Shown here: in pieces, positions 1-64,000 of the stretch | Position numbering within the stretch: position 1 is the stretch's first letter | Layout of the letters: the number at the start of each line of letters is the position of its first letter | IMG/VR virus record: IMGVR_UViG_3300030107_001040 | Location: 1-64,000 of that record | Direction: 5' to 3' (one strand) | Length of the DNA: 64,000 nt | Origin: a virus | Translations under genes and position numbers: made by a program | The notes under the pieces: generated by a model | What the model saw: the letters and a program-made list of their open reading frames with translations, nothing else | Told to the model about the DNA's origin: nothing | The model's database searches: none

Positions 1-5
1 TTTAA

Positions 6-79
6 GGGATAGTAGTTCAGTGGTTTAGAACGCTGCCCTGTCACGGCAGAGGTCGTGGGTTCAAATCCCATCTGTCCCG
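6..79 (+). tRNA. tRNA-Asp(GTC)
   Basis: Cloverleaf: acceptor GGGATAG/CTGTCCC, anticodon arm CTGCC-CTGTCAC-GGCAG, T-loop GTTCAAATC; CCA not encoded. Confidence 0.95.
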
Positions 80-141
80 CTTCCCATTTTTGTTACACCT
101 TGAACTGTTTGTTACGGTTTCAAGATCATAAATAGTTACAA

Positions 142-179
142 CGTTCATCCCATTAGGGACGCAAGTAAGTCACGGAACG
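142..179 (+). promoter_or_regulatory. Glutamine riboswitch aptamer 1 (glnA/Downstream-peptide family)
   Basis: CGTTCA-TCCC-ATTA-GGGA-CGCAAG...GGAACG; P1 CGTTC/GAACG; lies upstream of a YRG-motif peptide gene; late-type CATAAATA at 127-134. Confidence 0.75.
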
Positions 180-184
180 CATTA

Positions 185-357
185 CGTTCATCCTATGATC
201 CCATTTTTAATTGCCACTTCTTTAACTTGCTCTGACGCTCAAGTCTTAGTCGATAAGATGAAGACTTATAAGGTTGAAGAGGAAGTGCGAGCTGAAATGA
301 TTCAGGTCATTAAAGAAGAGACAAAGGATTGTTGGGACGGAAATGACTAAAGGAACG
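185..357 (+). promoter_or_regulatory. Glutamine riboswitch aptamer 2, split by an ORF in the P2 loop
   Basis: 5' half CGTTCATCCT (185-194) and 3' half GGGACGGAAATGACTAAAGGAACG (334-357) mirror aptamer 1. Confidence 0.65.
195..350 (+). CDS. Small hypothetical protein (51 aa) nested in the riboswitch
   Basis: Manual translation MIPFLIATSLTCSDAQVLVDKMKTYKVEEEVRAEMIQVIKEETKDCWDGND; hydrophobic N-terminus, two Cys. Confidence 0.65.
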   Translation: MIPFLIATSLTCSDAQVLVDKMKTYKVEEEVRAEMIQVIKEETKDCWDGND

Positions 358-390
358 GGCCTCAAAATCCAATTACTTTAGGAGTCAATC

Positions 391-519
391 ATGGCACAAG
401 TCACATATAGAGGTGTAAAATATAGCACCGACAAAAAGCAAACCTGCAAGGAGATCAATGCTGATCTAACCTACAGGGGAATCAAGCATACGGAGACTAA
501 AGCAGTCTGCGACATTTAG
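391..519 (+). CDS. DUF4278-like downstream peptide (42 aa)
   Basis: MAQVTYRGVKY...LTYRGIKH with two YRG motifs; SD AGGAG at 380-384. Confidence 0.85.
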   Translation: MAQVTYRGVKYSTDKKQTCKEINADLTYRGIKHTETKAVCDI

Positions 520-544
520 TTTGAATCCAAGACATACTTGATAC

Positions 545-574
545 AGAGAGGGTTATTGACACCCTCTCTTTTTT
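545..574 (+). terminator. Intrinsic terminator overlapping a sigma70 promoter (556-584)
   Basis: AGAGAGGG/CCCTCTCT stem plus T-run; TTGACA in the loop, 17 nt, TACAAT. Confidence 0.8.
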
Positions 575-618
575 GTTGTACAATAAATACATGAAATTAT
601 ATAAGTTGATAGAGAGTC

Positions 619-1272
619 ATGAAACTTTTTCTGGACTGCTCTGATGTTGACCAAATCAGAGAAGCGTTTGAGACTGGTTTAATTGATGGGGTTACTACTA
701 ATCCATCATTGATGCTTAAGAACGGGCAAGATCCTGTAACAGTTATCAAACAGATCTCTGAGATATTTCCATTTCATGCTTCCATATCTGCAGAGGTAGT
801 AGGTGATACTGCTGAGGATATGTTGGACATGGCAGAAGGATATATTGACATTGGACCAAACATAACAATCAAAGTGCCTTGCACAGTTGAAGGTCTTAAA
901 GCATGTAAAAATTTAACAGAGGATGATATCCCTGTTAATGTTACACTTGTATTCTCACAGGTACAAGCCATCCTTTCTGCAAAAGCAGGTGCTACTTACG
1001 TGTCACCATTCGTAGGTAGAGTAGATGACAATTCATTTGGTGGATTGTGTCTCGTCAAAGACATTGCTAATGTATTTGAGAGACATGAAGTAAAGACTGA
1101 AGTCCTTGCTGCATCTATTAGAAATGTAAGAGATGTAGGAAGAGCATTTGAATATGGTGCTGACATTTGCACACTTCCCAATAAAGTCTTTGAAGGAATG
1201 TATAAACATATCCTTACTGATCAAGGACTAGCTACATTTAATTCAGACTGGCAGAAGCTAGTCGGTGGATAA
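619..1272 (+). CDS. talC: Transaldolase (TalC/FSA family)
   Basis: FLD, GVTTNPSL, IKVP Schiff-base Lys, NVTLVFS, YVSPFVGR, LAASIR motifs. Confidence 0.97.
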   Translation: MKLFLDCSDVDQIREAFETGLIDGVTTNPSLMLKNGQDPVTVIKQISEIFPFHASISAEVVGDTAEDMLDMAEGYIDIGPNITIKVPCTVEGLKACKNLTEDDIPVNVTLVFSQVQAILSAKAGATYVSPFVGRVDDNSFGGLCLVKDIANVFERHEVKTEVLAASIRNVRDVGRAFEYGADICTLPNKVFEGMYKHILTDQGLATFNSDWQKLVGG

Positions 1273-1465
1273 CCCTCCTTTTCCTCAATACCCTGAGTAT
1301 ATGAACGGCAGACTTAAAAAAGTAGACATGACCGCTAGGATCTTGAATATCAAGAGAGATATAGATAATCGCTCTTGGTATCCAAAATGGGATGGTAAAG
1401 AAAGATGGGCGGCACAACAAGCCCTTAATAATGTTCTAGACATATTAGACGAATACCATTATTAA
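1265..1465 (+). CDS. Hypothetical protein
   Basis: ORF overlapping talC stop; resembles 4599-4763. Confidence 0.7.
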   Translation: MDNPPFPQYPEYMNGRLKKVDMTARILNIKRDIDNRSWYPKWDGKERWAAQQALNNVLDILDEYHY

Positions 1466-1468
1466 TAC

Positions 1469-1627
1469 ATGCAAAAGACAAATCTAAAAATATTAGTTGC
1501 CGATTTAGAAAGAGCAATAGCAGAATTAAAATCAGAGATTTATTCTGACACTAAAGCGTATCGTATAGATAGTGATACACCAAGATCATATCTTGATACA
1601 AATGATGACGACGGAGAGCTTGACTAA
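1469..1627 (+). CDS. Hypothetical protein (52 aa)
   Basis: Manual translation MQKTNLKILVADLERAIAELKSEIYSDTKAY...GELD; fills the gap between neighbours. Confidence 0.7.
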   Translation: MQKTNLKILVADLERAIAELKSEIYSDTKAYRIDSDTPRSYLDTNDDDGELD

Positions 1628-2102
1628 TGGCTTGGAAACCCCCAATGAGACCAAAGTGGTTGAGGGAACTTATGAAAATCCCTGGACCTATCAAGGTTCA
1701 ACTTTTACTTCTAATGACATTGACGACTTCTTCGGTTTTGTCTACAGGATTACAAATTTACGAACTGGGAAGCAATACATCGGGAGGAAATACTTCGTCC
1801 AAAAACGAAAGCCTAGAGGTGGCGGACGCAAACGGACGAGTGAAAGTAACTGGAAAGCATACTACGGAAGTTCTAAGGAACTTGGAGAAGACAGGAAACT
1901 TCTGGGGAATAGTAATTTCAAAAGAGAAATAATAAGCCTACATAAAACACTAGGTAAGGTTAATTACGAGGAGACTCGTCAGTTATTCTTACACAATGTT
2001 CTTACGGAGGCCAATGAAGATGGATCACCAGCATACTACAACAGTAACATCCTCGGTAGGTACATGCGAAAGGACTATTTTGAAACTGGCACACTTGATT
2101 GA
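1602..2102 (+). CDS. denA: GIY-YIG endonuclease, T4 endonuclease II-like (start uncertain)
   Basis: GFVYRIT...YIGRK, WKAYYGSS, YYNSNILG motifs. Confidence 0.85.
   Translation: MMTTESLTNGLETPNETKVVEGTYENPWTYQGSTFTSNDIDDFFGFVYRITNLRTGKQYIGRKYFVQKRKPRGGGRKRTSESNWKAYYGSSKELGEDRKLLGNSNFKREIISLHKTLGKVNYEETRQLFLHNVLTEANEDGSPAYYNSNILGRYMRKDYFETGTLD
1627..1932 (+). CDS. Possible overprinted ORF (101 aa) in the +1 frame of denA
   Basis: Starts at a TAATG overlap with the upstream stop; basic then hydrophobic N-terminus. Confidence 0.35.
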   Translation: MAWKPPMRPKWLRELMKIPGPIKVQLLLLMTLTTSSVLSTGLQIYELGSNTSGGNTSSKNESLEVADANGRVKVTGKHTTEVLRNLEKTGNFWGIVISKEK

Positions 2103-2128
2103 CTGAGGCAGTTCTATACTGCTATAAT
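2072..2128 (+). promoter_or_regulatory. Phage early-type promoter motif
   Basis: GGACT-N10-TGGCAC, 30 nt, TATAAT; same geometry recurs across the window. Confidence 0.6.
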
Positions 2129-2226
2129 TATCAGGTAGTCTGTTTCTAAGTCCATGCACTTCTCCAATGAGAGTAGGTTGGATCTTTATATTGATTCGTT
2201 ACATGAACTAGCAGAACTATCTGACT

Positions 2227-2298
2227 GCCTCTATAGCACAGCGGTAGTGCAGGGCTTTTGTAAAGCCAAGGTCGGCGGTTCAAATCCGTCTGGAGGCA
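2227..2298 (+). tRNA. tRNA-Thr(TGT)
   Basis: Acceptor GCCTCTA/TGGAGGC, D-arm GCAC/GTGC, anticodon loop TT-TGT-AA, T-arm GGCGG-TTCAAAT-CCGTC. Confidence 0.92.
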
Positions 2299-2319
2299 TG
2301 TCTCTTAAAGGAGTCTCTC

Positions 2320-2520
2320 ATGACTACGAAAGAAAAGTTCTCATTGCATCTTGACATTCTATGGAGTGCTATTGATAGAAAGATAACACTTGACATAGAC
2401 TATCCAATCATCTATAATGAGGTGGTTAGATACTTCGAGACTAAAGGTGTAGACTTCTACGGTGATGTAGATGAAGATTATGATATACTGTTAACCAAAT
2501 TAGAAAAGGAACTATTATGA
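2320..2520 (+). CDS. Hypothetical protein
   Basis: ORF with SD AAGGAG. Confidence 0.75.
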   Translation: MTTKEKFSLHLDILWSAIDRKITLDIDYPIIYNEVVRYFETKGVDFYGDVDEDYDILLTKLEKELL

Positions 2521-2852
2521 CTTGCGGATTACATTCAAAATTTGAGACTGCTGTTGATGGCGTGAAGGAAGCCTTCAAACAAGCAGTAGACACTAAGGAC
2601 TTTGATAGAAGTACTCTTAGTGAGGTATGGAGACATTATCAAGGCTTACAGACTATTCTGGAGGGATTGCCTAAGCATGAAGAGCACGATAGTATTTCCT
2701 TTGAAGGTATTACATTACCTGACGGGTGTTATGATCCAGATTACAATATAACTTTTGATAAGAATGACTTAGCATTTGATGCTGCTCAACCAGTGACATT
2801 CCCTGTTGCTTCTGATAGTCAGAGTGGAGGAGAAGATAAGATTGTTTTATAG
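2517..2852 (+). CDS. Hypothetical protein
   Basis: ATGA-coupled ORF. Confidence 0.75.
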   Translation: MTCGLHSKFETAVDGVKEAFKQAVDTKDFDRSTLSEVWRHYQGLQTILEGLPKHEEHDSISFEGITLPDGCYDPDYNITFDKNDLAFDAAQPVTFPVASDSQSGGEDKIVL

Positions 2853-2961
2853 TCTTTGCCAATAGACTATAAACTAGATGGTTTTCAGCGAGTGGCCATC
2901 GCACATATAGCGGATCATTAAATTACCTTATAAGGATCATCAGAAATGGTGATCCTTTTTT
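2846..2961 (+). ncRNA. Candidate structured RNA ending in an intrinsic terminator
   Basis: Hairpins 2846-2873 and 2888-2902; terminator AAGGATCATCA-GAAA-TGGTGATCCTT plus T-run (2932-2961). Confidence 0.4.
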
Positions 2962-2986
2962 CTGTCATGGGGTGGGTATAAATACC

Positions 2987-3036
2987 TTGACAGGTCTTTA
3001 GATTTGCTATATAATATTGTTACTTTACTTTACATA
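2987..3036 (+). promoter_or_regulatory. Sigma70 promoter with HLR1-like (RpaB) site upstream of hli genes
   Basis: TTGACA-N17-TATAAT then GTTACTTT-AC-TTTACATA; late TATAAATA at 2977-2984. Confidence 0.7.
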
Positions 3037-3043
3037 ACTTAAG

Positions 3044-3256
3044 ATGACTTCATCTACCGCTTCAACGAAGCGATATGTTACTACAGAAGGTGGAGGCAGA
3101 CAGAATATGTTTGCTCATGAACCTCAGATAGAAGTAATCGATCATGATTACTGGAAAGAAGCAGAGTTACTCAATGGTCGCCTAGCGATGATTGGTTTAT
3201 TCGCAGCAGTACACAACTACATCCTTTTTGGATGGATTATTCCCCCTATTTTTTAA
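3044..3256 (+). CDS. hli: High-light-inducible protein
   Basis: AELLNGRLAMIG chlorophyll-binding helix. Confidence 0.93.
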   Translation: MTSSTASTKRYVTTEGGGRQNMFAHEPQIEVIDHDYWKEAELLNGRLAMIGLFAAVHNYILFGWIIPPIF

Positions 3257-3262
3257 AGAACC

Positions 3263-3370
3263 ATGACACCAGAAGCAGAAAAGTTTAACGGTTGGGCAGC
3301 AATGATCGGTTTCGTAGCCGCTATCGGAGCCTATGCATCAACAGGACAGATTATACCAGGTATATTCTAA
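3263..3370 (+). CDS. hli: High-light-inducible protein (35 aa)
   Basis: Manual translation MTPEAEKFNGWAAMIGFVAAIGAYASTGQIIPGIF. Confidence 0.93.
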   Translation: MTPEAEKFNGWAAMIGFVAAIGAYASTGQIIPGIF

Positions 3371-3422
3371 ATCTTAACAAATCTAAATAGTTACTCGTAA
3401 ATTTATCCGTAAATACAAACAA

Positions 3423-3614
3423 ATGGGCGACTTAGTAGCCGCATCAGACAGTATATCACCACTAATGGCAGTCCTCTGGGTCTTTTATCCTATGACTGCT
3501 TTAGTGTTGATTGAACTATTCTTAAGAGCAATTAATAATGACGATGATGATGATACCAATGGAGGTAAAGGAGTAAGAATAGCACAACCAGTAGCAGTAC
3601 CATCAGGTGCTTGA
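3423..3614 (+). CDS. Small membrane protein
   Basis: One hydrophobic helix followed by DDDDD..GGKG. Confidence 0.75.
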   Translation: MGDLVAASDSISPLMAVLWVFYPMTALVLIELFLRAINNDDDDDTNGGKGVRIAQPVAVPSGA

Positions 3615-3657
3615 CACAGAGTAAAAATACCTATATAATACTGTAGAGTATTTTTAC
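3611..3657 (+). promoter_or_regulatory. Sigma70 promoter flanked by an inverted repeat
   Basis: TTGACA-N17-TATAAT; GTAAAAATAC (3621-3630) / GTATTTTTAC (3648-3657). Confidence 0.7.
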
Positions 3658-3665
3658 CTAGTCAA

Positions 3666-3740
3666 ATGCCACAAATAATCTTTTTATCAACAGTAGCAAT
3701 ATTCGCATACACCAATGTCGGTCAATACGTTCTTCAGTAG
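3666..3740 (+). CDS. Micro-ORF, hydrophobic peptide (24 aa)
   Basis: MPQIIFLSTVAIFAYTNVGQYVLQ directly after the promoter. Confidence 0.45.
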   Translation: MPQIIFLSTVAIFAYTNVGQYVLQ

Positions 3741-3816
3741 TCCTTACTACGCACTATATGAATTTGCATTCTTCTGTAGCGTAGGTTTTACAGCAGGGAG
3801 TTTAGGCTTATTATGA
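3715..3816 (+). CDS. Micro-ORF, hydrophobic peptide (33 aa)
   Basis: MSVNTFFSSPYYALYEFAFFCSVGFTAGSLGLL, ATGA-coupled to the next gene. Confidence 0.5.
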   Translation: MSVNTFFSSPYYALYEFAFFCSVGFTAGSLGLL

Positions 3817-3977
3817 TAATGGTAATTTTTATTGTTTCACTTCTCGCTCTCCTAGTTGGTCTAGGAGTATGGCAGACATTTGGCTCAGGCAAAAAAGAAT
3901 TAAGAGATCCGATAGCAGAACATGCTAGAATGCATGAACTAGGAATAGCACACGGACATGGAAAAGGAAGCAACTAA
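3813..3977 (+). CDS. psbN: PsbN-like protein (54 aa)
   Basis: TM helix then TFGSGKKELRDPIAEH, matching the PsbN FG..SK.LRDP..EH pattern; His-rich tail. Confidence 0.75.
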   Translation: MIMVIFIVSLLALLVGLGVWQTFGSGKKELRDPIAEHARMHELGIAHGHGKGSN

Positions 3978-4107
3978 AATTTTAAACAGGGCAGGTTTCT
4001 CAGGACCAGGTGTGGAGAAATGTGTTCAGGAGTGGTGCAGTAAACAATCTGTTAACTTCGGTATTGTCAGTTACTATAAAGCATACTATAATAGTTTTAA
4101 CTCATAA
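3958..4107 (+). CDS. Hypothetical protein (49 aa)
   Basis: Manual translation MEKEATKILNRAGFSGPGVEKCVQEWCSKQ... Confidence 0.5.
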   Translation: MEKEATKILNRAGFSGPGVEKCVQEWCSKQSVNFGIVSYYKAYYNSFNS

Positions 4108-4135
4108 TAAATATGAGTGTAAGGGTACATTACCA

Positions 4136-4543
4136 ATGAATGAAGAAGAGTTAGATTTGGCACCTTCAGAGTATGAACCACCTCATCCCCATGATTCAAT
4201 GCCGATTGCTAATGGGACTAATCGATATGCGCCTCCTGAAAAAATGACAGAATTAGAATCCAATCCAAGACCAGAAGAAGAAGCAGCAGACTGGTTTAAT
4301 CAAACCGATAGTTATTCTTCTCGTCATAAGTCAACACCAGACCATGAGAAAGGTGCTGAAGAAGTAGTTACTATGCATGAACAGATGTATCGTATGGCAA
4401 CTGCTAGATACAATCCATTTCATATGGGTGCATCCGAGAACTATCATGCTGATATAGAATATGCTGGTGGATCTGAACAGGCATGGTGGACTGATGGAGA
4501 GCAGAAATTTACACCTGAAAATGATCCTTATGGTGGCTATTAA
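4136..4543 (+). CDS. Hypothetical acidic protein
   Basis: ATG at 4136 follows a late-type ATAAATA; preferred over the GTG at 4010. Confidence 0.65.
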   Translation: MNEEELDLAPSEYEPPHPHDSMPIANGTNRYAPPEKMTELESNPRPEEEAADWFNQTDSYSSRHKSTPDHEKGAEEVVTMHEQMYRMATARYNPFHMGASENYHADIEYAGGSEQAWWTDGEQKFTPENDPYGGY

Positions 4544-4598
4544 TATAAAGAAAATCTATAAATATTAATGAGAAAGGCTAGCGTTGGAGGTGCTTGCC

Positions 4599-4763
4599 AT
4601 GAAGAAGGATTTACATAAGCCAGACATGGAATCTAGAGTTGAGAAGCTGAAAGACGAACTCTATGATCGCTGTGAGCGACTGGAATTAACCTTTGAAGAA
4701 TGTAGAGGAGCAGACGAATATTTAAATAAAGTATCAGATGTACTAAATGAGTTTTCGTATTGA
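4599..4763 (+). CDS. Hypothetical protein (54 aa)
   Basis: SD GGAGGTG; MKKDLHKPDMESRVEKLKDELY...LNKVSDVLNEFSY; late TATAAATA at 4557-4564. Confidence 0.75.
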   Translation: MKKDLHKPDMESRVEKLKDELYDRCERLELTFEECRGADEYLNKVSDVLNEFSY

Positions 4764-4770
4764 TTGATAC

Positions 4771-4800
4771 TTGACAAAACTTAACAGAAGCATATATAAT
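4771..4800 (+). promoter_or_regulatory. psbA sigma70-type promoter
   Basis: TTGACA-N18-TATAAT. Confidence 0.7.
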
Positions 4801-4877
4801 ACTGTGTAAGGGCATTGTCAATAAGTCCCCCCGCATGGTGGTTGGGCCTCCAGTAAGGAGGATATCCACTTTTACTT

Positions 4878-4912
4878 CCCCCTAACCAAGACCACGGGGT
4901 AATAATGTCTTT
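4878..4912 (+). promoter_or_regulatory. PhotoRC-II-like cis RNA element in the psbA leader
   Basis: CCCC/GGGG stem whose loop AAGAC can pair with downstream GTCTT; position typical of cyanophage psbA leaders. Confidence 0.55.
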
Positions 4913-4945
4913 TTATAACAAGTAAAACATCGCACTCTTTTTTCA

Positions 4946-6028
4946 ATGACTACTCTGCAAAGACAGAGCAGCTCACCGCTTAAGAATTGGGACGAGTTTT
5001 GTGAGTGGGTAACATCCACTAACAATCGCTTATATGTTGGTTGGTTTGGAATCTTAATGGTTCCTTGTCTTCTAGCTGCTGCTACTTGTTTCATCGTAGC
5101 GTTTATAGCTGCACCTCCCGTTGATATTGACGGGATCAGAGAACCAGTTGCTGGCTCTCTATTATACGGTAACAACATCATCTCTGGTGCTGTCGTTCCA
5201 TCCTCTAATGCCATCGGTATGCACTTCTATCCAATATGGGAAGCTGCTACCATTGATGAATGGTTATATAACGGAGGACCATATCAACTTGTTATCTTCC
5301 ACTTCCTTATCGGAATTTGTGCCTACATGGGTAGACAGTGGGAGTTATCATACCGCTTAGGTATGAGACCTTGGATCTGTGTTGCATATTCTGCACCAGT
5401 ATCTGCTGCCTTCGCAGTATTTTTAATATATCCATTTGGTCAGGGTTCATTCTCTGATGGTATGCCTCTCGGTATATCAGGTACGTTTAACTTCATGTTC
5501 GTATTCCAAGCAGAACATAATATCTTGATGCATCCATTCCATATGGCAGGTGTCGCAGGTATGTTCGGTGGAGCACTCTTTAGTGCTATGCATGGTTCAC
5601 TCGTTACATCTTCTCTAATCAGAGAAACAACAGAGAATGAATCTCAAAACTATGGTTATAAGTTTGGTCAAGAAGAAGAGACCTACAACATTGTTGCTGC
5701 TCATGGATACTTCGGACGTTTAATCTTCCAGTATGCATCATTCAACAACAGTAGATCACTTCACTTCTTCCTCGCAGTCTTCCCTGTGGTGTGTGTCTGG
5801 TTAACCTCTATGGGTATATCAACTATGGCATTCAACCTTAACGGATTTAATTTCAACCAGAGTATCATAGATGCTTCAGGTAGAGTTGTTCCAACATGGG
5901 CAGACGTTCTAAACAGAGCGAACTTAGGTATGGAAGTTATGCACGAGCGTAATGCTCACAACTTCCCTCTAGACCTCGCTGCTGCTGAGGTAACAGAAGT
6001 TGCACTTGTTGCTCCTGCTATCGGTTGA
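4946..6028 (+). CDS. psbA: Photosystem II D1 protein
   Basis: [38 protein letters not shown]; uninterrupted. Confidence 0.99.
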
Positions 6029-6051
6029 TAAAAACAGAATAATCTGTTATA

Positions 6052-6081
6052 AATAGAGGGGTCTAACCCCTCTATTTTTTT
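6052..6081 (+). terminator. Intrinsic terminator
   Basis: ATAGAGGGG/CCCCTCTAT plus T-run; overlaps late TATAAATA (6048-6055). Confidence 0.85.
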
Positions 6082-6318
6082 ATGGAATTACCTAGGATAC
6101 CAAAGGAACAACTGAGTCAGGAGTTAAGAGAAGTAGTAGGAGACAATGACTTGGAGTTTGATTCAGTCGTTGATCCATCAGATATATTTGATATTTCATT
6201 TAATCCTCACACCTATGAGCAGGGTACAAGAGACATTGGAAAAAAACTAATAGAATTAAGAGAACAAAACGAATTACATGGACGAAGCTCAAAGGAAAGA
6301 TACAAGGAAAACAGCTAA
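6082..6318 (+). CDS. Hypothetical protein
   Basis: ORF track. Confidence 0.65.
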   Translation: MELPRIPKEQLSQELREVVGDNDLEFDSVVDPSDIFDISFNPHTYEQGTRDIGKKLIELREQNELHGRSSKERYKENS

Positions 6319-6454
6319 AAGACTTATTAAAAAAGCCAAAGAACATCCAGGATGGTATACTAAATCGGATATTAAGTATGCTAAGATGATACGGAGAACC
6401 CTAAAGAAAAAGAAGGTGGACACTACTGAAACTGGCACAGTTGACAAGATTTAA
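6278..6454 (+). CDS. Basic hypothetical protein (58 aa)
   Basis: Manual translation MDEAQRKDTRKTAKRLIKKAKEHPGWYT... Confidence 0.65.
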   Translation: MDEAQRKDTRKTAKRLIKKAKEHPGWYTKSDIKYAKMIRRTLKKKKVDTTETGTVDKI

Positions 6455-6474
6455 AGTTTCTGTTATACTAAATA
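6441..6474 (+). promoter_or_regulatory. Sigma70 promoter fused to a late box
   Basis: TTGACA-N17-TATACT overlapping TAAATA. Confidence 0.7.
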
Positions 6475-6479
6475 CTATC

Positions 6480-6592
6480 ATACAAAGGACTCGAAAGAAT
6501 CGTAACCCTGTGTAGATGTTAATAACGGTTCCCCATGTCGGGGGAATTATCATCCGCAGGATTTTTTTATTCTTGCGAGACACTAAGAGACA
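6480..6592 (+). promoter_or_regulatory. Candidate structured 5' leader
   Basis: Three consecutive stem-loops and a possible TGTC/GACA pseudoknot. Confidence 0.45.
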
Positions 6593-6595
6593 ATT

Positions 6596-6979
6596 ATGTC
6601 AATCAAATCAACAATCGCAGCACTAGCTGCATCACCTTTCCTGTTCGCTGGAGCCGCTTTTGCTGGTCCTTATGTGAACGTAGAGGCTAACGCATCATAT
6701 CCTGATGGGGATTATACCTCAGCAACTACAGACGTTCATATTGGCGTTGACGGTGGTTCAGGTCAGACTTCTTGGTACGTTCAGGGCGGTCCTGCTTTCG
6801 TTCATACTGAGTCTGCTGACGATACAGAGACAGAATTCTCTGGTAAGGCAGGTCTATCATATGCTGCTACAGAGACACTTGCTTTCTACGGCGAAGTTTC
6901 TGGTATCTCTAATGAGGACAGCAGTGGAGACGACATCATCGATTTCGGTGGTAAGATCGGAGCTACTTTCCGCTTCTAA
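6596..6979 (+). CDS. Small outer-membrane beta-barrel-like protein
   Basis: Signal peptide ending AFA, alternating beta-strand pattern, C-terminal Phe. Confidence 0.7.
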   Translation: MSIKSTIAALAASPFLFAGAAFAGPYVNVEANASYPDGDYTSATTDVHIGVDGGSGQTSWYVQGGPAFVHTESADDTETEFSGKAGLSYAATETLAFYGEVSGISNEDSSGDDIIDFGGKIGATFRF

Positions 6980-7002
6980 GGACGGAGTTGGATAACTAAA
7001 TA

Positions 7003-7028
7003 AAGGGTATCTTCGGATACCCTTTTTT
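7003..7028 (+). terminator. Intrinsic terminator
   Basis: AAGGGTATC-TTCG-GATACCCTT plus T-run. Confidence 0.9.
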
Positions 7029-7043
7029 ATTCTAAGAAAATAT

Positions 7044-7280
7044 ATGAACTTTACAGTTTACTCCAAGGACGGGTGTCCTTTTTGCGAACAGATCAAGCAG
7101 GTTTTTGACGGTAAGGGATTCAATTATGTAGAGTATAAATTAGGGCAGGACTTTGGTAAGGATGCATTCTATGGTCAGTTTGGAGATGGATCTACCTTCC
7201 CTCAAGTCGTGTTAAATGCTGAGAATCTTGGTGGATGTACTGAAACCGTGAAATACCTCAAAGAAAAGAATTTAATTTGA
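7044..7280 (+). CDS. nrdC: Glutaredoxin
   Basis: CPFC, TFPQV and GG motifs. Confidence 0.9.
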   Translation: MNFTVYSKDGCPFCEQIKQVFDGKGFNYVEYKLGQDFGKDAFYGQFGDGSTFPQVVLNAENLGGCTETVKYLKEKNLI

Positions 7281-7359
7281 GTAGACAAATTTTCCTAACA
7301 GTGGTATAATATGTGAGTCTAGAAACCCTCTAAATATTTTTAGCTAGGGAGTTAACCTT

Positions 7360-7590
7360 ATGGAAATCGCATTAGTTGTTTTGATGGTAATTGGTGCATT
7401 CCTTCTGGGAATTGTTATATCATGGTTAGCGAAGGGATATGTAGAAGACTACATTGAAAACGCTGCTTATGCTAAATCAGTTACTCACCCTGAGATGCTA
7501 GATGAAGATGGGAATATTATTCATGATGAACTTATCTACTTACGTAAGGAGACCCAGTTTGAACTTGATGATGACGATGATGAGGATTAA
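7360..7590 (+). CDS. Small membrane protein
   Basis: N-terminal TM helix, HPEM.D..G, acidic tail. Confidence 0.8.
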   Translation: MEIALVVLMVIGAFLLGIVISWLAKGYVEDYIENAAYAKSVTHPEMLDEDGNIIHDELIYLRKETQFELDDDDDED

Positions 7591-7592
7591 AC

Positions 7593-8060
7593 ATGCCAAC
7601 TAAATCACTTGAAAATAGTAACCCTCGGTTACTAATTACAGAGATCTTGCGTAAGGTCTCTAATGCTAAAACAAAAGCAGAGAAGGTAAAACTTCTGCAG
7701 AAAAATAACAGCACTGCACTACGTCAGTTATTGATTATTAACTTTGACGAATCGGTAGTGTCACTTATGCCTGAAGGAGAGGTTCCTTATACACCTAATG
7801 ATGCACCTGTAGGAACGGATCACACCCGTTTAGAGCAGGAGTATAGAGGTTTGTATAGGTTCTTTAAAGGTGGTGACGGTTCTCTTAAGACTATGAAGCG
7901 TGAACAAATGTTTGTTCAGTTGCTTGAAGGTCTTGCTGCTGAAGAGGCAGAACTATTAGTCTTAGTAAAGGACGGTAAACTAACCGAAAAGTATAAACGT
8001 ATTACCAAAGCCGTTATATCTGAAGCATTTCCTCAGATAGAATGGGGTGGGAGGTCTTAA
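7593..8060 (+). CDS. Conserved T4-like hypothetical protein
   Basis: PEGEVPY and KREQMFVQLLEGL motifs familiar from T4-like phages. Confidence 0.8.
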   Translation: MPTKSLENSNPRLLITEILRKVSNAKTKAEKVKLLQKNNSTALRQLLIINFDESVVSLMPEGEVPYTPNDAPVGTDHTRLEQEYRGLYRFFKGGDGSLKTMKREQMFVQLLEGLAAEEAELLVLVKDGKLTEKYKRITKAVISEAFPQIEWGGRS

Positions 8061-8343
8061 TCTCGTGCATGTATTCAAAGAAGATTGTACGAAAGAGGAG
8101 GCAATGAATCCAAAGCTTCCTTATACATGTTACCTTGTAACATATAAGGTTGATGGTAAAGAAAAATATGATCTGAGTATAGCTCAGAAAGAAGTTGAAC
8201 TCTTTGATTATTATTATGATCTCTATAAGAAAGACTTCGTTACGTTTAAACAAGCAGGAGGTAAAGTCAATCCTAAATTATGGAACAGTCAATCTATACC
8301 CAAAAAACCAAAACCAAAGAAAAAGAAGGAAGAATTAGAATGA
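8047..8343 (+). CDS. Hypothetical protein
   Basis: ORF track; start uncertain. Confidence 0.7.
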   Translation: MGGLNLVHVFKEDCTKEEAMNPKLPYTCYLVTYKVDGKEKYDLSIAQKEVELFDYYYDLYKKDFVTFKQAGGKVNPKLWNSQSIPKKPKPKKKKEELE

Positions 8344-8579
8344 CAACAACACCATCTGAAAAACAGAATAAGAATGGTCTAACAGATGATCAGCAAAAAG
8401 GTGTTGAAGCAGTAGGTGAACTACTATCATTCTTTATTAAACCATTACTTCTTAAATGGTTATGGAACTGGGTAATACCTGGTGTATTTGGACTTGCAAC
8501 CATTACATATTTGCAAGCACTTGCTCTTTATTTCATCGCTAAAATAATATTTGATCATGCAAAAGTTAAAGTTGATTAG
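8340..8579 (+). CDS. Hypothetical membrane protein
   Basis: ATGA-coupled start at 8340; WLWNWVIP.VFGL hydrophobic segment. Confidence 0.7.
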   Translation: MTTTPSEKQNKNGLTDDQQKGVEAVGELLSFFIKPLLLKWLWNWVIPGVFGLATITYLQALALYFIAKIIFDHAKVKVD

Positions 8580-9195
8580 TGTTACTCCTGATGCTGAACA
8601 AACTGTTGGATATGTAGCACGAGTAAGTAACCCTAATAACCAAGAGAACCCAAAGGTCTCTGGTCTTTTATCATATTGTATTAAACATGGTCATTGGAGT
8701 GTCTTTGAACAGGCACACATGACGGTGGAGATTGAGACCACACGTGGTCTTGCAGCACAGATCTTACGTCATAGATCATTTACATATCAAGAATTTTCAC
8801 AACGGTATGCTGATGTATCATATATCAGAGAAGATATACCATTGCCTGAACTTCGCAGACAAGATACGAAGAACAGACAGAACAGTATTGATGATATAGA
8901 TCCAGTAACACAACAGAATTTTGAGATTGAGATGCGAAAGCATTTTGATCAAGCTATAGATCTGTATAAGAAGATGCTTCATGCAGGTATTGCTAAGGAG
9001 TGTGCTAGATTTGTTCTGCCTCTAGCAACTCCAACTAGACTCTACATGACAGGATCTATAAGATCTTGGATACATTATATTGATCTACGTTCAGCACATG
9101 GTACTCAGAAAGAGCACATGGAAATTGCTGAAGGAGTGAGAGCAATCTTTGCAGAACAATTCCCAATTATATCAGAGGCACTAGGATGGCTGTAG
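8557..9195 (+). CDS. thyX: Flavin-dependent thymidylate synthase
   Basis: HWSVFE, QILRHRSF.YQEFSQRY, ARFVLP. Confidence 0.96.
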   Translation: MQKLKLISVTPDAEQTVGYVARVSNPNNQENPKVSGLLSYCIKHGHWSVFEQAHMTVEIETTRGLAAQILRHRSFTYQEFSQRYADVSYIREDIPLPELRRQDTKNRQNSIDDIDPVTQQNFEIEMRKHFDQAIDLYKKMLHAGIAKECARFVLPLATPTRLYMTGSIRSWIHYIDLRSAHGTQKEHMEIAEGVRAIFAEQFPIISEALGWL

Positions 9196-9869
9196 CATTT
9201 TCACAACAGATAAAGGAGGGGACTAAGAAGTCTCATAACGCAGCAGAGAATACTAAGTTTGTAGGTAGTTTCCTTAAGGGTGTATTAGATCCTGAAGAGT
9301 ATCGTAAGTTACTTACTAACTTCTGGTATGTTTATGACACTATGGAGCAGAGGATACAGGAAACTAATGATCCTCTAGTGAATGCAATAAAGAAATGGAA
9401 TGTAGATCTGTTTCGTACAATGGCTCTACAAGAGGATCTTAGATATTACTATGGTCCTATGTGGAGAGAGAAACAGATACCTTCAGAGGCATGTAATACA
9501 TATTGTTATAGAATTAATGAGGTAGCAGAGAAAGATCCGTATCTATTGATAGCACATCATTATACTAGATACATTGGTGATCTATCTGGTGGTCAGATAC
9601 TTAAAGGTATTGCTCAGAAAGCATTACAACCACCTGTAGGTGAAGGATTACATTTCTATGACTTCCCTAGGATTGAAGATGCTAAAGAATGGAAGACAAA
9701 TTATAGAGCAACTCTTGATACGTTAGCCTTATCAGAGCAAGCAATTAATGCATTGATCACTGAAGCAAATTATGCTTTCCGTCTTAACATGTATATGTTT
9801 GACGAGATCCAAGGTAGTGCTAGTAAGTCCTTGGGAAAAATTCTATGGAACACTATCAGAGGTAAGTAA
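9186..9869 (+). CDS. ho1: Heme oxygenase
   Basis: EGTKKSH..AEN proximal His; AHHYTRYIGDLSGGQIL. Confidence 0.95.
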   Translation: MAVAFSQQIKEGTKKSHNAAENTKFVGSFLKGVLDPEEYRKLLTNFWYVYDTMEQRIQETNDPLVNAIKKWNVDLFRTMALQEDLRYYYGPMWREKQIPSEACNTYCYRINEVAEKDPYLLIAHHYTRYIGDLSGGQILKGIAQKALQPPVGEGLHFYDFPRIEDAKEWKTNYRATLDTLALSEQAINALITEANYAFRLNMYMFDEIQGSASKSLGKILWNTIRGK

Positions 9870-10100
9870 ATGCCGACATATCCCGTAATAAATAAGAGCA
9901 CAGGAGAGAAACAGGAACTCTCCATGTCCATGAAATCTTATGATCAATGGAGGAAGGACAATCCCGACTGGGATAAAGACTGGTCTGCTGGTGTCGGTGG
10001 ACATACTTATGGTAATCCTAAGCAGTCTGATGGCTTTAAAGAAGTCATGTCTAAAGTTCAACAAGAACATCCCCTAGCTAACCTGAGTCGTTTCACCTAA
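9870..10100 (+). CDS. Conserved small protein preceding phoH
   Basis: MPTY N-terminus, GFKEVMSKV. Confidence 0.8.
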   Translation: MPTYPVINKSTGEKQELSMSMKSYDQWRKDNPDWDKDWSAGVGGHTYGNPKQSDGFKEVMSKVQQEHPLANLSRFT

Positions 10101-10104
10101 TTTT

Positions 10105-10869
10105 ATGCCAAGAGCAAGAAAGAAAACCAATGGTAATGGATCATCTACCAACGGAATGACCCCTAAACAAATGAAAAGGAAGAAACCGATTGATAAGTCA
10201 TACATGACTAATATCACTCCACTTACAGATAATCAGACGACTGCCTTTGAAGCTTATAAGGAAGGTAAGAATCTTTTATTGCATGGTGCTGCTGGAACAG
10301 GTAAAACTTTCATCACTTTATATCTTGCTCTACAAGAGGTGCTTGACGTTACTACACCTTATGATAAAATTATTATTGTAAGGTCTCTAGTACCTACTAG
10401 AGAGATTGGTTTCCTACCAGGTGACCATGAGGATAAGTCCTACCTTTATCAGATACCATACAAGAACATGGTTAGATACATGTTCAGTATGCCTGATGAC
10501 AATTCATTCCAAATGCTTTATGACAACCTACGAGCGCAGGAGACTATTGACTTCTGGTCTACATCTTTTATTCGGGGTGTTACCCTTGATAGTGCTATTG
10601 TTATTGTAGATGAGTTCAGTAACTTGAACTTCCATGAACTTGATTCAATGATCACTCGCATAGGTGAGGACTCTAAGATCATGTTCTGTGGTGACATTAC
10701 TCAGACTGATCTTACACGTGAGAAAGAAACATCTGGTATCTCAGATTTCATTAAGATAGTTGAGAACATGAAAGATGTTTTCACGTGTGTTGAGTTTGAT
10801 ATTAATGATATTGTTCGCTCTGGTCTTGTAAGATCTTATCTCATATCAAAATATAATCTTGGTTTCTAA
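10105..10869 (+). CDS. phoH: PhoH-family ATPase
   Basis: GAAGTGKT, IGFLPG, RGVTL, IVDE, CGDITQTD, DIVRS. Confidence 0.96.
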   Translation: MPRARKKTNGNGSSTNGMTPKQMKRKKPIDKSYMTNITPLTDNQTTAFEAYKEGKNLLLHGAAGTGKTFITLYLALQEVLDVTTPYDKIIIVRSLVPTREIGFLPGDHEDKSYLYQIPYKNMVRYMFSMPDDNSFQMLYDNLRAQETIDFWSTSFIRGVTLDSAIVIVDEFSNLNFHELDSMITRIGEDSKIMFCGDITQTDLTREKETSGISDFIKIVENMKDVFTCVEFDINDIVRSGLVRSYLISKYNLGF

Positions 10870-11550
10870 ATGACTTTTACTTTTGTTGATGTTGACCTCA
10901 AAGTTCCAGAGGTTGAACCTGTGAATAGAGATGGAGTTAGGTTCTACCCTATTCCTGGTGCTGATAAATATTATCCAAGCGTTACCTCAATCACATCGTT
11001 TAAGAACGCAGCTTTCTTCGCAGGTTGGAGAAAGAGAATAGGTGAAGAAGAGGCGAATCGTATCACTGCTAGAGCTACACAAAGAGGAACAGCGTTCCAT
11101 AATATCACTGAAGATTATATTAATGATGAATTAAATCTCAACAAATACTTGGCAAACAATCCATTATCTGTTAGAATGTTTCAAGCATCTAAGGATACTC
11201 TTAATCGGATTGATAAGATACATTGTTTAGAAACTTTTCTATACTCTCATTATCTTGGTCTTGCTGGTAGAGTTGACTGTATTGCCGAGTTTGATGGTGA
11301 GTTAGCAGTTATCGATTTCAAAACTTCTACTAAAGAAAAACAAGAGAACTATATTGAACATTACTTTGTTCAAGAAACTGCATACGCAGCAATGTTCCTT
11401 GAGCGTTCAGGCATTGAGGTCAAGAAAATTGTCACACTTATCACAACCGAGGAAGGATCTGTTCAAGTATTTGAGAAGTACAATCTTGATGACTATTTAC
11501 AATTACTCAAGTCCTACATTGAAGAATTTGTTAGGGGAAAAAATGCCTAA
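10870..11550 (+). CDS. PD-(D/E)XK exonuclease (Cas4/RecB-like fold)
   Basis: YPSVTSI, RGTAFH, AGRVD, IDFKTS, Q..AY. Confidence 0.88.
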   Translation: MTFTFVDVDLKVPEVEPVNRDGVRFYPIPGADKYYPSVTSITSFKNAAFFAGWRKRIGEEEANRITARATQRGTAFHNITEDYINDELNLNKYLANNPLSVRMFQASKDTLNRIDKIHCLETFLYSHYLGLAGRVDCIAEFDGELAVIDFKTSTKEKQENYIEHYFVQETAYAAMFLERSGIEVKKIVTLITTEEGSVQVFEKYNLDDYLQLLKSYIEEFVRGKNA

Positions 11551-11800
11551 AGAGAAACAACAAACTGAGGATAATTTCCTGACACCAACAAAATTCTCTC
11601 AAGAGATAGAAAGACTGGTGAAAAAAAGTGATGGGTTAATAACCTACATTGAAGCGATAGTAACCTATTGCCAAGAGAATGAAATTGAATTGGAAACAGT
11701 TCCTAAGTTAGTTTCTAAACCATTAAAGGAACGGTTGCGACATGAGGCACAACGTCTAAATTATATGAAGCAATCATCTAAAGGAGTATTACCTTTATGA
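11543..11800 (+). CDS. gp33: Late transcription co-activator gp33
   Basis: FSQEIE, YIEAIV.YC, LKERLRHEA..LN; start at 11543. Confidence 0.85.
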   Translation: MPKEKQQTEDNFLTPTKFSQEIERLVKKSDGLITYIEAIVTYCQENEIELETVPKLVSKPLKERLRHEAQRLNYMKQSSKGVLPL

Positions 11801-12120
11801 ATTTTTTTAATTCACCACAGGTACAAGAAAATTTACAGGACATCTTTCACACTTATCAACAGGTAGCATCCATGACTAGCAAGATGGCTAGCATGGGTAG
11901 AGAGGCTAAATTAGAACACATTGATGAGTGTAAAGAACTTATAGACAAACAAAAAACATTTTATACTAGGTTGTGTCTTGCTGCTATGGAAGGAGATGAA
12001 GGAGCAGCAGACATGAAGACAAGAATTAATGCCATGTCACAAGCATTTGGATTTAACGATCTTGCAGAGTGCATGGATGCTATGGTAGATACATTAAATA
12101 AAGCTGCTGCAAATACATAA
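11797..12120 (+). CDS. Conserved cyanobacterial/cyanophage protein (DUF1825-like)
   Basis: FF.S..VQ..L..IF..YQ, KQK.FY.RL pattern. Confidence 0.7.
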   Translation: MNFFNSPQVQENLQDIFHTYQQVASMTSKMASMGREAKLEHIDECKELIDKQKTFYTRLCLAAMEGDEGAADMKTRINAMSQAFGFNDLAECMDAMVDTLNKAAANT

Positions 12121-12677
12121 TGGATTTTATTAGGTCGTATGAGAATGCTCTAAGCGAAGAGACATTAACCAATTTAATAATGTTAGCGACCAATCAGATA
12201 ACTTGGAAGTCAAACCGTCATCCTAATCGCTCAGATAAACAGTTAGCGATTGAACCATTTTGGCCTGACTTAGCAGGAGATATTAATAATAGATTACTTA
12301 ATTTTTTTGATGCGTATGTTACAGACTTCCCTTACTTGAAGCAACAAGGTGAAGACTGGATGAGTGGACAGTTTATATTACAGAAGACAGAACCTATGGA
12401 AGGGTACCATGTCTTTCATGCAGAGAATAGTAATTACAATAATGCAGTAAGGATGTTAGCGTGGATGATATATCTTAATGATGTTGAAGAGGGTGGTGAG
12501 ACTGAGTTCCTCTATCAAAAGAGGAGGGTTAAACCAACCAGAAACACCTGCTTAATTTGGCCAGGTTGTTTCACCCATTTGCATCGGGGTCTTCCCCCGA
12601 TCAGTGGTAGCAAGTTCATTCTTACTGGATGGTTTGCACCTTTGTCAGGGTCTAGTCACTTTAGATTCGGGTCTTGA
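12120..12677 (+). CDS. 2OG-Fe(II) oxygenase
   Basis: HxE, IYLNDVEEGGETEF, H.HRG, K.I.TGW. Confidence 0.9.
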   Translation: MDFIRSYENALSEETLTNLIMLATNQITWKSNRHPNRSDKQLAIEPFWPDLAGDINNRLLNFFDAYVTDFPYLKQQGEDWMSGQFILQKTEPMEGYHVFHAENSNYNNAVRMLAWMIYLNDVEEGGETEFLYQKRRVKPTRNTCLIWPGCFTHLHRGLPPISGSKFILTGWFAPLSGSSHFRFGS

Positions 12678-12743
12678 CTTAGCCTAAATAGTATGCTACG
12701 ATTACCTAGTAGCATTAATACACACAATACGGAGAATACAATT

Positions 12744-13652
12744 ATGTCTTTTGCAACACTTAAGAAAGCGTCTGCCGCTGGCAATACGCTTGCTAAACTC
12801 ACGCAGGAGATTGAGAAGTTAAATCAACCCCAATCTGGTGGCGGCAACGATGAACGCCTATGGAAACCAGAGTTAGATAAAGCAGGTAACGGTTACGCTG
12901 TAATTCGTTTCCTTCCCGCACCAGATGGTGAGGATATGCCTTGGGCTAAAGTATGGTCACATGCTTTCAAGGGACCTGGAGGTCAGTGGTACATTGAGAA
13001 CAGTCTTACTACACTTGGTAAGGATGATCCCGTTGGAGAACTGAACAGAGAACTTTGGAACAGTGGACGTGAAGCAGATAAATCAACTGCTAGAACCCAG
13101 AAGCGTAAGCTTTCATACTACAGCAACATATATGTTGTAAGTGATCCAGCACACCCAGAGAACGAAGGTCAAGTCTTCCTATACAAATATGGTAAGAAGA
13201 TCTTTGATAAACTTGTTGAAGCAATGCAACCTGCATTTGCTGACGAGACTCCACTAGATCCATTTAATCTATGGAAGGGTGCTGACTTTAAAGTTAAGAT
13301 CAGGAAGGTTGATGGATACTGGAATTATGATAAGAGTGAATTTGCTGCACCAGGAACCCTTGGCAGCCTAGATGATGATCAGTTAGAAGAAATCTGGAAG
13401 AAAGCATACTCTCTAGCAGAGTTTGAAGACCCTAAGAACTTCAAGTCTTATGAACAACTACAAGCAAGGTTAAACCTTGTTCTTGGTACTCGTCCTGCTC
13501 CTGTAGCAGTTGATGAGTCGGAGGAAGAAGTTACTCCACAAAACTGGGGTAAAGAAGTCTCTGAGTTTAGAGAGAAAGCAGTTGCTTCCTCTCCTGTTGA
13601 GGATAAGGGAGATACCCTTTCTTATTTTCAATCTTTAGCAGAGGAGGACTGA
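12744..13652 (+). CDS. gp32: Single-stranded DNA-binding protein gp32
   Basis: GNGYAVIRFLP, WYIENSLTT, YGKKIFDK, NYDKSEF; start MSFATLKK. Confidence 0.96.
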   Translation: MSFATLKKASAAGNTLAKLTQEIEKLNQPQSGGGNDERLWKPELDKAGNGYAVIRFLPAPDGEDMPWAKVWSHAFKGPGGQWYIENSLTTLGKDDPVGELNRELWNSGREADKSTARTQKRKLSYYSNIYVVSDPAHPENEGQVFLYKYGKKIFDKLVEAMQPAFADETPLDPFNLWKGADFKVKIRKVDGYWNYDKSEFAAPGTLGSLDDDQLEEIWKKAYSLAEFEDPKNFKSYEQLQARLNLVLGTRPAPVAVDESEEEVTPQNWGKEVSEFREKAVASSPVEDKGDTLSYFQSLAEED

Positions 13653-13702
13653 TAAATAACTGGCACAAAGGGGGTTTAATTTAACCCCCTTTCTGCTATA
13701 AT
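13646..13702 (+). promoter_or_regulatory. Early-type promoter motif with embedded hairpin
   Basis: GGACT-N10-TGGCAC, hairpin AAAGGGGGTT/AACCCCCTTT, TATAAT 30 nt after the motif. Confidence 0.65.
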
Positions 13703-13724
13703 AAAGATATACAAAAGGAAAATT

Positions 13725-14144
13725 ATGAAACTAGCTCTCGCAGCATTGTTTGCTTTGACTCCTGTATCAGCAATGGCAGGGGAATACCAACCAGGATACT
13801 CTGAAGAGAGGACTTGTTTTAGAACAGAGTATCGTGAAGAGTATGTGCCTGGTACTGAAGATTCACCAGGATATGTGAAGTCATGGAAGGATACCATTGA
13901 GGTTCCTTGTCAAGACCACCCCAACGTTGGTTGGAGAAACAATCCACGTCCACATACTTATAGAAGACATGTAACAGTGTATGAGGATGTAGATACAAAT
14001 GATTGTTCAGATGGAACCGTTGCTGGAGCACTCCTTGGTGGAGGACTAGCAGGATTTGGTTCAAGAGGAAAGGATAGATGGTGGGCAATCCCTGCTGGTA
14101 TCATAGGTGGTGCTACGCTAGGATGTGCTGTAGACGGAGGATGA
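13725..14144 (+). CDS. Secreted/membrane protein with glycine zipper
   Basis: Signal peptide; C-terminal GALLGGGL...GIIGGATLGC. Confidence 0.8.
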   Translation: MKLALAALFALTPVSAMAGEYQPGYSEERTCFRTEYREEYVPGTEDSPGYVKSWKDTIEVPCQDHPNVGWRNNPRPHTYRRHVTVYEDVDTNDCSDGTVAGALLGGGLAGFGSRGKDRWWAIPAGIIGGATLGCAVDGG

Positions 14145-14145
14145 T

Positions 14146-14460
14146 ATGACTGAAGAAACCATCCGCAAGTACACTTATACTAAAGCAGAAGTTGACAAGA
14201 TGATTGCGGATGCTTTAGCAGAAGCACGTGCAATTGATGAAGAGTCTATGCGTAAGCACAATAGGACTGCAACTATCATTAGTATGATATTGGGGTTCAC
14301 TTGTCTTGCATTGTTTGTGGATGGTTTGCTTAGGATACTTGGCATCATTCCACCATTTATGGACTTAGATGTCAATGTTATTGATGATATTGTAGAGAAG
14401 GTTGAGAGTGACATCATGCCACTCGTTCAACAGGGAGCAAAATATATACCACGGATATGA
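14146..14460 (+). CDS. Conserved membrane protein
   Basis: ISMILGF..LALFVDGLLRILGIIPPFM. Confidence 0.8.
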   Translation: MTEETIRKYTYTKAEVDKMIADALAEARAIDEESMRKHNRTATIISMILGFTCLALFVDGLLRILGIIPPFMDLDVNVIDDIVEKVESDIMPLVQQGAKYIPRI

Positions 14461-14558
14461 TTGACACTTCACCCAGTTCTATTAGACTTTTTGCTGTCAT
14501 AGTACTGGGTGTTGTGTGGTTTTACTTATTAAATCAACATTTGAGGAGTGACGAATGA
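14457..14558 (+). CDS. Micro membrane peptide (33 aa)
   Basis: MIDTSPSSIRLFAVIVLGVVWFYLLNQHLRSDE; ATGA overlaps at both ends. Confidence 0.6.
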   Translation: MIDTSPSSIRLFAVIVLGVVWFYLLNQHLRSDE

Positions 14559-14650
14559 CACATGCATCATCTACACCACTACTAGACTTAGCATTAATAG
14601 GTTTAGTAGTTGGTCTGTTTGTTATCCAACGTGAAAGGAGATTAAAGTGA
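14555..14650 (+). CDS. Micro membrane peptide (31 aa)
   Basis: MTHASSTPLLDLALIGLVVGLFVIQRERRLK; SD GAGGAG. Confidence 0.6.
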   Translation: MTHASSTPLLDLALIGLVVGLFVIQRERRLK

Positions 14651-14736
14651 ATTTAATTTATGTTGTAGGTGCCTTATGCACCATTGGTATAGCTACAGTT
14701 TCCTACATATTATGGAGGTATGATCCCCACGCATGA
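14647..14736 (+). CDS. Micro membrane peptide (29 aa)
   Basis: GTG start, SD AAGGAG; MNLIYVVGALCTIGIATVSYILWRYDPHA. Confidence 0.6.
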   Translation: MNLIYVVGALCTIGIATVSYILWRYDPHA

Positions 14737-15110
14737 ATATTCTATTGCCACTATTGTTTATGGCATTCATGGTAGCGATAGCAGGTGCTGCTTTTGCTCT
14801 GATGTTTAAGAATATTAGTGACATATCTAAGATGCGTATGGATCCTATCAGGAGACCAAGATTTAAGCATCCAGAACTACAAGAAGTAGAAGATGGAGAT
14901 GAATTATTAGTGGTGAAGTTTAAACCAGAAATTGAAGAGGCAGGAACAGTTGACCTACACTTCACCCCAGACGAAGAGTTTAATGATAAAGTAAAACGTT
15001 CAGATAATTATTTACAGCAGTCATTACAAAGTCGTATAGAAGAGATCAATGATCCATGGTACGAAGATGATGACGATGATGGAGATGTTCCAGCAGTAGT
15101 AAGAAGATGA
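14733..15110 (+). CDS. Membrane-anchored hypothetical protein
   Basis: N-terminal TM helix, HPEL..V..GDELLVV. Confidence 0.75.
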   Translation: MNILLPLLFMAFMVAIAGAAFALMFKNISDISKMRMDPIRRPRFKHPELQEVEDGDELLVVKFKPEIEEAGTVDLHFTPDEEFNDKVKRSDNYLQQSLQSRIEEINDPWYEDDDDDGDVPAVVRR

Positions 15111-15289
15111 TTACTAAAGTAGAATTGTTACACCATAGACTTCAGGCAGTCTTAAGAGAACATACATTCTCTGGTGAGAATGCCCTTGAATATCTTGGTG
15201 AAGATGAACGTGGTCACAAATATAATATTGGTGGCAACGAGGTTTATGTTGATCAGATTGAAGAATTTGAAGCAGGTGAAGATCAATGA
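15107..15289 (+). CDS. Hypothetical protein
   Basis: ATGA-coupled ORF. Confidence 0.7.
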   Translation: MITKVELLHHRLQAVLREHTFSGENALEYLGEDERGHKYNIGGNEVYVDQIEEFEAGEDQ

Positions 15290-15567
15290 TTTTTCTAATT
15301 TCAATTATGTCATTCGCAAACTTTGTATTCTATCCAATGGTGATAGGTGCAATCATTGCAGTGATTATAGAACAGATCTTCAGAGCTACAGGTGATGAAG
15401 ATAATCCTAAAGCAGTCAGAAATGTGTTAGTATCTATGGGTATCAGAAAATATCTGATCAGACAAGCATGGATATTTAATATCATATGGTTTGTCTGTTA
15501 TGCTATACTACTATTTGTAGTAAGACCAGGGCAACAAGCAATGCCCGATATGATTTGGCAAGGATGA
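15286..15567 (+). CDS. Hypothetical membrane protein
   Basis: Two hydrophobic segments; ATGA-coupled. Confidence 0.7.
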   Translation: MIFLISIMSFANFVFYPMVIGAIIAVIIEQIFRATGDEDNPKAVRNVLVSMGIRKYLIRQAWIFNIIWFVCYAILLFVVRPGQQAMPDMIWQG

Positions 15568-15818
15568 TGACTGAACAACTTGAACTAAATGATTTGAATG
15601 TCAACAACGTACTCAATGAGATCCGTCCTTACATTGAAGCAGATGGAGGTTACCTTGAGTATGTTGCGATAGATTACCTTGACAGTGGTCCAGTGGTAAT
15701 CATAAGAATGCTTGGTGCTTGTGCTGGATGTGCTATGAGTGCTGAGACATTAAAGCTAGGCATAGAACGTCTAGTCAAGGAGAAATTTCCTGAAGTAACA
15801 GGAGTTGTTAATTGCTAA
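15564..15818 (+). CDS. NifU/NfuA C-terminal-domain Fe-S scaffold protein
   Basis: IRPYIEADGG, GACAGC, TLKLGIE. Confidence 0.88.
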   Translation: MMTEQLELNDLNVNNVLNEIRPYIEADGGYLEYVAIDYLDSGPVVIIRMLGACAGCAMSAETLKLGIERLVKEKFPEVTGVVNC

Positions 15819-15825
15819 ACGAAAA

Positions 15826-15880
15826 CCGAACTTTTTTTCCCATATATTCGGAAAAAAAACTCGGCAAATTTTTTCAACTC
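15826..15880. repeat. A/T-tract hairpin element, copy 1
   Basis: CCGAACTTTTTTTCCC...CGGAAAAAAAACTCGGCAAATTTTTT; similar to 19038-19094. Confidence 0.6.
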
Positions 15881-15888
15881 TTTAGATT

Positions 15889-16635
15889 TTAAGTAACTGT
15901 TGTAGTAGTAGAGCCAGGTCCGTTATCATAAGAAGTAACGGTTCCTGTTCTTTCTGTAACAGTAACACTTCCACTAACATAGCCAGCAGTAGTTAAGAAT
16001 CTGCTTGCTAGGTTGAGTGGACTTTTTTTGTTTCCGTATAGATCCAGTTCTGAATGAGGTTCATAAGCAACCAACTCTTGAAACTCAGATAGAATAAGTT
16101 CTACTACTGGTGGTTGTGCTAGTCTAATATTTCTTTTCTTCTCATTCAAATAAGTTTCGTGTTCATAATTTGTTACAGGATATACTGAAGAGGTTTCTCC
16201 AAGTGTAGTTCCATCAGGAAGAACAGTTCTCCAAGTTGAATTAACTTCAATACCTTTCTTTAAGAACACTTCACCATTGTATAGTGCTTCTTGTGTTTCG
16301 TAGTGATGAAGACCATCTGGTTCAGGATACTTAGATCTCACAAAATTTTGTAGATCAATTAGATTCTTTGGCCACTCTTCATATACATCAATTATATTAT
16401 TAGTTAATAATACTATCCAATCTAAATATGGATCACCGTAAGCAGTTAGTGCAACTTGAGCTGGAGTTTCATCTTCTGCTAATTCATAGGCTTCCATTAA
16501 AGTTATGTACTGATCTAGATCTGCTCTAGTCTTTGCTCTTCTGAATATATTTTTAACCAAACGATACTTGTAGTCCTCATCATCTTTGATGCCTTCTCCT
16601 ACATATACATTTGGTAGATATGAAAAGTATGCCAT
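15889..16635 (-). CDS. gp53: Baseplate wedge subunit gp53
   Basis: YFSYLP, KNIFRR, YGD..LDWIVLLTNNI, HHYET. Confidence 0.88.
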   Translation of the reverse strand: MAYFSYLPNVYVGEGIKDDEDYKYRLVKNIFRRAKTRADLDQYITLMEAYELAEDETPAQVALTAYGDPYLDWIVLLTNNIIDVYEEWPKNLIDLQNFVRSKYPEPDGLHHYETQEALYNGEVFLKKGIEVNSTWRTVLPDGTTLGETSSVYPVTNYEHETYLNEKKRNIRLAQPPVVELILSEFQELVAYEPHSELDLYGNKKSPLNLASRFLTTAGYVSGSVTVTERTGTVTSYDNGPGSTTTTVT

Positions 16636-17687
16636 TAGTAACCAGCCGCAGCGTCCATTTGTGTTAGTAGTCTAGTCTCAGTAAATGTAACAGTTAAAAC
16701 AACTGCAGGGACATCTACTTGTTGACCATTTATATTTTTGAATGATGTGTATTGATTGTCTGGTGTATAGTTAACGTTAATACCTGTGCAAACAGAAGGA
16801 TATATTTTAAAGTGTAAATCTCTTCTCTCACGATCATCAATCTCTGTCAGATGTTCACTGAAGCGAACGAATCTTAGTTGATATCTATCAGGGATTTCAA
16901 AGTAACGATCTGTAGAAGCGTAACTACTGTTCTTACCCCATGAATCTTGTTTAAACCAATCCATTGCAAAGACATCAGTCTTATCTCTTTCTTTGGTTTT
17001 ACCCCAAGCATCATACTTCTTATTTTTGTTGATGAATTTCTTATTAAATTCACCACTTTGTATTCTAGGTAAACTTCCTATCTTTATGTAATCAATTATA
17101 TCTTTAACTTCTTGTGCTTCTCTAGCATTCCTTGCTAAGAATTTAAATGCAAAGTTGTGAGTTCTAAAACTCATACCTTGGAAGATCTGTTCACTGTATG
17201 GGTTGAAGATCTTACCATTTTGTAACGATTGTATAGTATTAATATCTAAGTTACCCTGTAGTCCAACAAACTGGTTGAAACTATTGATCATCTGAAGAAT
17301 CATACCAGTAGAGAATTCTGGTATTGCAGCAGCAGAAGCAGCTTGTAATGTGTCTGCCATTGAACTGAAGTCTTTACCTGCCCCCATCATTCCCATTGCA
17401 GCAAGACCTGATACACCAATGTCTGCTCTTCTATAGGCAGGACTGTATTGTGTAGTAATTTGTGGAGGTATTGCAATGTAGCATCTATCTGGATGAGCAA
17501 TTATATTTGCTTTGTTTCCTGGTAATGCTCTACTGTAAAATGCTTTTGGTGGACCTGAGTCCTCGTATTTAAATCTCTCACGTCTTATACAAATATAGTC
17601 AGTTGCTTCAGTAGGTGCATCAGCTGCTTTACCACCGTGTTGTGATCTCTGTGCAGGAGATCTATATGGGTACTTAAAAATTGACAA
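16635..17687 (-). CDS. gp48: Baseplate tail-tube cap gp48
   Basis: NPYSEQIFQGMSFRTHNFAFKF, VNYTPD, TFTET; probable TTG start at 17687. Confidence 0.82.
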   Translation of the reverse strand: MSIFKYPYRSPAQRSQHGGKAADAPTEATDYICIRRERFKYEDSGPPKAFYSRALPGNKANIIAHPDRCYIAIPPQITTQYSPAYRRADIGVSGLAAMGMMGAGKDFSSMADTLQAASAAAIPEFSTGMILQMINSFNQFVGLQGNLDINTIQSLQNGKIFNPYSEQIFQGMSFRTHNFAFKFLARNAREAQEVKDIIDYIKIGSLPRIQSGEFNKKFINKNKKYDAWGKTKERDKTDVFAMDWFKQDSWGKNSSYASTDRYFEIPDRYQLRFVRFSEHLTEIDDRERRDLHFKIYPSVCTGINVNYTPDNQYTSFKNINGQQVDVPAVVLTVTFTETRLLTQMDAAAGY

Positions 17688-17723
17688 GTTTCTGCCTAAA
17701 TATATTGTGACCTCTTTATATTT

Positions 17724-18146
17724 ATGCGTTATAAGCAAGGAAAATATATTCCAAGGCTTCCAAGGAAGTATAAAGGTGATCCTCGTAACATAGTTTACAG
17801 ATCATCATGGGAATATAAGTTCATGCTTTGGTGTGATCAAACCCCGTCAGTCACTGAATGGGGTAGTGAAGAGATTGCTATACCATATATTTCTCCTCTT
17901 GATGGTAAACGACATAGATATTACCCAGATTTCTATGTTAAAGTCGGTAAGAAAAAATATATGGTTGAAGTAAAACCCTCTAGGCAGACTAAAGAACCTA
18001 AAACTCAAAGGAAACATACTAAAAGGTATATTACTGAAGTTGTTACTTGGAGTATTAACAAGGCAAAATGGAAAGCCGCAACAGAGTTTTGTAGAGATTA
18101 TGGATGGGAGTTCATGTTAATTACAGAAAAAGAACTTAAAGTATAA
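17724..18146 (+). CDS. gp4: Head completion nuclease gp4
   Basis: YRSSWE, WGSEE, RYYPDF, VEVKP, ITEKEL. Confidence 0.92.
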   Translation: MRYKQGKYIPRLPRKYKGDPRNIVYRSSWEYKFMLWCDQTPSVTEWGSEEIAIPYISPLDGKRHRYYPDFYVKVGKKKYMVEVKPSRQTKEPKTQRKHTKRYITEVVTWSINKAKWKAATEFCRDYGWEFMLITEKELKV

Positions 18147-19024
18147 TGTTTGGAAAAGTAGTATCTGGTATTAGTGCCTTTTTACAAGGATGGAATATCC
18201 AAGACATAATAAATGGTGGTGACCTTCCTAATAAAGAAGAAGCAAGAGACTCTTCTTTACAGGAGTTTATTGCTTTCTTTAGGCAGCAGGCTAATGTTCC
18301 GAGTTATACTAACATGTACTCGGTTCACTTCTCAACTCCATCAATGATGGGGAGTCATGCTGACTGGAGTTTTTCAACTGGAGATAATAGATTACTGTTA
18401 GATTACTATGCAGATAGTGTGAACCTTCCTAGTAAACAGATGACTACGGGACAGATTGTTACTCAGGGTGCATCTTATAGGTATCCTACTGGTAGTGCAT
18501 TCAGTCAAATTAATATAGTTTTTAAAATGCCATCTAGTTATAAGACTAGAGCATTATTTGAGAGATGGATGTCATTCATGAGAAATGATGCAGATCAATA
18601 TGTAGATTACTATGACAATATTACTGCACCTACAGTAAGGATATTTAAATGGGAGAGAGGTGGTGGTTCACGTATTACGACATTTGATCCTTTAGCCCAT
18701 CAAGTATTAAAATGTGGAACTGGACAACCATTGTTCAATAACCCTAGACGGAATCGTGTTGTTGCTATGTGGGAATTGAGAAATGTGTTCCCCTTCAACG
18801 TTGGTTCTTCACAGTTAAACAATATGGAATCAAGGTTAACAACTATGTCAGTTGGATTCTACTTTGAACGATATAGATTCTATGTTCCTAGTCAGATTGA
18901 CTGGGCTAGTAAGAACACTGATATACCTGGAGGGTTATTAACTAACCCAAATAGAAGAGATAATAGACCAGAAGCAGCGAAGGATCATAGTAGAAGTAAT
19001 TGGATCACATATAATTATGCTTGA
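18146..19024 (+). CDS. Tail-tube-fold baseplate protein (gp54-like)
   Basis: SVNLPSK, FERWM, L.NVFP; position next to gp4/gp48. Confidence 0.6.
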   Translation: MFGKVVSGISAFLQGWNIQDIINGGDLPNKEEARDSSLQEFIAFFRQQANVPSYTNMYSVHFSTPSMMGSHADWSFSTGDNRLLLDYYADSVNLPSKQMTTGQIVTQGASYRYPTGSAFSQINIVFKMPSSYKTRALFERWMSFMRNDADQYVDYYDNITAPTVRIFKWERGGGSRITTFDPLAHQVLKCGTGQPLFNNPRRNRVVAMWELRNVFPFNVGSSQLNNMESRLTTMSVGFYFERYRFYVPSQIDWASKNTDIPGGLLTNPNRRDNRPEAAKDHSRSNWITYNYA

Positions 19025-19037
19025 GTCTCATATATAA

Positions 19038-19094
19038 TTCGACTTTTGTTTCCCAGAAAGTCGGGAAAAAAACTCGGCATATTTTTTGACCCTC
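19038..19094. repeat. A/T-tract hairpin element, copy 2
   Basis: TCGACTTTTGTTTCCC...CGGGAAAAAAACTCGGCATATTTTTT. Confidence 0.6.
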
Positions 19095-19133
19095 AAGGTT
19101 TTTGAATAAATAATAGTACTGAATTGACTAACT

Positions 19134-19844
19134 ATGGCATTACCTACGTTAAATACCCCACGCTTCAAAATGAAGCTACCGTCTACAGGACAGGCGATAA
19201 ATTATAGACCTTTTCTTGTAAAAGAAGAAAAAGTGCTTCTTATCGCAACTGAGACGGGTGACCAGAATAGCATTGTAAACGCTATTAAGGATATCATTGC
19301 AGCTTGCACTGATATTAAGAATGTTGATGATTTACCAACTTTTGATATTGAGTTCGTTTTCCTCCAAATCCGAACTAAGTCTGTTGGTGAAAGTGTTGAT
19401 GTTCAAGTCATTTGTCCAGATGATGAAGAAACTCAAGTGGAAGTAAAAATTCCATTAGATGAAATCAAAGTCGTAAAGACTAGGGGTCATAAAACGGAAA
19501 TTAAATTGGATGAGGAAGTTGTTTTAACAATGGGATATCCAAGTTTGGATACTTTCGTTAAAATGAACTTTACTGAAGAAGAATATGGAGCTGATCAAAT
19601 ATTTGAAATGGCAGCTAGTTGCATAAAGCAAATTGCTGATCCTGAGCAAGTATATGACTGCACTGATCTTCCTAAGAGTGAAGTAATTGAATTTATTGAA
19701 GGAATGAGTTCTGCACAGTTCAAGAAGGTTCAAGACTTTTTTGAAACTATGCCAAAACTCTCCCATACAGTTAAGGTTACAAATCCAAATACTGAAAAAG
19801 AGAACGAAATTAAACTGGAAGGTTTAGCGGCTTTTTTCGGTTAG
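19134..19844 (+). CDS. gp26: Baseplate hub assembly protein (annotated gp26 in cyanomyoviruses)
   Basis: MALP, YRPFLVKEEK.LL, FDIE..FL.IR.KSVGE, LEGL..FF. Confidence 0.85.
   Translation: MALPTLNTPRFKMKLPSTGQAINYRPFLVKEEKVLLIATETGDQNSIVNAIKDIIAACTDIKNVDDLPTFDIEFVFLQIRTKSVGESVDVQVICPDDEETQVEVKIPLDEIKVVKTRGHKTEIKLDEEVVLTMGYPSLDTFVKMNFTEEEYGADQIFEMAASCIKQIADPEQVYDCTDLPKSEVIEFIEGMSSAQFKKVQDFFETMPKLSHTVKVTNPNTEKENEIKLEGLAAFFG
19832..19838 (+). other. Putative -1 ribosomal frameshift site T-TTT-TTC
   Basis: In-frame X-XXY-YYZ heptamer one codon before the stop; SD-like GGAAGG at 19817-19822. Confidence 0.7.
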
Positions 19845-20038
19845 CCCTCCTTCATAATAATCTTCGTAATTATTATGACACTAACTTTGCACTGATACAT
19901 CATCATAAATGGCAAATTGATCATATAGACAATCTCATGCCTTGGGAAAAAGAGATCTATGTGAAAATGTTGGTAGATTTCCTCAAAGAAGAGGAAAATC
20001 GTATGAAGGAGCAACAAGCACAACAAGCAGCTAGTTGA
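19838..20038 (+). CDS. gp51: gp51-like hub assembly domain, -1 frame, no upstream start codon
   Basis: RLALLHNNLRNYYDTNFALIHHHKWQIDHIDNLMPWEKEIYVKML...; stop overlaps next ATG (TGATG). Confidence 0.75.
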   Translation, partial: RLALLHNNLRNYYDTNFALIHHHKWQIDHIDNLMPWEKEIYVKMLVDFLKEEENRMKEQQAQQAAS

Positions 20039-23000
20039 TGGCTAAAATAGTACCATATAAATTTGTTAATCCTGGGAGTTCAGGGGTAAAGACTCTTTCC
20101 TCTACTGGTCCTAGGACGTTTTTGCTGGCTACCAATAAAATTGGTAAAACAGTAACTGGTTTGGGTGCTATTGCTAAAGATATACATGCTATATCTCTTG
20201 CCAGAACGAAGAATGATAAGTTGCAGGAGAAGGCGGAGCGTCGCAAATTAAGAAGAGAGCGAGATCAAGCCGCTGAAGATAATATGGAGCGTAGAAACGC
20301 TCTAATGGGTAAAGGGATTAAAACTCCCAAAAAACCTGGAGGTAAACAGAAATCATCTTTAGATAGGATGATGGATAGTCTTCTTGGTGGTTTCATGGGG
20401 ATTTTAAGTACCGCCATGAAGTTTATTGCCATGATTGGTGGTTGGATGGCCACCAAAGAGATAATGGAATGGATGGCAAATCCTGCGAATAAGAAAAAAT
20501 TAGAGATTTTTCTTAAAAGGACGGATTTTGTTATTAGGAAAATTGCAAGTTTTGCATCAGGTAGTGTAACGAAAGTCTTGGATGGATTTTCTGCACTTGT
20601 AGATAAAGATAAAAGTTTTATTGGTAGACTAAAAGGATTTGGGACACTTTTAGTAGGAATAGTTGGATTAGGAGCCCTTTTAAATCCATTTGGAATGATG
20701 GATGCTATTCTGCAGTTGTTGAATTTAGACTTCTACAGAGATAGAGGTAGAGGAAGAGATAGGGGTAAAGGTAAAGGACGATCAACATCTACCCCTAGAG
20801 GTAAAACTCCGAATTGGAAGAAAGTTACCAGAACTAGCAATAATGTTGCTAGAAGGTTTGGTAAAAATGGTAGTAGAGTATACCGAGATGCTCTTAAGCA
20901 AGGATTAAGTGAGTCACAAGCACTTAAGAGAGTAAAGAGATTAGCAAATAAGAAACCAGGCGCATTTAGACCACCACCTAAGACATCAGGTCTAACACCA
21001 GGAACTGCTAAGACAGGGAGGGTTCTTAGCAGAGGACTTCAAAGGGGTATGGGTAGAGGAGCACTTAAGTTCCTAGGTCCAGCAAACTTGAAGTTACTTA
21101 AAGGTGCGTTTAAACAAACCTTTGGTAGAATTCCTATATTTGGAGCGATATTAACAGGTCTATTCTCCATTCTTGCAGGGGATCCTTGGCAAGCGGCACT
21201 ATTTAAAACTGCAGGTGCTGCTATTGGTGGAGCATTAGGTACACTTATCCCACTTCCAGGTATCGGTAGTCTTATCGGTATGATGGGTGGTGAATATGTT
21301 GGTGAACTTTTATATATTGGTTTCTCAGGTGGAGGTTGGAAAAAAGCAGGTAAGAAGTTAAGAGAAGACTTGGTAGGTCTTTTCAACAACTTTACAAAGA
21401 TGCTTGGTTGGATCAAAAATGGTTGGACAAGATTCTATAAGGGTATTCCTAAGTTTAAGATACCTGATTTCCCTAAAGATCCGCCAGGTCTGCTCTCAAA
21501 AGTTTGGGGTGGTAATAAGATCTGGACTGGCTTAAAGGTAATGATGAAAGCCATGATGGGACCAATGGGTTTCATGCTTGGCAAGGAGGTACCTAACCCT
21601 GTTTGGATGCTTAATCTGACAGGAAATACATTCCCCTTATTACATAAATCGTTCTTCCCAACTGCAGGAACTACAGGTCAGGGTCAGGTAGAAGAAGGTC
21701 AAGCCATAAAAGGTGAGAAGTATTCTCCCGAAGATGGTTCAGATGGTGGAGATGCTACTGGAACCACTCAAGGTAAAGGAGAACCAATATACAACAAACG
21801 TGGAAGAATAGTTGGTTATACTGGTGATAAGAATAATACTACTTCTAGTTCTAGTTCTGCATATAAGAGTGATGTAAAATCTCCATTTAAAGGGAAGTCA
21901 GAGAGACAAAAAAATAGGCATGGTACTGGTGCTATAAGAGAAGATCATGCTTCAAAACCAGAATATCAGAACCAGTGGTGGGATTTTCTTGATGTATTTG
22001 AGAATAAGAAAGTTCATTCTCCATCAACACAGGGTTGGGGACCATTAGCACCAGGTGCTGGTGGTGATGCATACGGTGATTTCTTAAATAAACAACAACC
22101 AAAAAAGGATAAGAAAAGAGCATGGTGGGATCCTAGAGGTTGGGGATCTAAAGGTCCAATGGAAGGGAGTAGATCCCGATTTAAAGAAACTGGTGGTAAA
22201 TTATTAAAAGCTTATCCACGTTTGACACGTAAACAGTTCTTCTTAGGTAAAGTTTTTAAAGGTATTAGTAAAGCAGTATCTGGTGTTGTAAAAGGTGTAG
22301 GTAAGGCTGTTAGTGGAATTATGAATTCTCCACTTGGCAGTATTTTAGGTACTGTTGTGCCTATTGTATTCCCTGCTGCTGCACCGTTCATTTATGCAGC
22401 ACAGGGTATTAGTGCCTTATCTCAAGGCAATATTATGGGTGCCATTACTGCAGGTCTTGGAGCTGCATCTGGTTTCTCTACTCATTTTGGTAGTGGTAAA
22501 TTTGCTGCTGGAATGGATAAATTCTTCTCCACTGGAATTGGAGGAGTTGCTAAAGGATTTTTAAATGGTGGTATAGGTGGAGCTCTTGGTGGATTAACTA
22601 AGATGTTACCTGGTAATGTTGGTAACTTCTTAGGTAATGTTGGTGGATTCTTAAGGAATAACCCTGCCATTAGTGGACTTATTGGATCTATTCCTGGTCT
22701 TTCTAATATACCAGGATTGTCTCAAATGTTTGGTTTGGATAGTTTTGGTCCGCAAGGATTCTCTCCTATGGGATTACTTGGTAATATTGCTGATAATATG
22801 GGATTTGGTTCAATATTCCGAACTATTACAGGAATGATGGGTGGAGGAGGTCCAATGGCAATGTTGGGTGGTCTGAGAGAAATGGCTGCTGAACTTGGAG
22901 TTGATCCTGCAGTTCTTGGTGTTACGAGTCAAAATAAACCTACATTTGGTAAACATAGCAGAGGAACCTCTCAAGATTATGCTATGCAAGCAACAATAGA

Positions 23001-23106
23001 GTTTATGCCTGTACCTATGCTATTAGAGAAACTGGTAGCAATTGAACGACCAGTACCTATACCAAAACGTATTCCAGTACCAGTGCCACAACCACAACAA
23101 GCGTAA
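20038..23106 (+). CDS. Tape-measure/baseplate-hub-like protein 1
   Basis: About 1022 aa; coiled-coil N-terminus, amphipathic Gly/Leu/Phe-rich helices; tail-module position. Confidence 0.6.
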   Translation: MAKIVPYKFVNPGSSGVKTLSSTGPRTFLLATNKIGKTVTGLGAIAKDIHAISLARTKNDKLQEKAERRKLRRERDQAAEDNMERRNALMGKGIKTPKKPGGKQKSSLDRMMDSLLGGFMGILSTAMKFIAMIGGWMATKEIMEWMANPANKKKLEIFLKRTDFVIRKIASFASGSVTKVLDGFSALVDKDKSFIGRLKGFGTLLVGIVGLGALLNPFGMMDAILQLLNLDFYRDRGRGRDRGKGKGRSTSTPRGKTPNWKKVTRTSNNVARRFGKNGSRVYRDALKQGLSESQALKRVKRLANKKPGAFRPPPKTSGLTPGTAKTGRVLSRGLQRGMGRGALKFLGPANLKLLKGAFKQTFGRIPIFGAILTGLFSILAGDPWQAALFKTAGAAIGGALGTLIPLPGIGSLIGMMGGEYVGELLYIGFSGGGWKKAGKKLREDLVGLFNNFTKMLGWIKNGWTRFYKGIPKFKIPDFPKDPPGLLSKVWGGNKIWTGLKVMMKAMMGPMGFMLGKEVPNPVWMLNLTGNTFPLLHKSFFPTAGTTGQGQVEEGQAIKGEKYSPEDGSDGGDATGTTQGKGEPIYNKRGRIVGYTGDKNNTTSSSSSAYKSDVKSPFKGKSERQKNRHGTGAIREDHASKPEYQNQWWDFLDVFENKKVHSPSTQGWGPLAPGAGGDAYGDFLNKQQPKKDKKRAWWDPRGWGSKGPMEGSRSRFKETGGKLLKAYPRLTRKQFFLGKVFKGISKAVSGVVKGVGKAVSGIMNSPLGSILGTVVPIVFPAAAPFIYAAQGISALSQGNIMGAITAGLGAASGFSTHFGSGKFAAGMDKFFSTGIGGVAKGFLNGGIGGALGGLTKMLPGNVGNFLGNVGGFLRNNPAISGLIGSIPGLSNIPGLSQMFGLDSFGPQGFSPMGLLGNIADNMGFGSIFRTITGMMGGGGPMAMLGGLREMAAELGVDPAVLGVTSQNKPTFGKHSRGTSQDYAMQATIEFMPVPMLLEKLVAIERPVPIPKRIPVPVPQPQQA

Positions 23107-23117
23107 TAAATAATTAA

Positions 23118-26100
23118 ATGGCAAAGATATCACTAGCAAAATTTACTCCATATACACCTATAGCAGCAGGTGTTGCAACTCAAGCAGCCGCTAGTCAGGA
23201 AAGTAAGGCTGGGTCTGTCTATATGGCAAAAAGTATCCAAGCTTTTAATAATCTTGGTAATACTCTTAATTCTTTTGGTGGTGTTCTTAATGATATTAGA
23301 AAAATTGAACTTAAACGTTTAGAGTCTGAAAGGTTAAAATTAAGAAAATCAGCGTTTAAACCAATGTACGGCAAAGGCGAAATGCCTAAGTTTGCTGGTT
23401 TTATTAATGATTATATTGGGAGAGGTGCGCCTAAATTCTGGGAAGCGTTAGTTAATTTCTTTACTGCTCTATTAAAGTTTGCAATAATTCGTCCAGCTTT
23501 GAAATGGCTGGCGAATCCTGAAAATCATCAAAAAATTAAGAAAGTCCTAGAAACGCTTGCTTCTGTATTCAAATGGATTAGTAATTTCCTTCGAGGGAGG
23601 ATAGTAAACACCATCAATGGGCTTTATGATATGCTCAGGGATGATGCGACCTGGTGGCAACGACTGACGGGATTTGCAAAATCATTTGTAAATCTAGGAG
23701 CATTATTCTTAGGATTGCGATGGTTAACTAATCCTGTACGATTAATTAAAGATGTTAGGTGGGTTTTAACTACCTTCTATAAATCATTAACTAGATTCCA
23801 TAAAGGACTTTTAAGAGGTCGTGCAGGCCGATTAATGGGCGGTAAGTGGGGAACAGCAGCTAAAGTTGTAACTGCTGTTGCTGGAACAGCATATCTTGGT
23901 AAGAAAGCATTAGAACTTGGTGATGATGATCAACCAGCATTAGTTGATGGTGATCTACCACAAAGAGCAAAAGGTGGTTGGGTTACTGGACCAGATTCTG
24001 GATATGCTGTTTCTACATCACCTGGAAAAGGTAGTCCTGAATTTATTGGTCATGGAACTGAATATGTAGCTAAAAAAGCTGATGGTAGTAGTTTTGTAAT
24101 ACCATTCAACAACTTTGCTACAAGGCAAATGCCTGGGTTGACCATGGCCAATATGCAAATGGCTCATGCTCAGGGATTTGACCTTCCAAATTCACTTCCT
24201 AGATTGAGTGGTAAGGAACAATTCTTAGGTGGTGTTGGTAGTTGGTTTAAGAATAAATTTACTGATAATAAAGGTATATCTTCATTATGGCATAAGCCAA
24301 AGCAACAAAAACCAATGACTTTTGGTCAAAAATTTGCTGCTGGAAACAAAGGTTGGCAAGGTAGATTAGGCGATTGGATGAAAGGTGGTGGTGCCGCCCA
24401 GATAGGTGGATCATTATTTGGTAATAAAGGAGCTAGTATTGGTGGTGCCTTAACAACTTTATTTGGTGGTGGAGGTTCTGGTGAAGGTGGTAAAGCTACT
24501 GGATGGGATATATTTAAGAGTATTGGTGGTATTGCATCAACATTTATAAAACCAGGAAGTAAAGCTTCTAATATTCTTGGTATGGCAGGTGGTATTGGTA
24601 ATATGATGTTTGGACCAGGTGGCGAAGGTATGTCATTTGGTCAAAAACTTGGTGGACTTGCACAACAATTCTTAGGTGGAACTCCTGTTGGTGGTGCTAT
24701 TAGTGCTATTGCTGGAAGTGGTGGTCTTTCTGGTGGTATTGATTCTTTAGGTGGAGGAGTTGGTGGAGGTCACTCAGGTGGTGGTGGTGGACCTGGTAGC
24801 CAAGGTTCTGGTGGAATGTACCAGAAGAAGCAAGGTGGTGGAAGAATGGCAGTTACTGCTACTGGTAAGCAGATATTGTCTAAAGGATATAGTGTATTCA
24901 ACCATCCTGATTTTAAAAATAATAAATGGAAGAAAGGACCACCTAATAGAGGAGGAGCACATAAACCTGGTGGTGGACAGAGACATCCTAAAGGTGGACT
25001 TTATGGATTAGGTCTTGGATTAGATGCAGCATGGTATGGACCTGGTAATAAAAGTGCAAAAGCAAATTCATTAGCAGGTGAAATGTTTGGTAATAGAGAT
25101 GGTGCTAAATTAACTAATATCGTTAGTGATGGATGGGGATCATGGACAGAAGGTGGAAGTAAGAAAGGACCAGGTGGATATGGATATCCAGGAGTGGTAC
25201 ATTTAGGATTTGCTGATAGGCAAGTTGCTGGATCTGGTGTAATGGGAATGGGTGAAGCAGATTACACCCGAATGAAGCAAGCCATCATTGCTAATGCTGG
25301 AGATGCTGGACCAGAAGGTATGGCACTTGCTGCTAGATCTATCTTCAATCAAGCAAATGCTATTGATGGTGGCACAGGAAGTTCTGCTTTCCGTGGTGCT
25401 AAAACTATGTCCGATATACTTGGAAATTTAGGTATTGGTAGTGGTAAATATAGTCCTAACCAGTTAGGTAAGGCAGATGAAGCCATACAAATGGCATTTA
25501 ATACTCCTGCTATGGGTAAGATGATGACCAATTTAGGTTTATCAGAACCATATCAGGCACTTTTATTAAATTCTACTACCTTTAAGAAAGGTGGAACTCC
25601 GTTTGGAATAGGTTCTGATCCTATAGGAAAGTTCAAAAATTTAACTTTTGCTGCTAATGATCCTAAGATTGGTGAGATTTGGAAGAAGTCTGGTATTGGA
25701 GATACCGAAGACGCAAGAAATCAGTTGGATAAAGAAAATAAAGGTTATGTAAGTCCTCGTGAAAGGAAGTTTGGTCCGCAGCCAAAGAGCTCTGGATCAA
25801 GCACTGGAGCTGAAATGTCATCACCTAGTTCTGCTGCTAGTGGATCTATACTAGGAGCTAGTGCTAAAGGTACTAGTTCTAATATAGTTTCTGGTAAGGC
25901 TTCTGGAAATGAGCAGGACAGAAGAGAGTCCTATCATATGAAGAAGATACATAGAGAACGTGCTAGAGCACAAGAAGGTATCATGGGTAGGACACAACGT
26001 CTTGTCCAAGAAACTATGCAACAAGTGGAATCACATAATGCTGGTGTTCGTTCATCAGTAGCAGAAGCACAAGCATTTGTTCAAAAAGCAATGCAAGGTG

Positions 26101-26189
26101 GTGGAGGACAAGGTGGATTAGCATCTGCTAGTATGGGTTCTCGTAATAGAATACAGTCAGCAATGTCATTAACTTTAAATACCATTTAA
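23118..26189 (+). CDS. Tape-measure/baseplate-hub-like protein 2 (paralog)
   Basis: 1023 aa; shares W.ANP.N..K and FLG blocks with the preceding gene. Confidence 0.6.
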   Translation: MAKISLAKFTPYTPIAAGVATQAAASQESKAGSVYMAKSIQAFNNLGNTLNSFGGVLNDIRKIELKRLESERLKLRKSAFKPMYGKGEMPKFAGFINDYIGRGAPKFWEALVNFFTALLKFAIIRPALKWLANPENHQKIKKVLETLASVFKWISNFLRGRIVNTINGLYDMLRDDATWWQRLTGFAKSFVNLGALFLGLRWLTNPVRLIKDVRWVLTTFYKSLTRFHKGLLRGRAGRLMGGKWGTAAKVVTAVAGTAYLGKKALELGDDDQPALVDGDLPQRAKGGWVTGPDSGYAVSTSPGKGSPEFIGHGTEYVAKKADGSSFVIPFNNFATRQMPGLTMANMQMAHAQGFDLPNSLPRLSGKEQFLGGVGSWFKNKFTDNKGISSLWHKPKQQKPMTFGQKFAAGNKGWQGRLGDWMKGGGAAQIGGSLFGNKGASIGGALTTLFGGGGSGEGGKATGWDIFKSIGGIASTFIKPGSKASNILGMAGGIGNMMFGPGGEGMSFGQKLGGLAQQFLGGTPVGGAISAIAGSGGLSGGIDSLGGGVGGGHSGGGGGPGSQGSGGMYQKKQGGGRMAVTATGKQILSKGYSVFNHPDFKNNKWKKGPPNRGGAHKPGGGQRHPKGGLYGLGLGLDAAWYGPGNKSAKANSLAGEMFGNRDGAKLTNIVSDGWGSWTEGGSKKGPGGYGYPGVVHLGFADRQVAGSGVMGMGEADYTRMKQAIIANAGDAGPEGMALAARSIFNQANAIDGGTGSSAFRGAKTMSDILGNLGIGSGKYSPNQLGKADEAIQMAFNTPAMGKMMTNLGLSEPYQALLLNSTTFKKGGTPFGIGSDPIGKFKNLTFAANDPKIGEIWKKSGIGDTEDARNQLDKENKGYVSPRERKFGPQPKSSGSSTGAEMSSPSSAASGSILGASAKGTSSNIVSGKASGNEQDRRESYHMKKIHRERARAQEGIMGRTQRLVQETMQQVESHNAGVRSSVAEAQAFVQKAMQGGGGQGGLASASMGSRNRIQSAMSLTLNTI

Positions 26190-26192
26190 ATT

Positions 26193-27569
26193 ATGCCTAT
26201 AAAAAGAACTAATGCTGGTGAAATAGGTTATCGTCTAAGTCTTTATAGGAACGGTAAACGGTTAAAGAATGAAGAAGGTGCATGGAACCTTATAAACTTC
26301 TGTAGAGGTTGGGAGATTCGTGAATCTATTGATTCTGCAACTATGGAAGCGTCTTTTATATTTGAAGATGCTGCTGGATTGCTCAATTCTATGACTGGAT
26401 CTGAAACACTTAAACTACAGGTTCAGAGTTCTCTTGTTGACAAGGATTATAATTTTATAATATATCAGATACATTCTCGTTCTAGATCAAATCAAGGTAA
26501 TGATGTCTTCATGGTTGAATGTGTTTCGGAAGAGTATATAAGGAATGAAACGCTTACACTTTTTGGACAGTCGGATAGAATTTTTAAAGGTAGAACGGAA
26601 GCATCTTACATAATAAGACAATTGCTTACAAAAGATGCATGGATAGGATCAAAGAAAAATCTATACTTAGAAGAAACGATTAACAATCAACAGTTTGTTT
26701 CACCTAATTGGAGACCATTTGACGCAATTTATTGGATGGCTCAAAGGAGTGTTAGAAAATCTCAAAAGGGTGGTGCATTACAGAATGGTTTTATGTTCTA
26801 TGAGAATGGAATGGGATATCATTTCAGATCTTTAGATAAATTGGTTGATGATATTAATGAACAGACTATGGAAAAGGATACTGATCCTAAGACTGGTAAA
26901 GCAAGGATGTACAAGTATTACTACACTCCCAAAAAGATGAGTGGTGATGCGTTAGACATCTATACTATTGATGGTATTACATTCCCTGAAGAAAAGAATT
27001 TATTGAATGTTCTTAGAGATGGTAATTTTGCTGGATATACTGCTGGATTTGATCCAGTAACCATTACACAATCCAAGATGGGATTGAGTAAAGAAACAAG
27101 TACAGAAAGTCCTGCATATGGTCTTGATAGGTTATGGAGTAAAATGTCTCATCTTAATGGTAAGACAACTGTTAACCCTATGACTCAAATGGATAGGAAG
27201 ATCAAATCAGCAGTTGCTAAACCAAGAAGAGTTAGATATAATCTTTTACCTAATCAGTCATTTGATCCTAAGTTTGTAATGAATCCTCAAGCGAATATGC
27301 AGGAACTGGCAGAATTACAGGCATATCAATATATGAGAATAGAATCTATTAGGAATATACAGTTGGTTATAACTGTTCCAGGTAATTTAGATCTTTATGT
27401 TGGGTGTGGTATTGATGTGCAGATCCCTGCTACGTTTAAAGCAGGTAGAAAGACACAGATTGATAAGAAGTATAGTGGTAAATATATGATTTCAAAAGTT
27501 AAGCATTCAACAACAGGTCATATTTTGGAGACAGAACTCAGACTAATGAAGGATTCTGTGCTAAGATAG
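26193..27569 (+). CDS. Putative baseplate hub protein (gp27-like)
   Basis: PNWRPF, FYEN..GYHFRSLD, VPGN, SGKY.I..V.H pattern; lies between the tape-measure-like genes and gp5. Confidence 0.6.
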   Translation: MPIKRTNAGEIGYRLSLYRNGKRLKNEEGAWNLINFCRGWEIRESIDSATMEASFIFEDAAGLLNSMTGSETLKLQVQSSLVDKDYNFIIYQIHSRSRSNQGNDVFMVECVSEEYIRNETLTLFGQSDRIFKGRTEASYIIRQLLTKDAWIGSKKNLYLEETINNQQFVSPNWRPFDAIYWMAQRSVRKSQKGGALQNGFMFYENGMGYHFRSLDKLVDDINEQTMEKDTDPKTGKARMYKYYYTPKKMSGDALDIYTIDGITFPEEKNLLNVLRDGNFAGYTAGFDPVTITQSKMGLSKETSTESPAYGLDRLWSKMSHLNGKTTVNPMTQMDRKIKSAVAKPRRVRYNLLPNQSFDPKFVMNPQANMQELAELQAYQYMRIESIRNIQLVITVPGNLDLYVGCGIDVQIPATFKAGRKTQIDKKYSGKYMISKVKHSTTGHILETELRLMKDSVLR

Positions 27570-27597
27570 GATAAATAATTTCAGTTGAAGTCTACTT

Positions 27598-27888
27598 ATG
27601 ACAACTATGAGCGAATTCGGAGAGAACCCTCAAGCGAAAAGATCTCATGACTTAGACCATGAAGTGTATATTGATCCAAAGGATCATAAAGAACATACTA
27701 ATCATGGTATGCATGAGTATAGCGAGGAAGATTTAAAAAACGTATCAGCAAATTATGATGAATACCATAAGGGTGATGAGCCTGAAACTGGTATCAACGA
27801 TTATCATCTCAGACACCAGGATAAGCAACTAGATCAGTATTGCGACAATCATCCTGATGCTTTTGAGTGCCGAGTGTATGACGAATGA
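27598..27888 (+). CDS. cp12: CP12-like Calvin cycle inhibitor
   Basis: C-terminal YCDNHPDAFECRVYDE matches the CP12 C-terminal Cys pair. Confidence 0.8.
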   Translation: MTTMSEFGENPQAKRSHDLDHEVYIDPKDHKEHTNHGMHEYSEEDLKNVSANYDEYHKGDEPETGINDYHLRHQDKQLDQYCDNHPDAFECRVYDE

Positions 27889-28339
27889 TATTGATGCCTT
27901 TCTTTTAGGACACTGGCACAATAGATCTCAAGCACAATCTAATCCTCATATCTACGCACAAACTGAAGTAGTTTGGAAGAAAGAGGATGATTGGTATTTT
28001 TCTAAAAATTTTTATAGGGTGGATGGTCCTACAAGTCCATACCGTGAAGGAAAACATAAATTTCATTATGTAACTGATACTATTGGTGTTATGGAGAACT
28101 ATCGTTCAGATGGTTCAAGACAAGAACAGTGTGATATGCATTTCAAATTTAATGAAATGAGTAAATCTTGGCATGGGAGATTGGATAGTGACATGTGTAC
28201 TGGAACAAGAGGAAATAGGATTGTTTCAGAGATCCATTTATATGGCGATAAACTACAAAGTAGGGATCAAGGGTTCTATGAAGATGGAACTTGGGCGTGG
28301 GGAAGTGATAATCTTTACAAATTTTTGCGGAAATCTTAA
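27878..28339 (+). CDS. cpeT: CpeT/CpcT-type phycobiliprotein lyase
   Basis: G.W.N..QA..NP, PYR, CDM.F, SRDQGF...G..AWGS. Confidence 0.85.
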   Translation: MTNDIDAFLLGHWHNRSQAQSNPHIYAQTEVVWKKEDDWYFSKNFYRVDGPTSPYREGKHKFHYVTDTIGVMENYRSDGSRQEQCDMHFKFNEMSKSWHGRLDSDMCTGTRGNRIVSEIHLYGDKLQSRDQGFYEDGTWAWGSDNLYKFLRKS

Positions 28340-28411
28340 AAGATCCTTATAAATAGACGTTTTTGTGTTGAATCGCTTATAATTACTTACACAAAACAAA
28401 AAAATCCAGGA

Positions 28412-28579
28412 ATGACTTACCAAAGCCAAACCTTAGTACAAGAAAATTTACAACGATTATCTGATTCGGAGTGGGTGGAGATGATCGCAATCAAACAAGC
28501 TATTAGTGAAAATCCCGCTTCAGTACATCCAGACAAGATGGAGTATTTTACTGAATTGCTGGTGAGGTCACATTCATGA
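28412..28579 (+). CDS. Hypothetical protein (55 aa)
   Basis: Manual translation ...EWVEMIAIKQAISENPASVHPDKMEYFTELLVRS; late TATAAATA at 28348-28355. Confidence 0.65.
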   Translation: MTYQSQTLVQENLQRLSDSEWVEMIAIKQAISENPASVHPDKMEYFTELLVRSHS

Positions 28580-28737
28580 GTGGGGATGGGCATCCAAAAG
28601 ACCAACCACTAATCTTCTATAGTGACGAGATGACTACTGCTAAGAAGATACTTCTTAATAAGAAACAAGAAGTTATTGAGATCCAAGGAGTGATGTTTCA
28701 GAAAAGATGGAGAACGGGCAGTCCCATGCAGGGATAA
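28576..28737 (+). CDS. Hypothetical protein (53 aa)
   Basis: MSGDGHPKDQPLIFYSDEMT...; ATGA-coupled. Confidence 0.6.
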   Translation: MSGDGHPKDQPLIFYSDEMTTAKKILLNKKQEVIEIQGVMFQKRWRTGSPMQG

Positions 28738-28761
28738 ATAATAAAAAAACTGCCTAGAAGA

Positions 28762-31305
28762 ATGAAGCTAATTGACGGTATTCAACATGAGAACGGTACT
28801 GGATTTGTCGGTAAGGACGGTTTTTTCTGGTGGGTTGGTGAAGTTGAGGATAACGAAGATCCAATGGAATTGGGTCGTGTAAAAGTTCGTATCCTTGGTT
28901 ACTATACAAATTTTAGAGGTGGGACTACAGCAGATCTTCCTACTGATGGATTGCCTTGGGCTACAGTATTACAACATACTTCTCAAGCAGGTAATGATGG
29001 ACAAGGAGAATCTTCAGGACAGTTACAGCCTGGTGCTGTTGTTATGGGATTCTTTATGGATGGAGAATCTGCTCAAATGCCAATAGTTATTGGTGTTATG
29101 AGAATAAGAAAGTCTAATGATACCAGAGGTATTAATGCTTTTGCTTTCTCAGATTTAACCAGTGCAGACGGTGTTGCACCTAATCCATCTGCTATTCATC
29201 CTGCAGAGAAAAATACTGTTAGACCACTTAGACCTTTAAGACAAAGTATAAGCAATAACGTTGCTTATCCAGGTCAGATGTATTCTGAGGCAGGAGGAGA
29301 TGGGTCTCCAAGAAATGTTGGATCATCTTTAGGAGTTGATGGAAGTAGTGGTAATCCTATTAAACCAACAAATCCAGTTAAACCTCTTCCTGCTGCTAAT
29401 GGTGTTGGTGGTCCTTGGAAGACGTTAGAATATAAATTATCTTATTTAATTGAAGACTTAGCAAATTCTGCTTCAACTCTAGTTAAGATTGATAGTTCAC
29501 AGTATTTGGATCTTGTTACTGGAAAATATGTTAAGAAAGGAGATTTAACTTCAAGACTTGAGAATTATATAACTGTTATCTATTCTCAGGTAGTTTCTGC
29601 TATGCGTTCTTCTGTAGCAAATTTAGCAGAAGAATTGAAGATTTCTAATATCCTTAGAGATTCTACAGGTGTTCCTTTTTCTTCTTATAATAATATTCAG
29701 CAATCAGTTAGCACGATTTTAACCTCTTTATGCCAACTTGATTCTAATATTGCGGTTTATAAAAAGGCAACTCTTTCAACTGTTACAGGATATATTGACG
29801 GATATTTGGCAGGTAATAGTCTTTCAACCAAGCCTGAGCTGGTTATGACAACTGTAAACACCCTTATTGATGATATTGTTCTTAATAGTATGAAAATTAC
29901 TATGGGTGTTGGAGATGTTGTTAAGAGTGTTAAAACTCAAGTCGCTGCAATAGATAAGAATGCTACTAAGATTATTGATGAATGGGAGAAGGGAAGTGGT
30001 ATATACGAATTCAATACTAATATTTTTAATACAACTGAAACTAATCTTACTGGATTAATGAAGTTGTTGGTTAAATTTACAGATAGTAATTGTACGAGAA
30101 CTACTGTAGGTGGAACAGACACGATTGGTTGGTTCCCTTTATTTGGTGTTACTCGTTGTACTGGAACTGATTTAGATGCAATTAATAAGTTAAGAGGTAA
30201 GAGTACTACTGATAATGTTGATCTGTATGAGTCTATGTTTGAGAAAGCAGATCCTAACATGACTACTGCTAAGAATTATCCGAATGGTTCATATGATCTA
30301 TATCTTGGAACACCTGGTCGTTTAGGTCAAGTTCATAAGAAAGTAAATGGAACAACTCATACGTCTATATCATTTAATAATGCTGTTTTAGCAGAGAAAG
30401 AAATAAGAGATAAGTTAAGGAAGGAAGAAAGACATTCTCTTTGGAGTGATGAGACAATAGAAGATACGGTAAAAGAATTTGTTGATGATGCAGTTAATAA
30501 AGGTGGTGATACTGGTAATCTAGTTGCAGATCATGTTTCCTATGCTGGAACACTTACCCAAGAAGTTCATGGTGATGATTGTAAAATGGTCAACCATGAC
30601 TATGTTCGCACCATTGAAGGTGATTATCTTTTAAAGATAACTGGTAATTGTCATATTGAAGTGGGTGGTGGATTCTTCTTTAGTGCTGAAGGAGCTCCTG
30701 TATCTGTTAATAAGCATGGTGCTACTAGAGGTACTCTAGTTCAGAAGCATTCACTTAGGTTTGGATCAGATGTTGATATGAATGTTGTTGGTGCTGCTTT
30801 TGAATTACAGGGTGCAGAATGCAACTTGGCATCAATATCAACTAAAATATCTGGAAGTTTGTTTGAGAACTCATGTTATCAGCAAACAATGAGTGGTGTA
30901 GAGATCTCAATGACTGCAGATAATTCTATTGAAATGGTCACACCACATATACTACAATTAATTAATTGTGAACCTTCTACTACAACAAAGAAAGTCGTTG
31001 GATTACGTACTGTTGTTGTTGGTGGAGTGGAAACTATTGTTAATCCCAAGAATGCTAAGGAATATGAAGTGAAATTGGATTCTAAAAATGCCGCTTATGC
31101 CTTACCTATTGCTGATAAGTTGTATAAGGTTGATGCGACTGGTGGAACTGTTGACCTAATTGCTGGTGCTGCCGACCCATTTGCTGTCACCACAGAAACT
31201 GATACTAGTACCAGTTCTAGTTCTGATGGTGGTATCAATACGTCGTCCAGCTCTTCCAGTACGTCCACTTCAACAACTGGCGGAGGTAACTTGACACTCG
31301 CCTAG
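28762..31305 (+). CDS. gp5: Baseplate central spike gp5
   Basis: WWVGEVED..DP..LGRVKVRI.G, LPWA, V.GFFMDG..AQ.P OB-fold; VxG beta-helix repeats. Confidence 0.9.
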   Translation: MKLIDGIQHENGTGFVGKDGFFWWVGEVEDNEDPMELGRVKVRILGYYTNFRGGTTADLPTDGLPWATVLQHTSQAGNDGQGESSGQLQPGAVVMGFFMDGESAQMPIVIGVMRIRKSNDTRGINAFAFSDLTSADGVAPNPSAIHPAEKNTVRPLRPLRQSISNNVAYPGQMYSEAGGDGSPRNVGSSLGVDGSSGNPIKPTNPVKPLPAANGVGGPWKTLEYKLSYLIEDLANSASTLVKIDSSQYLDLVTGKYVKKGDLTSRLENYITVIYSQVVSAMRSSVANLAEELKISNILRDSTGVPFSSYNNIQQSVSTILTSLCQLDSNIAVYKKATLSTVTGYIDGYLAGNSLSTKPELVMTTVNTLIDDIVLNSMKITMGVGDVVKSVKTQVAAIDKNATKIIDEWEKGSGIYEFNTNIFNTTETNLTGLMKLLVKFTDSNCTRTTVGGTDTIGWFPLFGVTRCTGTDLDAINKLRGKSTTDNVDLYESMFEKADPNMTTAKNYPNGSYDLYLGTPGRLGQVHKKVNGTTHTSISFNNAVLAEKEIRDKLRKEERHSLWSDETIEDTVKEFVDDAVNKGGDTGNLVADHVSYAGTLTQEVHGDDCKMVNHDYVRTIEGDYLLKITGNCHIEVGGGFFFSAEGAPVSVNKHGATRGTLVQKHSLRFGSDVDMNVVGAAFELQGAECNLASISTKISGSLFENSCYQQTMSGVEISMTADNSIEMVTPHILQLINCEPSTTTKKVVGLRTVVVGGVETIVNPKNAKEYEVKLDSKNAAYALPIADKLYKVDATGGTVDLIAGAADPFAVTTETDTSTSSSSDGGINTSSSSSSTSTSTTGGGNLTLA

Positions 31306-31344
31306 ACCCGTGATATGATACATAGGTAATTGAGAGACACCTTA

Positions 31345-31557
31345 ATGTCCAATCAAAGTTTTAGCCCATCTGACGATACTGCTCTTGAGCATGTATTTGT
31401 GAACCTATCTAAGCGTCAAGTAAAAATTCTTGATGAAGAGGGTTATGAGGCAGACGTAAACTGGAACTGGGAATCCAGTGGCACTAATGGTTTTGTTGAA
31501 ACCCTTGCTGCTATTCGGGAAGTAGTTCCTGCAGACCAAGTTACAATTTATGACTGA
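31345..31557 (+). CDS. Hypothetical protein
   Basis: ATG at 31345 after TTGACA-N17-TATGAT. Confidence 0.65.
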   Translation: MSNQSFSPSDDTALEHVFVNLSKRQVKILDEEGYEADVNWNWESSGTNGFVETLAAIREVVPADQVTIYD

Positions 31558-31849
31558 TATCCAAGATATTACAGAAGAAGAGGCAGTTTCAAACCTGCCT
31601 TTTCTTCTCACAATGACTGAAAGGAATAGAACTATATGGCGTATTAAGAGACCTGACGGAGCAGTTGCTCTATTATCTCCCGTCTTACAGTCTGGACCAC
31701 CAGTTGATAATGAAGTTTTAGATCAAGTGGAGGAGTTCCGTAAGAACTTTATCGAAAATGAAAATCCCGAATTGGCAGCATCACAGCAAAAAGGAGGCGA
31801 AGAGAACTCTGAAACCTCAAGCGTTGAGAGCAGCCAAGAAGAGACTTAA
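31550..31849 (+). CDS. Hypothetical protein, weakly Phd/YefM-like N-terminus
   Basis: ITEEEAVSNLPFLL...IWRIKRPDGAVALLSP. Confidence 0.55.
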   Translation: MTDIQDITEEEAVSNLPFLLTMTERNRTIWRIKRPDGAVALLSPVLQSGPPVDNEVLDQVEEFRKNFIENENPELAASQQKGGEENSETSSVESSQEET

Positions 31850-31880
31850 AGTTCTTAAGAAACAATTGTTATGGAAGTAA
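31758..31880 (+). CDS. Small basic protein (40 aa)
   Basis: MKIPNWQHHSKKEAKRTLKPQALRAAKKRLKVLKKQLLWK. Confidence 0.6.
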   Translation: MKIPNWQHHSKKEAKRTLKPQALRAAKKRLKVLKKQLLWK

Positions 31881-32473
31881 AAGCATATGAGAACCCTTTA
31901 CCTTTTATATACATAGAAAACCTTTATACTGAAGAGGAATTAAAAGGTATATGGGCAGAACTTGACTATTATCAAGCGAATGGTAATATCTTAGGTAATG
32001 GTACTAGACCAGCAAAGGATGAAAATGATCAAGAGAAAACGGTAAAGACTGGTATATTCACTGATAATGTATTTTACAATAGAGAACATTCTAATATTCT
32101 CACATTAAATAGAAAGATATTTGAAAATAATATCATTTGCGATAATCCTGATAGTTGGTATTTTAGACATTTCTCACCTAATCAGGATTTTACTTTAACA
32201 TCATATTATGAAGATGGTGGGGTTTACCTACCACATACAGATAATGCTAATGTTACAGTGATTACATGGTTATATAAAGAACCTAAGAAGTTCAAAGGAG
32301 GAGATTTTCATTTTCCAGAACATAATATAGATATAAAATGTCTTCATAATCATGCAGTTGCTTTTCCTGGACAAGCAGCTCATGCAGTTGATATGGTTAA
32401 GATGGATAAAGAAGATTGCGGTAAAGGTCTAGGAAGATATGCTATTTCACAGTTCCTATCATTTAAAGATTAA
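31871..32473 (+). CDS. 2OG-Fe(II) oxygenase
   Basis: HTD, F.GG, H.V, R.AISQF. Confidence 0.88.
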   Translation: MEVKAYENPLPFIYIENLYTEEELKGIWAELDYYQANGNILGNGTRPAKDENDQEKTVKTGIFTDNVFYNREHSNILTLNRKIFENNIICDNPDSWYFRHFSPNQDFTLTSYYEDGGVYLPHTDNANVTVITWLYKEPKKFKGGDFHFPEHNIDIKCLHNHAVAFPGQAAHAVDMVKMDKEDCGKGLGRYAISQFLSFKD

Positions 32474-32475
32474 TT

Positions 32476-32628
32476 ATGACTAAAAAAACATACGAAACAG
32501 TTGATAAGAAAGGTCGTCAGTCTACATGGGAATGGGAGGAAACTCCAGAACTCCTGGCTGCACTTAGTAAGTTGCGTAAGTCCACGGAACAATTACACAA
32601 TGACATACGGGAGAAAACCAATGACTGA
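32476..32628 (+). CDS. Hypothetical protein (50 aa)
   Basis: Manual translation MTKKTYETVDKKGRQSTWEWEETPELL... Confidence 0.6.
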   Translation: MTKKTYETVDKKGRQSTWEWEETPELLAALSKLRKSTEQLHNDIREKTND

Positions 32629-32863
32629 TTTAAGAGTAGTCCCTGCTATTGATCCAGTAGGTTCTGATAGAAGAGAGCGTGTTTATGAAGTTTTAGGAGA
32701 TTATATCAACGATAAAAATGTTGGTGCTCAAGAAACTTATGAAGAAGTACTTGCTGAGGTTGAAGGTTGGATCAAGTTTCATAGTGATAGTTTAGAAAAG
32801 GCAAGTGAGCTTTACAATCTTCTGATTGGTCGTGGATTAGAAAAGGCAAAGGAAAACTTATAA
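32621..32863 (+). CDS. Hypothetical protein
   Basis: ATG at 32621 with SD GGAG. Confidence 0.65.
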   Translation: MTDLRVVPAIDPVGSDRRERVYEVLGDYINDKNVGAQETYEEVLAEVEGWIKFHSDSLEKASELYNLLIGRGLEKAKENL

Positions 32864-32895
32864 ATAGACCTGTAGCCAATAGTGTGAATTGAAAC

Positions 32896-34212
32896 GTGGG
32901 AACCAAAAAGATTTCTCAGTTAGAAACGATTTCAGACGCTAACCTGTCTGGGGAAGCAATTCTTCCAGTGGTTGTTTCTGACCCATTGATTCCTAACAGA
33001 AAAGCAAAAGTTAATCAGTTATTCAGAGGCGTTGCTCAAGGAACCAAGGCGGCTCCTGGCATAGCTTTTGATCTCGATAGAGATTCTGGAGTATATCAAA
33101 ACGCATATGACCAGATAGGAGTTGCATTTGGTGATGGTGGTCTTTATATGAGCCGCATTACTAATAGTGCAACTAGCACATCTTTATATGTAACAGCAGT
33201 TGATGATATTGCAGATAATTCAGATATTGTATTAGCACCAAAAGGAACGGGTGTTGTTAAAGTAACAGGTCAGTTCTTGATGGATGATGGATCCTTTATC
33301 TTAGAAGATGCTCAAGGTCCGAAAGCAAGATTTGAAGTAAGTAATGTCGGTACTGGAACGAATACTCGTATATTTACCTTACCTGCTATTACTGCTGGTA
33401 ATGGAACAACTATTGTTGGTGATGATACACAGCAAACTTTAAGGAACAAGACAATCCTCATAGACGAGGATAATCTTGTTGTTACTGATAGCACTAATGA
33501 AGCTATTTTCCAGATTAACTGGGCGATTACTTCTGGTGCTCGTAGATCATATTTACTACCTGATGGTGGAACTGTTACTACTACTGCAGAACCTACAGCT
33601 ACTTCATCTACATTATTAGATACGAAATCAGAACAAACGGTATTAAACAAAACATTTGTTATGCCGAAAATTATTGCTGGTGCAGACTCAACTGTTTCTG
33701 CTCAGTTTAATGTTGATGCTGTATCTTCTAATAGGATTGTATCAATCCCTGATACTAACCTTACAATGGTTGGTACTGATACTACACAGGTTATAAAGAA
33801 CAAGACATATGAAACTCTAGTTCTTCAAGATCCTACTGATCCTACTAAAAAAATTACCTTTAATGTTTCTAATCAGAATACATTTTCAAATGAAACATTT
33901 ATAGTTCCAGCAACGACTGCACTAAATAATAGCGGTGCTAATAATGTAATTGCAACGGAACTAGCAACACAAAGTCTTTCTAATAAGACTCTGGTTGATC
34001 CTAAAGTTAAAGCGATAAACAATTCATATAATATTTCACTTTCTGGTGATAACCTTACTGGAGATAGGGTAATTAGATTCCCAGACGCAGACGCAACTCT
34101 GTTATCTACAGTAAACGTTACGTTAGATGACGTTACATTTGGTGCTGGTATCGCAGCAGCAACCTTAGCAGGTCGGACACGACAACAACAATTCTTTTAC
34201 GCAGGTTTTTAA
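32896..34212 (+). CDS. Virion structural/fibre protein
   Basis: KISQL N-terminus, repeated QTL.NKT motifs; late TATAAATA at 32859-32866. Confidence 0.75.
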   Translation: MGTKKISQLETISDANLSGEAILPVVVSDPLIPNRKAKVNQLFRGVAQGTKAAPGIAFDLDRDSGVYQNAYDQIGVAFGDGGLYMSRITNSATSTSLYVTAVDDIADNSDIVLAPKGTGVVKVTGQFLMDDGSFILEDAQGPKARFEVSNVGTGTNTRIFTLPAITAGNGTTIVGDDTQQTLRNKTILIDEDNLVVTDSTNEAIFQINWAITSGARRSYLLPDGGTVTTTAEPTATSSTLLDTKSEQTVLNKTFVMPKIIAGADSTVSAQFNVDAVSSNRIVSIPDTNLTMVGTDTTQVIKNKTYETLVLQDPTDPTKKITFNVSNQNTFSNETFIVPATTALNNSGANNVIATELATQSLSNKTLVDPKVKAINNSYNISLSGDNLTGDRVIRFPDADATLLSTVNVTLDDVTFGAGIAAATLAGRTRQQQFFYAGF

Positions 34213-34218
34213 TTAACA

Positions 34219-35670
34219 ATGGCTAATCAAGGTATTCTGGCAAAAGGCAAACCAGGCAATAGTCTCGCTGTATTATACAGTTGTCCTATTGACAAATCTG
34301 CTAGTACTGTTCTTCACGTGGCAAACGATGGTACTGGTGCTGCCATTGATGTAGCAATAAAAGATTTTGATCAAAAATTAACTGTAGACGGTTCGGGAGC
34401 ATATAAACTACACAAAGGCGATGTAATTACTGAATTTAATGTTCAAGTAAACAGTCCTTTTCAATCTGGTGTGTTCACTGGAGGACAATCAATAACTTCT
34501 TCTGATGGAGAAAAAACTCTTAAATTTGAATCTTTATTAACACCTGCCTATACTGAAGTTTTTGTTAAATCAATCTCAATAAGAGCAATTACTGTTGAAT
34601 CTTTAACAGGATCATTTGCTGTAGGAGAAACACTTACTAAAGGATCAGGTAGTGATACAACTACTGCAGTAATTTACGGAGTTAATACTAGCACTAATAT
34701 AGTTTATATTGGTGCTTCTACGATCAATGGATCTGGAGCTGAATTTGCTGCAGGTGATAGTGTTGCTAACACTGGTGCTACTGCATCTGCAACCATTGCA
34801 TCTGGTGGTGTCGCAACTGCTGCTAATAAATTCGTATTTTCAACAACAACTGCTGGTGGAACATATGATCTTTACTTAGTTAGTGCTGGTAATACATTAC
34901 CACTATTCGCTGATAGAGCATATCGTTTCAACGTTGCTGACGCTTCAATGTCAAGTAAAGATTTTTCAATCTCTACTACATTGAATGGTGAGTGGGGTCC
35001 TGATGGTACTGCTGGAAACTCTGATGACGGCGCAGAATATACTACTGGTAGAACAACTAATGGTACTGCTGGATCTTCTGGAGCATATGTTCAGTATGAT
35101 TTTTCTGCCAATGCTTCATTACAAGCATTGATGTATTGGTATGAAGGAACAACTGGTACTGCTGCTAACTCAAGTTATGGTGGTAGTGACGCATACTTCT
35201 CTACAAATACAACTCCAACATGGAAAGATTTTTATGTTTATGATGTAACAGGAACATGGACAACTAGCGATAGTTTCTTATTCGGTGGTGTTACTTATAC
35301 ACTTACTGCTGTTAACTCTGGTGCATTTGGTTATGTTCGTAGTTACAGTTCAACAACATTATATGTTGTTAAAGGTGCAGAGTCTGCTGACTTCGCTGGC
35401 TCAGATACATTTAAGGATTGTCCGAAAGTTAATACTGCAACTCGTTCAACCGTTACTGTAAGTAGTGTTGCTGTTGCAACTACTGCTGTTGAGGCAGAAA
35501 ATTATATTATTGATGGAGTATCCGTTGGTAACAATGCAATTAATAGAACTACATCATTGGTCATTGGACCTGGTGAGAAACTGTTAGCATTAAGTGCCAC
35601 AGCAAATAATGTTTTTAGCCTGATTGGCTTTGAAGATGCTAGTGCTGCTTTCACTACTAGAACCTTCTAA
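34219..35670 (+). CDS. Virion structural protein
   Basis: Thr/Ser/Gly-rich beta protein in the late cluster. Confidence 0.7.
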   Translation: MANQGILAKGKPGNSLAVLYSCPIDKSASTVLHVANDGTGAAIDVAIKDFDQKLTVDGSGAYKLHKGDVITEFNVQVNSPFQSGVFTGGQSITSSDGEKTLKFESLLTPAYTEVFVKSISIRAITVESLTGSFAVGETLTKGSGSDTTTAVIYGVNTSTNIVYIGASTINGSGAEFAAGDSVANTGATASATIASGGVATAANKFVFSTTTAGGTYDLYLVSAGNTLPLFADRAYRFNVADASMSSKDFSISTTLNGEWGPDGTAGNSDDGAEYTTGRTTNGTAGSSGAYVQYDFSANASLQALMYWYEGTTGTAANSSYGGSDAYFSTNTTPTWKDFYVYDVTGTWTTSDSFLFGGVTYTLTAVNSGAFGYVRSYSSTTLYVVKGAESADFAGSDTFKDCPKVNTATRSTVTVSSVAVATTAVEAENYIIDGVSVGNNAINRTTSLVIGPGEKLLALSATANNVFSLIGFEDASAAFTTRTF

Positions 35671-35706
35671 TTTGTAATAAATAACCATATATAAGCGCAG
35701 TAGGAA

Positions 35707-38700
35707 ATGTCCCTAACTAGACTAAAGAATATTATTACGTCCCGTACGGGACGTATTATTTACGTTAACCCAGACGACTTTGATGCTTCTGATTCCATTG
35801 ACAACAGGGGTAACTCTGCTCTGCGTCCTTTTAAGTCTTTACAAAGGGCATTCCTAGAAGTAGCAAGATTTTCATATAGAGTTGGTTTGAGTAATGACGA
35901 GTTTGATGCTTTCAGCATCATGCTTTATCCTGCTGAGTATGTGGTAGATAATAGACCAGGAGATGTTTTATATACTAACGTTGCACCTATTGACGCTAAC
36001 TCAAACTTAGATTTAACCTCACCTAATAATGTATTATATAAGTATAACTCAACAGAAGGTGGTATTATTGTACCTAGAGGTTGTTCTGTTGTTGGTACAG
36101 ACCTTAGAAGAACTAAAATAATTCCAAAGTATGTTCCTTATCCTACAACATACGCTGCTAAAGGCATAAACACAGAAGCACAGATTCCACCTAGGACAGC
36201 AATTTTCAAGGTAACTGGTGGTACTTACTTCTGGCAATTCTCATTCTTTGATGGTGCAGAAGAAGGTGTATATTTCAAACCAGATTCTACAGAGACATTA
36301 GCACCTAAGTATTCACACCATAGACTCACATGTTTTGAGTTTGCTGATGGTTTGAATACACTATCAACACTTATTACAAATGGTACAGTTCCTAACGCAG
36401 ATTATTCTGCAGTTGCTAATATATTAACAAGAACTGACCTAGACATATACTATCAGAAAGTATCTAAGGCATTCGCAACTATTCCTGATACATCTGGTGA
36501 TCCTACAACTGACCAGATTCAAGCAAGGGTAGAAGAAAATAGAATCGTTGGTCCTATTAGTGATGAATACAGAGTTTTACAAATTACAAGAAACGGACAA
36601 ACCGCTACTGCTGTTACTGTTGATGAATTTGACAATCCTAGAGATCATGGATTCTCTGTGGGTGTTAATATTAACGTATCTGGTGTTACTGGGTCAACAG
36701 GACCACAGTCAGAACCTGATGCGGCGATATATAATGGATCGTTTACTGTAACATCTGCATCTGGTAACGTATTTACATATCAAATGCAATCAGAACCTTC
36801 AGGTAATGCTGTTGGTTCAAACATAACAGTTAAGACTGAGATTGATACTGTTGACTCAGCATCACCTTATGCTTTCAACCTATCACTAAGAAGTGTGTGG
36901 GGTATGAATGGTATGCACGCTGATGGTAGTAAAGCAACTGGTTTCAAATCAATGGTTGTTGCTCAGTTTACTGGACTATCACTACAGAAAGATGACAGAG
37001 CATTCGTTAGATATAATGCAACAACAGGTAGCTATGATGTAGCAACTTCTGGAGATGGTGCTCACTTAGATGGATTTGCTGAGTATAGAAAAGGTTGGGG
37101 ACATAGACATATATTAGCATCTAATGATGCGTTCATACAGGCAGTTTCTGTGTTCGCTGTTGGATTCCAAGGACACTTCACTGCTGAGGCTGGTGCTGAT
37201 ATGTCCATTACGAACTCCAACTCTAACTTTGGTAGTACTGCATTAAGATCTGCTGGATTTAAAGCTAAAGCATTCTCTAAAGATAAAGCAGGAGCAGTAA
37301 CTCACGTTGTTCCACCTAAAGCACTCAATGTTATTTCAACATCTGCTACAGGAGTAAGTGGTGCTAATACAATTACATTAACTGATGATGGATCTGTTAA
37401 TGGTGTTATTGAAGGTATGACGGTTCATGGAACAGGTATTGGAACTTCATCTACAGTTGGTAATGTTAATACAAATACTAGAGTTATCACATTAACAGTT
37501 AATAATAGTGCTACTGTTAGTGGTAATGTTATTTTCGGTGAAGAAACATCTGTTAACTGGGTTAACATTGATATTCAAAGAACTAAGACAGTTAACGCTG
37601 CATTAGCAGGTCAGGGTGGTACTCCTGGAACAAGATTGTACCTATATGGTTACACAGTTCAGGCATCTCCACCAACGACAAGAGTTCAAGGTTACACAGT
37701 TGGTGCTAGACAAGATGGCACTGGTGGTAGTGCAGTACCAGATAAGATTAATTGTTTGCTTGTTGCTCAAGGAGCATCTGAAGCATCAACACATTACGCA
37801 TCTATATCACCTTATGGTCCTAGTGTATCTGGTCTTGCTGCTGGTGTTGCTGGATCACCACTTCAATATGACAGTGCAACTTATACTATAGGTGGTGTTG
37901 CTAACTCAGTTGGTGGATGGTATTTAAATGTTAGTGCAACTAACAACACAATTTATACTACTCTATCTACTAATACTACTTACAATACAGTCAACTTTAC
38001 TCCAACAACATTCCTTAAGAGAATACCTGACCCAAGAGACTTACAAGATAGAACTTATCGTGTTAGGTATGTAATTGATAAAGATAAGACTAACCCATTA
38101 CCAAGAGATCCTATCTCTGGTTATGTATTACAACCATTGAACAGTGATACTACATCATATAATCTTACTAAGTGTTTCTACATCTATGATATTGAAACGG
38201 TTCAGAAGTTTGTAAGAGGATCTACAGATGGTATCTATTATCTAACTCTTCTTTGCGGATCTATTGCACCTTCAACATCTAACTTCAATGATAGGAAGTT
38301 CTCACAGAATGTGAACGAAGTTTATCCTACGTTTGACAGAGATAATCCTGTTGCTGATCCTACTGCTGCAACTTCTGTAGCAAATAATGAAACTATTGGA
38401 TTGGTTAATTCAACTGATGGTGCAACTCCACCAGCATTAGATCCAAAACTTTCTATTACTAAGGAAGCAATTCAATTTATGTTGCAGGATAGTGGTTGGA
38501 CTCAACCAGGTACTACTCCAAACTATGATTCCGTTAATGGTAGATTATCTAGTATTGATTTAACTGCTCGTGCAGGTGATGAGGAAACAAGAAAGATTAA
38601 TATAAGAGAAAATAATGATGGAACAGTCGCACCTATTAACGTAGAGTTTAGACGACATTCAATTCTAAGATCTGGTAACCATACATTTGAGTATCTCGGT

Positions 38701-39666
38701 TTTGGTCCAGGTAACTACTCAACAGCATTCCCTCAAGCACAGGTTGAAACTTTAGATTCTAACCAAGTTAGATTCTCTCAGAGTATTAAAGAGGAAGCGG
38801 GTGTTGCATTCTATTCAGGATTGAACTCTCAAGGTGACCTATACATTGGTAACCAGGTTATTAACCCAGTTACAGGTCAGGTTACTACTGAAGATGTTGC
38901 TCAACTTAATGTTGTTGGTGAAGAGAACACAACTATTGAGACTTTCTCTGAATTAGTATTAACAGATAAATTAACCGTAATTGGTGGTGCATCTAACCAG
39001 TTAGAATCTATATTCGCTGGTCCAGTTACATTCCAAGGACAGACAACATTTACTGGTAATGCTTCTGTTAGAAAATTAACTTATACTAATGCAGATGGTA
39101 CTGTAATTAAACAGACATTACTTGCACCGAAACTTGCAACTGGTTTACCTGACTTCTCTAATATCGTAGGATATGATACACCTGCTGATGGTGATTTAGT
39201 TTATAATATTAACTGGACACCTGGTGATTCACTTGGTTGGATACACTATAATGGAAATTGGAAAGAATTTGGTTTAACTGACACTGGTCAAATTAATATT
39301 GCTACATTTACTAATGACCAACATATTGGTATTGGAGTAGCAGCATCATCTGGATATAGGGTTGATGTTAATGGTAACGTCAGAGTTGATGGTAACTTAG
39401 TTGTTACTGGAACTGGTGGTATTTCCTCTGCAGGATATATTACTAAGTCATACACTGGTGATGGATCACAGTTAACATTTGCTGTGACTACTTACGGTGG
39501 TGGCATTAAGCACACTGCAAGTTCGTTGTTAGTGTCCTTAAATGGTGTTGTGCAAATTGCAGGAACAAATTATACCGTTGACACTAATGGTGCTAACGTT
39601 GTATTTGGCTCTGGTGATGCACCACTGGCAACAGACGTAGTTCACATCCTAGAGATGCCTATATAA
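35707..39666 (+). CDS. Large virion structural/tail fibre protein
   Basis: M.L.RL.N, RPFKSLQRA..E.ARFSY, GTDLRRTKI, GFGPGNYSTAFP. Confidence 0.8.
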   Translation: MSLTRLKNIITSRTGRIIYVNPDDFDASDSIDNRGNSALRPFKSLQRAFLEVARFSYRVGLSNDEFDAFSIMLYPAEYVVDNRPGDVLYTNVAPIDANSNLDLTSPNNVLYKYNSTEGGIIVPRGCSVVGTDLRRTKIIPKYVPYPTTYAAKGINTEAQIPPRTAIFKVTGGTYFWQFSFFDGAEEGVYFKPDSTETLAPKYSHHRLTCFEFADGLNTLSTLITNGTVPNADYSAVANILTRTDLDIYYQKVSKAFATIPDTSGDPTTDQIQARVEENRIVGPISDEYRVLQITRNGQTATAVTVDEFDNPRDHGFSVGVNINVSGVTGSTGPQSEPDAAIYNGSFTVTSASGNVFTYQMQSEPSGNAVGSNITVKTEIDTVDSASPYAFNLSLRSVWGMNGMHADGSKATGFKSMVVAQFTGLSLQKDDRAFVRYNATTGSYDVATSGDGAHLDGFAEYRKGWGHRHILASNDAFIQAVSVFAVGFQGHFTAEAGADMSITNSNSNFGSTALRSAGFKAKAFSKDKAGAVTHVVPPKALNVISTSATGVSGANTITLTDDGSVNGVIEGMTVHGTGIGTSSTVGNVNTNTRVITLTVNNSATVSGNVIFGEETSVNWVNIDIQRTKTVNAALAGQGGTPGTRLYLYGYTVQASPPTTRVQGYTVGARQDGTGGSAVPDKINCLLVAQGASEASTHYASISPYGPSVSGLAAGVAGSPLQYDSATYTIGGVANSVGGWYLNVSATNNTIYTTLSTNTTYNTVNFTPTTFLKRIPDPRDLQDRTYRVRYVIDKDKTNPLPRDPISGYVLQPLNSDTTSYNLTKCFYIYDIETVQKFVRGSTDGIYYLTLLCGSIAPSTSNFNDRKFSQNVNEVYPTFDRDNPVADPTAATSVANNETIGLVNSTDGATPPALDPKLSITKEAIQFMLQDSGWTQPGTTPNYDSVNGRLSSIDLTARAGDEETRKINIRENNDGTVAPINVEFRRHSILRSGNHTFEYLGFGPGNYSTAFPQAQVETLDSNQVRFSQSIKEEAGVAFYSGLNSQGDLYIGNQVINPVTGQVTTEDVAQLNVVGEENTTIETFSELVLTDKLTVIGGASNQLESIFAGPVTFQGQTTFTGNASVRKLTYTNADGTVIKQTLLAPKLATGLPDFSNIVGYDTPADGDLVYNINWTPGDSLGWIHYNGNWKEFGLTDTGQINIATFTNDQHIGIGVAASSGYRVDVNGNVRVDGNLVVTGTGGISSAGYITKSYTGDGSQLTFAVTTYGGGIKHTASSLLVSLNGVVQIAGTNYTVDTNGANVVFGSGDAPLATDVVHILEMPI

Positions 39667-39687
39667 AAAGGAGGAAACTAAAGCAAT

Positions 39688-40104
39688 ATGGCAATTTCAA
39701 AGATTAGTGGAAATCAAATTTCTACTTCCACATCCGCAATCATTACTACTTTAAGTTTCTTAAACACGAATAGTGTTTTGAAGATTCCTACAGGTACTAC
39801 AGCACAACGTCCAACGGGTGTTAGTGTTGGAACAATGCGTTTTAACTCATCAACAGACGCAGCAGAAATTTATAAAGCAGATGATGGAACTGGTAGTGCT
39901 GGATGGGCTTCAGTTTCTGGTGGAGGACCATCTTTAGGAGATAAGTCTGTCATTAGAACTAATGCAGCAACAATAGCAGAGAATATTACGGTTGGACCAA
40001 CCGCAGGAGCAGAATTTGCAAACGGAATGAGTGCAGGTCCGATAACAATTAACTCAGGTTTCACAGTAACAGTAGAATCTGGTGGAGCATGGAGTATTAG
40101 ATAA
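39688..40104 (+). CDS. Small fibre-associated protein
   Basis: IPTGTTAQRP...GTMRFN motif; SAGPITI. Confidence 0.75.
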   Translation: MAISKISGNQISTSTSAIITTLSFLNTNSVLKIPTGTTAQRPTGVSVGTMRFNSSTDAAEIYKADDGTGSAGWASVSGGGPSLGDKSVIRTNAATIAENITVGPTAGAEFANGMSAGPITINSGFTVTVESGGAWSIR

Positions 40105-40994
40105 TGAAACTCAATGTCGGTCAAATACAAGGCTTGTCTGGCAACAGTTTCAATGTCACAATACCAGATAATACAGCACTAGAATTTAATGGGAGTTCGT
40201 TGAGGATTTTAAATCCTGCTACGGGTTCCTTTCCTTGTCCTAATGGGACAGCAGCAGAATGGGATGCTAACGAAAGAGAGAAACAACATAAACCTTACAT
40301 AGATGGTCAGATAAGATTTAATGCTGACACTAATGGATTACAGTGTTACTATAATGGTCAGTGGATGGTTGCTTCTACTGATTCTTCAAATCCAGGAGAC
40401 AGTCAAGATAATCCTGCAGCAAGTGGAACTGCAATTAAAGATGCTGGAAAACCAAGTGGTCTTTATTGGATTAAACCTAATAGTGGTTCAACTGCATACG
40501 AGATGTATGTTGACACAACTAGAAATGGTGGTGGATGGGTATTAGTTGCTAGAGTTACTACAGCAAGTTGTCAGGCACACATGACCACTTCAGCAGTTGG
40601 TGTATCTGGAACTACTGGTCCTAGGTTAACTAATACCTCAACAGTTAAGATGTCAGATAGTTGGATAAATGAACTAAGGACTGCTTCTCCTTATACTGGT
40701 TCAACACGTTGGTGGCTTGAAGCAGATGGATGGAATAAGGATATGTTTGTTGATTCTGCTGCAACAATGGATGGTTTATCCAGTGCATCTAACCAGAATG
40801 AAAGAACAAGAGTATCTACTTCATACGAAGGAACTATAAGTGATCAAGGTCCGAATACTGGTACTAGAGGATTTGGTGACCACCATACAAACAGTACATA
40901 TTTTGCTTGGGGTAGACACCCTGAACAGAATAACAACTGTGGATTCCGTCAGGATAGTTTAGGTTCTTCTAACGGATACCTGTGGCTTAAATAA
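40104..40994 (+). CDS. Fibre protein with fibrinogen-like/lectin-type C-terminal domain
   Basis: NPA.S, SGLYWIKP, YVD....GGGWVLV. Confidence 0.7.
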   Translation: MKLNVGQIQGLSGNSFNVTIPDNTALEFNGSSLRILNPATGSFPCPNGTAAEWDANEREKQHKPYIDGQIRFNADTNGLQCYYNGQWMVASTDSSNPGDSQDNPAASGTAIKDAGKPSGLYWIKPNSGSTAYEMYVDTTRNGGGWVLVARVTTASCQAHMTTSAVGVSGTTGPRLTNTSTVKMSDSWINELRTASPYTGSTRWWLEADGWNKDMFVDSAATMDGLSSASNQNERTRVSTSYEGTISDQGPNTGTRGFGDHHTNSTYFAWGRHPEQNNNCGFRQDSLGSSNGYLWLK

Positions 40995-41015
40995 ATATAG
41001 AAAAGTAGTAATCTT

Positions 41016-41972
41016 ATGAGTCAATTACAAACTGGTGGATTAGGAGGAATCGCTCAAACACTGAATCAAGTTACAGTTCCCGCAGGACATAATTTGGTAA
41101 TTGATGGTGATATACTTCATCATAATGGTAATGGAGCATTTACGATTCCTGCTGGTACAACAGCCCAGAGACCAGGAAGTCCAAATAGGGGCGATATGAG
41201 ATTTAATACTTCTGATGATGCTCTTGAAGTTTGGACTGGAACTGATTGGAAACAATATGGTATTGCTTTAGGTACTAGTTCTGGTAATCCTGCAGAATCT
41301 GCTGCTGCTATTCTTGCTAATGATGCTAGTGCAACTGATGGTGTTTACTGGTTAAGTCATTCAGGAGGATCGGGAGCATATCAAGCATATTGTGATATGA
41401 GTAATGGTGGTTATATATTAGTTGGTAAGGTATCATCTTCACCTGCTGATACATCTAACCCTTGGTCATATAGTGGAGCAAGATGGACTGCAACTTCACC
41501 TCATAGTGAAGATGGTTGTCAGAGTACTGGTGCTGGTGATTCCCTAAATAGAGGGTATTATGAACATACTCTTGCCACAGGATTTAGATTTTCTATGAAT
41601 ACAGTTGGTAATGTTCTTTCAGTAGCAAGGACGGGAGTTACTCCTAGACAAGCATTTACTGGAGCAGCATACAACACTAATAAGAGTAGAAGTGATTTTC
41701 TAAACTGGATACCTAATAGTAGTAGTGAGTGGAACAACCAACCTCATTGTAATAGAAACGGTTTTAACAGAACTGACTCTAGTGGTAGTGCTATGAGATA
41801 TGGTCATACTATGAACAATGAGAATGAGTGTAACTCTAACGATTCTGCTATTGGATTTGGTTGTTATACTAATAGCCAAAGTAGCAGTGGTGATAGAAAT
41901 TGTGCTTGCGGTGGTTTCCGATGGAATGGAACTACAAGATGGGCATACAACGGTTGGATTTGGGTTAAGTAA
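41016..41972 (+). CDS. Fibre protein with fibrinogen-like/lectin-type C-terminal domain
   Basis: PAGTTAQRP, DGVYWL, YCDMSNGGYILV, GWIWVK. Confidence 0.7.
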   Translation: MSQLQTGGLGGIAQTLNQVTVPAGHNLVIDGDILHHNGNGAFTIPAGTTAQRPGSPNRGDMRFNTSDDALEVWTGTDWKQYGIALGTSSGNPAESAAAILANDASATDGVYWLSHSGGSGAYQAYCDMSNGGYILVGKVSSSPADTSNPWSYSGARWTATSPHSEDGCQSTGAGDSLNRGYYEHTLATGFRFSMNTVGNVLSVARTGVTPRQAFTGAAYNTNKSRSDFLNWIPNSSSEWNNQPHCNRNGFNRTDSSGSAMRYGHTMNNENECNSNDSAIGFGCYTNSQSSSGDRNCACGGFRWNGTTRWAYNGWIWVK

Positions 41973-41974
41973 CT

Positions 41975-42877
41975 ATGAGTATTATACGTGTAGGAACAAT
42001 AGAAGGAACTTCTGATACTGACTATCATATTCAGATGGAATCTACTGCTGATATTAAAGTAGAGGGTGGATTAACTGTTGCAGATAGAGCGCAAGTTACT
42101 ATCCCTGTAGGAACTGAGGCACAAAGACCAGGTACTCCTGCTGCTGGAATGATAAGAGTAAATACAGAGAATGATGGTGCATTTGAAGTTTATACTGGAT
42201 CAGGATGGGCTCCAATACTAACACCACCACCACCCCCTGAAACTGGAGGCGGCGGTGGCGGCGGCGGAGGACCAGAAATAGGTTCTAATGGTAATCCTGC
42301 TACAAGTGGTATGGCATTATTAGCAGCAGGTAAGACCAGTGGAATATATTGGGTGAAACCTGGAAGTGAATCAGCATACGAAATGTATTATAATGGTAGT
42401 GATAACGGTGGAGGATGGATACTTTGTGCTCGTGTAAGAACTAATACTTGTCAGGATCATGTAAATAATGGTGCTGTTCGTATCAGTGGAACTACTGGTC
42501 CGAGGACTGGAGACACTGATACATCAAAAATGCCAGATAGTTGGATCAATGCTTTGCGTTCAGCATCAACATATACTGGTCCTACTGCATATTGGTTAGA
42601 AGCAGATGGTTGGGGTGCAAATATGTTTGTTGACTCTAATGCTACTGTTGATTTAGTATCTTCTGCTAGTAATCAAAACGAAAGGACAAGAGTAACTACT
42701 TCATATGAAGGTGGTTTAAGTGATAGAGGTCCGAACTCTGGTACTAGAGGATTTGGTGACCACCATACTTCTGGTAATACATACTATGCGTGGGCTAGAC
42801 ACCCAGAGCAAGGTAATAATTGCGGATTTAGATCTGATGCTAGAGGTGCCTCACATGGCAGACTCTGGGTTAAATAA
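41975..42877 (+). CDS. Fibre protein with fibrinogen-like/lectin-type C-terminal domain
   Basis: PVGTEAQRP, Pro5/Gly9 linker; C-domain closely similar to 40104-40994. Confidence 0.7.
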   Translation: MSIIRVGTIEGTSDTDYHIQMESTADIKVEGGLTVADRAQVTIPVGTEAQRPGTPAAGMIRVNTENDGAFEVYTGSGWAPILTPPPPPETGGGGGGGGGPEIGSNGNPATSGMALLAAGKTSGIYWVKPGSESAYEMYYNGSDNGGGWILCARVRTNTCQDHVNNGAVRISGTTGPRTGDTDTSKMPDSWINALRSASTYTGPTAYWLEADGWGANMFVDSNATVDLVSSASNQNERTRVTTSYEGGLSDRGPNSGTRGFGDHHTSGNTYYAWARHPEQGNNCGFRSDARGASHGRLWVK

Positions 42878-42908
42878 TATAAATAACTAACAAAAGACAG
42901 TTGCAACA

Positions 42909-44096
42909 ATGTCAGAAATAAGAGTTGATAAAATCAAAGGAACTAATGTCGGAGCTGGTGGCAAGGACATTCAGTTTGATGGTAGTGGTAATATAGTATA
43001 TACTGGCAACTTGAGCAGTGTCGGAACTATTACAGCATCAAACGCTACACTTTCTACACTATTAACAATTCCCAACTATGCTACTGCTAGTTTACCTGCT
43101 AGCCCTGCTGTTGGAACTATAGCGTATGATACTGATGAAACAGTAATGAAAGTATACACTGGATCTGATAATGGATGGGTCGGTGTAGGATCTGCTGCTG
43201 GTGGTGCAGCAACTGGAAGTGGAGGAAACGTAACAACTTCTGGTGGATATACCATACACCAATTTACAGGTAATGGAACATTTACTGTTGCAGGAGCATC
43301 TGGTTTAACTGTTGACGTTCTTCTCGTAGGAGGAGGTGGAGGCGGTGGAACCCGTAATGCTGGTCCTAATACTGGTGGAACTGATGGAGGTTCTGGTGGT
43401 GGTGCTGGAGGATGGGTTCAAGTTTCTGGACAAACTCTTGCAGAAGGAAGTTTCCCAGTCAATGTTGGTGGTGGAGGAACTGGATATAATAATCCAGGTC
43501 AACAACAACATGGAACCTCTGGTAGTCCATCAACCTTTAATGGTCTTGTAGCATACGGTGGAGGTTGGGGTGCATCTGGACCTGGCAACCGACCTGGTGG
43601 ACAAGGCGGATCAGGCGGTGGAGCAGGAGGAGGCGGTGGTTCACCTGGACAAGGTGGACAAGCAACTCAACCTGGCGCACCTGGTCAATCAGGTTCTAAT
43701 GGTCATGGTCACGATGGTGGTCCTAATCCTAACCAAGCACCTTACACTGGATCTGGTGGAGGTGGTGCTGGCGGTGGCGGAGCACAAGGAGGTAACTCAC
43801 GTCAAGCACCTGGAGGAAGTGGACGTGCTAGTACATATTCTGGCAGTTCAGTAACCTACGCTGGTGGTGGCGGAGGTGGAGGTGGTTATCCTTCACCAAC
43901 TAGAGGTGGTAACGGTGGACCTGGTGGCGGTGGTCATGGTGGTTCTTCACCTCAAAGATCAGGAGATGGTAGAGGTGGTAATGGATCTGGAAACCGTGGC
44001 GGCGGTGGAGGAGGCGGTGCAGGAAGCAGTTGGCCTCAAGGTGGTGCTGGACAAGGTGGATCTGGTATCGTTGTTATTCGCTATCCAACCCCTTAA
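42909..44096 (+). CDS. Glycine-rich fibre protein
   Basis: VGGGGGGG...GSGIVVIRY glycine-rich domain; late TATAAATA at 42878-42885. Confidence 0.75.
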   Translation: MSEIRVDKIKGTNVGAGGKDIQFDGSGNIVYTGNLSSVGTITASNATLSTLLTIPNYATASLPASPAVGTIAYDTDETVMKVYTGSDNGWVGVGSAAGGAATGSGGNVTTSGGYTIHQFTGNGTFTVAGASGLTVDVLLVGGGGGGGTRNAGPNTGGTDGGSGGGAGGWVQVSGQTLAEGSFPVNVGGGGTGYNNPGQQQHGTSGSPSTFNGLVAYGGGWGASGPGNRPGGQGGSGGGAGGGGGSPGQGGQATQPGAPGQSGSNGHGHDGGPNPNQAPYTGSGGGGAGGGGAQGGNSRQAPGGSGRASTYSGSSVTYAGGGGGGGGYPSPTRGGNGGPGGGGHGGSSPQRSGDGRGGNGSGNRGGGGGGGAGSSWPQGGAGQGGSGIVVIRYPTP

Positions 44097-45700
44097 ATTA
44101 AGACTTCATAGTCAGGAAAATATATATGATCTATTTCAGAATCTTGTAAGGTTCTGACAGCATCTTCAGGAGTTTCTACAATACATTTACCAGCAAGGTT
44201 AAATGATGTATTGAATAACACAGGAACTCCTGTTTTTTCATGGAATTTTTTAATTAGATCATAGAAATGTTTGTTCTGTTCTCTAGTTACTGTCTGAACC
44301 CTACATGTAGAATCGATGTGAGTGATTCCAGGTAAATTTTTGGTCAATGTACTTACAGCATACATCATAAAAGGACTTTCTTTTAGTCCACGCATATCAA
44401 AATATTCATCTGCATACTCTTGTAACACTGCACCAGCAAAGGGTCTAAAGTGTTCTCTCTTTTTAATTCTGTTTATCTTATCCTTTGCATTAGGATCACG
44501 TGGATCATATAGTATAGATCTATTACCTAATGCTCTTGGTCCTGCTTCAGATCTCTTTTGGAATATAGCAACAACCTTTCCATCTACTAATAGATCAGCA
44601 ACTTCATCAACAGTAGTAGACCATAGGTTTGGTAGGAAACCAACTTCTCTTTCTGGTCCTAGGTATAGACTGGTGAGTTTTCTTTTAGTAGTATCACCCG
44701 TTTCTTTATGCCACATGTATTTGGCAGCACCAATAGATGTTCCTGCATCACTTGATACTGGTTCAATATAAAGGTTCACATCTTTAGGAAGGATACTTAG
44801 ATAATAATAGTTTGCTACACAATTAAGAAAGAAACCACCAGACAGACATACGTTTTTCTGTCCAGTTAATCTAATCATATCTAAGATGTATTGTCCTACA
44901 TGTTCTTGTGTTTGTTTCTGTAGAGTATAGGCAAGATCACACTTACTTTGAAAATCTAGTACAGTATAATTGACCCCAGTTTCGAGCAATGTACTTCCAA
45001 TGTAGAATATTTCATTGTTTATGAAACCATCCTTGTATATTTCTATTGGTAATTCCTTTCCATAAGATGCCATACCCATTACCTTTCCAGCATCTAGTTC
45101 ATGGAAACCATATAGCATGGAGAGTTTCTGAAATGCTAATGCTTCTCCAATATTATTGGATATAACTAACTCATCAAACCTATTGTTTGCTTCAAATGGT
45201 ACAGCAACATGCTTGTCAACAGTTACAAAATCTGCTGGATATGATCCAATATATGTTGTTGTTAGTTCTCTTCCATAGGTTCCTTTCATAAAATGATCTC
45301 CTATTAAAGGATAGTCAGAACCCATACCATCCTTTACAATACATAATGCTTCATCAAATCCAGAGTTATAGAAGGCATGAGCAGCATGTAACTTATGATG
45401 TGATAGAGAGAGATCGTGAACCTTTGTATCGTATTTGTTTTCTTTTGTTTTTACATATAAACTATAAGCATCATCATCAATAAAACAATCTGCTGGAGTC
45501 AGTTTACCAACACCAGCAATACATATATTATCTAAGTCACTTGTATCTAATTTCTGAAGACATTGGAAAGGAAAACCATCATATTTTCTACCCGATAGTC
45601 TCTCGTTCTCTAGGTGGTAGACAAATTCACCATTCTGTAGTAGAGTGGTAGCAGAGTTATGGACACGACTTATTCCTAAATTTCTCACGTTCTTATTCAT
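44093..45700 (-). CDS. Carbamoyltransferase (NodU/CmcH family)
   Basis: ERL...K, HH.LHA..AFY.SGF, GKVMGMASYG, SDAGTSIG, SEAGPRALGNRS, KKREHFRPFA, NTSFN. Confidence 0.93.
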   Translation of the reverse strand: MNKNVRNLGISRVHNSATTLLQNGEFVYHLENERLSGRKYDGFPFQCLQKLDTSDLDNICIAGVGKLTPADCFIDDDAYSLYVKTKENKYDTKVHDLSLSHHKLHAAHAFYNSGFDEALCIVKDGMGSDYPLIGDHFMKGTYGRELTTTYIGSYPADFVTVDKHVAVPFEANNRFDELVISNNIGEALAFQKLSMLYGFHELDAGKVMGMASYGKELPIEIYKDGFINNEIFYIGSTLLETGVNYTVLDFQSKCDLAYTLQKQTQEHVGQYILDMIRLTGQKNVCLSGGFFLNCVANYYYLSILPKDVNLYIEPVSSDAGTSIGAAKYMWHKETGDTTKRKLTSLYLGPEREVGFLPNLWSTTVDEVADLLVDGKVVAIFQKRSEAGPRALGNRSILYDPRDPNAKDKINRIKKREHFRPFAGAVLQEYADEYFDMRGLKESPFMMYAVSTLTKNLPGITHIDSTCRVQTVTREQNKHFYDLIKKFHEKTGVPVLFNTSFNLAGKCIVETPEDAVRTLQDSEIDHIYFPDYEVLI

Positions 45701-45731
45701 AACTACATAATTATAACACGAATTTTTTAAT

Positions 45732-46286
45732 ATGGCATATCAGACAATGTGGTTTGATACTGAGATACCAGAAGACCTCGTTGATATTATAGAGAGGGAG
45801 ATCAGTCATTATGAGGATAAATCTAATGCTGCTTCAATTTCTAGTGGTATAGATAAAGAGATCAGAGATAGTAGAACTGCTTGGATCAGTGACAACCATT
45901 GGGTACCTGGTCTTTGTATGTCCTATATTTTAAAGGCAAACAAGGACAATTTCCAGTATGATATTACTGGTATAGATGGTGGTGAGATGCAATACACTAT
46001 CTATGAGGAAGGTATGTTTTATGATTGGCATCAAGATGCTGGTGTTGAAGCATTAGAAAATGATGCAGTAAGAAAGTTATCAATCATTCTTCAGTTGTCT
46101 AATCCTGAAGATTATGAGGGTGGAGAAGTGGAACTAATAAATGAATCAGGTAATCCATATTTCGTTCCTAAGAAGCGTGGAACATTAATTGTATTTGATA
46201 GTAGAACTAAGCATAGGGTTAAGGAAGTCTTTAGTGGTAAGAGGAAATCATTAGTCGGATGGGTTGTTGGACCTAGGTGGAAGTAA
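45732..46286 (+). CDS. 2OG-Fe(II) oxygenase
   Basis: WHQD, RKLS, YEGG, HRV, RKSLVGW. Confidence 0.92.
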   Translation: MAYQTMWFDTEIPEDLVDIIEREISHYEDKSNAASISSGIDKEIRDSRTAWISDNHWVPGLCMSYILKANKDNFQYDITGIDGGEMQYTIYEEGMFYDWHQDAGVEALENDAVRKLSIILQLSNPEDYEGGEVELINESGNPYFVPKKRGTLIVFDSRTKHRVKEVFSGKRKSLVGWVVGPRWK

Positions 46287-46822
46287 TGTTTCATATTCCT
46301 TTATACCATTATAAAGTTCAGGACTGGGAGCGAAAGCAAGATAAATTACTTGATTTGTATTGTGACATTGCTTCAGACTTAGAGAACTGTAATGATGAGT
46401 TGTCTGACGTTTATACTGACTACTTTAATAACTATGGTAAGACTAGATATAAGAATTTTGTTGTTGATATATTACGTGATGAACTAGGTAGGTTTCAAGA
46501 TGAGGAACAGTTATACAAACCATTTGTAGATGAGATGTGGATACAGAAATATGTTGAAGGATCTTTCCATACTCCTCATAATCATGGTCAATTAGGATTT
46601 AGTTCAGTATTATACGTTAAATTTGATGCCAATGTACATACTCCTACACGATTTATTGCACCATTCCCCGATATTCGTGGTAATATATTAGAGCATTCAC
46701 CAGAAGTAGAAGAAGGATCTATAGTATTTTTTCCATCCATGTTACACCATTACGTCTTACCAAATGAAGCAAAAGATGTTAGAATAATACTCTCCATGAA
46801 TATTCGGGAGGGTAAAGACTAA
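46286..46822 (+). CDS. Putative 2OG-Fe(II) oxygenase (HxH type)
   Basis: HNH, FPS...H, R...S.N. Confidence 0.8.
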   Translation: MFHIPLYHYKVQDWERKQDKLLDLYCDIASDLENCNDELSDVYTDYFNNYGKTRYKNFVVDILRDELGRFQDEEQLYKPFVDEMWIQKYVEGSFHTPHNHGQLGFSSVLYVKFDANVHTPTRFIAPFPDIRGNILEHSPEVEEGSIVFFPSMLHHYVLPNEAKDVRIILSMNIREGKD

Positions 46823-47403
46823 TGCAGATAGAGAAAGGTCAATGGAGTTTGATCCAACTGAATAACCTAGTTGATGTTCGTGGTATTGTTGAAGAACCCC
46901 CAAAAGATAGAGGTAAGTTTGGATATGATAAGAAAGGACGGTTAAACTCTTGGATAGAGGAAGGACAAGTAGCAGGTAGTCTTGCTAGATATAATCATCC
47001 TAAGTTTAAAGAACTTCATACATGTGTTATGGAGATGGTTGAACAGGTAATCCATGAGAAATTATATCCAACATATTATTTTGATAGATTCTATTTTAGA
47101 GGACAAGAATTAAAGAGACATAGTGATAGAGGTTCATGTGAGATTAGCGTCTCTATGCACATATCAACTAATGCAAAATACCCTTGGCCGATATACTTTG
47201 AAGTAGACAATACCGTAAAAGAATTAACATGTAAACCTGGAGATGCGATACTATATAAAGGGTGTGAGTTAGATCATTGGAGAGAACCTTTAAAAGGTCC
47301 ATCTGATACTTACTTTCACCAAATATTCTTCCATTATGTTAGGGCAAATGGTTATTACCTACAACATGCCTATGACACATGTGTAGAAGATACTGCTAAA
47401 TAG
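46822..47403 (+). CDS. Putative 2OG-Fe(II) oxygenase-like protein
   Basis: RHSDR..CEIS, PGDA..Y.G...HWR, Q.F.HY. Confidence 0.75.
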   Translation: MQIEKGQWSLIQLNNLVDVRGIVEEPPKDRGKFGYDKKGRLNSWIEEGQVAGSLARYNHPKFKELHTCVMEMVEQVIHEKLYPTYYFDRFYFRGQELKRHSDRGSCEISVSMHISTNAKYPWPIYFEVDNTVKELTCKPGDAILYKGCELDHWREPLKGPSDTYFHQIFFHYVRANGYYLQHAYDTCVEDTAK

Positions 47404-47426
47404 TACTATTAAAAGACCCGATTTCG

Positions 47427-47795
47427 ATGGCACATTACGCACAATTAGATGAAAATAACAATGTCATTTCTGTCCGTCTTTTGGATGATTTCTATGAAAT
47501 GAATGACATTGGGGAACTAGATGAAGAGAAGGCAATCTGCCTTCTTCAAAAGGAGAATGGTAGAGAAACCATTTGGAAGAAAACTTCATATAGTGGAAAA
47601 ACGAGAGGCAAGTTTGCTTCTGTAGGTGGAACATACCATGCAGCAACAGATGAGTTTAGAGATCCTAAACCATACAAAAGTTGGGTGTATGATGATGACG
47701 CAAACCAATGGAAACCACCAATTCCAAGACCAGGAGTCTTATGGGATTGGGATGAGGAAAATTTAAAATGGGTTGAGGAAGAACAAGACACATGA
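47427..47795 (+). CDS. Fibre-associated hypothetical protein
   Basis: MAHYA.LD, WK.TSY, PKPY.SW, W.PP.P.P. Confidence 0.75.
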   Translation: MAHYAQLDENNNVISVRLLDDFYEMNDIGELDEEKAICLLQKENGRETIWKKTSYSGKTRGKFASVGGTYHAATDEFRDPKPYKSWVYDDDANQWKPPIPRPGVLWDWDEENLKWVEEEQDT

Positions 47796-48133
47796 AACCA
47801 GTTTATGAATGGGTCGCATTTGACTCAGCGATTTCGTTATTAAGACCTAAAGCAAAATGGTCATTAAATCATGGAACTCTTGAGTGGCAAGATCCTAGAC
47901 CAATGCCAACATTAGAAGAAATCCAAGATACCATTAAAAAGATTAAAGATTTTGAAGAGAGTATAGATTATATTCTCTTACCAGAGCAACAGGAAGAACA
48001 ACCTGATCTTGCTCAAGAAGATGTGACTCATGGTATTAAACCTTATGATGATTCTGACATGTCAGGAGGTGGACCAGATGGATTACAAGGTAAGAGTGGA
48101 GTTCCACCAACAGGGTGGCATGTTCCACAATAG
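47792..48133 (+). CDS. Hypothetical protein
   Basis: ATGA-coupled; AI..LRP.AKW. Confidence 0.7.
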   Translation: MKPVYEWVAFDSAISLLRPKAKWSLNHGTLEWQDPRPMPTLEEIQDTIKKIKDFEESIDYILLPEQQEEQPDLAQEDVTHGIKPYDDSDMSGGGPDGLQGKSGVPPTGWHVPQ

Positions 48134-48166
48134 TATAAATAACCGTAAGGAGTTTAAATATCATCC

Positions 48167-48796
48167 ATGTCTCAAATTAATGCGGGGACTCTAAACGTCA
48201 CCACGACAACTTATGCAGATAGCACTTCACAAACAAGTGGTTCTATTTCTGGTTTAATTACTGGATCTCCTTCTAATGGTGACTCAGTTCAGTACAATGG
48301 ATCCGCATGGGTTCCTGCTGCTGTATCAGGAGCACCAGTTGGTGCTATTTTTGCTTATGCAAAGAACACACCGCCAACTGGATTTTTGAAGTGCAATGGT
48401 GCATCAATTAGCACCTCTACATATTCTGCTTTACATACAGTTATAGGTACCACTTTTGGTGGATCAGGTAGTAACTTTAATGTTCCTGATCTTAGAGGGG
48501 AGTTTATCAGAGGATGGGATGATGGTAGAAATGTGGACAACGGAAGAAATTTTGGATCCACTCAGGGTGATATGGTAGAGGAGCATAGGCACTGGATCTC
48601 ATCTATGGCAACTGACGACAGAAACATCACTGGTACTGGTGGTAACGGTCAGGAATATGGTTTAGTATCTGACGCTGGTGGTTACTCTGCAAATGACCCT
48701 AATAAGTCAACTGGTCGTTATACGAGGAATGACCCTAGCGGTAATGGAGAAACTCGTCCTCGTAATTTAGCACTCATGTATATAATCAAGTATTAA
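48167..48796 (+). CDS. Tail collar domain fibre protein
   Basis: PVG.I, P.GFLKCNG, FNVPDLRGEFIRGWD, ETRPRN.A..YIIK. Confidence 0.92.
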   Translation: MSQINAGTLNVTTTTYADSTSQTSGSISGLITGSPSNGDSVQYNGSAWVPAAVSGAPVGAIFAYAKNTPPTGFLKCNGASISTSTYSALHTVIGTTFGGSGSNFNVPDLRGEFIRGWDDGRNVDNGRNFGSTQGDMVEEHRHWISSMATDDRNITGTGGNGQEYGLVSDAGGYSANDPNKSTGRYTRNDPSGNGETRPRNLALMYIIKY

Positions 48797-48798
48797 TC

Positions 48799-49260
48799 AT
48801 GGCATCAGGAAATTTAGACATATTAGTTTATCACTATGACCCAGTGAGTTACATCTATCAGGAACTATGGGAACCTGCGGATGAGTCTCCATTGGAACCT
48901 GGTAAATATTTGGTTCCAGCATTTGCTACTACAGTATGTCCACCACCTATAGAAGAGGGTTGGCAAGCAAAATGGATTGGTGACCACTGGGAACTCTCAG
49001 AAAAAAGATTAGAAGATGATCCAACAGTAACAAATGTAACCTATCCTTTTGAGGATATTACACCTGAGAGACAGTTAAGAGAAACAAGAAGAGGTAAGTT
49101 AAGATCTAGTGATTGGACACAACTTCCAGATGTACCTTTAGATGCTAAACAAAAAGAAGCATGGGGTAAATATCGTCAGGAATTAAGAGATCTTCCTTCT
49201 CAACAAACAGCAGAAGATATTGAACTAACTAATATTGTTTGGCCAAATCCACCCACATAA
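48799..49260 (+). CDS. Tail fibre assembly chaperone-like protein
   Basis: R...L..SDWTQLPD, W..YRQ.LRDLP, WP.PP. Confidence 0.85.
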   Translation: MASGNLDILVYHYDPVSYIYQELWEPADESPLEPGKYLVPAFATTVCPPPIEEGWQAKWIGDHWELSEKRLEDDPTVTNVTYPFEDITPERQLRETRRGKLRSSDWTQLPDVPLDAKQKEAWGKYRQELRDLPSQQTAEDIELTNIVWPNPPT

Positions 49261-49803
49261 ATGTATTTTTTTCGTTATTGGATCAACGATCCACTCCTTG
49301 AAAAAATTAAAGAAGAAGTCAATGAAGCAAAGGATACTTATGATTCTCTAGTTAGTAAAGAGAAGCATAATATCAGCACTTGTGGTAGTAAACAATATGA
49401 TTTGAGTCCGAAGGTTGCTTCAGATAAATTAGTTCAGACTAACAAGACTTTAAAAGAAATAATAAAAGACTCTTTAGATAAAGAGGTATTCTACAAAACC
49501 GCTTGGAGTGTTATAGGCACAAAGGGCGGTTATCATACTGTACATAATCATAATAATTATGTTAATGGTGCATTTGGTCAGACTACTGATAAAGATATAT
49601 GCACTGTATTATATTTGGATGTTGAACCAGAAGAGAGACCTTGGGAACAAGGCACATTTTTCTATTGGAAGGATAACACCTTCCATGAGGTAGAACCTAA
49701 GTCAGGAGATCTATTGGTATTTCCTGCCGATCTATATCATGGAACCTATCCTCAATCAGCAGAGACTAGATGGACATTGAACATTGACTTTGGAATAAAA
49801 TGA
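49261..49803 (+). CDS. Putative 2OG-Fe(II) oxygenase
   Basis: HNH, GDLLVFP...HG, R. Confidence 0.75.
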   Translation: MYFFRYWINDPLLEKIKEEVNEAKDTYDSLVSKEKHNISTCGSKQYDLSPKVASDKLVQTNKTLKEIIKDSLDKEVFYKTAWSVIGTKGGYHTVHNHNNYVNGAFGQTTDKDICTVLYLDVEPEERPWEQGTFFYWKDNTFHEVEPKSGDLLVFPADLYHGTYPQSAETRWTLNIDFGIK

Positions 49804-50351
49804 AACCTATATTTTATAATGACTTCTACTTCCAATACAGGATGCCTTTCTTTGATAAGTTATTGGAAGCAATACCAGAAGATAATTTTGATGAGAATTT
49901 TACATGGGGTGATCTCTGTAAGATAAACAGAGTATCCTTAGATGCTGAGGACTATAGAGATCTATTACTTCAACCATTACATCAATTAGGTTCACAGTTA
50001 GGGATTGACTTTGATGCTCAGATACTACACCCTTGGATGAATGTATATGGTGAGGGAGATTTCCAAGAGGTTCACTACCATGACGACTGTGACATAGCGT
50101 CAGTTATATTTCTAAATGATGGTCCAGATTTTGCTAAGTTCTATTTCTGGGATTCAAATCACACAGCATTTACAAAACCTTGGATTAAGATAATCACTAA
50201 GATGAAGATGAGTAACATATACTATCCTGAAGTCAAAGCAGGTGATATAATAATGTTCCCATCTCATACCTATCATGGTGTTACGCCACATAAATCAAAA
50301 GAGAAGAGAAGGACTCTTAGTTTTAATACGGTGATTACGAATGTCAACTGA
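49800..50351 (+). CDS. Putative 2OG-Fe(II) oxygenase
   Basis: QE.H.H, FPS...HGV, R.T.SFN. Confidence 0.8.
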   Translation: MKPIFYNDFYFQYRMPFFDKLLEAIPEDNFDENFTWGDLCKINRVSLDAEDYRDLLLQPLHQLGSQLGIDFDAQILHPWMNVYGEGDFQEVHYHDDCDIASVIFLNDGPDFAKFYFWDSNHTAFTKPWIKIITKMKMSNIYYPEVKAGDIIMFPSHTYHGVTPHKSKEKRRTLSFNTVITNVN

Positions 50352-50883
50352 AGTTCATGTAATACCAGACTTCCTCTCCAAAGAGGAGTGTGAGTGGTTC
50401 TCTGCATTCCATAAGGTTATGTGGAGGTATCATGGTGTGACATTCTCTGATCGTAAGATCCTTAACGTTAATCAAATGATTGATTATCTAGCAGATGAGA
50501 AGGCATACAACAGCACTGATCCATTAAAGAAAATATTAGCAGATATTGCTTGTAATATTCGTAAGTATGATGAGAGAGCATATCCAAACTATAGTCACAT
50601 AACTGGGTGGGTAGCACCCATAAGACAACCAATGCACTTTGATTTTCCACAACACGCATGGACATCTATAATCTATTTGAATGAGGATTTTGTAGGTGGT
50701 TCAACTATAATAGAAGATCAGAACATACAACCAGAGCAAGGCATGATGGTCTTGTTTGAGGGTTGTAAGTTGAATCATGGTGTAGAAAATGTAACGCATG
50801 GTACTAGATATACTATCTCTACGTGGTATAAGAGTTTCATGGAGGACAACCAGTCCTACCTTTATCAGATTCAGAACAAGTGA
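50341..50883 (+). CDS. 2OG-Fe(II) oxygenase
   Basis: HFD, IYLN..F.GG, HGV, RYT...W. Confidence 0.85.
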   Translation: MSTEVHVIPDFLSKEECEWFSAFHKVMWRYHGVTFSDRKILNVNQMIDYLADEKAYNSTDPLKKILADIACNIRKYDERAYPNYSHITGWVAPIRQPMHFDFPQHAWTSIIYLNEDFVGGSTIIEDQNIQPEQGMMVLFEGCKLNHGVENVTHGTRYTISTWYKSFMEDNQSYLYQIQNK

Positions 50884-51491
50884 TAATAGATCTATTCCCT
50901 ACTTCAGTATATGTTGATGAGTTTAGTCTCACTGATACTGAGAGGGATTTTTTATTGTCTGTTCCCCTTAATAGAAATGATGATGACGTAGCGTCAGTCA
51001 GTTCTACTAGATTGAATGAAGAGGAGGGATACCAGAGTTTTTTAAGGAAGGTTGACCAGCATGTGTACGAGTATGCTTTTAATATAATGAAGTTGGATCC
51101 TCAGTATGGTTTAAAATGTCATGGTGCATGGGTCAATAGGAATGATACAGGAGATAGAACAAACCCACATCACCACTCTAACTCATTGATTAGTGGTGTG
51201 TATTATATTGATGTAGAGGCAGAGTCACAAGGAGCAATAGACTTTACTGATGAGAAATGTGGTCCATTTGGTAAGTTCTTTACTCTTCTCAAGTATACTG
51301 AGCAGGAGATCAGGAACTCTCACATATCTCAGATCAAGGTTAAAAATGGTATGATCCTGCTGTTCCCATCTATCTTGAAGCATGGTGTGGCAATGAATAG
51401 ATCTCTGACTCCACGTTACACAACAGCGTTTGATTATATGATTGAAGGTCAGGTCAGTGGGTGGGTTAATAGAATGGACGTGACACTTTAA
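50880..51491 (+). CDS. Putative 2OG-Fe(II) oxygenase
   Basis: H.H.NS.ISGVYY, FPS.L.H.V, R...AF. Confidence 0.82.
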   Translation: MIIDLFPTSVYVDEFSLTDTERDFLLSVPLNRNDDDVASVSSTRLNEEEGYQSFLRKVDQHVYEYAFNIMKLDPQYGLKCHGAWVNRNDTGDRTNPHHHSNSLISGVYYIDVEAESQGAIDFTDEKCGPFGKFFTLLKYTEQEIRNSHISQIKVKNGMILLFPSILKHGVAMNRSLTPRYTTAFDYMIEGQVSGWVNRMDVTL

Positions 51492-51565
51492 CGACTGTCC
51501 AATGGTCAATGTACTTAATCTGTGCTATAGTTGACAGGTATTGAAACAGGAGCAATTTTTGAACA

Positions 51566-51835
51566 GTGCCACAATTTACATTAGTTGCCGTTGACGAGGA
51601 CGGTGTATGCACAACCTCTAAAGAATTTGAAACCGTATTTTTAAATGATGCAGTTGAATACTATGGTGATTTTCTTCGTGGTGTGGGATATGAGTTTGAT
51701 GAACTCAGTGTCTCTGCATCTATTGGAGAAGTTCCTGAAGAGGAAATCAACATTGTCAAATCTGATAATGGTCCAGCATTAAAAGCGAAGGACTCTGCAT
51801 ACGTTGAACAGTATCGTCAAAACGGTGCTGATTGA
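51566..51835 (+). CDS. Hypothetical protein
   Basis: GTG start; FLRGVGY motif. Confidence 0.7.
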   Translation: MPQFTLVAVDEDGVCTTSKEFETVFLNDAVEYYGDFLRGVGYEFDELSVSASIGEVPEEEINIVKSDNGPALKAKDSAYVEQYRQNGAD

Positions 51836-51919
51836 TACCGAACACTGGGTTCTTGACATTAAGAGAACCTTGTGTTACTATATAAAAATGTAGTTCAGTT
51901 TTTTCTACAAGACATACAC

Positions 51920-52117
51920 ATGGGCAAGACATTCAGGCGAGGTGGTAGCGAACAAGGTTACTACTATGGCGGAAAATCCCTTCGTGACAAGAGGCAAAAA
52001 GGTACCAATCGTTCTTCATTCAGAGAGGAGTCTTATGACTACGATAGATCCAAAAAAGGTAACAACAAGTCCAGAGACCAGCGAACCTATGATGAATTTG
52101 AAGGAGGAGTTACGTGA
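51920..52117 (+). CDS. Hypothetical basic protein
   Basis: MGKTFRR start, downstream of TTGACA-N17-TACTAT. Confidence 0.6.
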   Translation: MGKTFRRGGSEQGYYYGGKSLRDKRQKGTNRSSFREESYDYDRSKKGNNKSRDQRTYDEFEGGVT

Positions 52118-52189
52118 AGATTATGATGAGATTGAGTACGATGATGGATCGTATGCTGACATAGAAATAGACTACACAACACAATATTA

Positions 52190-52390
52190 ATGCCAAGTAA
52201 AGATCAGAGAACAATAGATGACAATGAGTCCAAAGACCAGAAATGGAACCGAGGACTTGATTTGTACATTGAATCTATTCATAAAGCAGACCACTCTTTG
52301 CGTGGATGCGCTCACAATCAGAAATGTTACGTTGAATTGATGGAAGTTCGTGATAATATATTAGAGTATGCCAAGACCCTACGGAGATGA
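52190..52390 (+). CDS. Hypothetical protein
   Basis: ORF track; WNRGLDLYIES. Confidence 0.7.
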   Translation: MPSKDQRTIDDNESKDQKWNRGLDLYIESIHKADHSLRGCAHNQKCYVELMEVRDNILEYAKTLRR

Positions 52391-52590
52391 TTGGAATCCA
52401 CTCTGCTATATTGACAAGACAACAAAAACTGATAGTGAAGGATGCGCTGATAACTTACGTCTGTCAACTACAGAAGCAATTCTTTAGAGACAACGATATT
52501 CCTTTTGATGAATACACACAGCGTATGCAGGAAATTGACGACATCACTGACAAATTACATTTGAAGGAACTCTACAAATATGACTATTGA
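52387..52590 (+). CDS. Hypothetical protein
   Basis: ATGA-coupled. Confidence 0.7.
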   Translation: MIGIHSAILTRQQKLIVKDALITYVCQLQKQFFRDNDIPFDEYTQRMQEIDDITDKLHLKELYKYDY

Positions 52591-53227
52591 AATGTTCTGT
52601 CCTCGTTGGTATTATTGTGGGTCAGTCCCAGAAGATAACCAACAAGAGATAAAAGAACTCTTTGAGGAATTTTTATCTATTGATAAGAATTTCATTAATC
52701 CTGATGATTTGAATGGAGAGTTACTCACTTCATACGGTTTACCTACAAATCAGACAGCACCTTGGACTGACTGGTTAGGGTTGATTAAACCTTGCTTGAC
52801 TGAAATGGTTGAGCAGTTGAAACCTAAGTTAGATATTGAGATAGTACCGCAAGAAGCATGGTGTAATAGGTATGATAAAGGACATTATCAGGAGTATCAC
52901 TGCCACTCTGTTCAGCACTGCAACCTAGCAGCAGTATACTTTTTTAAATTAGAAGAGGATAAGTGTCCTTACTTCAAATTCTATAATAATCAACACGCAC
53001 AATATAAGATGAGTGGGTTGGCAGATACGTTTGAGATACCAACGGATGCTACTGTTACGCCAAGAGTTAGTGAAGGTGATCTAATAGTATTCCCTGCTCA
53101 CTATCCTCATTTGGTATCACCTAATAAAAATGGAAGTGAAAGGATAACGTTTAGTGCTAATTTTGATGTTGTACCAGCGAAGAGAGTGTCACATGGCAGC
53201 ACTGGAAAGGACATGGATCTATTATAA
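52580..53227 (+). CDS. Putative 2OG-Fe(II) oxygenase
   Basis: QE.H.H, EGDL..FP...H.V, RIT.S.N. Confidence 0.8.
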   Translation: MTIEMFCPRWYYCGSVPEDNQQEIKELFEEFLSIDKNFINPDDLNGELLTSYGLPTNQTAPWTDWLGLIKPCLTEMVEQLKPKLDIEIVPQEAWCNRYDKGHYQEYHCHSVQHCNLAAVYFFKLEEDKCPYFKFYNNQHAQYKMSGLADTFEIPTDATVTPRVSEGDLIVFPAHYPHLVSPNKNGSERITFSANFDVVPAKRVSHGSTGKDMDLL

Positions 53228-53228
53228 T
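53171..53228 (+). promoter_or_regulatory. Early-type promoter motif
   Basis: GTACCA-N10-TGTCAC, 30 nt, TATAAT. Confidence 0.65.
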
Positions 53229-53250
53229 TGATTCATGTAACGGAGTCTCC

Positions 53251-53730
53251 ATGACTTTAGAATTTAACAAGGTATACTCATTTAAGGTTGAGCACCTATT
53301 CCATCCTCAGTGTCCTAAGAATTACGTCAATTCTATGGTCAAGAAGATACAGACAGATGCTAGGACATCATCTCCTATCATCACTTCATTTGTATCAGAG
53401 CAGTGGTTCTGTGGTCTTGAGTATGTTGATGAGAAGTATCGTGACTTCGTTGGTGGTGGTTATAATATAGAGAAGAAGATGTTTGGTAGATACGGTTCTA
53501 AGTTCTGTCCTTCCTACATGGTAGGATCAGGTAGAACTATTGATCCTGAGAAGTCACTTAAGATATGCAAGGATAATGAGTTGGTTTACTTGCTTGCTGA
53601 TGCTAACGAGTTTCCTAATGTGTATCTCACATTCGTTGATGGTATTGAGTTGCATAAGCGTCACGCTTCATGTTCTATAGGTTACAGTAACAAGTGGAGA
53701 CAATTTTATTTTAATCGTGATGTTGTATAA
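53251..53730 (+). CDS. Putative PD-(D/E)XK restriction-like endonuclease
   Basis: D...EKK motif spacing; overlaps the downstream methyltransferase. Confidence 0.45.
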   Translation: MTLEFNKVYSFKVEHLFHPQCPKNYVNSMVKKIQTDARTSSPIITSFVSEQWFCGLEYVDEKYRDFVGGGYNIEKKMFGRYGSKFCPSYMVGSGRTIDPEKSLKICKDNELVYLLADANEFPNVYLTFVDGIELHKRHASCSIGYSNKWRQFYFNRDVV

Positions 53731-54505
53731 CGAGGACTGCTTAACTGGGATGAGTAAACTTGATGATAGGTCAGTTGATGCTATCGTCACATCCCCACCA
53801 TATAACCTTAATATCAAATACAGCAAGTATGAGGACAAGAAACCGAGAGATCAATATATCAGTTGGTTGCAGGATATATTTACTGAGTGTAAGAGAGTAT
53901 TAAAGGATAATGGTCACTTGTTCGTTAATATGGGGTATTCAAATATTGATCCTTGGGTAGGTATTGAGGTGGGTATGTCACTCAGGAACACATGGCACCT
54001 ACAGAATCATATTGCATGGGTCAAATCAATCCATGTCAATAATAAGACAAGTGGTCATTTTAAACCTATCAACAGTAAGAGGTATTTGTGTCCTACATGG
54101 GAGCATCTATTCCATTTGACTAAGAGTGGTGATGTGGAAATTGATAGACTGTCTGTTGGTGTCCCTTACGAATACTATGAAGCGAATATTCGTGGTAAGA
54201 ATACAAAGGAGAATAAACCTAACCTAAGAGACAAGGGTAACAGTTGGTTTATACCTTATGAGACTGTGAACAGTAAAGATTTACGTGGTAAGCATCCTGC
54301 TACCTTCCCAGTTAAATTAGTTGAGGACTGTATTAAGATGACTGGTATTACTTCTGGTATAGTATTAGATCCTTTCATGGGAACTGGTACTACTGGACTA
54401 GCAGCACTCAACCTTGGATGGGATTATATTGGATATGAGATAGATGAGGATTATATTAAGTTTTCCTTAAGAAGACTAGATCAAGGGTTATTATCCATAT
54501 TATAA
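53717..54505 (+). CDS. DNA amino-methyltransferase (beta class, probably N4-C)
   Basis: TSPPY, HPA.FP, LDPFMGTGTT. Confidence 0.92.
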   Translation: MMLYNEDCLTGMSKLDDRSVDAIVTSPPYNLNIKYSKYEDKKPRDQYISWLQDIFTECKRVLKDNGHLFVNMGYSNIDPWVGIEVGMSLRNTWHLQNHIAWVKSIHVNNKTSGHFKPINSKRYLCPTWEHLFHLTKSGDVEIDRLSVGVPYEYYEANIRGKNTKENKPNLRDKGNSWFIPYETVNSKDLRGKHPATFPVKLVEDCIKMTGITSGIVLDPFMGTGTTGLAALNLGWDYIGYEIDEDYIKFSLRRLDQGLLSIL

Positions 54506-54590
54506 TGGATATATAATCTGTATAACGAAATTGATGGAAGATACACCAATCGGAAGTTAGTTTCAAACTCACAAAATTAGAGGAAAAATT

Positions 54591-55709
54591 ATGACGCTTC
54601 AGTTGGAAGTTGGGGTATGGTATGTGTTACCAGGAATCCCAAATGTAGAAATAGGTTTACTACCTACGAAAGAATTTTTAGATCTCCCTGAGTGGATAAC
54701 TCAGCGTAATACGGAGAACAGACTTAAGAAGAAAGGTGTGATAGATCACCTAAGAAAAGTATTCCCCACTCATCATATTGTAGCAGTTGGAGAGATAACA
54801 GCACAAGATGAATGGGAAGATGGAACGATATATGAGGAAGGATCAAGTTGGAGACTTGATGCCAATACAAGAGCGAAGGTGTGGGATAGAGGTTTATCTG
54901 ATACTACACCAGAAGTAGTACTAGCGATTAAGTATAAAGGTAAAACACTAAAGGATCTTAGGAGTATTTACTGGGCGTTTGATAACCCAACAGCAGCAGA
55001 GATAGCAGCAGAAGTGGTTACTGGATGTCTTAAGTCTCTTGGCATAGAGTTACAGACTAAGAAGTTTCAAGATGGTCAGTTTGTAACAGCACTATCATAT
55101 ACTTGCAAGTATAATGCACCTGAAGTATATGGTGAGAAGGGTTTATGGTCAGAACCATCTGACGACTCAGTTACTATAAGTGACTACAAGAGAACTCAGA
55201 CTCTTCATGCTGTTAGAGATTACTCTGAGACTATCGTGGCAGTTGATGAACTGTTATCTAAGACTGGTATCATATCAGACTTTGACCAGACCTTCATCAC
55301 AGCATTATTTTTGTTTCATAGACAGTACGGTGTCTTTGATGACCACGTGACTGACTTATGCTTAAACCTTACAGGCAGATTAAAGGATGAGGATGGCGAG
55401 CAGTTATTGATAGCAACTGCCCCTAACGCTGGTGCTAAGTTGAATGCAGCAGGGTGGATAAAGAGAGAGAACGACAAGACCTACGAGAAGTATGACAAGC
55501 AAGTGGTCATCAAAGATCGTGGTAAAATGGATGGATTTGCTCAGGGTGTTCCCTTCTTCTGCTACTGGTTGACCATAGCATCACAGAATGGATTCAAGCA
55601 CAGACAAAATCAAGGAGCAAAGGGAGGATATACTAACTGGTTTAATGAGGTCTTTCTAAAGACCAATAGGAAAGCACTGGTAGAAAAACTAGAAAAACTG
55701 GTCAGTTGA
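54591..55709 (+). CDS. Hypothetical protein, possibly ParB/DndB-like N-domain
   Basis: QR motif and LDANTR resembling DGxHR. Confidence 0.55.
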   Translation: MTLQLEVGVWYVLPGIPNVEIGLLPTKEFLDLPEWITQRNTENRLKKKGVIDHLRKVFPTHHIVAVGEITAQDEWEDGTIYEEGSSWRLDANTRAKVWDRGLSDTTPEVVLAIKYKGKTLKDLRSIYWAFDNPTAAEIAAEVVTGCLKSLGIELQTKKFQDGQFVTALSYTCKYNAPEVYGEKGLWSEPSDDSVTISDYKRTQTLHAVRDYSETIVAVDELLSKTGIISDFDQTFITALFLFHRQYGVFDDHVTDLCLNLTGRLKDEDGEQLLIATAPNAGAKLNAAGWIKRENDKTYEKYDKQVVIKDRGKMDGFAQGVPFFCYWLTIASQNGFKHRQNQGAKGGYTNWFNEVFLKTNRKALVEKLEKLVS

Positions 55710-55763
55710 GATAGTGGCACATACTTCCACACAGAATGCTCTGAGTGGTATACCATATAAATA
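55700..55763 (+). promoter_or_regulatory. Early-type promoter motif plus late box
   Basis: GGTCA-N10-TGGCAC, 30 nt, TACCAT; TATAAATA at 55756-55763. Confidence 0.55.
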
Positions 55764-55764
55764 T

Positions 55765-55915
55765 GGGAAACAAAGGAGGTTTCTTTCTAGTCTGACAAGT
55801 AGGGTTCAATCATTTTGAATACGGAATACCAGCAATGGTACACTTCTTATATGATTACTACAAGAAGCAGACACATGACGAAAGAGTAATGCACCGCCCC
55901 CTCTTTTTGTTTCTC
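55765..55915 (+). ncRNA. Candidate multi-branched ncRNA A
   Basis: About 15-bp terminal stem, inner GTCTG/CAGAC helix closing three hairpins; no ORF in the track. Confidence 0.55.
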
Positions 55916-55931
55916 TCACCTTATCACATAC

Positions 55932-55982
55932 GAGGAGATGGATGTGCCTCTCGGTTCGCAACCGAAGAAAGAACTAACATCC
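55932..55982 (+). promoter_or_regulatory. Candidate pseudoknotted leader element
   Basis: GAGG/CCTC stem, loop GGATGT pairing with ACATCC, inserted TCGGTT/AACCGA hairpin. Confidence 0.45.
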
Positions 55983-56009
55983 GCTAGCAATTTAAGGAGG
56001 TTACACGAG

Positions 56010-56195
56010 TTGAAATTCTTCTCAACCAAAACCCAAATTTATGGGATCAAGAAGGCACTTAAAGCAGCAGAGAAAGATCCCTTCCTGTATAAGGATGAGG
56101 AGTTAATCAAATTGAAAACTTCTCTTCGCAAACTACGTGAAGAAGAAGAACTCACCAGACAAGCACAAAATGGAGGATTTGGTTACAATGTCTAA
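56010..56195 (+). CDS. Hypothetical protein
   Basis: TTG start after SD AAGGAGG. Confidence 0.65.
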   Translation: MKFFSTKTQIYGIKKALKAAEKDPFLYKDEELIKLKTSLRKLREEEELTRQAQNGGFGYNV

Positions 56196-56337
56196 ACCCA
56201 TCAAAGTGGACTACGATTCTCAATTTGACTTATGTCAAGAGCAAGAGGATGAGTGGGTCTCTGACATCCTAGGAGGTGTCAAATGCTATGTTGATGAGGA
56301 TGAAGTCAACTGCAAAACTTGGAAACCTGACTATTAA
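56188..56337 (+). CDS. Hypothetical protein
   Basis: ATG at 56188 after SD GGAGG. Confidence 0.6.
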   Translation: MSKPIKVDYDSQFDLCQEQEDEWVSDILGGVKCYVDEDEVNCKTWKPDY

Positions 56338-56339
56338 CC

Positions 56340-56765
56340 ATGAACTACAACACTTACGAAGTTCTATTAGGACGTGACAACGGTTACAACAAAACTGTTC
56401 ATGTCCATGACTGTATGTACGAGGATGAGGCAAGACTACTTGCTGAATCACAGTATGGTCTTTCTGCTTTAAGGGTGTTGTATCAAGGCAGAACTGACCA
56501 GCAAAGAACACAGGATGAGTTAGCACCACCATACTATCAACCTAGAGGTTCTCTCTGGTCAGGTTTAGCAGTTCCTTCAGTATTGCTAGGACTCGTGGGT
56601 GTTGTTTTAGTTGTGGAATTCTGGTGGGTGTTTCTACTAGGAGCAGGAGGAGTAGCAGGTTATAAAGCATATCGTGACCGTCCTAACTTAGGTAAAGATA
56701 CTACTGAGTATGAGGAGGAAGACGAGGAGGAAATGACACTAGATGAGTATTTGAACTCAATTTAG
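56340..56765 (+). CDS. Hypothetical membrane protein
   Basis: Two hydrophobic segments, acidic tail. Confidence 0.7.
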   Translation: MNYNTYEVLLGRDNGYNKTVHVHDCMYEDEARLLAESQYGLSALRVLYQGRTDQQRTQDELAPPYYQPRGSLWSGLAVPSVLLGLVGVVLVVEFWWVFLLGAGGVAGYKAYRDRPNLGKDTTEYEEEDEEEMTLDEYLNSI

Positions 56766-56835
56766 ATATGTGTAGATTGTCAGTGGATCAGCACCAAAAT
56801 GCCTAAATAGTAGCAGAGTTATCGGAGGTGTTAAA

Positions 56836-56943
56836 ATGATCCCTACTTCTCTATATCATGTTGGCGTAAACAGTCCATTTGGAGATCTAACCTATGCACA
56901 ATATCCTTTCTCAAAACCGATTAATAGAATGGCAACATTCTAG
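56836..56943 (+). CDS. Possible leader ORF (35 aa)
   Basis: SD GGAGGTG; MIPTSLYHVGVNSPFGDLTYAQYPFSKPINRMATF; overlaps the next ORF. Confidence 0.35.
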   Translation: MIPTSLYHVGVNSPFGDLTYAQYPFSKPINRMATF

Positions 56944-57067
56944 TAATTACACGACACAACCAAGTGCAGACGATCTTATGGACGATTATTTTGAGTGTCT
57001 CATAGATTGCTCAGACAGTTCACATGACGCTTCATGCAGGAGGATATGTTCTGAAATGCTACGATAA
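56894..57067 (+). CDS. Small four-Cys protein (57 aa)
   Basis: MHNILSQN...DDYFECLIDC...SCRRICSEML; SD GGAG. Confidence 0.7.
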   Translation: MHNILSQNRLIEWQHSSNYTTQPSADDLMDDYFECLIDCSDSSHDASCRRICSEMLR

Positions 57068-57080
57068 GTTAAGTTATTTG

Positions 57081-57117
57081 AGACCACCTTGACGGTGGTC
57101 TTTTTTTTATGTACAAT
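57081..57117 (+). terminator. Intrinsic terminator overlapping a sigma70 promoter
   Basis: AGACCACC/GGTGGTCT plus T-run; TTGACG-N17-TACAAT. Confidence 0.8.
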
Positions 57118-57144
57118 ATTCCTATACACGCAACAGAAACAACC

Positions 57145-57678
57145 ATGTTTACTGAGATCTTTGAAGACGGCAGTCTAACCAACTATATCGGCACTAACGT
57201 GCAAGACCCTTGGCAGTCCACCCCATTTGAAGGATATGTCCACATGAGTCCTAAGCAGAAGGGTGAGTTTGGTGAAAGGTTCGTGACTAAGTATTTTGAG
57301 TTACAGGGATCAGGAGTCAAGAGGGCAAAGACATCTACAGCAGGACATGATAGAGTTGTTGACGAGATACTAACAGAGATCAAGTTCTCTCTTGCTACAC
57401 GTGACAGAAAAGGAGGAGTCAAGAAGGACTCATTCATCATCAACCACGTATCTAAGGACAAGGACTGGGAGAGATTAGTTTTCTTTGGCATCAACCCAGA
57501 CAACAGCAGCAGATTGGTCTGGTTCACTAAGGGAGATTTCCTTGCACACCTTGAGTCAGATGAGTGCTTGTTTGCTCATCAGCAGGGAGGCAAGAGCATA
57601 GAGAATGACGACTTCATTTGCACTAAAGTTAAAGATCTGCTAGAATGTGACTGGGTTAAGTCTGTGGAGGTATGGTAG
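57145..57678 (+). CDS. Putative PD-(D/E)XK restriction-like endonuclease
   Basis: KGEFGE helix, HD...EIK motif; overlaps the downstream methyltransferase. Confidence 0.55.
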   Translation: MFTEIFEDGSLTNYIGTNVQDPWQSTPFEGYVHMSPKQKGEFGERFVTKYFELQGSGVKRAKTSTAGHDRVVDEILTEIKFSLATRDRKGGVKKDSFIINHVSKDKDWERLVFFGINPDNSSRLVWFTKGDFLAHLESDECLFAHQQGGKSIENDDFICTKVKDLLECDWVKSVEVW

Positions 57679-58397
57679 ATTTATTATATGGTGACTGCTT
57701 AAAACTGTTACCTAATTTGCTTGATGATAGTATTGATATGTTACTGGTAGATTTACCGTATGGTACTACTGCTTGTAAATGGGATAGTGTGTTACCACTT
57801 GACAAACTATGGGAGCAATACAATAGAGTATGTAAGAAGGATGCCGCTATGGTATTCACAGCAGCACAACCATTTACTACTGTCTTGGCATCATCCAATA
57901 TCAGTAATTTCAGGTATGAGTGGATATGGGAGAAACCGCAGGGAACTAATCCTATGAACTCTAAGATCATGCCACTAAAGGCACATGAGAATATATTGGT
58001 ATTTTATAGAATTAAACCAACATATAATCCTCAAATGTGGTATTCTACTCCTTACAGTGGGTTCAGTTCTGATACTGCTAAGATAGGTGAGGTCTATGGT
58101 CAGCAGCAGTCTAAGCATAGAGATAATCCTGAAGGATCACGCTACCCTAAGACAGTATTGAAATTTAAACAAGAGAAGGGACAGCACCCAACACAGAAAC
58201 CAGTCAAGTTGATGGAATATTTGATTAAGACCTATACTAACGAGGGTGATACAGTATTGGATAATACTATGGGATCAGGCACGACTGGAGTGGCAGCAGT
58301 TGACACTGGTAGAAACTTCATTGGTATGGAGAATAATAGAGACTACTACCAGACAGCAGAGAATAGAATTAATCATCCTATCAGGTCTCTACTATGA
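57672..58397 (+). CDS. DNA amino-methyltransferase (beta class, probably N6-A)
   Basis: DLPYG, HPTQKP, LDNTMGSGTT. Confidence 0.92.
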   Translation: MVDLLYGDCLKLLPNLLDDSIDMLLVDLPYGTTACKWDSVLPLDKLWEQYNRVCKKDAAMVFTAAQPFTTVLASSNISNFRYEWIWEKPQGTNPMNSKIMPLKAHENILVFYRIKPTYNPQMWYSTPYSGFSSDTAKIGEVYGQQQSKHRDNPEGSRYPKTVLKFKQEKGQHPTQKPVKLMEYLIKTYTNEGDTVLDNTMGSGTTGVAAVDTGRNFIGMENNRDYYQTAENRINHPIRSLL

Positions 58398-59365
58398 AGG
58401 ATACTATTTTATATGGAGACTGTAGAGAAACACTGCCAGCATTTATAGACAAAGCACGAATGTGTGTCACCTCACCACCATACTACGGATTAAGAGACTA
58501 TGGTGGTAAGGATGAGCAGATAGGGCAGGAGCAGTCACCAGAAGAGTATATTGACCAGTTAGTACAAGTGTTCAGGAAGGTTAGAGACTGTCTTACAGAT
58601 GATGGCACCTTATGGGTTAATATTGGTGATTCATATTATAATTATAGACCTGGAAAAGGTCAGGCACTAAACAAGCAGTCAGTCAGTAAGACTAAGCAGG
58701 ATTTACCAGACGAGTGTCCACGTAGAGGAAACAAATTAGAAGGACTCAAAGAAAAGGATTTAATCGGCATCCCTTGGATGTTGGCATTTGCTCTACGTGC
58801 AGATGGATGGTATTTGAGGCAGGATATTATATGGCACAAACCTAATCCCATGCCAGAGTCAGTCAAGGACAGATGCACTAAGGCACATGAGTATATTTTT
58901 CTATTCAGTAAAAATAAGAAGTATTTCTATGACAACGAAGCAATCAAGGAACCTGCAAAGGACTGGGGAACCAGAGACAGATCAAAAGGAAAGTATCACA
59001 ACGAGGGAACAGGACTGCAACCGCATACAGGTCTTACAAAATCATATCCAACAAAAAATAAACGATCTGTCTGGTCAGTAACTAACAAACCATACAAGGG
59101 ATCACATTTTGCAGTGTTTCCACCTGACCTGATTGAACCATGTATCAAGGCAGGTAGTGAGAAGGGTGATGTGGTATTAGATCCATTTATGGGATCAGGC
59201 ACAACTGGTATGGTAGCGAAACAGTTAGGCAGATACTACCTAGGATGCGAACTGAACGAGGACTATAGAAATTTGATAGAGACACGTGTGTCGGATAACA
59301 AAGTGGTACAAATTTGTGACAAACCCGTAACAAACGGGTTGAGTGACTTGATTCAGTCTGTATAA
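58394..59365 (+). CDS. DNA amino-methyltransferase (beta class, probably N4-C)
   Basis: TSPPYYGLRDY, WHKPNPMPESV.DR, HFAVFP, LDPFMGSGTT. Confidence 0.93.
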   Translation: MKDTILYGDCRETLPAFIDKARMCVTSPPYYGLRDYGGKDEQIGQEQSPEEYIDQLVQVFRKVRDCLTDDGTLWVNIGDSYYNYRPGKGQALNKQSVSKTKQDLPDECPRRGNKLEGLKEKDLIGIPWMLAFALRADGWYLRQDIIWHKPNPMPESVKDRCTKAHEYIFLFSKNKKYFYDNEAIKEPAKDWGTRDRSKGKYHNEGTGLQPHTGLTKSYPTKNKRSVWSVTNKPYKGSHFAVFPPDLIEPCIKAGSEKGDVVLDPFMGSGTTGMVAKQLGRYYLGCELNEDYRNLIETRVSDNKVVQICDKPVTNGLSDLIQSV

Positions 59366-59418
59366 TGTGAGGAGGCAGCACACCGTTGCCTAAATGTTCA
59401 AAAAATCATCATTTTAAA

Positions 59419-59748
59419 ATGACAGCAACGACCTTGACTACCCCTTCAACATCTAAAACAACTAGAAAAAGAAGGTCTAGGAAGGCAAAGACTACTCCAC
59501 TAAATAGAACACCTAAGACTGAGGTAATTACTGTGACCGAATCAACCGCACCTGCCAGAGTCCGTCCAGAGAAACCAAACCTAACTTGGGAAGACTACAG
59601 AGATGACGCTAAAGTCAGATATGAGATTCACCAGTATGAGGTTCAGGAATTATGGAACGACTGCAAGTGGGTTTATCAACAGTCACTACCATACGTCACT
59701 AAGGGTTTCAACTACGTGAGAGATAGATTCAATTCCTTCAAGAAGTAA
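59419..59748 (+). CDS. Hypothetical protein
   Basis: ATG at 59419; basic low-complexity N-terminus. Confidence 0.65.
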   Translation: MTATTLTTPSTSKTTRKRRSRKAKTTPLNRTPKTEVITVTESTAPARVRPEKPNLTWEDYRDDAKVRYEIHQYEVQELWNDCKWVYQQSLPYVTKGFNYVRDRFNSFKK

Positions 59749-59761
59749 TCCGCATTTCAAA

Positions 59762-59804
59762 GTGTCACATGTCCCCTCTAACGAGGGGATTTTTCATGTA
59801 CAAT
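59762..59804 (+). promoter_or_regulatory. Early-type promoter with embedded terminator hairpin
   Basis: GTGTCAC, TCCCCTC/GAGGGGA plus Ts, TACAAT at 30 nt. Confidence 0.7.
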
Positions 59805-59827
59805 GAAATTATTCAGAAGAGAACCGA

Positions 59828-61060
59828 GTGACAACACTGAGACCACATCAGCAACGTGCATACGATAAGATGAACACAGCAGTATGTGGTCAGGTTATTG
59901 TTCCTACTGGTGGTGGCAAGACTTATATAATGATACAGGACTGCATCAGGAGATTAAAGACTAGGCATGATGACAGAGTGATCGTGGTGGTGGCACCTCG
60001 TATATTATTAGCAAACCAGTTGAGCAGTGAGTTCACTGGTCTATTAGATGATGATATAAATGTATTACACGTGCATAGCGGAGAAACACATTTTGACAGC
60101 ACGACTAATGCGGAGGAGGTAGCGCAGTGGGTAAGTGATAGGACTGGTAACAGTATAATATTTACCACTTACCACTCCTTACCACGTATTGTCAAGAGTG
60201 CTATACAGATTGATACCATATATTTTGATGAAGCGCACAACGGATGCGGAAAGAAGTTTTTTGAGGGCATTTTGAATACTGCTGAATATGCGAAGAGAAG
60301 ATTTTACTTTACTGCTACACCTCGTATAGGTAGAGGCACCAGCAAAGAACGTGGTATGAATAATACTACTGTATGGGGTGAAGTGTTAGAGCAGGTTGAA
60401 GCACGTGAACTGATTAACAGTGGTGCTATACTTCCACCGAAGGTCACACCATTTGAGACTGATCGGACTCGTGATAAGATTAACGCTCACGAGGTTGACG
60501 CTAGTAACCTAAAGGACATCATTAAGCAGTTTGATTCTAATGCCAAGGTATTAGTAGCAGCACCGAGCACTAGGATACTATGGAACATGCTCACTAAGAC
60601 TGATATTCTTGACTGGTTCAAAAAGCAGAATTATGACGTGATGCACATCACATCTAAGCATGGTGCCTACGTTAATGGCAAGAAGGTAGGAAGAGAATCA
60701 TTTTTTGATACCTTGTCAGACTGGGGTAACAGCAACCGCAGATTTGTGGTATTCCATTACAGCATATTGTCAGAGGGTATAAATGTACCAGGATTGACTC
60801 ATACTGTATTATTGAGGAATTTACCTATTATTGAAATGGCACAAACCATAGGTAGAGTTATCAGAGTTCATCCTGAAGATAGGAAGGATGTAGAAGATGG
60901 TATCATACCAGCAGCGCAGTTCACTTTATACCGTAAAGGTTATGGTAGTGTTACTGTTCCCTTGACTGGTAAGTATGGTGCCAAGATCGCTCAAAGATTA
61001 GAGCGAGTGGTTACCGACATATTTGTAGAGGGAAGACCACCAACTGCCTACACATCTTAG
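59828..61060 (+). CDS. SF2 DExH helicase (type III restriction Res-like)
   Basis: LRPHQ, PTGGGKT, DEAH, TATP, LSEGINVP, QTIGRVIR. Confidence 0.92.
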   Translation: MTTLRPHQQRAYDKMNTAVCGQVIVPTGGGKTYIMIQDCIRRLKTRHDDRVIVVVAPRILLANQLSSEFTGLLDDDINVLHVHSGETHFDSTTNAEEVAQWVSDRTGNSIIFTTYHSLPRIVKSAIQIDTIYFDEAHNGCGKKFFEGILNTAEYAKRRFYFTATPRIGRGTSKERGMNNTTVWGEVLEQVEARELINSGAILPPKVTPFETDRTRDKINAHEVDASNLKDIIKQFDSNAKVLVAAPSTRILWNMLTKTDILDWFKKQNYDVMHITSKHGAYVNGKKVGRESFFDTLSDWGNSNRRFVVFHYSILSEGINVPGLTHTVLLRNLPIIEMAQTIGRVIRVHPEDRKDVEDGIIPAAQFTLYRKGYGSVTVPLTGKYGAKIAQRLERVVTDIFVEGRPPTAYTS

Positions 61061-61115
61061 GACAGTTTGCAAAGTGAACACATTTTCCCCCACTGTCCCC
61101 TTGCTTTGCTATTAT
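61060..61115 (+). promoter_or_regulatory. Early-type promoter motif
   Basis: GGACA-N10-TGAACAC, about 29 nt, TATTAT. Confidence 0.5.
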
Positions 61116-61120
61116 ATAAA

Positions 61121-61273
61121 TGTTGAGGGATACGTGGTTCTACTGCCCAAAACTCATTTGTGGGGTTATCCTACTAAGATATGAGGAGTAGGGGTTCAGG
61201 TGTAAGCGATTCCCAGTAGGTAAATTTGGTCTCTTGGGTGAAACCCATTGAAGTTAGACCCACTCTCTCAACA
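61121..61273 (+). ncRNA. Candidate multi-branched ncRNA B
   Basis: 10-bp terminal stem plus six internal helices and a loop-loop complement; no + strand ORF in the track. Confidence 0.6.
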
Positions 61274-61308
61274 CCCCAAACCATGATCTTATTCAAGTGC
61301 ATTACCAA

Positions 61309-61416
61309 ATGACTGAAGAGTGTTACAAGTTGCTTTGCAACCCTACTCCGATCATCAAGTACTATTTCTTGACTGGTATCGGATCTTATCAACCACGCAA
61401 GGAGGAAAAGAAATGA
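61309..61416 (+). CDS. Micro-ORF (35 aa)
   Basis: MTEECYKLLCNPTPIIKYYFLTGIGSYQPRKEEKK, ATGA-coupled to the next gene. Confidence 0.45.
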   Translation: MTEECYKLLCNPTPIIKYYFLTGIGSYQPRKEEKK

Positions 61417-61625
61417 AATCCGCAGTATTTCAAGTTCGCATCCAACTAGATGATGAGAACGATCCGATCAACCCAGTTCACTTATGCGAAGAGATTCAAG
61501 CATATTTGAACTCTTGGCACTCTCAACTGGACGAGTCCACTGACGAGTATCAGGATGCTAGAGTTGTAGGATACAAGTTTGAATACGACAAGTTTCTACC
61601 ATTCACTGCTCAGGAGGAATACTAA
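61413..61625 (+). CDS. Hypothetical early protein
   Basis: SD AAGGAGG, ATG at 61413. Confidence 0.7.
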   Translation: MKSAVFQVRIQLDDENDPINPVHLCEEIQAYLNSWHSQLDESTDEYQDARVVGYKFEYDKFLPFTAQEEY

Positions 61626-61783
61626 TGAAGGAATTCAGAATCGTTGCTTCACGTGTTACCAATTATGTTGCATACGTGGAAGCAGAGAACGAAGCAGAAG
61701 CAGAATTTCTTTCTAGTGATGTTGACTGGCAGTTTTTGGATGATGAGGACTACGAGGTCTACACAGTTGAGGAGGTTGAGTAA
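61625..61783 (+). CDS. Hypothetical early protein (52 aa)
   Basis: MKEFRIVASRVTNYVAYVEAENEAEA...; SD AGGAGG. Confidence 0.7.
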   Translation: MKEFRIVASRVTNYVAYVEAENEAEAEFLSSDVDWQFLDDEDYEVYTVEEVE

Positions 61784-61960
61784 ATGAAATTACATCAAGA
61801 CTGGTCACAACGCTACATGAAAGACTGTCGTTTGACTTTTGAAGAGCATCACCTAAACAACGAGTGGTTTAACAAGATGCTCTACATGCTTAAGGATGAT
61901 GGACAGTTATATGTCCCATTTCTTAAGAAATCGTTTAACAAGCGAGGTGAGGAACTATGA
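61784..61960 (+). CDS. Hypothetical early protein (58 aa)
   Basis: MKLHQDWSQRYM...; SD GGAGG. Confidence 0.7.
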   Translation: MKLHQDWSQRYMKDCRLTFEEHHLNNEWFNKMLYMLKDDGQLYVPFLKKSFNKRGEEL

Positions 61961-62130
61961 ACTGGAAACCAGTTGACAAGTATACAAGGTCAGGCAAGGA
62001 TGGTAAACTGTTAAAGTGTCCCAAGTGTGAATCCATCCATAAGGTTTATCACTTTGCATGGTCAGCACTTGGTTGCAACCACTGTGGTAAATCATTTGAG
62101 AAAAACCTATGGTTAGTGGAGACAGCATAA
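61957..62130 (+). CDS. Small zinc-ribbon protein (57 aa)
   Basis: CPKC...VYHFAWSAL.CNHC. Confidence 0.7.
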   Translation: MNWKPVDKYTRSGKDGKLLKCPKCESIHKVYHFAWSALGCNHCGKSFEKNLWLVETA

Positions 62131-62131
62131 A

Positions 62132-62365
62132 ATGGCACTTATCATTACACCAGATGACCCCAACCTGTATAAAAGTATGAGAACACCAGAAGAAATTCGC
62201 AGAAGGCAGGAATTATGCCTTGATCTCATTCAAGTATGTCAAGATGATTTGACTGTCCTTGAACAACTGGTAGATGACCACGTTTATGACCTGACGTTAG
62301 AGCAGGTCAAAGAATACGAGGAATTATGCACCAGTATTCTGTCTCATCCTGATTATGTCAAGTGA
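62132..62365 (+). CDS. Hypothetical early protein
   Basis: ORF track. Confidence 0.65.
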   Translation: MALIITPDDPNLYKSMRTPEEIRRRQELCLDLIQVCQDDLTVLEQLVDDHVYDLTLEQVKEYEELCTSILSHPDYVK

Positions 62366-62368
62366 TAA

Positions 62369-62429
62369 GGGACAGTACGACAAAGTGTCCACTAAATGCC
62401 CCATTAGGGGCATTTTTTGTGTATATTAT
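62369..62429 (+). promoter_or_regulatory. Early-type promoter with embedded terminator hairpin
   Basis: GGACA...GTGTCCAC, AATGCCCC/GGGGCATT plus Ts, -10-like TATATTAT. Confidence 0.7.
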
Positions 62430-62452
62430 AAGAGTAAACAAAAGAGGACTTT

Positions 62453-62797
62453 ATGACCACTTCCTTTCCTGATCTTCCAACACTATCACTTGACGCAAAA
62501 GTGGAGTTGTGGGTTTTGGATTTGGTAGACGCACTTGAAGCAAACTACGCAAGTCGCTATCCAGATTCATCATGCCCTGTAAAGTTTGAAACTAAGATAG
62601 GTAAAAAGTACATCAAGATTATTCAGGTTGATGGAGGTGTCCACGCATTTGTTGACAAGAAAACTGGTGAGGTCTACAAACCAGCATCTTGGAAAGCACC
62701 AGCAAAGCACGTAAGGTATGATCTCAGGATCATCAACCAACGTCAAGAGTGTCTAGCACGTGCTGACTGGGCAGGTGGTTATCTTTATCTACGCTAG
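62453..62797 (+). CDS. Conserved phage early protein
   Basis: GKKYIKI, VHAFVDKKTG.VYKPASWKAPAK.VRY, ADWAGGYLY. Confidence 0.85.
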   Translation: MTTSFPDLPTLSLDAKVELWVLDLVDALEANYASRYPDSSCPVKFETKIGKKYIKIIQVDGGVHAFVDKKTGEVYKPASWKAPAKHVRYDLRIINQRQECLARADWAGGYLYLR

Positions 62798-62809
62798 GAG
62801 GAAATCAAA

Positions 62810-63001
62810 ATGTCTTATCTTGAAGCAATCAGAGCACAACCTATGGATCAAATTGATTTCCTACAGGAAGTATATGCAGACTATGTGGTCAAGCATAGAC
62901 TACCTATGGTATCAGCAGATGAGCAGGATTTTCATCCTGAGCACACTGCATGGTTTCACAATTTCATTAAAGCATGGGATCATGCTCAGGAGGTATCATA
63001 A
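62810..63001 (+). CDS. Hypothetical early protein
   Basis: SD AGGAGG. Confidence 0.7.
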   Translation: MSYLEAIRAQPMDQIDFLQEVYADYVVKHRLPMVSADEQDFHPEHTAWFHNFIKAWDHAQEVS

Positions 63002-63231
63002 TGCACCATTCTGAAACATTTGGACGCATATTCTGGGTTGATGAGGATTTTGAGTTTAGATCCTGTCCACAATACCTAGATGGAACTGGCGATTTTGATA
63101 ATTCTGATTATGTATCAGAGTGGGATGACTGGGAAGGAGTGGATCTACAAAAACTCTTTGCCATTCATAAATCATGCGTTATTAACAAGGTTGAGCACGC
63201 AAATTCACTTACATTCAAGGAGGCACTCTAA
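63001..63231 (+). CDS. Hypothetical early protein
   Basis: ATG at 63001 (TAATG overlap), SD GGAGG. Confidence 0.7.
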   Translation: MHHSETFGRIFWVDEDFEFRSCPQYLDGTGDFDNSDYVSEWDDWEGVDLQKLFAIHKSCVINKVEHANSLTFKEAL

Positions 63232-63501
63232 ATGTCAAATCTACCTAAGAACGCAGCACAACTAGATGCGATCATTGAGCAGTATACAGATATTGTCCTT
63301 GAGCGCATGGATTACCAAGCACTTGAGCAGTATGTGTATGACTCTCTTATAGACTATTATTCCAAAATGAGCAAGGTTGAACTAAAGGAGCATATCATAG
63401 AAATGGAAAATTCAGGATGTCCAGAAGATAACCTATGGGACGAACTCGCCGATAATGTTAAAGATCTTGAAGATGCTATCCCGATTGACTATAATGGATG
63501 A
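63232..63501 (+). CDS. Hypothetical early protein
   Basis: SD AAGGAGG. Confidence 0.7.
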   Translation: MSNLPKNAAQLDAIIEQYTDIVLERMDYQALEQYVYDSLIDYYSKMSKVELKEHIIEMENSGCPEDNLWDELADNVKDLEDAIPIDYNG

Positions 63502-63540
63502 TATACTACTAGAAGGAACCAACCTAATGAGGACATCCAA

Positions 63541-63714
63541 ATGACCGTCACCAGAGTCAAAACCGATCATCACGTGATTGACTTCAGATCTAAGAAACTA
63601 TACAAAGAGGTTCTGAAGGACTGCCGAGATCTAGGAATTTCACTTGACTACTACTTCTTTGAGTTTGAACTGGAGGCAGATGACCTACCAGAAGACGAGA
63701 TAGATGACGATTGA
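63541..63714 (+). CDS. Hypothetical early protein (57 aa)
   Basis: MTVTRVKTDHHVIDF...GISLDYYFFEF; SD GAGG. Confidence 0.65.
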   Translation: MTVTRVKTDHHVIDFRSKKLYKEVLKDCRDLGISLDYYFFEFELEADDLPEDEIDDD

Positions 63715-63762
63715 AGTACTGTCACACTAAACCCCCATTAGGGGGTTTTTTATGTGTATAAT
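63705..63762 (+). promoter_or_regulatory. Early-type promoter with embedded terminator hairpin
   Basis: TGACG-N10-TGTCAC, AAACCCCC/GGGGGTTT plus Ts, TATAAT at 31 nt. Confidence 0.7.
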
Positions 63763-63786
63763 GAGTATAACAAACAAAGAGACCTT

Positions 63787-64000
63787 ATGAACAAAACTCA
63801 AACCATTATCAACAGAATACTACAGGTTGAGAATTTCCAAAATGTTGCCTGTGTATGTGCTAACTGGGAAGAGTTTGTTCAGGAGTTGAGCGAGTGGGGT
63901 GTTACAGGATGTGCCAAAATAGAATTTGATGATCCTGAACTAGACATCCCAACACTTGACAAATTTATGGTCACTGAAAATGGATATATCAGGGAGGTTG
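63787..64000 (+). CDS. Hypothetical early protein (runs off window)
   Basis: Open frame MNKTQTIINRILQVENFQNVACVC... to the window end. Confidence 0.6.
   Translation, partial: MNKTQTIINRILQVENFQNVACVCANWEEFVQELSEWGVTGCAKIEFDDPELDIPTLDKFMVTENGYIREV

Follow-up and report, generated by a model that had tools for sequence, protein, structure and literature searches.

A probable interlocked double glutamine aptamer enclosing a small gene in a cyanophage transcription unit

Locus, aptamer units and nested gene

The window, that is the whole stretch of DNA analysed here, comprises 64,000 nt (positions 1 to 64,000 of IMG/VR record IMGVR_UViG_3300030107_001040) and is DNA of a T4-like cyanomyovirus, a marine cyanophage. 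Between a tRNA and talC it contains two glutamine-aptamer units (142–357), a small gene nested in the second unit and a downstream peptide gene. The features are listed below, with x and y denoting the outer and inner aptamer and H the helix that they share.

6–79: tRNA, upstream neighbour of the riboswitch locus
128–134, + strand: ATAAATA motif, read from the sequence
142–179: compact unit 1, of the CGTTCA-TCCC-ATTA-GGGA type
142–146, + strand: CGTTC, 5′ strand of P1x in the outer aptamer, partner 353–357 (MFE fold)
148–159, + strand: P2x hairpin of the outer aptamer, TCCC-ATTA-GGGA (Rfam alignment)
160–167, + strand: J2/3 of the outer aptamer, CGCAAGTA (CGCAAGUA), including the AGUA half of loop E
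168–172, + strand: AGTCA, 5′ strand of helix H (the shared P3), partner 344–348
175–189, + strand: P1y hairpin, P1 of the inner permuted aptamer (GAACG 175–179, loop CATTA, CGTTC 185–189)
185–194: 5′ half of unit 2, CGTTCATCCT (CGTTCA-TCCT), adjoining the ATG at 195
191–201, + strand: 5′ strand of P2y, TCCT (191–194) plus the extension ATGATCC (195–201), which includes the nested start codon
195–350, + strand: nested gene, 51 aa, phrog_504 (PHROG E 1.7e-15)
326–337, + strand: 3′ strand of P2y, GGATTGT (326–332), bulged T333 and GGGA (334–337), encoding ..C-W-D
334–357: 3′ half of unit 2, GGGACGGAAATGACTAAAGGAACG, that is GGGA-CGGAAATGACTAAAG-GAACG, containing the stop TAA (348–350)
338–343, + strand: J2/3 of the inner aptamer, CGGAAA; relatives keep CGCAAA at synonymous sites
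344–348, + strand: TGACT, 3′ strand of helix H (covariation, MFE)
347–352, + strand: CTAAAG, comprising the J3/1 AAAG half of loop E, the anti-SD 5′ strand and the nested stop
353–357, + strand: GAACG, 3′ strand of P1x (pair counts, MFE)
376–384, + strand: anti-SD 3′ strand CTTTAG (376–381), overlapping the Shine-Dalgarno (SD) sequence AGGAG (380–384)
391–519, + strand: downstream peptide gene, 42 aa, DUF4278/IF17-like, with two YRG motifs
545–575, + strand: intrinsic terminator, a 9-bp stem (545–569) followed by a T run
619–1272: talC, downstream neighbour of the riboswitch locus

The ATAAATA motif is a possible T4-type late promoter, which would place the 5′ end of the RNA at ~140–142, and the terminator ends a transcription unit of ~430 nt. 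The sequence CATAAATAG is found again upstream of the aptamer in relatives, while other relatives carry TTGAC-N17-TATAAT ending 6–8 nt ahead of CGTTCA; a σ70 promoter scan of the leader in the window gave no match. Overlapping the terminator stem is a near-consensus promoter, TTGACA-N17-TACAAT (556–584), that would drive talC. In the cyanophage P-TIM40 the interval between the DUF4278 gene and talC gives a strong manA RNA match (RF01745, 141.7 bits; L002 1178–1372), which is missing from the equivalent place in the window.

The original prediction described a compact glutamine aptamer followed by a second one with its ends at 185–194 and 334–357, and both units are present with the sequences claimed. 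Unit 1 matches the Rfam glutamine model (RF01739) at 140–183 with 38.0 bits, above the gathering score of 35; in relatives unit 1 scores 25–35 bits, mostly under the gathering score. The original prediction had invoked the glutamine-II (Downstream-peptide) type, but in the Rfam search of the window the type 1 (glnA) model fits better (38 versus 22.8 bits), the glutamine-II model (RF01704) falling below its gathering threshold of 33 here and scoring 20–32.7 bits in relatives. Unit 2 has no Rfam match in the window because its 139-nt insert is larger than the model allows. We therefore scored natural compact or ORF-less analogues (L127, L300), and L127, a natural compact form of unit 2, reached 31.2 bits.

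The predicted 51-codon ORF in the P2 loop of unit 2, with its ATG abutting the 5′ strand and its stop inside the 3′ half, has the correct coordinates and is a real gene. Across 46 distinct ORFs, the interior third-position variation, codon periodicity and indels in threes indicate that it is coding. In P-SSM7 and P-RSM4, phrog_504 carries the annotation T4-like gene cluster 430. Distant homologues at two loci (L057, L061) have an ordinary SD and leader and no aptamer halves, so the nested ORF is an independent gene. Its protein has two invariant Cys residues and a helical AlphaFold model (pLDDT 79) with no Foldseek match at E ≤ 0.001; a comparison with Pfam gave nothing significant, and in the Atlas it falls into hypothetical viral clusters only. 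A division of the unit-2 ORFs into several families was rejected, as BLAST joins all of them in one superfamily, from which phrog_6471, the family of the unit-1 ORFs, alone is separate.

The 3′ end of the gene behaves differently from its interior. In the 46 distinct ORFs the terminal codons TGG GAC GCA have no synonymous changes at all, while interior Asp codons vary (GAT:GAC ~34:7 in one column) and are usually GAT. Some relatives have the 3′ half downstream of a stop codon (TAG-GACGCA...) or of an earlier stop (L115), and ORFs of phrog_6471 use a different reading frame for it (GGA CGC AAG TAA). From these sequence patterns we conclude that the RNA is constrained independently of the nested coding sequence.

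Several other arrangements were seen. Unit 1 is also split round a gene at five loci (L003 506–712; L045 964–1164; L115; L170 6564–6767; L335), where the nested ORF is phrog_6471 (T4-like gene cluster 429; 66–68 aa) and its stop is the TAA inside the conserved GCAAGTAA. L060 lacks the P1x 3′ strand and the SD because of a deletion, which fuses the region of the nested ORF with the downstream gene; L121 has lost the stop codon, and its nested ORF continues across the aptamer as far as the SD.

P-SSM7, P-TIM40, P-RSM4/S-TIM4 and ACG-2014d share this gene order and the split unit. A retrieval based on interior motifs of the ORF, with the aptamer-encoded ends excluded, returned 77 viral loci, and the aptamer halves expected to flank homologous small ORFs are present at both ORF ends in nearly all of them, CGTTCATCC(C/T)-ATG in front and GGGACGCAA...GGAACGG behind, far beyond what chance would give. 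Loci added by a pattern scan bring the set to ~150 distinct split units (cyanomyovirus). The locus matches 183 phage records, and one exact pattern matched more than 117 viral contigs. Among 185,579 species genomes scanned we found only ~10 real double units, all on marine MAG/SAG contigs of incoherent taxonomy, which look like phage DNA.

The element also turns up in MAG bins assigned to Dehalococcoidia, Poseidoniales and Euryarchaeota TMED129. In a contig assembled as 'Nonlabens xiamenensis' (NZ_RMVE01000006.1, 188,235 nt; L331), the flanks of the riboswitch are those of cyanophage P-TIM40 (188,632 nt), and this looks like cyanophage DNA inside a flavobacterial assembly. Eight loci (L026, L027, L037, L041, L097, L123, L168, L222) have a conserved insert of ~45 nt, GAAAAAACGGATCC-hairpin-GAGAAGGTTAATTTTCACCC, between GGAACGG and the SD; this insert separates the aptamer from the anti-SD partner and is possibly a further structured module.

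Topology of the double aptamer

Covariation, the minimum free energy (MFE) fold and the Rfam alignment of an ORF-less relative all indicate that the two units are interlocked and are not two self-closed neighbouring aptamers. Three long-range helices span the nested gene. On an alignment of 133 sequences (A2), pairing in the interlocked structure reaches 97.9%, and six of its pairs have changed on both sides, a result equalled by none of 500 shuffles. The covariation across cyanophage homologs that the original prediction called for is thus present in P2y, H and P1, with the partners of P1 swapped.

In the interlocked model, the outer aptamer X would take the canonical type 1 (glnA) fold, composed of P1x, P2x, J2/3, helix H as P3 and the J3/1 AAAG. 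The inner aptamer Y would sit circularly permuted in the P3 'loop' of X, with P2y closing round the 51-codon gene, its J2/3 (CGGAAA) leading back into helix H, and the P1y hairpin closed by the linker between the units, which is always 3–6 nt long. Neither unit alone has all three of a J2/3 with AGUA, a P3 helix and a J3/1 GAAG (loop E): unit 1 supplies AGUA, unit 2 supplies AAAG/GAAG, and P3 would be helix H between the units, the arrangement in which the covariance model aligns L300.

The elements of the outer aptamer are strongly conserved. The junction pair of P1x is CG in 132 sequences and UA in 1, with zero unpaired, and an additional outer-pair change to U-A (CGTTTA with GAAACG) occurs at L222. 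P2x has 19 distinct stem types, and its first 4 bp are all paired in 127/133 sequences. J2/3 (160–167) is invariant in all 133 and agrees with the Rfam consensus CGGAAGUA.

Helix H pairs GUCA with UGAC and GUCG with CGAC without exception, and AUUCG with CGAAU (pair counts on A2: GC 122, GU 6, AU 5). A second class has an 8-bp form, AGCCGACU with AGCCGACU, and compensated variants of it (AGCCGACA with UGCCGACU; AGUUGACU with AGGCAACU), and ORF-less loci pair GGACGG with CCGACC. Helix H has AGUA next to it at one end and GAA/AAA at the other, which is the setting of P3 in the Rfam consensus (AAGUA-P3-GAAGG).

Helix H also contains recurring mismatches. In the second class and in ORF-less loci (L001 726–733 with 924–931; L272; L300), positions three and six hold C·A, A·C or A·A. 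Non-Watson-Crick oppositions are found in 46/133 sequences at column pair 73/336, across very different sequences, which suggests a selected non-canonical pair.

The P1y pair is GC in 113 sequences and CG in 19 (A2), the result of double changes: GCAACG, the 3′ strand of unit 1, and CGTTGA, the 5′ strand of unit 2, occur together in 19/133 sequences. These 19 double mutants were retrieved by a targeted pattern with the partner base left free, and shared descent is possible for them; the variants span many P2x stems, linkers, nested-ORF subfamilies and ORF-less forms. A scan with the partner base free gave 33 loci with GCAACG, 33/33 of them with CGTTGA, and the outer strands remain CGTTCA and GGAACG. 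Two targeted scans, including one for the reciprocal pattern, found no single mutants of P1y; many random matches of the reciprocal scan on the reverse-complement strand were removed by context. Two apparent single mutants (L199, L200) were rejected as unrelated DNA.

The long-range P2y pairs a 3′ GGGA with a 5′ UCCC, UCCU or UCUC, AAGA with UCUU, and, with one exception, AGGA with UCCU. Its two variable pairs on A2 are CG 90, UG 24, UA 17 and CG 112, UG 16, UA 4. The extension of P2y (195–201 with 326–332) is part of the MFE fold. The unconstrained ViennaRNA MFE structure of 138–400 (−64.0 kcal/mol) consists of P1x, P2x, H, P1y and a P2y whose extension takes in the AUG; for folding as a whole the z-score is no more than −1.47 in size. 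In the ORF-less locus L300, Infernal places RF01739 on the outer aptamer and treats 42 nt within P3 as an insert. The P1 (CGUUC/GAACG) and P2 covariation that defines RF01739 is found at these loci, but with the P1 partners swapped.

Expression platform, proposed control and alternatives

The predicted DUF4278 YRG peptide gene lies downstream with its two YRG motifs; it scores 25.1 bits against PF14105 (cut-off 25.3) and belongs to phrog_5049 (E 1.2e-13). DUF4278 genes are known to be associated with the glutamine riboswitch (PMC6212724, PMC2864571). An alternative helix joins CUAAAG (347–352) to CUUUAG (376–381), the last two bases of which open the SD AGGAG. Its variable pair, with column 431 on A2, is AU 55, GC 47 or GU 28. 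The combination of a UAA stop with CUUCAG was never seen, and a UGA stop occurs with CUUCAG or UUUCAG (n = 43), with CUUUAG (n = 22, a G-U pair) and with others. The alternative helix thus covaries, as do the five helices of the interlocked fold. Forcing it gives −62.3 kcal/mol, just 1.7 above the MFE, a gap that a two-state switch would give. On its sequence, the downstream SD region is predicted to pair with the end of the upstream ORF, the arrangement looked for in translational coupling.

A different switch pairing had been proposed, in which TGACT (344–348) alternates between the AGTCA copies at 168–172 and 383–387. The complementarity to both copies is there; the mutual exclusion is not, as the pairing of 168–172 with 344–348 is the covarying shared P3 of the folded state. 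In relatives the sequence after GGAG varies with no compensation, and 383–387 was rejected as a switch partner.

We consider it probable that 140–575 is a small phage transcription unit with an interlocked double glutamine aptamer as its leader. The switch logic, namely ligand binding and the way in which each ORF responds to it, we infer as follows. Glutamine would bind at both sites, for the inner unit to judge from its conserved core nucleotides. Binding would stabilise the fold and withdraw CUAAAG from CUUUAG, freeing the SD of the IF17-like gene. This ON direction is taken from the known glutamine riboswitches, translational ON switches in which a helix that blocks the RBS of DUF4278/IF17 genes is melted (PMC6212724). 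In the stabilised fold the start region of the nested gene would also be occluded: an ATG that follows the P2 strand by 0–3 nt, with no SD or leader of its own and a stop in the 3′ half, should be blocked for initiation in the folded state. A ribosome elongating or terminating on the nested gene would melt P2y, H and P1x and expose the downstream SD, a form of translational coupling; the competition between translation and aptamer folding that had been predicted follows from this geometry. There is a tension in the scheme, as a nested gene translated at low glutamine should, by termination within the anti-SD helix, also activate the downstream gene.

Taken to its end, the proposal is a two-input device: glutamine at two interlocked sites and ribosomes moving over the gene embedded in the sensor would jointly determine the relative amounts of two small phage proteins, of which the IF17-like one would inhibit the glutamine synthetase of the host. 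We hold this fuller version tentatively, as a possibility and not as the expected outcome. A less elaborate account, which we regard as unlikely, is that the double aptamer is real and controls the IF17-like gene only, the nested gene being a passenger kept in a tolerant loop for genome economy. P2 loops, including those of P2x, accept non-coding inserts of variable length, up to ~40 nt, so that an insert in the loop need not in itself be regulatory. The same platform serves each of the four possible combinations of compact and split units and also ORF-less versions (L127, L160, L272, L300, L322, L330); triplets occur too, with three units in a row at L170. Against a mere passenger, the ATG lies 0–3 nt past the P2 5′ strand, without its own SD, in two unrelated ORF families (phrog_504/13397 and phrog_6471); the AUG itself is paired in P2y in many loci; and in 143/149 cases with a recognisable 3′ half that half contains the stop codon, which falls in the anti-SD helix.

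The original prediction had the two aptamers in plain tandem. This would mean that 142–146 pairs with 175–179 and 185–189 with 353–357, leaving helix H and the 175–189 hairpin to the ligand-free state. The wild-type strands are able to pair both ways, nascent RNA up to position 184 folds unit 1 on itself, and the literature handles glutamine doublets as independent tandem switches (PMC9481103). The natural variants nevertheless speak strongly for the swapped pairs. On A2 the P1 helices of the side-by-side structure are unpaired in 19 and 20 of the 133 sequences with zero compensation, and the 19 GCAACG/CGTTGA variants break both of them while the swapped pairs stay Watson-Crick, so that neither aptamer closes on its own P1 as in a conventional tandem. 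Forcing the side-by-side model gives −57.6 kcal/mol, 6.4 worse than the MFE. Helix H has exactly the flanks of the Rfam P3, and by geometry a 1-nt connector would be too short to bridge its 5–8 bp to a self-closed P1. We thus judge the tandem arrangement very improbable.

Least probable is that unit 2 is a relic, its aptamer destroyed by the gene insertion and its halves kept by descent or as coding sequence: the missing Rfam match and a 3′ half that partly encodes W-D-A-N-D would fit, but the synonymous sites are frozen, the 3′ half is conserved when untranslated or in another frame, and P2y, H and P1x covary across the ORF, a conservation that extends over hosts with nested proteins just 30–40% identical.

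Comparison with known systems

Our literature search, which did not reach the original 2011 glutamine-binding paper (Ames & Breaker), found no account of the nested gene or of the swapped pairing. For cyanophages, a 2017 survey listed just two glutamine aptamers (PMC5473149). Counts of phage riboswitches seem to be too low, and most of those found here score below the Rfam threshold. The interlocked double aptamer would provide a natural example of a metabolite-binding aptamer with a protein-coding gene inside it, enclosed by three covarying helices predicted to span 140–215 nt, while riboswitch models presume compact non-coding aptamers. It would also tie phage control of host nitrogen assimilation, through IF17-like peptides, to intracellular glutamine, and it offers a natural model, small in size, of how translation can be linked with the sensing of a ligand. 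If the two-input reading is true, this would be the first natural riboswitch in which ribosomes translating the inside of the aptamer unfold it periodically, and many 'tandem' glutamine riboswitches in databases might be strand-swapped double aptamers.

The closest relative is the type 1 glutamine riboswitch (glnA RNA, RF01739), known from the Synechocystis gifB leader (PMC6212724; PMC2864571). The phage RNA shares its core (CGUUCA / P2 / CG(C/G)AAGUA / P3 / GAAGG / GAACG), its position upstream of a DUF4278/IF17-like gene, and an RBS-masking helix that should open on binding (ON). It differs in that the canonical fold is a composite of two units, with an inter-unit P3 and a P1 that spans ~215 nt; P3 holds a second, permuted core, and the P2 loop is filled by a protein-coding gene.

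Tandem glutamine aptamers are known and have been treated as independent (PMC9481103; PMC2864571), the doublets and triplets being described as pseudo-cooperative independent switches with 157 published doublets (PMC9481103). The phage loci likewise have two or three adjacent units, but these lie 3–6 nt apart, serve one platform, exchange their P1 strands and have P3 in common. In the tandem glycine riboswitch, too, two homologous aptamers in contact form one unit with one platform (PMC5066625); the glycine aptamers, however, retain their own P1 and meet through tertiary contacts, with no strand exchange and no nested gene.

For the glutamine-II aptamer, a domain-swapped homodimer in crystals is reported (Huang et al. 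2019, summarised in PMC7357161) and was judged a crystallisation artefact. There, as in the phage RNA, two aptamers build the P1-equivalent helix together, one contributing the 5′ strand and the other the 3′ strand; the crystal swap is intermolecular, whereas the phage swap takes place within one RNA and is kept by selection. So far, strand exchange between aptamer units had been seen only as this artefact of crystals, in the related glutamine-II RNA.

Genes in the loops of functional RNAs have other precedents. Group I introns carry ORFs in peripheral loops, and in the RNA phage MS2 a long-range RNA pairing is opened by upstream translation. Similarly, the phage element places a gene in the loop of a functional RNA, and a ribosome would remodel its long-range helices and unmask a downstream start. 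Neither of these known cases has a metabolite-binding aptamer, whereas in the cyanophage leader the helices that enclose the gene would themselves be the ligand sensor.

Follow-up and report, generated by a model that had tools for sequence, protein, structure and literature searches.

A covarying RNA family with constant paired ends and exchangeable interior modules at the predicted 5' ends of early cyanomyovirus transcripts

Stem-loops at the very 5' end of a transcript, with very few unpaired 5' bases, stabilize bacterial mRNAs, as in the leader of E. coli ompA. Known stabilizers of mRNA 5' ends, among them the ompA 5' UTR and the SP82 and STAB-SD type in Bacillus, are simple hairpins or SD-like tracts, and they are not known to contain exchangeable modules or internal loops of conserved sequence. 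RNase III sites are present in phage early leaders, for example at T7 R0.3 and in the lambda N leader. For T4-like cyanophages, the RNA motifs manA (RF01745), wcaG (RF01761) and glnA, or glutamine (RF01739), have been described (Weinberg et al. 2010, PMC2864571); manA and wcaG are without proven function (PMC2864571). The promoter-early stem-loops (PeSL) are cassettes of the T4-type phages RB49 and phi1 (Arbiol et al. 2010, PMC2839356). A survey published in 2023 reports more than 10,000 candidate viral RNAs (PMC10690425). In the literature searched we found no description of the RNA analyzed here, which may be among the candidates of that survey.

The RNA is encoded in a stretch of 64,000 nucleotides (the window), which is part of a virus record of 101,655 bases. 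The closest named relatives of the record are the Prochlorococcus myoviruses P-SSM2 and P-SSM5 (Kyanoviridae), together with uncultured marine cyanomyoviruses, and sequence comparison with phage records identifies the virus as a P-SSM2-like cyanomyovirus. The element occupies positions 55765-55920 of the plus strand, in a gene-free stretch between an upstream ORF of 372 codons and a small downstream ORF; a DNA methyltransferase gene is located farther upstream, and the same arrangement is present in P-SSM2. A first-pass annotation, which had described the sequence of 55765-55915 correctly, had proposed an unannotated structured phage RNA, and this proposal is borne out by the strong covariation in relatives and by the lack of any matching Rfam family. 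The parts of the locus are as follows:

ending at 55709: upstream ORF of 372 codons
55714..55762, plus strand: predicted early promoter, with GTGGCAC at 55714-55720 and the -10-like TACCAT at 55751-55756; predicted start at about A55763
55765-55775, plus strand: 5' arm of helix P1, pairing with the 3' arm 55900-55915; 100% paired in 52 sequences
55776-55779, plus strand: 5' arm of P1b, GAGG, part of the closing helix; 2 pairs with compensating changes
55781-55787, plus strand: 5' strand of P2, TTCTTTC, pairing with GAAAGAG at 55880-55886; 7 pairs, 5 of them compensating, 97.8% paired
55790-55794, plus strand: 5' strand of P3, GTCTG, pairing with CAGAC at 55868-55872; compensating changes in 5 of 5 pairs, 100% of cells paired
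55799..55861, plus strand: nested T module of 63 nt, an insert in the P3 loop
55799-55802 with 55858-55861, plus strand: closer of the T module, GUAG/CUAC
55808-55813 with 55851-55856, plus strand: helix Ta, AAUCAU/AUGAUU
55817-55819 with 55844-55846, plus strand: helix Tb, GAA/UUC
55827-55840, plus strand: hairpin Tc, UACCA-GCAA-UGGUA
55868-55872, 55873-55879 and 55880-55886, plus strand: 3' strand of P3, junction ACAUGAC and 3' strand of P2
55887..55899, plus strand: A/C-rich, unpaired 3' linker (UAAUGCACCGCCC), in which UAA is conserved and the rest variable (consensus of 52 sequences)
55900-55915, plus strand: 3' arm of the closing helix, used as scan pattern, followed by the conserved unpaired tail UCACC at 55916-55920
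55929..55982, plus strand: second, separate module of the same leader, 54 nt, GGAUGU...ACAUCC with an inner hairpin
55994..56195, plus strand: small downstream ORF of 61 codons, with AAGGAGG at 55994-56000 and a predicted TTG start at 56010

Relatives of the element were collected in two ways. IMG/VR was scanned with the 15-base 3' arm TTTGTTTCTCTCACC, which gave at least 123 matches in at least 119 stretches. In 70 of the 123 matches listed, GGGAAAC(A/G)AA is found 25-175 nt upstream, and these represent at least 57 distinct variants, of 40-190 nt; among the matches listed, the variants share the paired ends, GGGAAACAAA with UUUGUUUCUC, and the UCACC tail. The possibility that the closing helix wraps genes in other viruses was rejected, as the 53 listed matches that have no 5' arm nearby either are truncated at contig ends or occur by chance in unrelated viruses. 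BLAST against phage records found short, closely similar segments of P-SSM2, P-SSM5 and marine single-cell virus contigs, located in non-coding DNA, and these loci have the same beginning and the same end around differing interiors. Since the first sample had been selected by the 3' arm, a second one was drawn through the PSSM2_070-like protein, the one most frequently encoded behind the element, and the element is present in 32 of the 37 loci found in this way that have enough upstream DNA. The ends in the second sample vary with compensation (GGGAAAAC/GUUUUCUC, GGAAAAC/GUUUUCC and GAGAAC/GUUCUC) and the tail is kept as CUCUCAC(C/U), CCUUCACC or CUCAACAC; the invariant ends of the first sample are in part a consequence of its choice by the 3' arm. 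The genome fragment of the window itself was searched for a PSSM2_070 homologue and none was found, and neither the PSSM2_070-like protein nor the neighbours of the element in the window match a Pfam family above the curated cut-off.

A covariance model (R1) was built from the alignment of the 14 insert-free members. It matches the window at 55765-55920 with 77.7 bits (E 8e-15), full-length over R1 positions 1-98 and with P1, P1b, P2 and P3 all present, and this is the sole match both in the window and in the 101-kb genome. The copy of P-SSM2 (AY939844.2, 55,824-55,966) scores 77.2 bits, and P-SSM2, P-SSM5 and AG-345-L05 have one true copy each; a second match in P-SSM2 and P-SSM5 (26.7 bits) is spurious, lying in P-SSM2 antisense inside purM. 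At gathering thresholds, a search of the window with Rfam 15 yields tRNAs and a distant glutamine riboswitch and nothing else, none of them over the element, and no family passes in the loci of 18 relatives. When matches over the element were followed up to E = 10, the best sub-threshold ones reached 11-21 bits, against thresholds of 43-77. None of the 4227 Rfam models matches the element, including manA, wcaG, glnA, PhotoRC, 6S, Y RNA and the ribozyme families. The glutamine riboswitch aptamer (RF01739) is located at 140-183 of the window, where it scores 38 bits (threshold 35) and has a tRNA gene on either side (6-79 and 2227-2298).

Searches of cellular genomes gave no sign of a host origin of the element. 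The T module has no match in 185,579 species genomes, and the end-to-end pattern has one match in cellular genomes, in a contig (L185, PAZU01000057.1) filed under a 'Methanobacteriota archaeon' MAG. This contig is probably a mis-binned phage fragment, since its only matches in the phage database are weak ones (65-71% identity) to cyanomyovirus genes. By these comparisons of sequence and covariance, the element is a member of a large cyanomyovirus RNA family that is absent from Rfam.

The fold of the element was derived from the relatives. For the insert-free members (n = 14), RNAalifold gives the closing helix, composed of P1 and P1b, and the inner helices P2 and P3. In the MAFFT alignment of these 14 members 96.4% of the cells pair, compared with 55-67% when the partners are slid, and 9 pairs show compensating changes; in the 56 matches of the model (52 distinct) the corresponding values are 98.1% and 50-66%. 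Compensating double changes are found among the 52 distinct sequences in 13 of the 24 pairs, including all 5 pairs of P3 and 5 of the 7 pairs of P2, and none of 500 shuffles reached the covariation score. The alignment of 52 sequences was fitted to the model and is for this reason biased in favour of the structure; it agrees with the MAFFT alignment of 14 members, which is independent of the model. G-U pairs make up about 12% of the paired cells, two conserved ones in P1 and one in P2 being notable cases. On the other strand they would be A-C mismatches, and the selected fold is therefore that of the plus-strand RNA.

Single-sequence thermodynamics is not significant (z = -1.16, with 30 of 200 shuffles folding as well), and z is -0.02 for a region of 321 nt. 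The minimum free energy of the element is -34.1 to -35.3 kcal/mol, the comparative fold having -32.7 kcal/mol against -35.3, and the reverse complement of the element folds equally well (-35.5 kcal/mol). Energy alone thus indicates neither structure nor strand, and the support comes from the relatives, whose pattern of substitutions shows that the fold is under selection as plus-strand RNA.

Several pairings proposed by the first-pass annotation are confirmed by this analysis. The end pairing of GGGAAACAAAG/GAGG (55765-55779) with CCTC/TTTTTGTTTCTC (55900-55915) is found in the relatives, GTCTG/CAGAC, corresponding to P3, has compensating changes in each of its 5 pairs, and the hairpin TACCA-GCAA-TGGTA (55827-55840) is supported by the T-module alignment. 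The interior had otherwise been drawn as a junction of three hairpins followed by a further hairpin, CATGAC-GAAAGA-GTAATG, and here the comparative fold differs. GAAAGAG (55880-55886) pairs with TTCTTTC (55781-55787), 7 bp with 5 compensating positions, and the hairpins TTCAA/TTGAA and CTTCTT/AAGAAG are replaced by AAUCAU/AUGAUU and GAA/UUC. The inner 63 nt are a separate module, and from the pairings of P2 and of the T-module stem the comparative fold of the whole RNA is an unbranched rod.

The P3 loop (AC ... AGAAG) is the insertion site: relatives without insert have a 9-nt loop, ACUYAGAAG, and in the window this loop contains the T module. The T module is present at 12 further IMG/VR loci, most copies being located inside a different end-paired RNA, GUUGAG.../...CUCAAC, and several copies hold further modules nested in the apical loop of Tc. 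For 11 copies of the T module, RNAalifold gives a single stem of 19 pairs, 6 of which have compensating changes. Tb is GGA/UCC in 10 of 10 other aligned copies, and GAA/UUC in the window is therefore a compensating double change.

The window has its own example of the GUUGAG.../...CUCAAC RNA, a second end-paired RNA at 61121-61273 (GUUGAGGGA.../...CUCUCAAC-ACC), which starts directly behind a ATTATATAAA box resembling a promoter; relatives (L001, L134-L142) have the T module in this RNA. In three loci (L134, L135, L141) an A-type element is located 0.5-0.9 kb upstream of the second end-paired scaffold.

Across the family, the constant parts are the closing helix and the tail. The smallest members are plain 5' hairpins of 40 nt, with about 14 bp, and the length of the interior ranges from 15 to 165 nt. 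The interior is composed of helix-closed modules that recur in varied order and depth, including the P2/P3 core, a CCCUGAGA...CAGACAU unit and a GGCR...GUAAGWCC unit; the P2/P3 core is itself nested inside other modules in two loci (L040 and L014). Comparison of the members shows that the ends are constant and that the interior consists of modules which related phages exchange, nest or omit.

The leader of the window also contains the separate module of 54 nt (55929-55982), which is 100% identical to P-SSM2 despite differing flanking genes, and whose inner hairpin is kept by compensating changes in P-SSM5 and L040. Some of these changes are non-synonymous in an overlapping ATG frame, so that the module is more likely an RNA element than a peptide. 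We also searched marine metatranscriptome runs, which consist of contigs and each hold at most 7% of the sampled words. Coverage is deepest over the 54-nt module (depth about 1000, run X1) and weak at both ends of the element; one contig of 85 nt spans 55879-55955; contigs of this kind show neither transcription nor transcript ends.

The family can be compared with the systems described above. Like manA, wcaG and glnA, it is a conserved covarying RNA in the predicted 5' UTRs of cyanomyovirus genes, represented mainly by marine sequence; unlike them, it is located at the predicted extreme 5' end of the transcript, combines constant paired ends with interchangeable nested modules, and heads unrelated genes. 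With 6S RNA (RF00013) it shares a rod-like shape, a length of about 150 nt and closure by its own two ends, but it has no Rfam match and no large central bubble, and its interior varies from 15 to 165 nt. Like the RNase III sites, it is a long irregular hairpin in an early leader, upstream of the first gene; its helix, however, is broken by many loops of conserved sequence, and its smallest members have only about 14 bp.

The likeness to PeSL is in the association with cassettes of early sigma-70-type promoters in plastic regions, before small orphan genes, and in the link of both to insertion, deletion and replacement of the flanked DNA. In PeSL the stem-loop is placed around the promoter or upstream of it and acts as a terminator, whereas the element is downstream of the predicted start, measures 40-190 nt, covaries as RNA, is modular, and is present once per genome instead of about 50 times: where PeSL have many near-identical copies, one copy was found in the own genome, in P-SSM2 and in P-SSM5. 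Moreover, the promoter region 55714-55762 has no PeSL-type stem-loop, that is, no hairpin plus U-run. At three neighbouring early promoters of the window (59747-59800, 62369-62452 and 63704-63790) a GTGNCAC-like motif, a G+C-rich hairpin with a U-run and a -10 box are followed by a short AAACAAA(A)GAG leader, and these resemble PeSL promoter-plus-terminator cassettes. Neighbouring promoters of relatives, too, have a terminator hairpin in front of the -10 box and behind the upstream motif.

A natural deletion is found among the relatives: one locus (L155) is identical to another (L154) on both sides but is without the element (L154:832-978), with CACAT microhomology at both junctions. This clean presence and absence, and the shuffling of modules between loci, would speak for a PeSL-type recombination cassette acting at the DNA level, or else a self-cleaving ribozyme, the comparative fold having no other role. 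We consider this extremely unlikely, because the strand-specific, G-U-rich pairing with its many compensating changes argues for selection on RNA. As to self-cleavage, which the first-pass annotation had also suggested, the element has no match in any Rfam family at E up to 10, and hence none in a ribozyme family; the conserved cores of the hammerhead, twister, pistol, hatchet and HDV-like classes are unmatched up to the same value, and the junction bases are just moderately conserved, all of which speaks against a ribozyme.

The position of the element relative to a promoter is also conserved. The layout of relatives is GTGNCAC, 30 nt, TATAAT, 8 nt and GGG, and the spacing in the window is identical, with GTGGCAC (55714-55720) at a distance of 44 nt as in relatives. 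Among the matches listed, GGG follows the TATAAT/TATATT box by 8 nt in 50 of 54 relatives and by 6 nt in 3 of 54, and a GTG(G/T)CAC motif precedes the -10 box. These 6-8 nt agree with the earlier placement of the RNA at the predicted start of an early transcript. In the window the hexamer at the homologous position is TACCAT, weaker than TATAAT, and a consensus scan of 55500-56400 found neither promoter nor terminator; because of this weak -10 box, the RNA could also stem from read-through out of the upstream gene. A leaderless mini-ORF from the ATG at 55763 (MGNKGGFFLV and a stop) was considered and rejected: past MGNK the peptide and the stop are unconserved owing to indels, and among the matches listed 4 of 57 variants have AGT or GAT instead of ATG before GGG. 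In 3 of these 4 variants the spacing is 6 nt and the predicted start is GGG itself.

A structured RNA directly 3' of an early promoter might act on RNA polymerase just past the promoter and cause processive antitermination, as put or boxA elements do, and neighbouring promoter cassettes in fact contain terminator-like hairpins. Such a role is highly improbable, since the sole boxA-like string of the element (CUCUUUUU, 55901-55908) is base-paired and variable among relatives, one transcript per genome carries the element, and the interior spans 15-165 nt. A search for a single-stranded conserved boxA-like string, as in Nus antitermination, found none in the element.

The first-pass annotation had seen in the 5' arm a sequestered SD, and in the 3' strand a trans anti-SD regulator directed at the leader of gene 62453. 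The AAGGAGG string is present in the element, but the likeness to an SD is unconserved, about half of the relatives having ACGG, UCGG or CAGG there. Likewise, the leader of gene 62453 (62436-62447) is indeed complementary to the 3' arm, with one extra U in the arm as the only exception, and this is so because the 5' arm resembles that ordinary early leader. A regulator in trans would pair its 3' arm CCUCUUUUUGUUUCUC with the AAACAAAAGAGG leaders of other early mRNAs and block their translation, and the ordinary early leaders of the window do resemble the 5' arm. We rate this mechanism as very unlikely. Only the leader of gene 62453 and the own arm match well in 64 kb, where 17 matches at up to 2 mismatches compare with 10 expected, so that the regulon of early leaders considered here comes down to one leader in the window. 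Trans-acting sRNAs have an accessible conserved seed; here the antisense arm is locked in an intramolecular closing helix of 15 bp, with the seed paired in P1/P1b, and the part complementary to an SD (P1b) varies freely among relatives (CCGU, CCUG, CCUCA).

The gene most likely headed by the leader is the 61-codon ORF starting at TTG 56010, for which a Pfam search gave no match. Its AAGGAGG (55994-56000) is outside every conserved helix, and the ribosome-binding site is about 80 nt beyond the closing helix and unpaired with the element. In the family, most loci have 15-27 nt between CACC and the start codon, with further modules intervening in others, and the downstream genes belong to at least 10 families, unrelated to one another.

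A riboswitch-like sensor, in which a metabolite bound by one or more of the modules controls the gene behind them, could be suggested by the internal loops with highly conserved unpaired bases and by the glutamine riboswitch in the same phage. This is a poor candidate, with a very low probability in our judgement, given that there is no expression platform (no terminator, and a ribosome-binding site so distant and unpaired), that the genes behind the element are unrelated, that modules are nested in arbitrary combinations and that no Rfam aptamer matches.

In loci with the PSSM2_070-like gene (L144-L179), the spacer 10-30 nt ahead of the start codon contains few G residues, and its end is often UUUUCUCAC, UUUUCUUAC or UUUUUCCC. 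Part of the 3' arm and tail recurs in the first two of these, and UUUUUCCC could pair weakly with GGGAAA of the 5' arm; this spacer may provide an alternative pairing or be a mere pyrimidine-rich landing site for ribosomes.

With no terminator between the element and the next gene in the window, the element is likelier the 5' part of an mRNA than a discrete sRNA. One relative, on the minus strand of L017 (385-590), has the A-type RNA as a unit of its own, without an ORF: a promoter, an element of 112 nt, a spacer of 15 nt and a terminator hairpin, GAGGGUU-CAC-AACCCUC followed by U6. This terminator is located inside the next promoter cassette and is followed by a new TATAAT promoter for the next gene. 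Such a unit argues for a function of the RNA itself and not of a leader. The natural deletion leads in a similar direction, since L155 keeps promoter and gene without the element, which is then not needed to express the downstream gene.

The element may therefore be considered as a stand-alone or processed RNA acting in trans, a putative stable decoy or ligand for host or phage proteins in which each module would be one site, released by a nearby terminator or, putatively, by RNase III or RNase E cleavage of the closing helix. To the stand-alone unit of L017 and the dispensability seen in L155 are added the single copy per genome and the modules themselves, which keep sequence and fold across scaffolds and positions, arguing for a function independent of the gene behind. 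We regard this as possible but not likely, because the window and most relatives are without a terminator, with a start codon 15-27 nt on or past further modules, and because L017 is one case, whose terminator may be read through.

We prefer, with moderate confidence, to see the element as a 5'-terminal structured domain of an early transcript, which would shield the transcript and display RNA modules. Host RNA polymerase would start 0-2 nt before GGG, and the 5' arm, similar to the ordinary early leader AAACAAAAGAGG, pairs about 135 nt later with an anti-leader arm. The resulting rod is composed of nested helices, P1, P1b, P2 and P3, and then of the autonomous module inserted in the P3 loop; it is followed, without a terminator, by the UCACC tail, the second module and the ribosome-binding site of the small ORF. 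By burying the 5' end, the closing helix might guard the transcript from host RNases that depend on the 5' end (RNase E or J), and the nested modules, with their conserved unpaired bases, would be putative binding sites for host or phage factors on a protected scaffold. Possibly, a double-strand-specific RNase cuts off the rod, which could persist as a separate RNA.

The shielding role is modelled on the stabilizers, which the element resembles in having a stable helix within 0-2 nt of the 5' end predicted from promoter spacing and, in some members, an SD-like purine tract with no start codon. A plain stabilizer would leave unexplained the conserved unpaired bases, the repertoire of modules and the one carrying transcript per genome.

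What is new here is the family with GGGAAACAAA/UUUGUUUCUC ends, its P2/P3 core and the T module shared with a second scaffold, together with the natural deletion (L154/L155) and the stand-alone variant (L017). T4-like cyanophages are among the most abundant viruses of the ocean, and little is known of the first minutes of their takeover of Prochlorococcus and Synechococcus. The RNA family is widespread and strongly covarying, is absent from Rfam, and is carried on the first RNA that the phage is predicted to make, with an unusual architecture of constant paired ends and exchangeable nested modules within. It can be tested with the cultured P-SSM2 copy, with the pair L154/L155, one having and one lacking the element, and with the stand-alone L017. 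We also put forward, as an unlikely extension, that cyanomyoviruses share a library of small, autonomously folding RNA modules, nested in combinations at the 5' ends of their earliest transcripts, the end-paired RNA then being a combinatorial anti-host effector. If this were true, every module would act on a different host factor, as a decoy or ligand, the end-paired RNA could also exist as a gene of its own, as in L017, and a combinatorial RNA effector of this kind would be a phage weapon without a described counterpart. If the modules do bind host factors, they would give new access to the early takeover of the host and be a source of new motifs for RNA-protein recognition.

Follow-up and report, generated by a model that had tools for sequence, protein, structure and literature searches.

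The window analysed here is a stretch of 64,000 nucleotides (IMG/VR record IMGVR_UViG_3300030107_001040, positions 1 to 64,000), taken from the 101.6-kb record of a T4-like cyanomyovirus whose closest isolates are the Prochlorococcus phages P-SSM2 and P-SSM5. Positions 57672-61060 are taken up by two neighbouring N6/N4 DNA methyltransferase genes and a helicase gene of superfamily 2 (SF2). The helicase gene (59828-61060), which encodes ResIII, DEAD and Helicase_C domains, is followed by a 352-nt gap without genes, and within this gap sits a structured RNA element. Downstream of the element is a 141-nt spacer (61272..61412, + strand) that is not conserved and gave no matches among 160 related loci; it leads to an SD sequence, AAGGAGG, and to the ATG at 61413, which starts a 70-aa ORF and opens a series of small + strand ORFs. 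No terminator was called 3′ of the element, either in the window or in the related loci. The P-SSM2 copy (56700-56817), a minimal form of 118 nt, lies 3′ of an N6A methylase gene, in a gap that carries no annotation. A helicase gene is found on the other side of the element, downstream of it, in contigs L003, L021 and L052, which indicates that cassettes have been shuffled around the element. Elsewhere in the window, a glutamine riboswitch aptamer (RF01739), which scores 38 bits where 35 is the gathering score, is present at 140-183, adjoined by a tRNA-Asp at 6-80, and a tRNA-Thr is present at 2226-2299.

A −10 hexamer of the sigma70 (early) type, TATTAT, is located at 61110..61115 on the + strand, giving a predicted RNA start at about 61121-61123. 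It was not listed by a simple promoter scan because it has no −35. A −10 hexamer with at least 5 of 6 matches ends exactly 7 nt before the outermost helix of the element (P1) in 37 of 74 unique members of the family described below, forming a sharp peak with none comparable elsewhere. The sequence-only reading had placed the RNA directly behind an early-type promoter and had started it at the predicted transcription start; the promoter geometry agrees with both predictions. An imperfect palindromic box, GGACAGTT..AGTGAACAC (61060..61081, + strand), abuts the helicase stop codon and is a candidate operator. In 23 of the 74 members a TG[TG][CA]AC box starts 45-49 nt before P1, often within a GACAGTT..AACTGTC palindrome. 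Upstream of most members (L033, L040, L067 and others) a palindrome of the form GACAGTT-N4-AACTGTCAC stands about 30 nt before the −10 hexamer, and the spacer between the two often carries a GC hairpin and a T-run. The palindromic box looks like an operator common to a class of early promoters. A TAAAGTG-type box abuts P1 in 18 of the 74 members, with no promoter at a workable distance, and another RNA module precedes the element in 10 of the 74. A position at the predicted primary 5′ end is therefore the usual one for the element, but has exceptions.

The fold was defined by a covariance model, R1, of 117 positions, 30 pairs and six helices, built on 25 compact aligned members (alignment A2). 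Window positions 61123-61271 (+ strand) match model positions 1-117 with 105.4 bits (E 5e-24). As the window copy is among the 25 training rows its match is partly by construction, which is not so for 100 other matches. The molecule, all of whose parts are given here on the + strand, is closed by P1, in which TTGAGGGA (61123..61130) pairs with TCTCTCAA (61264-61271); all eight pairs show double changes and 97.5% of the cells are paired. P1 has 8 bp, optionally 10, the outer TG/CA pair being dispensable. The segment that follows (61131..61139) consists of a bulge, TAC (2-3 nt in the family), the 5′ strand of the 3-bp helix P1a, GTG (61134-36), and the junction nucleotides GTT (61137-39). The P1a 3′ strand, CAC (61261-63), is continuous with that of P1 (together 61261..61271), and GTG/CAC is replaced covariantly by ACG/CGT in relatives; GGTT at the P1a/junction boundary is invariant among the aligned relatives. 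The 6-bp helix P2 branches off after GUU, with CTACTG (61140..61145) pairing with CAGTAG (61214-61219; 5 of 6 pairs with double changes, 98.9% paired), and its 3′ side continues into GUAAAUUU. The P2 3′ strand and the joining strand J2/4, GTAAATTT, together make up 61214..61227, and TAAATTT of J2/4 is invariant in alignment A2. P4 (GGTCT 61228-32 with AGACC 61256-60) surrounds P5 (TGGGT-GAA-ACCCA, 61235-47), the whole spanning 61228..61260. P4 is 100% and P5 99.5% paired, double changes occur in both helices, and GGTGAAACC is invariant in this region.

In the resulting fold, P1, P1a, P4 and P5 make up a rod, from which P2-P3 branches off at a three-way junction. No linker separates P1a from P4, and P1-P1a-P4-P5 is therefore probably a single coaxial rod ending in the invariant GGUGAAACC hairpin. 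P2 and P3 are contiguous on their 5′ strand, and their 3′ strands are separated by a 20-nt bulge, J3/2 (TTCAGGTGTAAGCGATTCC, 61195..61213 in the window), which is 19-20 nt long and nearly invariant. The variable P3 domain (61146..61194) comprises P3 itself (CCC 61146-48 with GGG 61192-94; 3-4 G-C pairs in the family), an internal loop AAA/AGTA, and helix P3a (CTCAT 61153-57 with ATGAG 61181-85), which closes a hairpin, GTGGG-GTTAT-CCTAC (61160-74).

Much of this architecture had been drawn in the sequence-only reading, and every string that it quoted is present in the window at the positions given. Its pairing of the molecule's ends and its multibranch core are borne out by covariation in P1 and by the three-way junction; the outer helices P1, P1a, P2, P4 and P5 all covary in relatives; and the two linkers that it left unpaired proved to be the most conserved parts of the family. 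The interior of the side branch has to be redrawn. The proposed hairpins CCCA..TGGG and TCCTACT/AGTAGGG do not hold, for in family members the CCC is paired with the GGG that immediately precedes J3/2. The CTCAT and ATGAG segments had been interpreted as kissing loops, and instead form the nested helix P3a, which closes a 23-nt sub-module containing the hairpin GTGGG-GTTAT-CCTAC. At other loci and in other modules the same sub-module is closed by ACTCAT/ATGAGT, GCACA/TGTGC, CGGATT/AATCCG or GGA/TCC, and where the last three of these closing helices are found the partners of the proposed kissing hairpins are absent. Locus L021 carries the same P3 insert with a sixth pair in P3a, and the nested CTCAT/ATGAG helix is likewise part of the minimum free energy fold computed for the window copy.

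Evidence that the helices are maintained came from 93 distinct sequences, in which 97.7% of the cells at paired positions are paired and compensatory double changes occur in 19 of the 30 pairs. The observed value was reached in none of 500 shuffles, and when one partner was slid by 1-3 columns as a control the paired fraction fell to 34-53%. The alignment contains about 60 G-U cells, where the opposite strand would have A-C, and the element is co-oriented with its flanking genes in every case; together these fix the + strand. Folding of the single window sequence was not significantly better than that of shuffled controls (z = −0.64 for the + strand and −1.10 for the reverse strand), and folding energies are unremarkable (z from −0.6 to −2.4). 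As a single sequence folds no better than chance, the evidence for the element is comparative. From these alignments we conclude that window positions 61123-61271 (+) almost certainly represent one copy of a real, conserved structured RNA.

About 45 nucleotides are near-invariant yet unpaired, and are found in the J3/2 bulge (20 nt), J2/4 (GUAAAUUU), GUU and the P5 loop (GGUGAAACC). J3/2 reads GGUGUAAGCG. A first set of members was collected by means of J3/2 itself, so that its invariance in that set is circular. A second set was therefore considered, collected by an anchor in J2/4 and P5. In this J3/2-independent set the 20-mer is exact in 121 of 145 members; the others differ at one of two positions, with the exception of one U-for-C change (UUUAGG). 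J3/2 is thus retained in members gathered without it, and its conservation is real. Two alternative pairings, J3/2 to the 5′ strand of P1 and J2/4 to the loop of P3, were rejected, as neither is kept across P3 variants. A 9-nt complementarity of J3/2 to a universal segment of 16S rRNA was discounted (chance probability ~0.15; the rRNA part is paired). The only antisense target of J3/2 in the 101.6-kb record of the phage is the element itself. Many relatives have an ATG within GATATGTGG at which a mini-ORF could begin; this reading was also rejected, the ATG being absent from the window and from several variants.

Members range from 111 to 329 nt in length, and the entire difference lies inside P3, which accepts inserts of up to ~220 nt made of other recurring RNA modules. 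In most of the long forms P3 begins with a GAA/AGUA internal loop, which we take to resemble the loop-E motif.

Searches with R1 of the IMG/VR loci fetched gave 127 matches, the window copy and 126 others. The independent J2/4 and P5 anchor identified members in at least 145 IMG/VR contigs, besides P-SSM2 and P-SSM5, and the 20-mer of the long linker J3/2 was exact in more than 120 IMG/VR contigs among the matches listed. BLAST matched the 3′ half of the element to P-SSM2 and P-SSM5 and to four marine virus records derived from single cells. A single copy is present in each of the following: the record from which the window comes, the complete P-SSM2 genome (252 kb), a 100%-complete 202-kb UViG and three contigs of ~100 kb. 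L018 was the sole contig seen with two copies (1219-1336 and 2128-2257, − strand), which lie ~900 nt apart with one ORF between them, the second being more divergent (60 bits). As judged from these sequences, the family is an uncatalogued structured RNA, normally single-copy, of P-SSM2-like T4-type cyanomyoviruses.

At the gathering threshold, Rfam 15 matched only two tRNAs and the glutamine aptamer in the whole window, all away from the element. With E values up to 10, only two noise matches to miRNA models were obtained in region 60900-61500, and Rfam gave nothing in 12 related loci. No known class of self-cleaving ribozyme was matched at the locus. The R1 match and the lack of Rfam 15 matches at this position bear out the proposal of an unannotated structured RNA on the + strand. 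Possible cellular homologues were rejected as chance: in 596 Gb (185,579 prokaryote genomes) five exact 19-mers were found against ~4 expected, and none matched R1. An unfiltered covariance model search of T4 positions 68000-75000 gave a best score of 10.5 bits (E 0.2) for a 26-nt hairpin outside rnaC and rnaD, which rules out homology with these two RNAs. The core motif is printed in no searchable paper, and the cyanophage and non-coding RNA literature that was searched describes no such RNA; a fragment of the element may be included among the ~8,500 candidate RNAs catalogued from IMG/VR (Fremin 2023, PMC10690425).

The regions that follow the element are diverse. In 16 unique members P1 is followed by an ATG at a distance of 22-33 nt (in the window the distance is 141 nt), and the genes concerned come from at least 10 unrelated families, most of which encode small proteins without a known function, in addition to a helicase. 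At other loci further conserved RNA modules come before any start codon. Both the regions after the element, at many loci, and the P3 inserts are assembled from a few recurring modules. P-SSM2-like contigs have a leader of ~450 nt made up of four modules; the element is the second, and the last is tRNA-like. This last module (L006 4485-4567, − strand; similar in L004, L042, L047, L053 and L039) has a T-arm (GTGGTTCAATTCCAC) and an acceptor-like stem, with the other arms replaced by a long insert, a shape that recalls the tRNA-like T4 rnaC. The L006 module gave a weak Rfam tRNA match (20.4 bits) and no ARAGORN calls.

Several named systems resemble the element in part. Like the manA (RF01745), wcaG (RF01761), glnA/glutamine (RF01739) and PhotoRC-II (RF01717) motifs, which are orphan cis-regulatory motifs of T4-like cyanophages mostly without proven function (Weinberg et al. 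2010, PMC2864571), it is a conserved, covarying RNA of marine cyanomyoviruses, found comparatively and in a 5′ UTR-like position. Unlike them, it precedes unrelated genes, begins at a predicted transcription start and has a swappable P3, and their models give no match at this locus. T4 rnaC (species 1) and rnaD (species 2) are, similarly, RNAs of T4-type phage of 120-140 nt that are co-transcribed with genes, occur once per genome and are of unknown function. However, rnaC is tRNA-like with a T-arm, which the element is not, and both T4 RNAs lie in a tRNA cluster, whereas the element is near methylase and helicase genes. The PeSL cassettes of T4-type phages, reportedly an early promoter with a simple stem-loop present many times per genome, share with the element an early promoter joined to a structured element, a plastic early region and shuffled neighbour genes; the element differs in being single-copy (one copy in six genomes or large contigs) and in having at least six helices and an invariant core. 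With the TPP, purine and hammerhead class of RNAs it shares a three-way junction, near-invariant joining nucleotides and one variable peripheral stem. P4 sits directly on P1a and the joining strands are unequal (GUU against 8 nt), as in three-way-junction aptamers and ribozymes. In contrast to that class, the element has no expression platform, known ligand, cleavage site or Rfam 15 match.

The reading that we consider best, while giving it rather less than an even chance, is that the element is a cis-acting 5′-leader domain of an early transcript with a specific partner. Transcription would proceed from the early sigma70-type promoter, with P1 beginning at the first nucleotides of the transcript; the element would remain joined to the downstream early message and act in cis; and its compact conserved core would bind a conserved partner (a protein, the ribosome or a small molecule), binding of which would set the stability, processing or translation of the transcript. 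Position favours such a leader, as P1 lies at the predicted +1, no terminator follows and a short unstructured run leads to the start codon. The single copy per genome, a core independent of the downstream gene and the ~45 near-invariant unpaired nucleotides argue for a specific partner rather than a passive hairpin. Against this reading, one would expect to meet a general leader or stabiliser on a large number of early operons, yet there is one copy per genome; the genes that follow lack conservation, which leaves no sign of gene-specific regulation; the 18 members without a promoter at the right distance and the 10 behind another RNA module do not fit it; the start codon in the window is 141 nt away, past an unconserved spacer; and the folding energy of single sequences is ordinary. 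Were the element simply a structural cap that shields the 5′ end of the message from 5′-end-dependent RNases (RNase E/J), the start of P1 at the predicted +1 would be explained, but a plain hairpin would suffice and ~45 unpaired nucleotides would not need to be nearly invariant. This, together with the ordinary stability and the single copy, makes a cap that has no specific partner improbable. It is harder still to believe that the locus does not act as RNA, and is instead a small protein gene (for example the 72-codon minus-strand frame at 61174-61392) or a DNA-level site. Open frames do overlap the element on both strands, and minus-strand frames over it cluster together across loci; however, the P4-P5 domain is 47, 48, 49 or 50 nt long in close relatives, so that any reading frame would be broken, the flanks of the frames are unrelated between loci, and compensatory double changes are found in 19 of 30 pairs.

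The facts that point to a specific partner (single copy, gene-independent core, invariant nucleotides) also fit a stable RNA processed from the transcript. Such a trans-acting RNA would be cut out just after P1 and would function as an RNP that might, for instance, bind or sequester a protein of the host or the phage at an early stage of infection; its status would be comparable to that of T4 RNAs C and D. In addition to the single copy, the predicted promoter of its own and the core kept whatever gene follows, the variable peripheral domain resembles that of other housekeeping RNAs, and in P-SSM2-like arrays the element adjoins the tRNA-like module (20.4 bits in L006), an arrangement suggestive of processing of the RNase P type, like that of the T4 tRNA/rnaC/rnaD cluster. 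On the other side, neither a terminator nor a conserved 3′ tail follows P1, an ORF often begins 22-33 nt later, J3/2 has no antisense target in the 101.6-kb record of the phage, and homology to T4 rnaC/rnaD is lacking; we regard a trans-acting RNA as possible but doubtful. A riboswitch-type sensor, in which a metabolite or ion reporting host state would sit in a pocket made by the invariant junctions and its binding would tune expression of the early operon, appears quite unlikely. A conserved aptamer-like domain with invariant junctions is present in a predicted 5′ UTR, the three-way junction, near-invariant joining strands, covarying stems and peripheral stem of variable length are as expected, and cyanophages do carry riboswitches, as the glutamine aptamer at 140-183 of this same window illustrates. 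No expression platform tied to P1 was found, however: a terminator is lacking, and 22-33 nt (141 nt in the window) separate the end of P1 from the ATG, which keeps P1 clear of the ribosome binding region. The downstream genes, of at least 10 unrelated families, share no function, and no Rfam riboswitch model matched with E up to 10. The sequence-only reading had described the complexity of the RNA as ribozyme- or RNP-like, and the ~45 near-invariant unpaired nucleotides are compatible with a core of either kind. A new self-cleaving or catalytic RNA could help to cut the multi-module early leader into pieces; both the 111 nt of the minimal form and the count of unpaired invariant positions fall within the small-ribozyme range, and the element occurs in arrays with other unexplained structured modules, as known ribozyme classes likewise do. 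As half of the members are already at the predicted 5′ end of the transcript, where cleavage is unneeded, and neither a candidate cleavage site nor an Rfam 15 ribozyme match was found, catalysis of this kind seems highly improbable.

Whichever way it acts, a single-copy RNA with ~45 near-invariant unpaired nucleotides, present in at least 145 environmental contigs and predicted to be made early, very likely has a specific role. Myoviruses of the P-SSM2 type rank among the most abundant Prochlorococcus viruses. A farther-reading interpretation, which we think unlikely as it stands, is that the invariant three-way-junction core represents a functional class of RNA that is new, either a ribozyme or an aptamer recognising a host protein or a signal of host state, deployed by abundant ocean cyanophages in the first minutes of infection, as part of a set of interchangeable, nestable modules including ncRNA A that would form an RNA-level early programme. 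Because cultured P-SSM2 carries the minimal 118-nt version, the element is a good candidate for biochemical work on a ligand, a protein partner or catalysis.

The relationship to ncRNA A, a second candidate structured RNA of the window (55765-55915), is closer in one respect and looser in another than the parallel architecture that had been proposed. The centre of ncRNA A (window ~55801-55859) is the P3 insert module of L050, L002, L010 and L046, and the P3 sub-module of the window's own element is nested inside that ncRNA A-type module in L149 and L018. Thus the two RNAs do not merely parallel one another; they are different families that draw on common building blocks. Swappable, nested modules of this sort imply that phage non-coding RNA evolves by domain shuffling.

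Two further modules were seen in these regions. In the window, another conserved module, ACGAGGAGATGGATGTGCC..ACATCCGCTAGC, comes after ncRNA A at 55931-55990, immediately ahead of an SD sequence, and its pairing can be represented as an H-type pseudoknot; both it and ncRNA A recur in dozens of related loci. A module of ~50 nt, CTGC[TG]..CCCC-TTTGGTAGTTTC-AGGGTT..GGCGATAGGAAACTACC, lies 3′ of the element in about 20 loci (L007, L015, L040 and L054 among them). It had no Rfam match; its two stems interleave as an H-type pseudoknot, and covariation is visible in stem 1.
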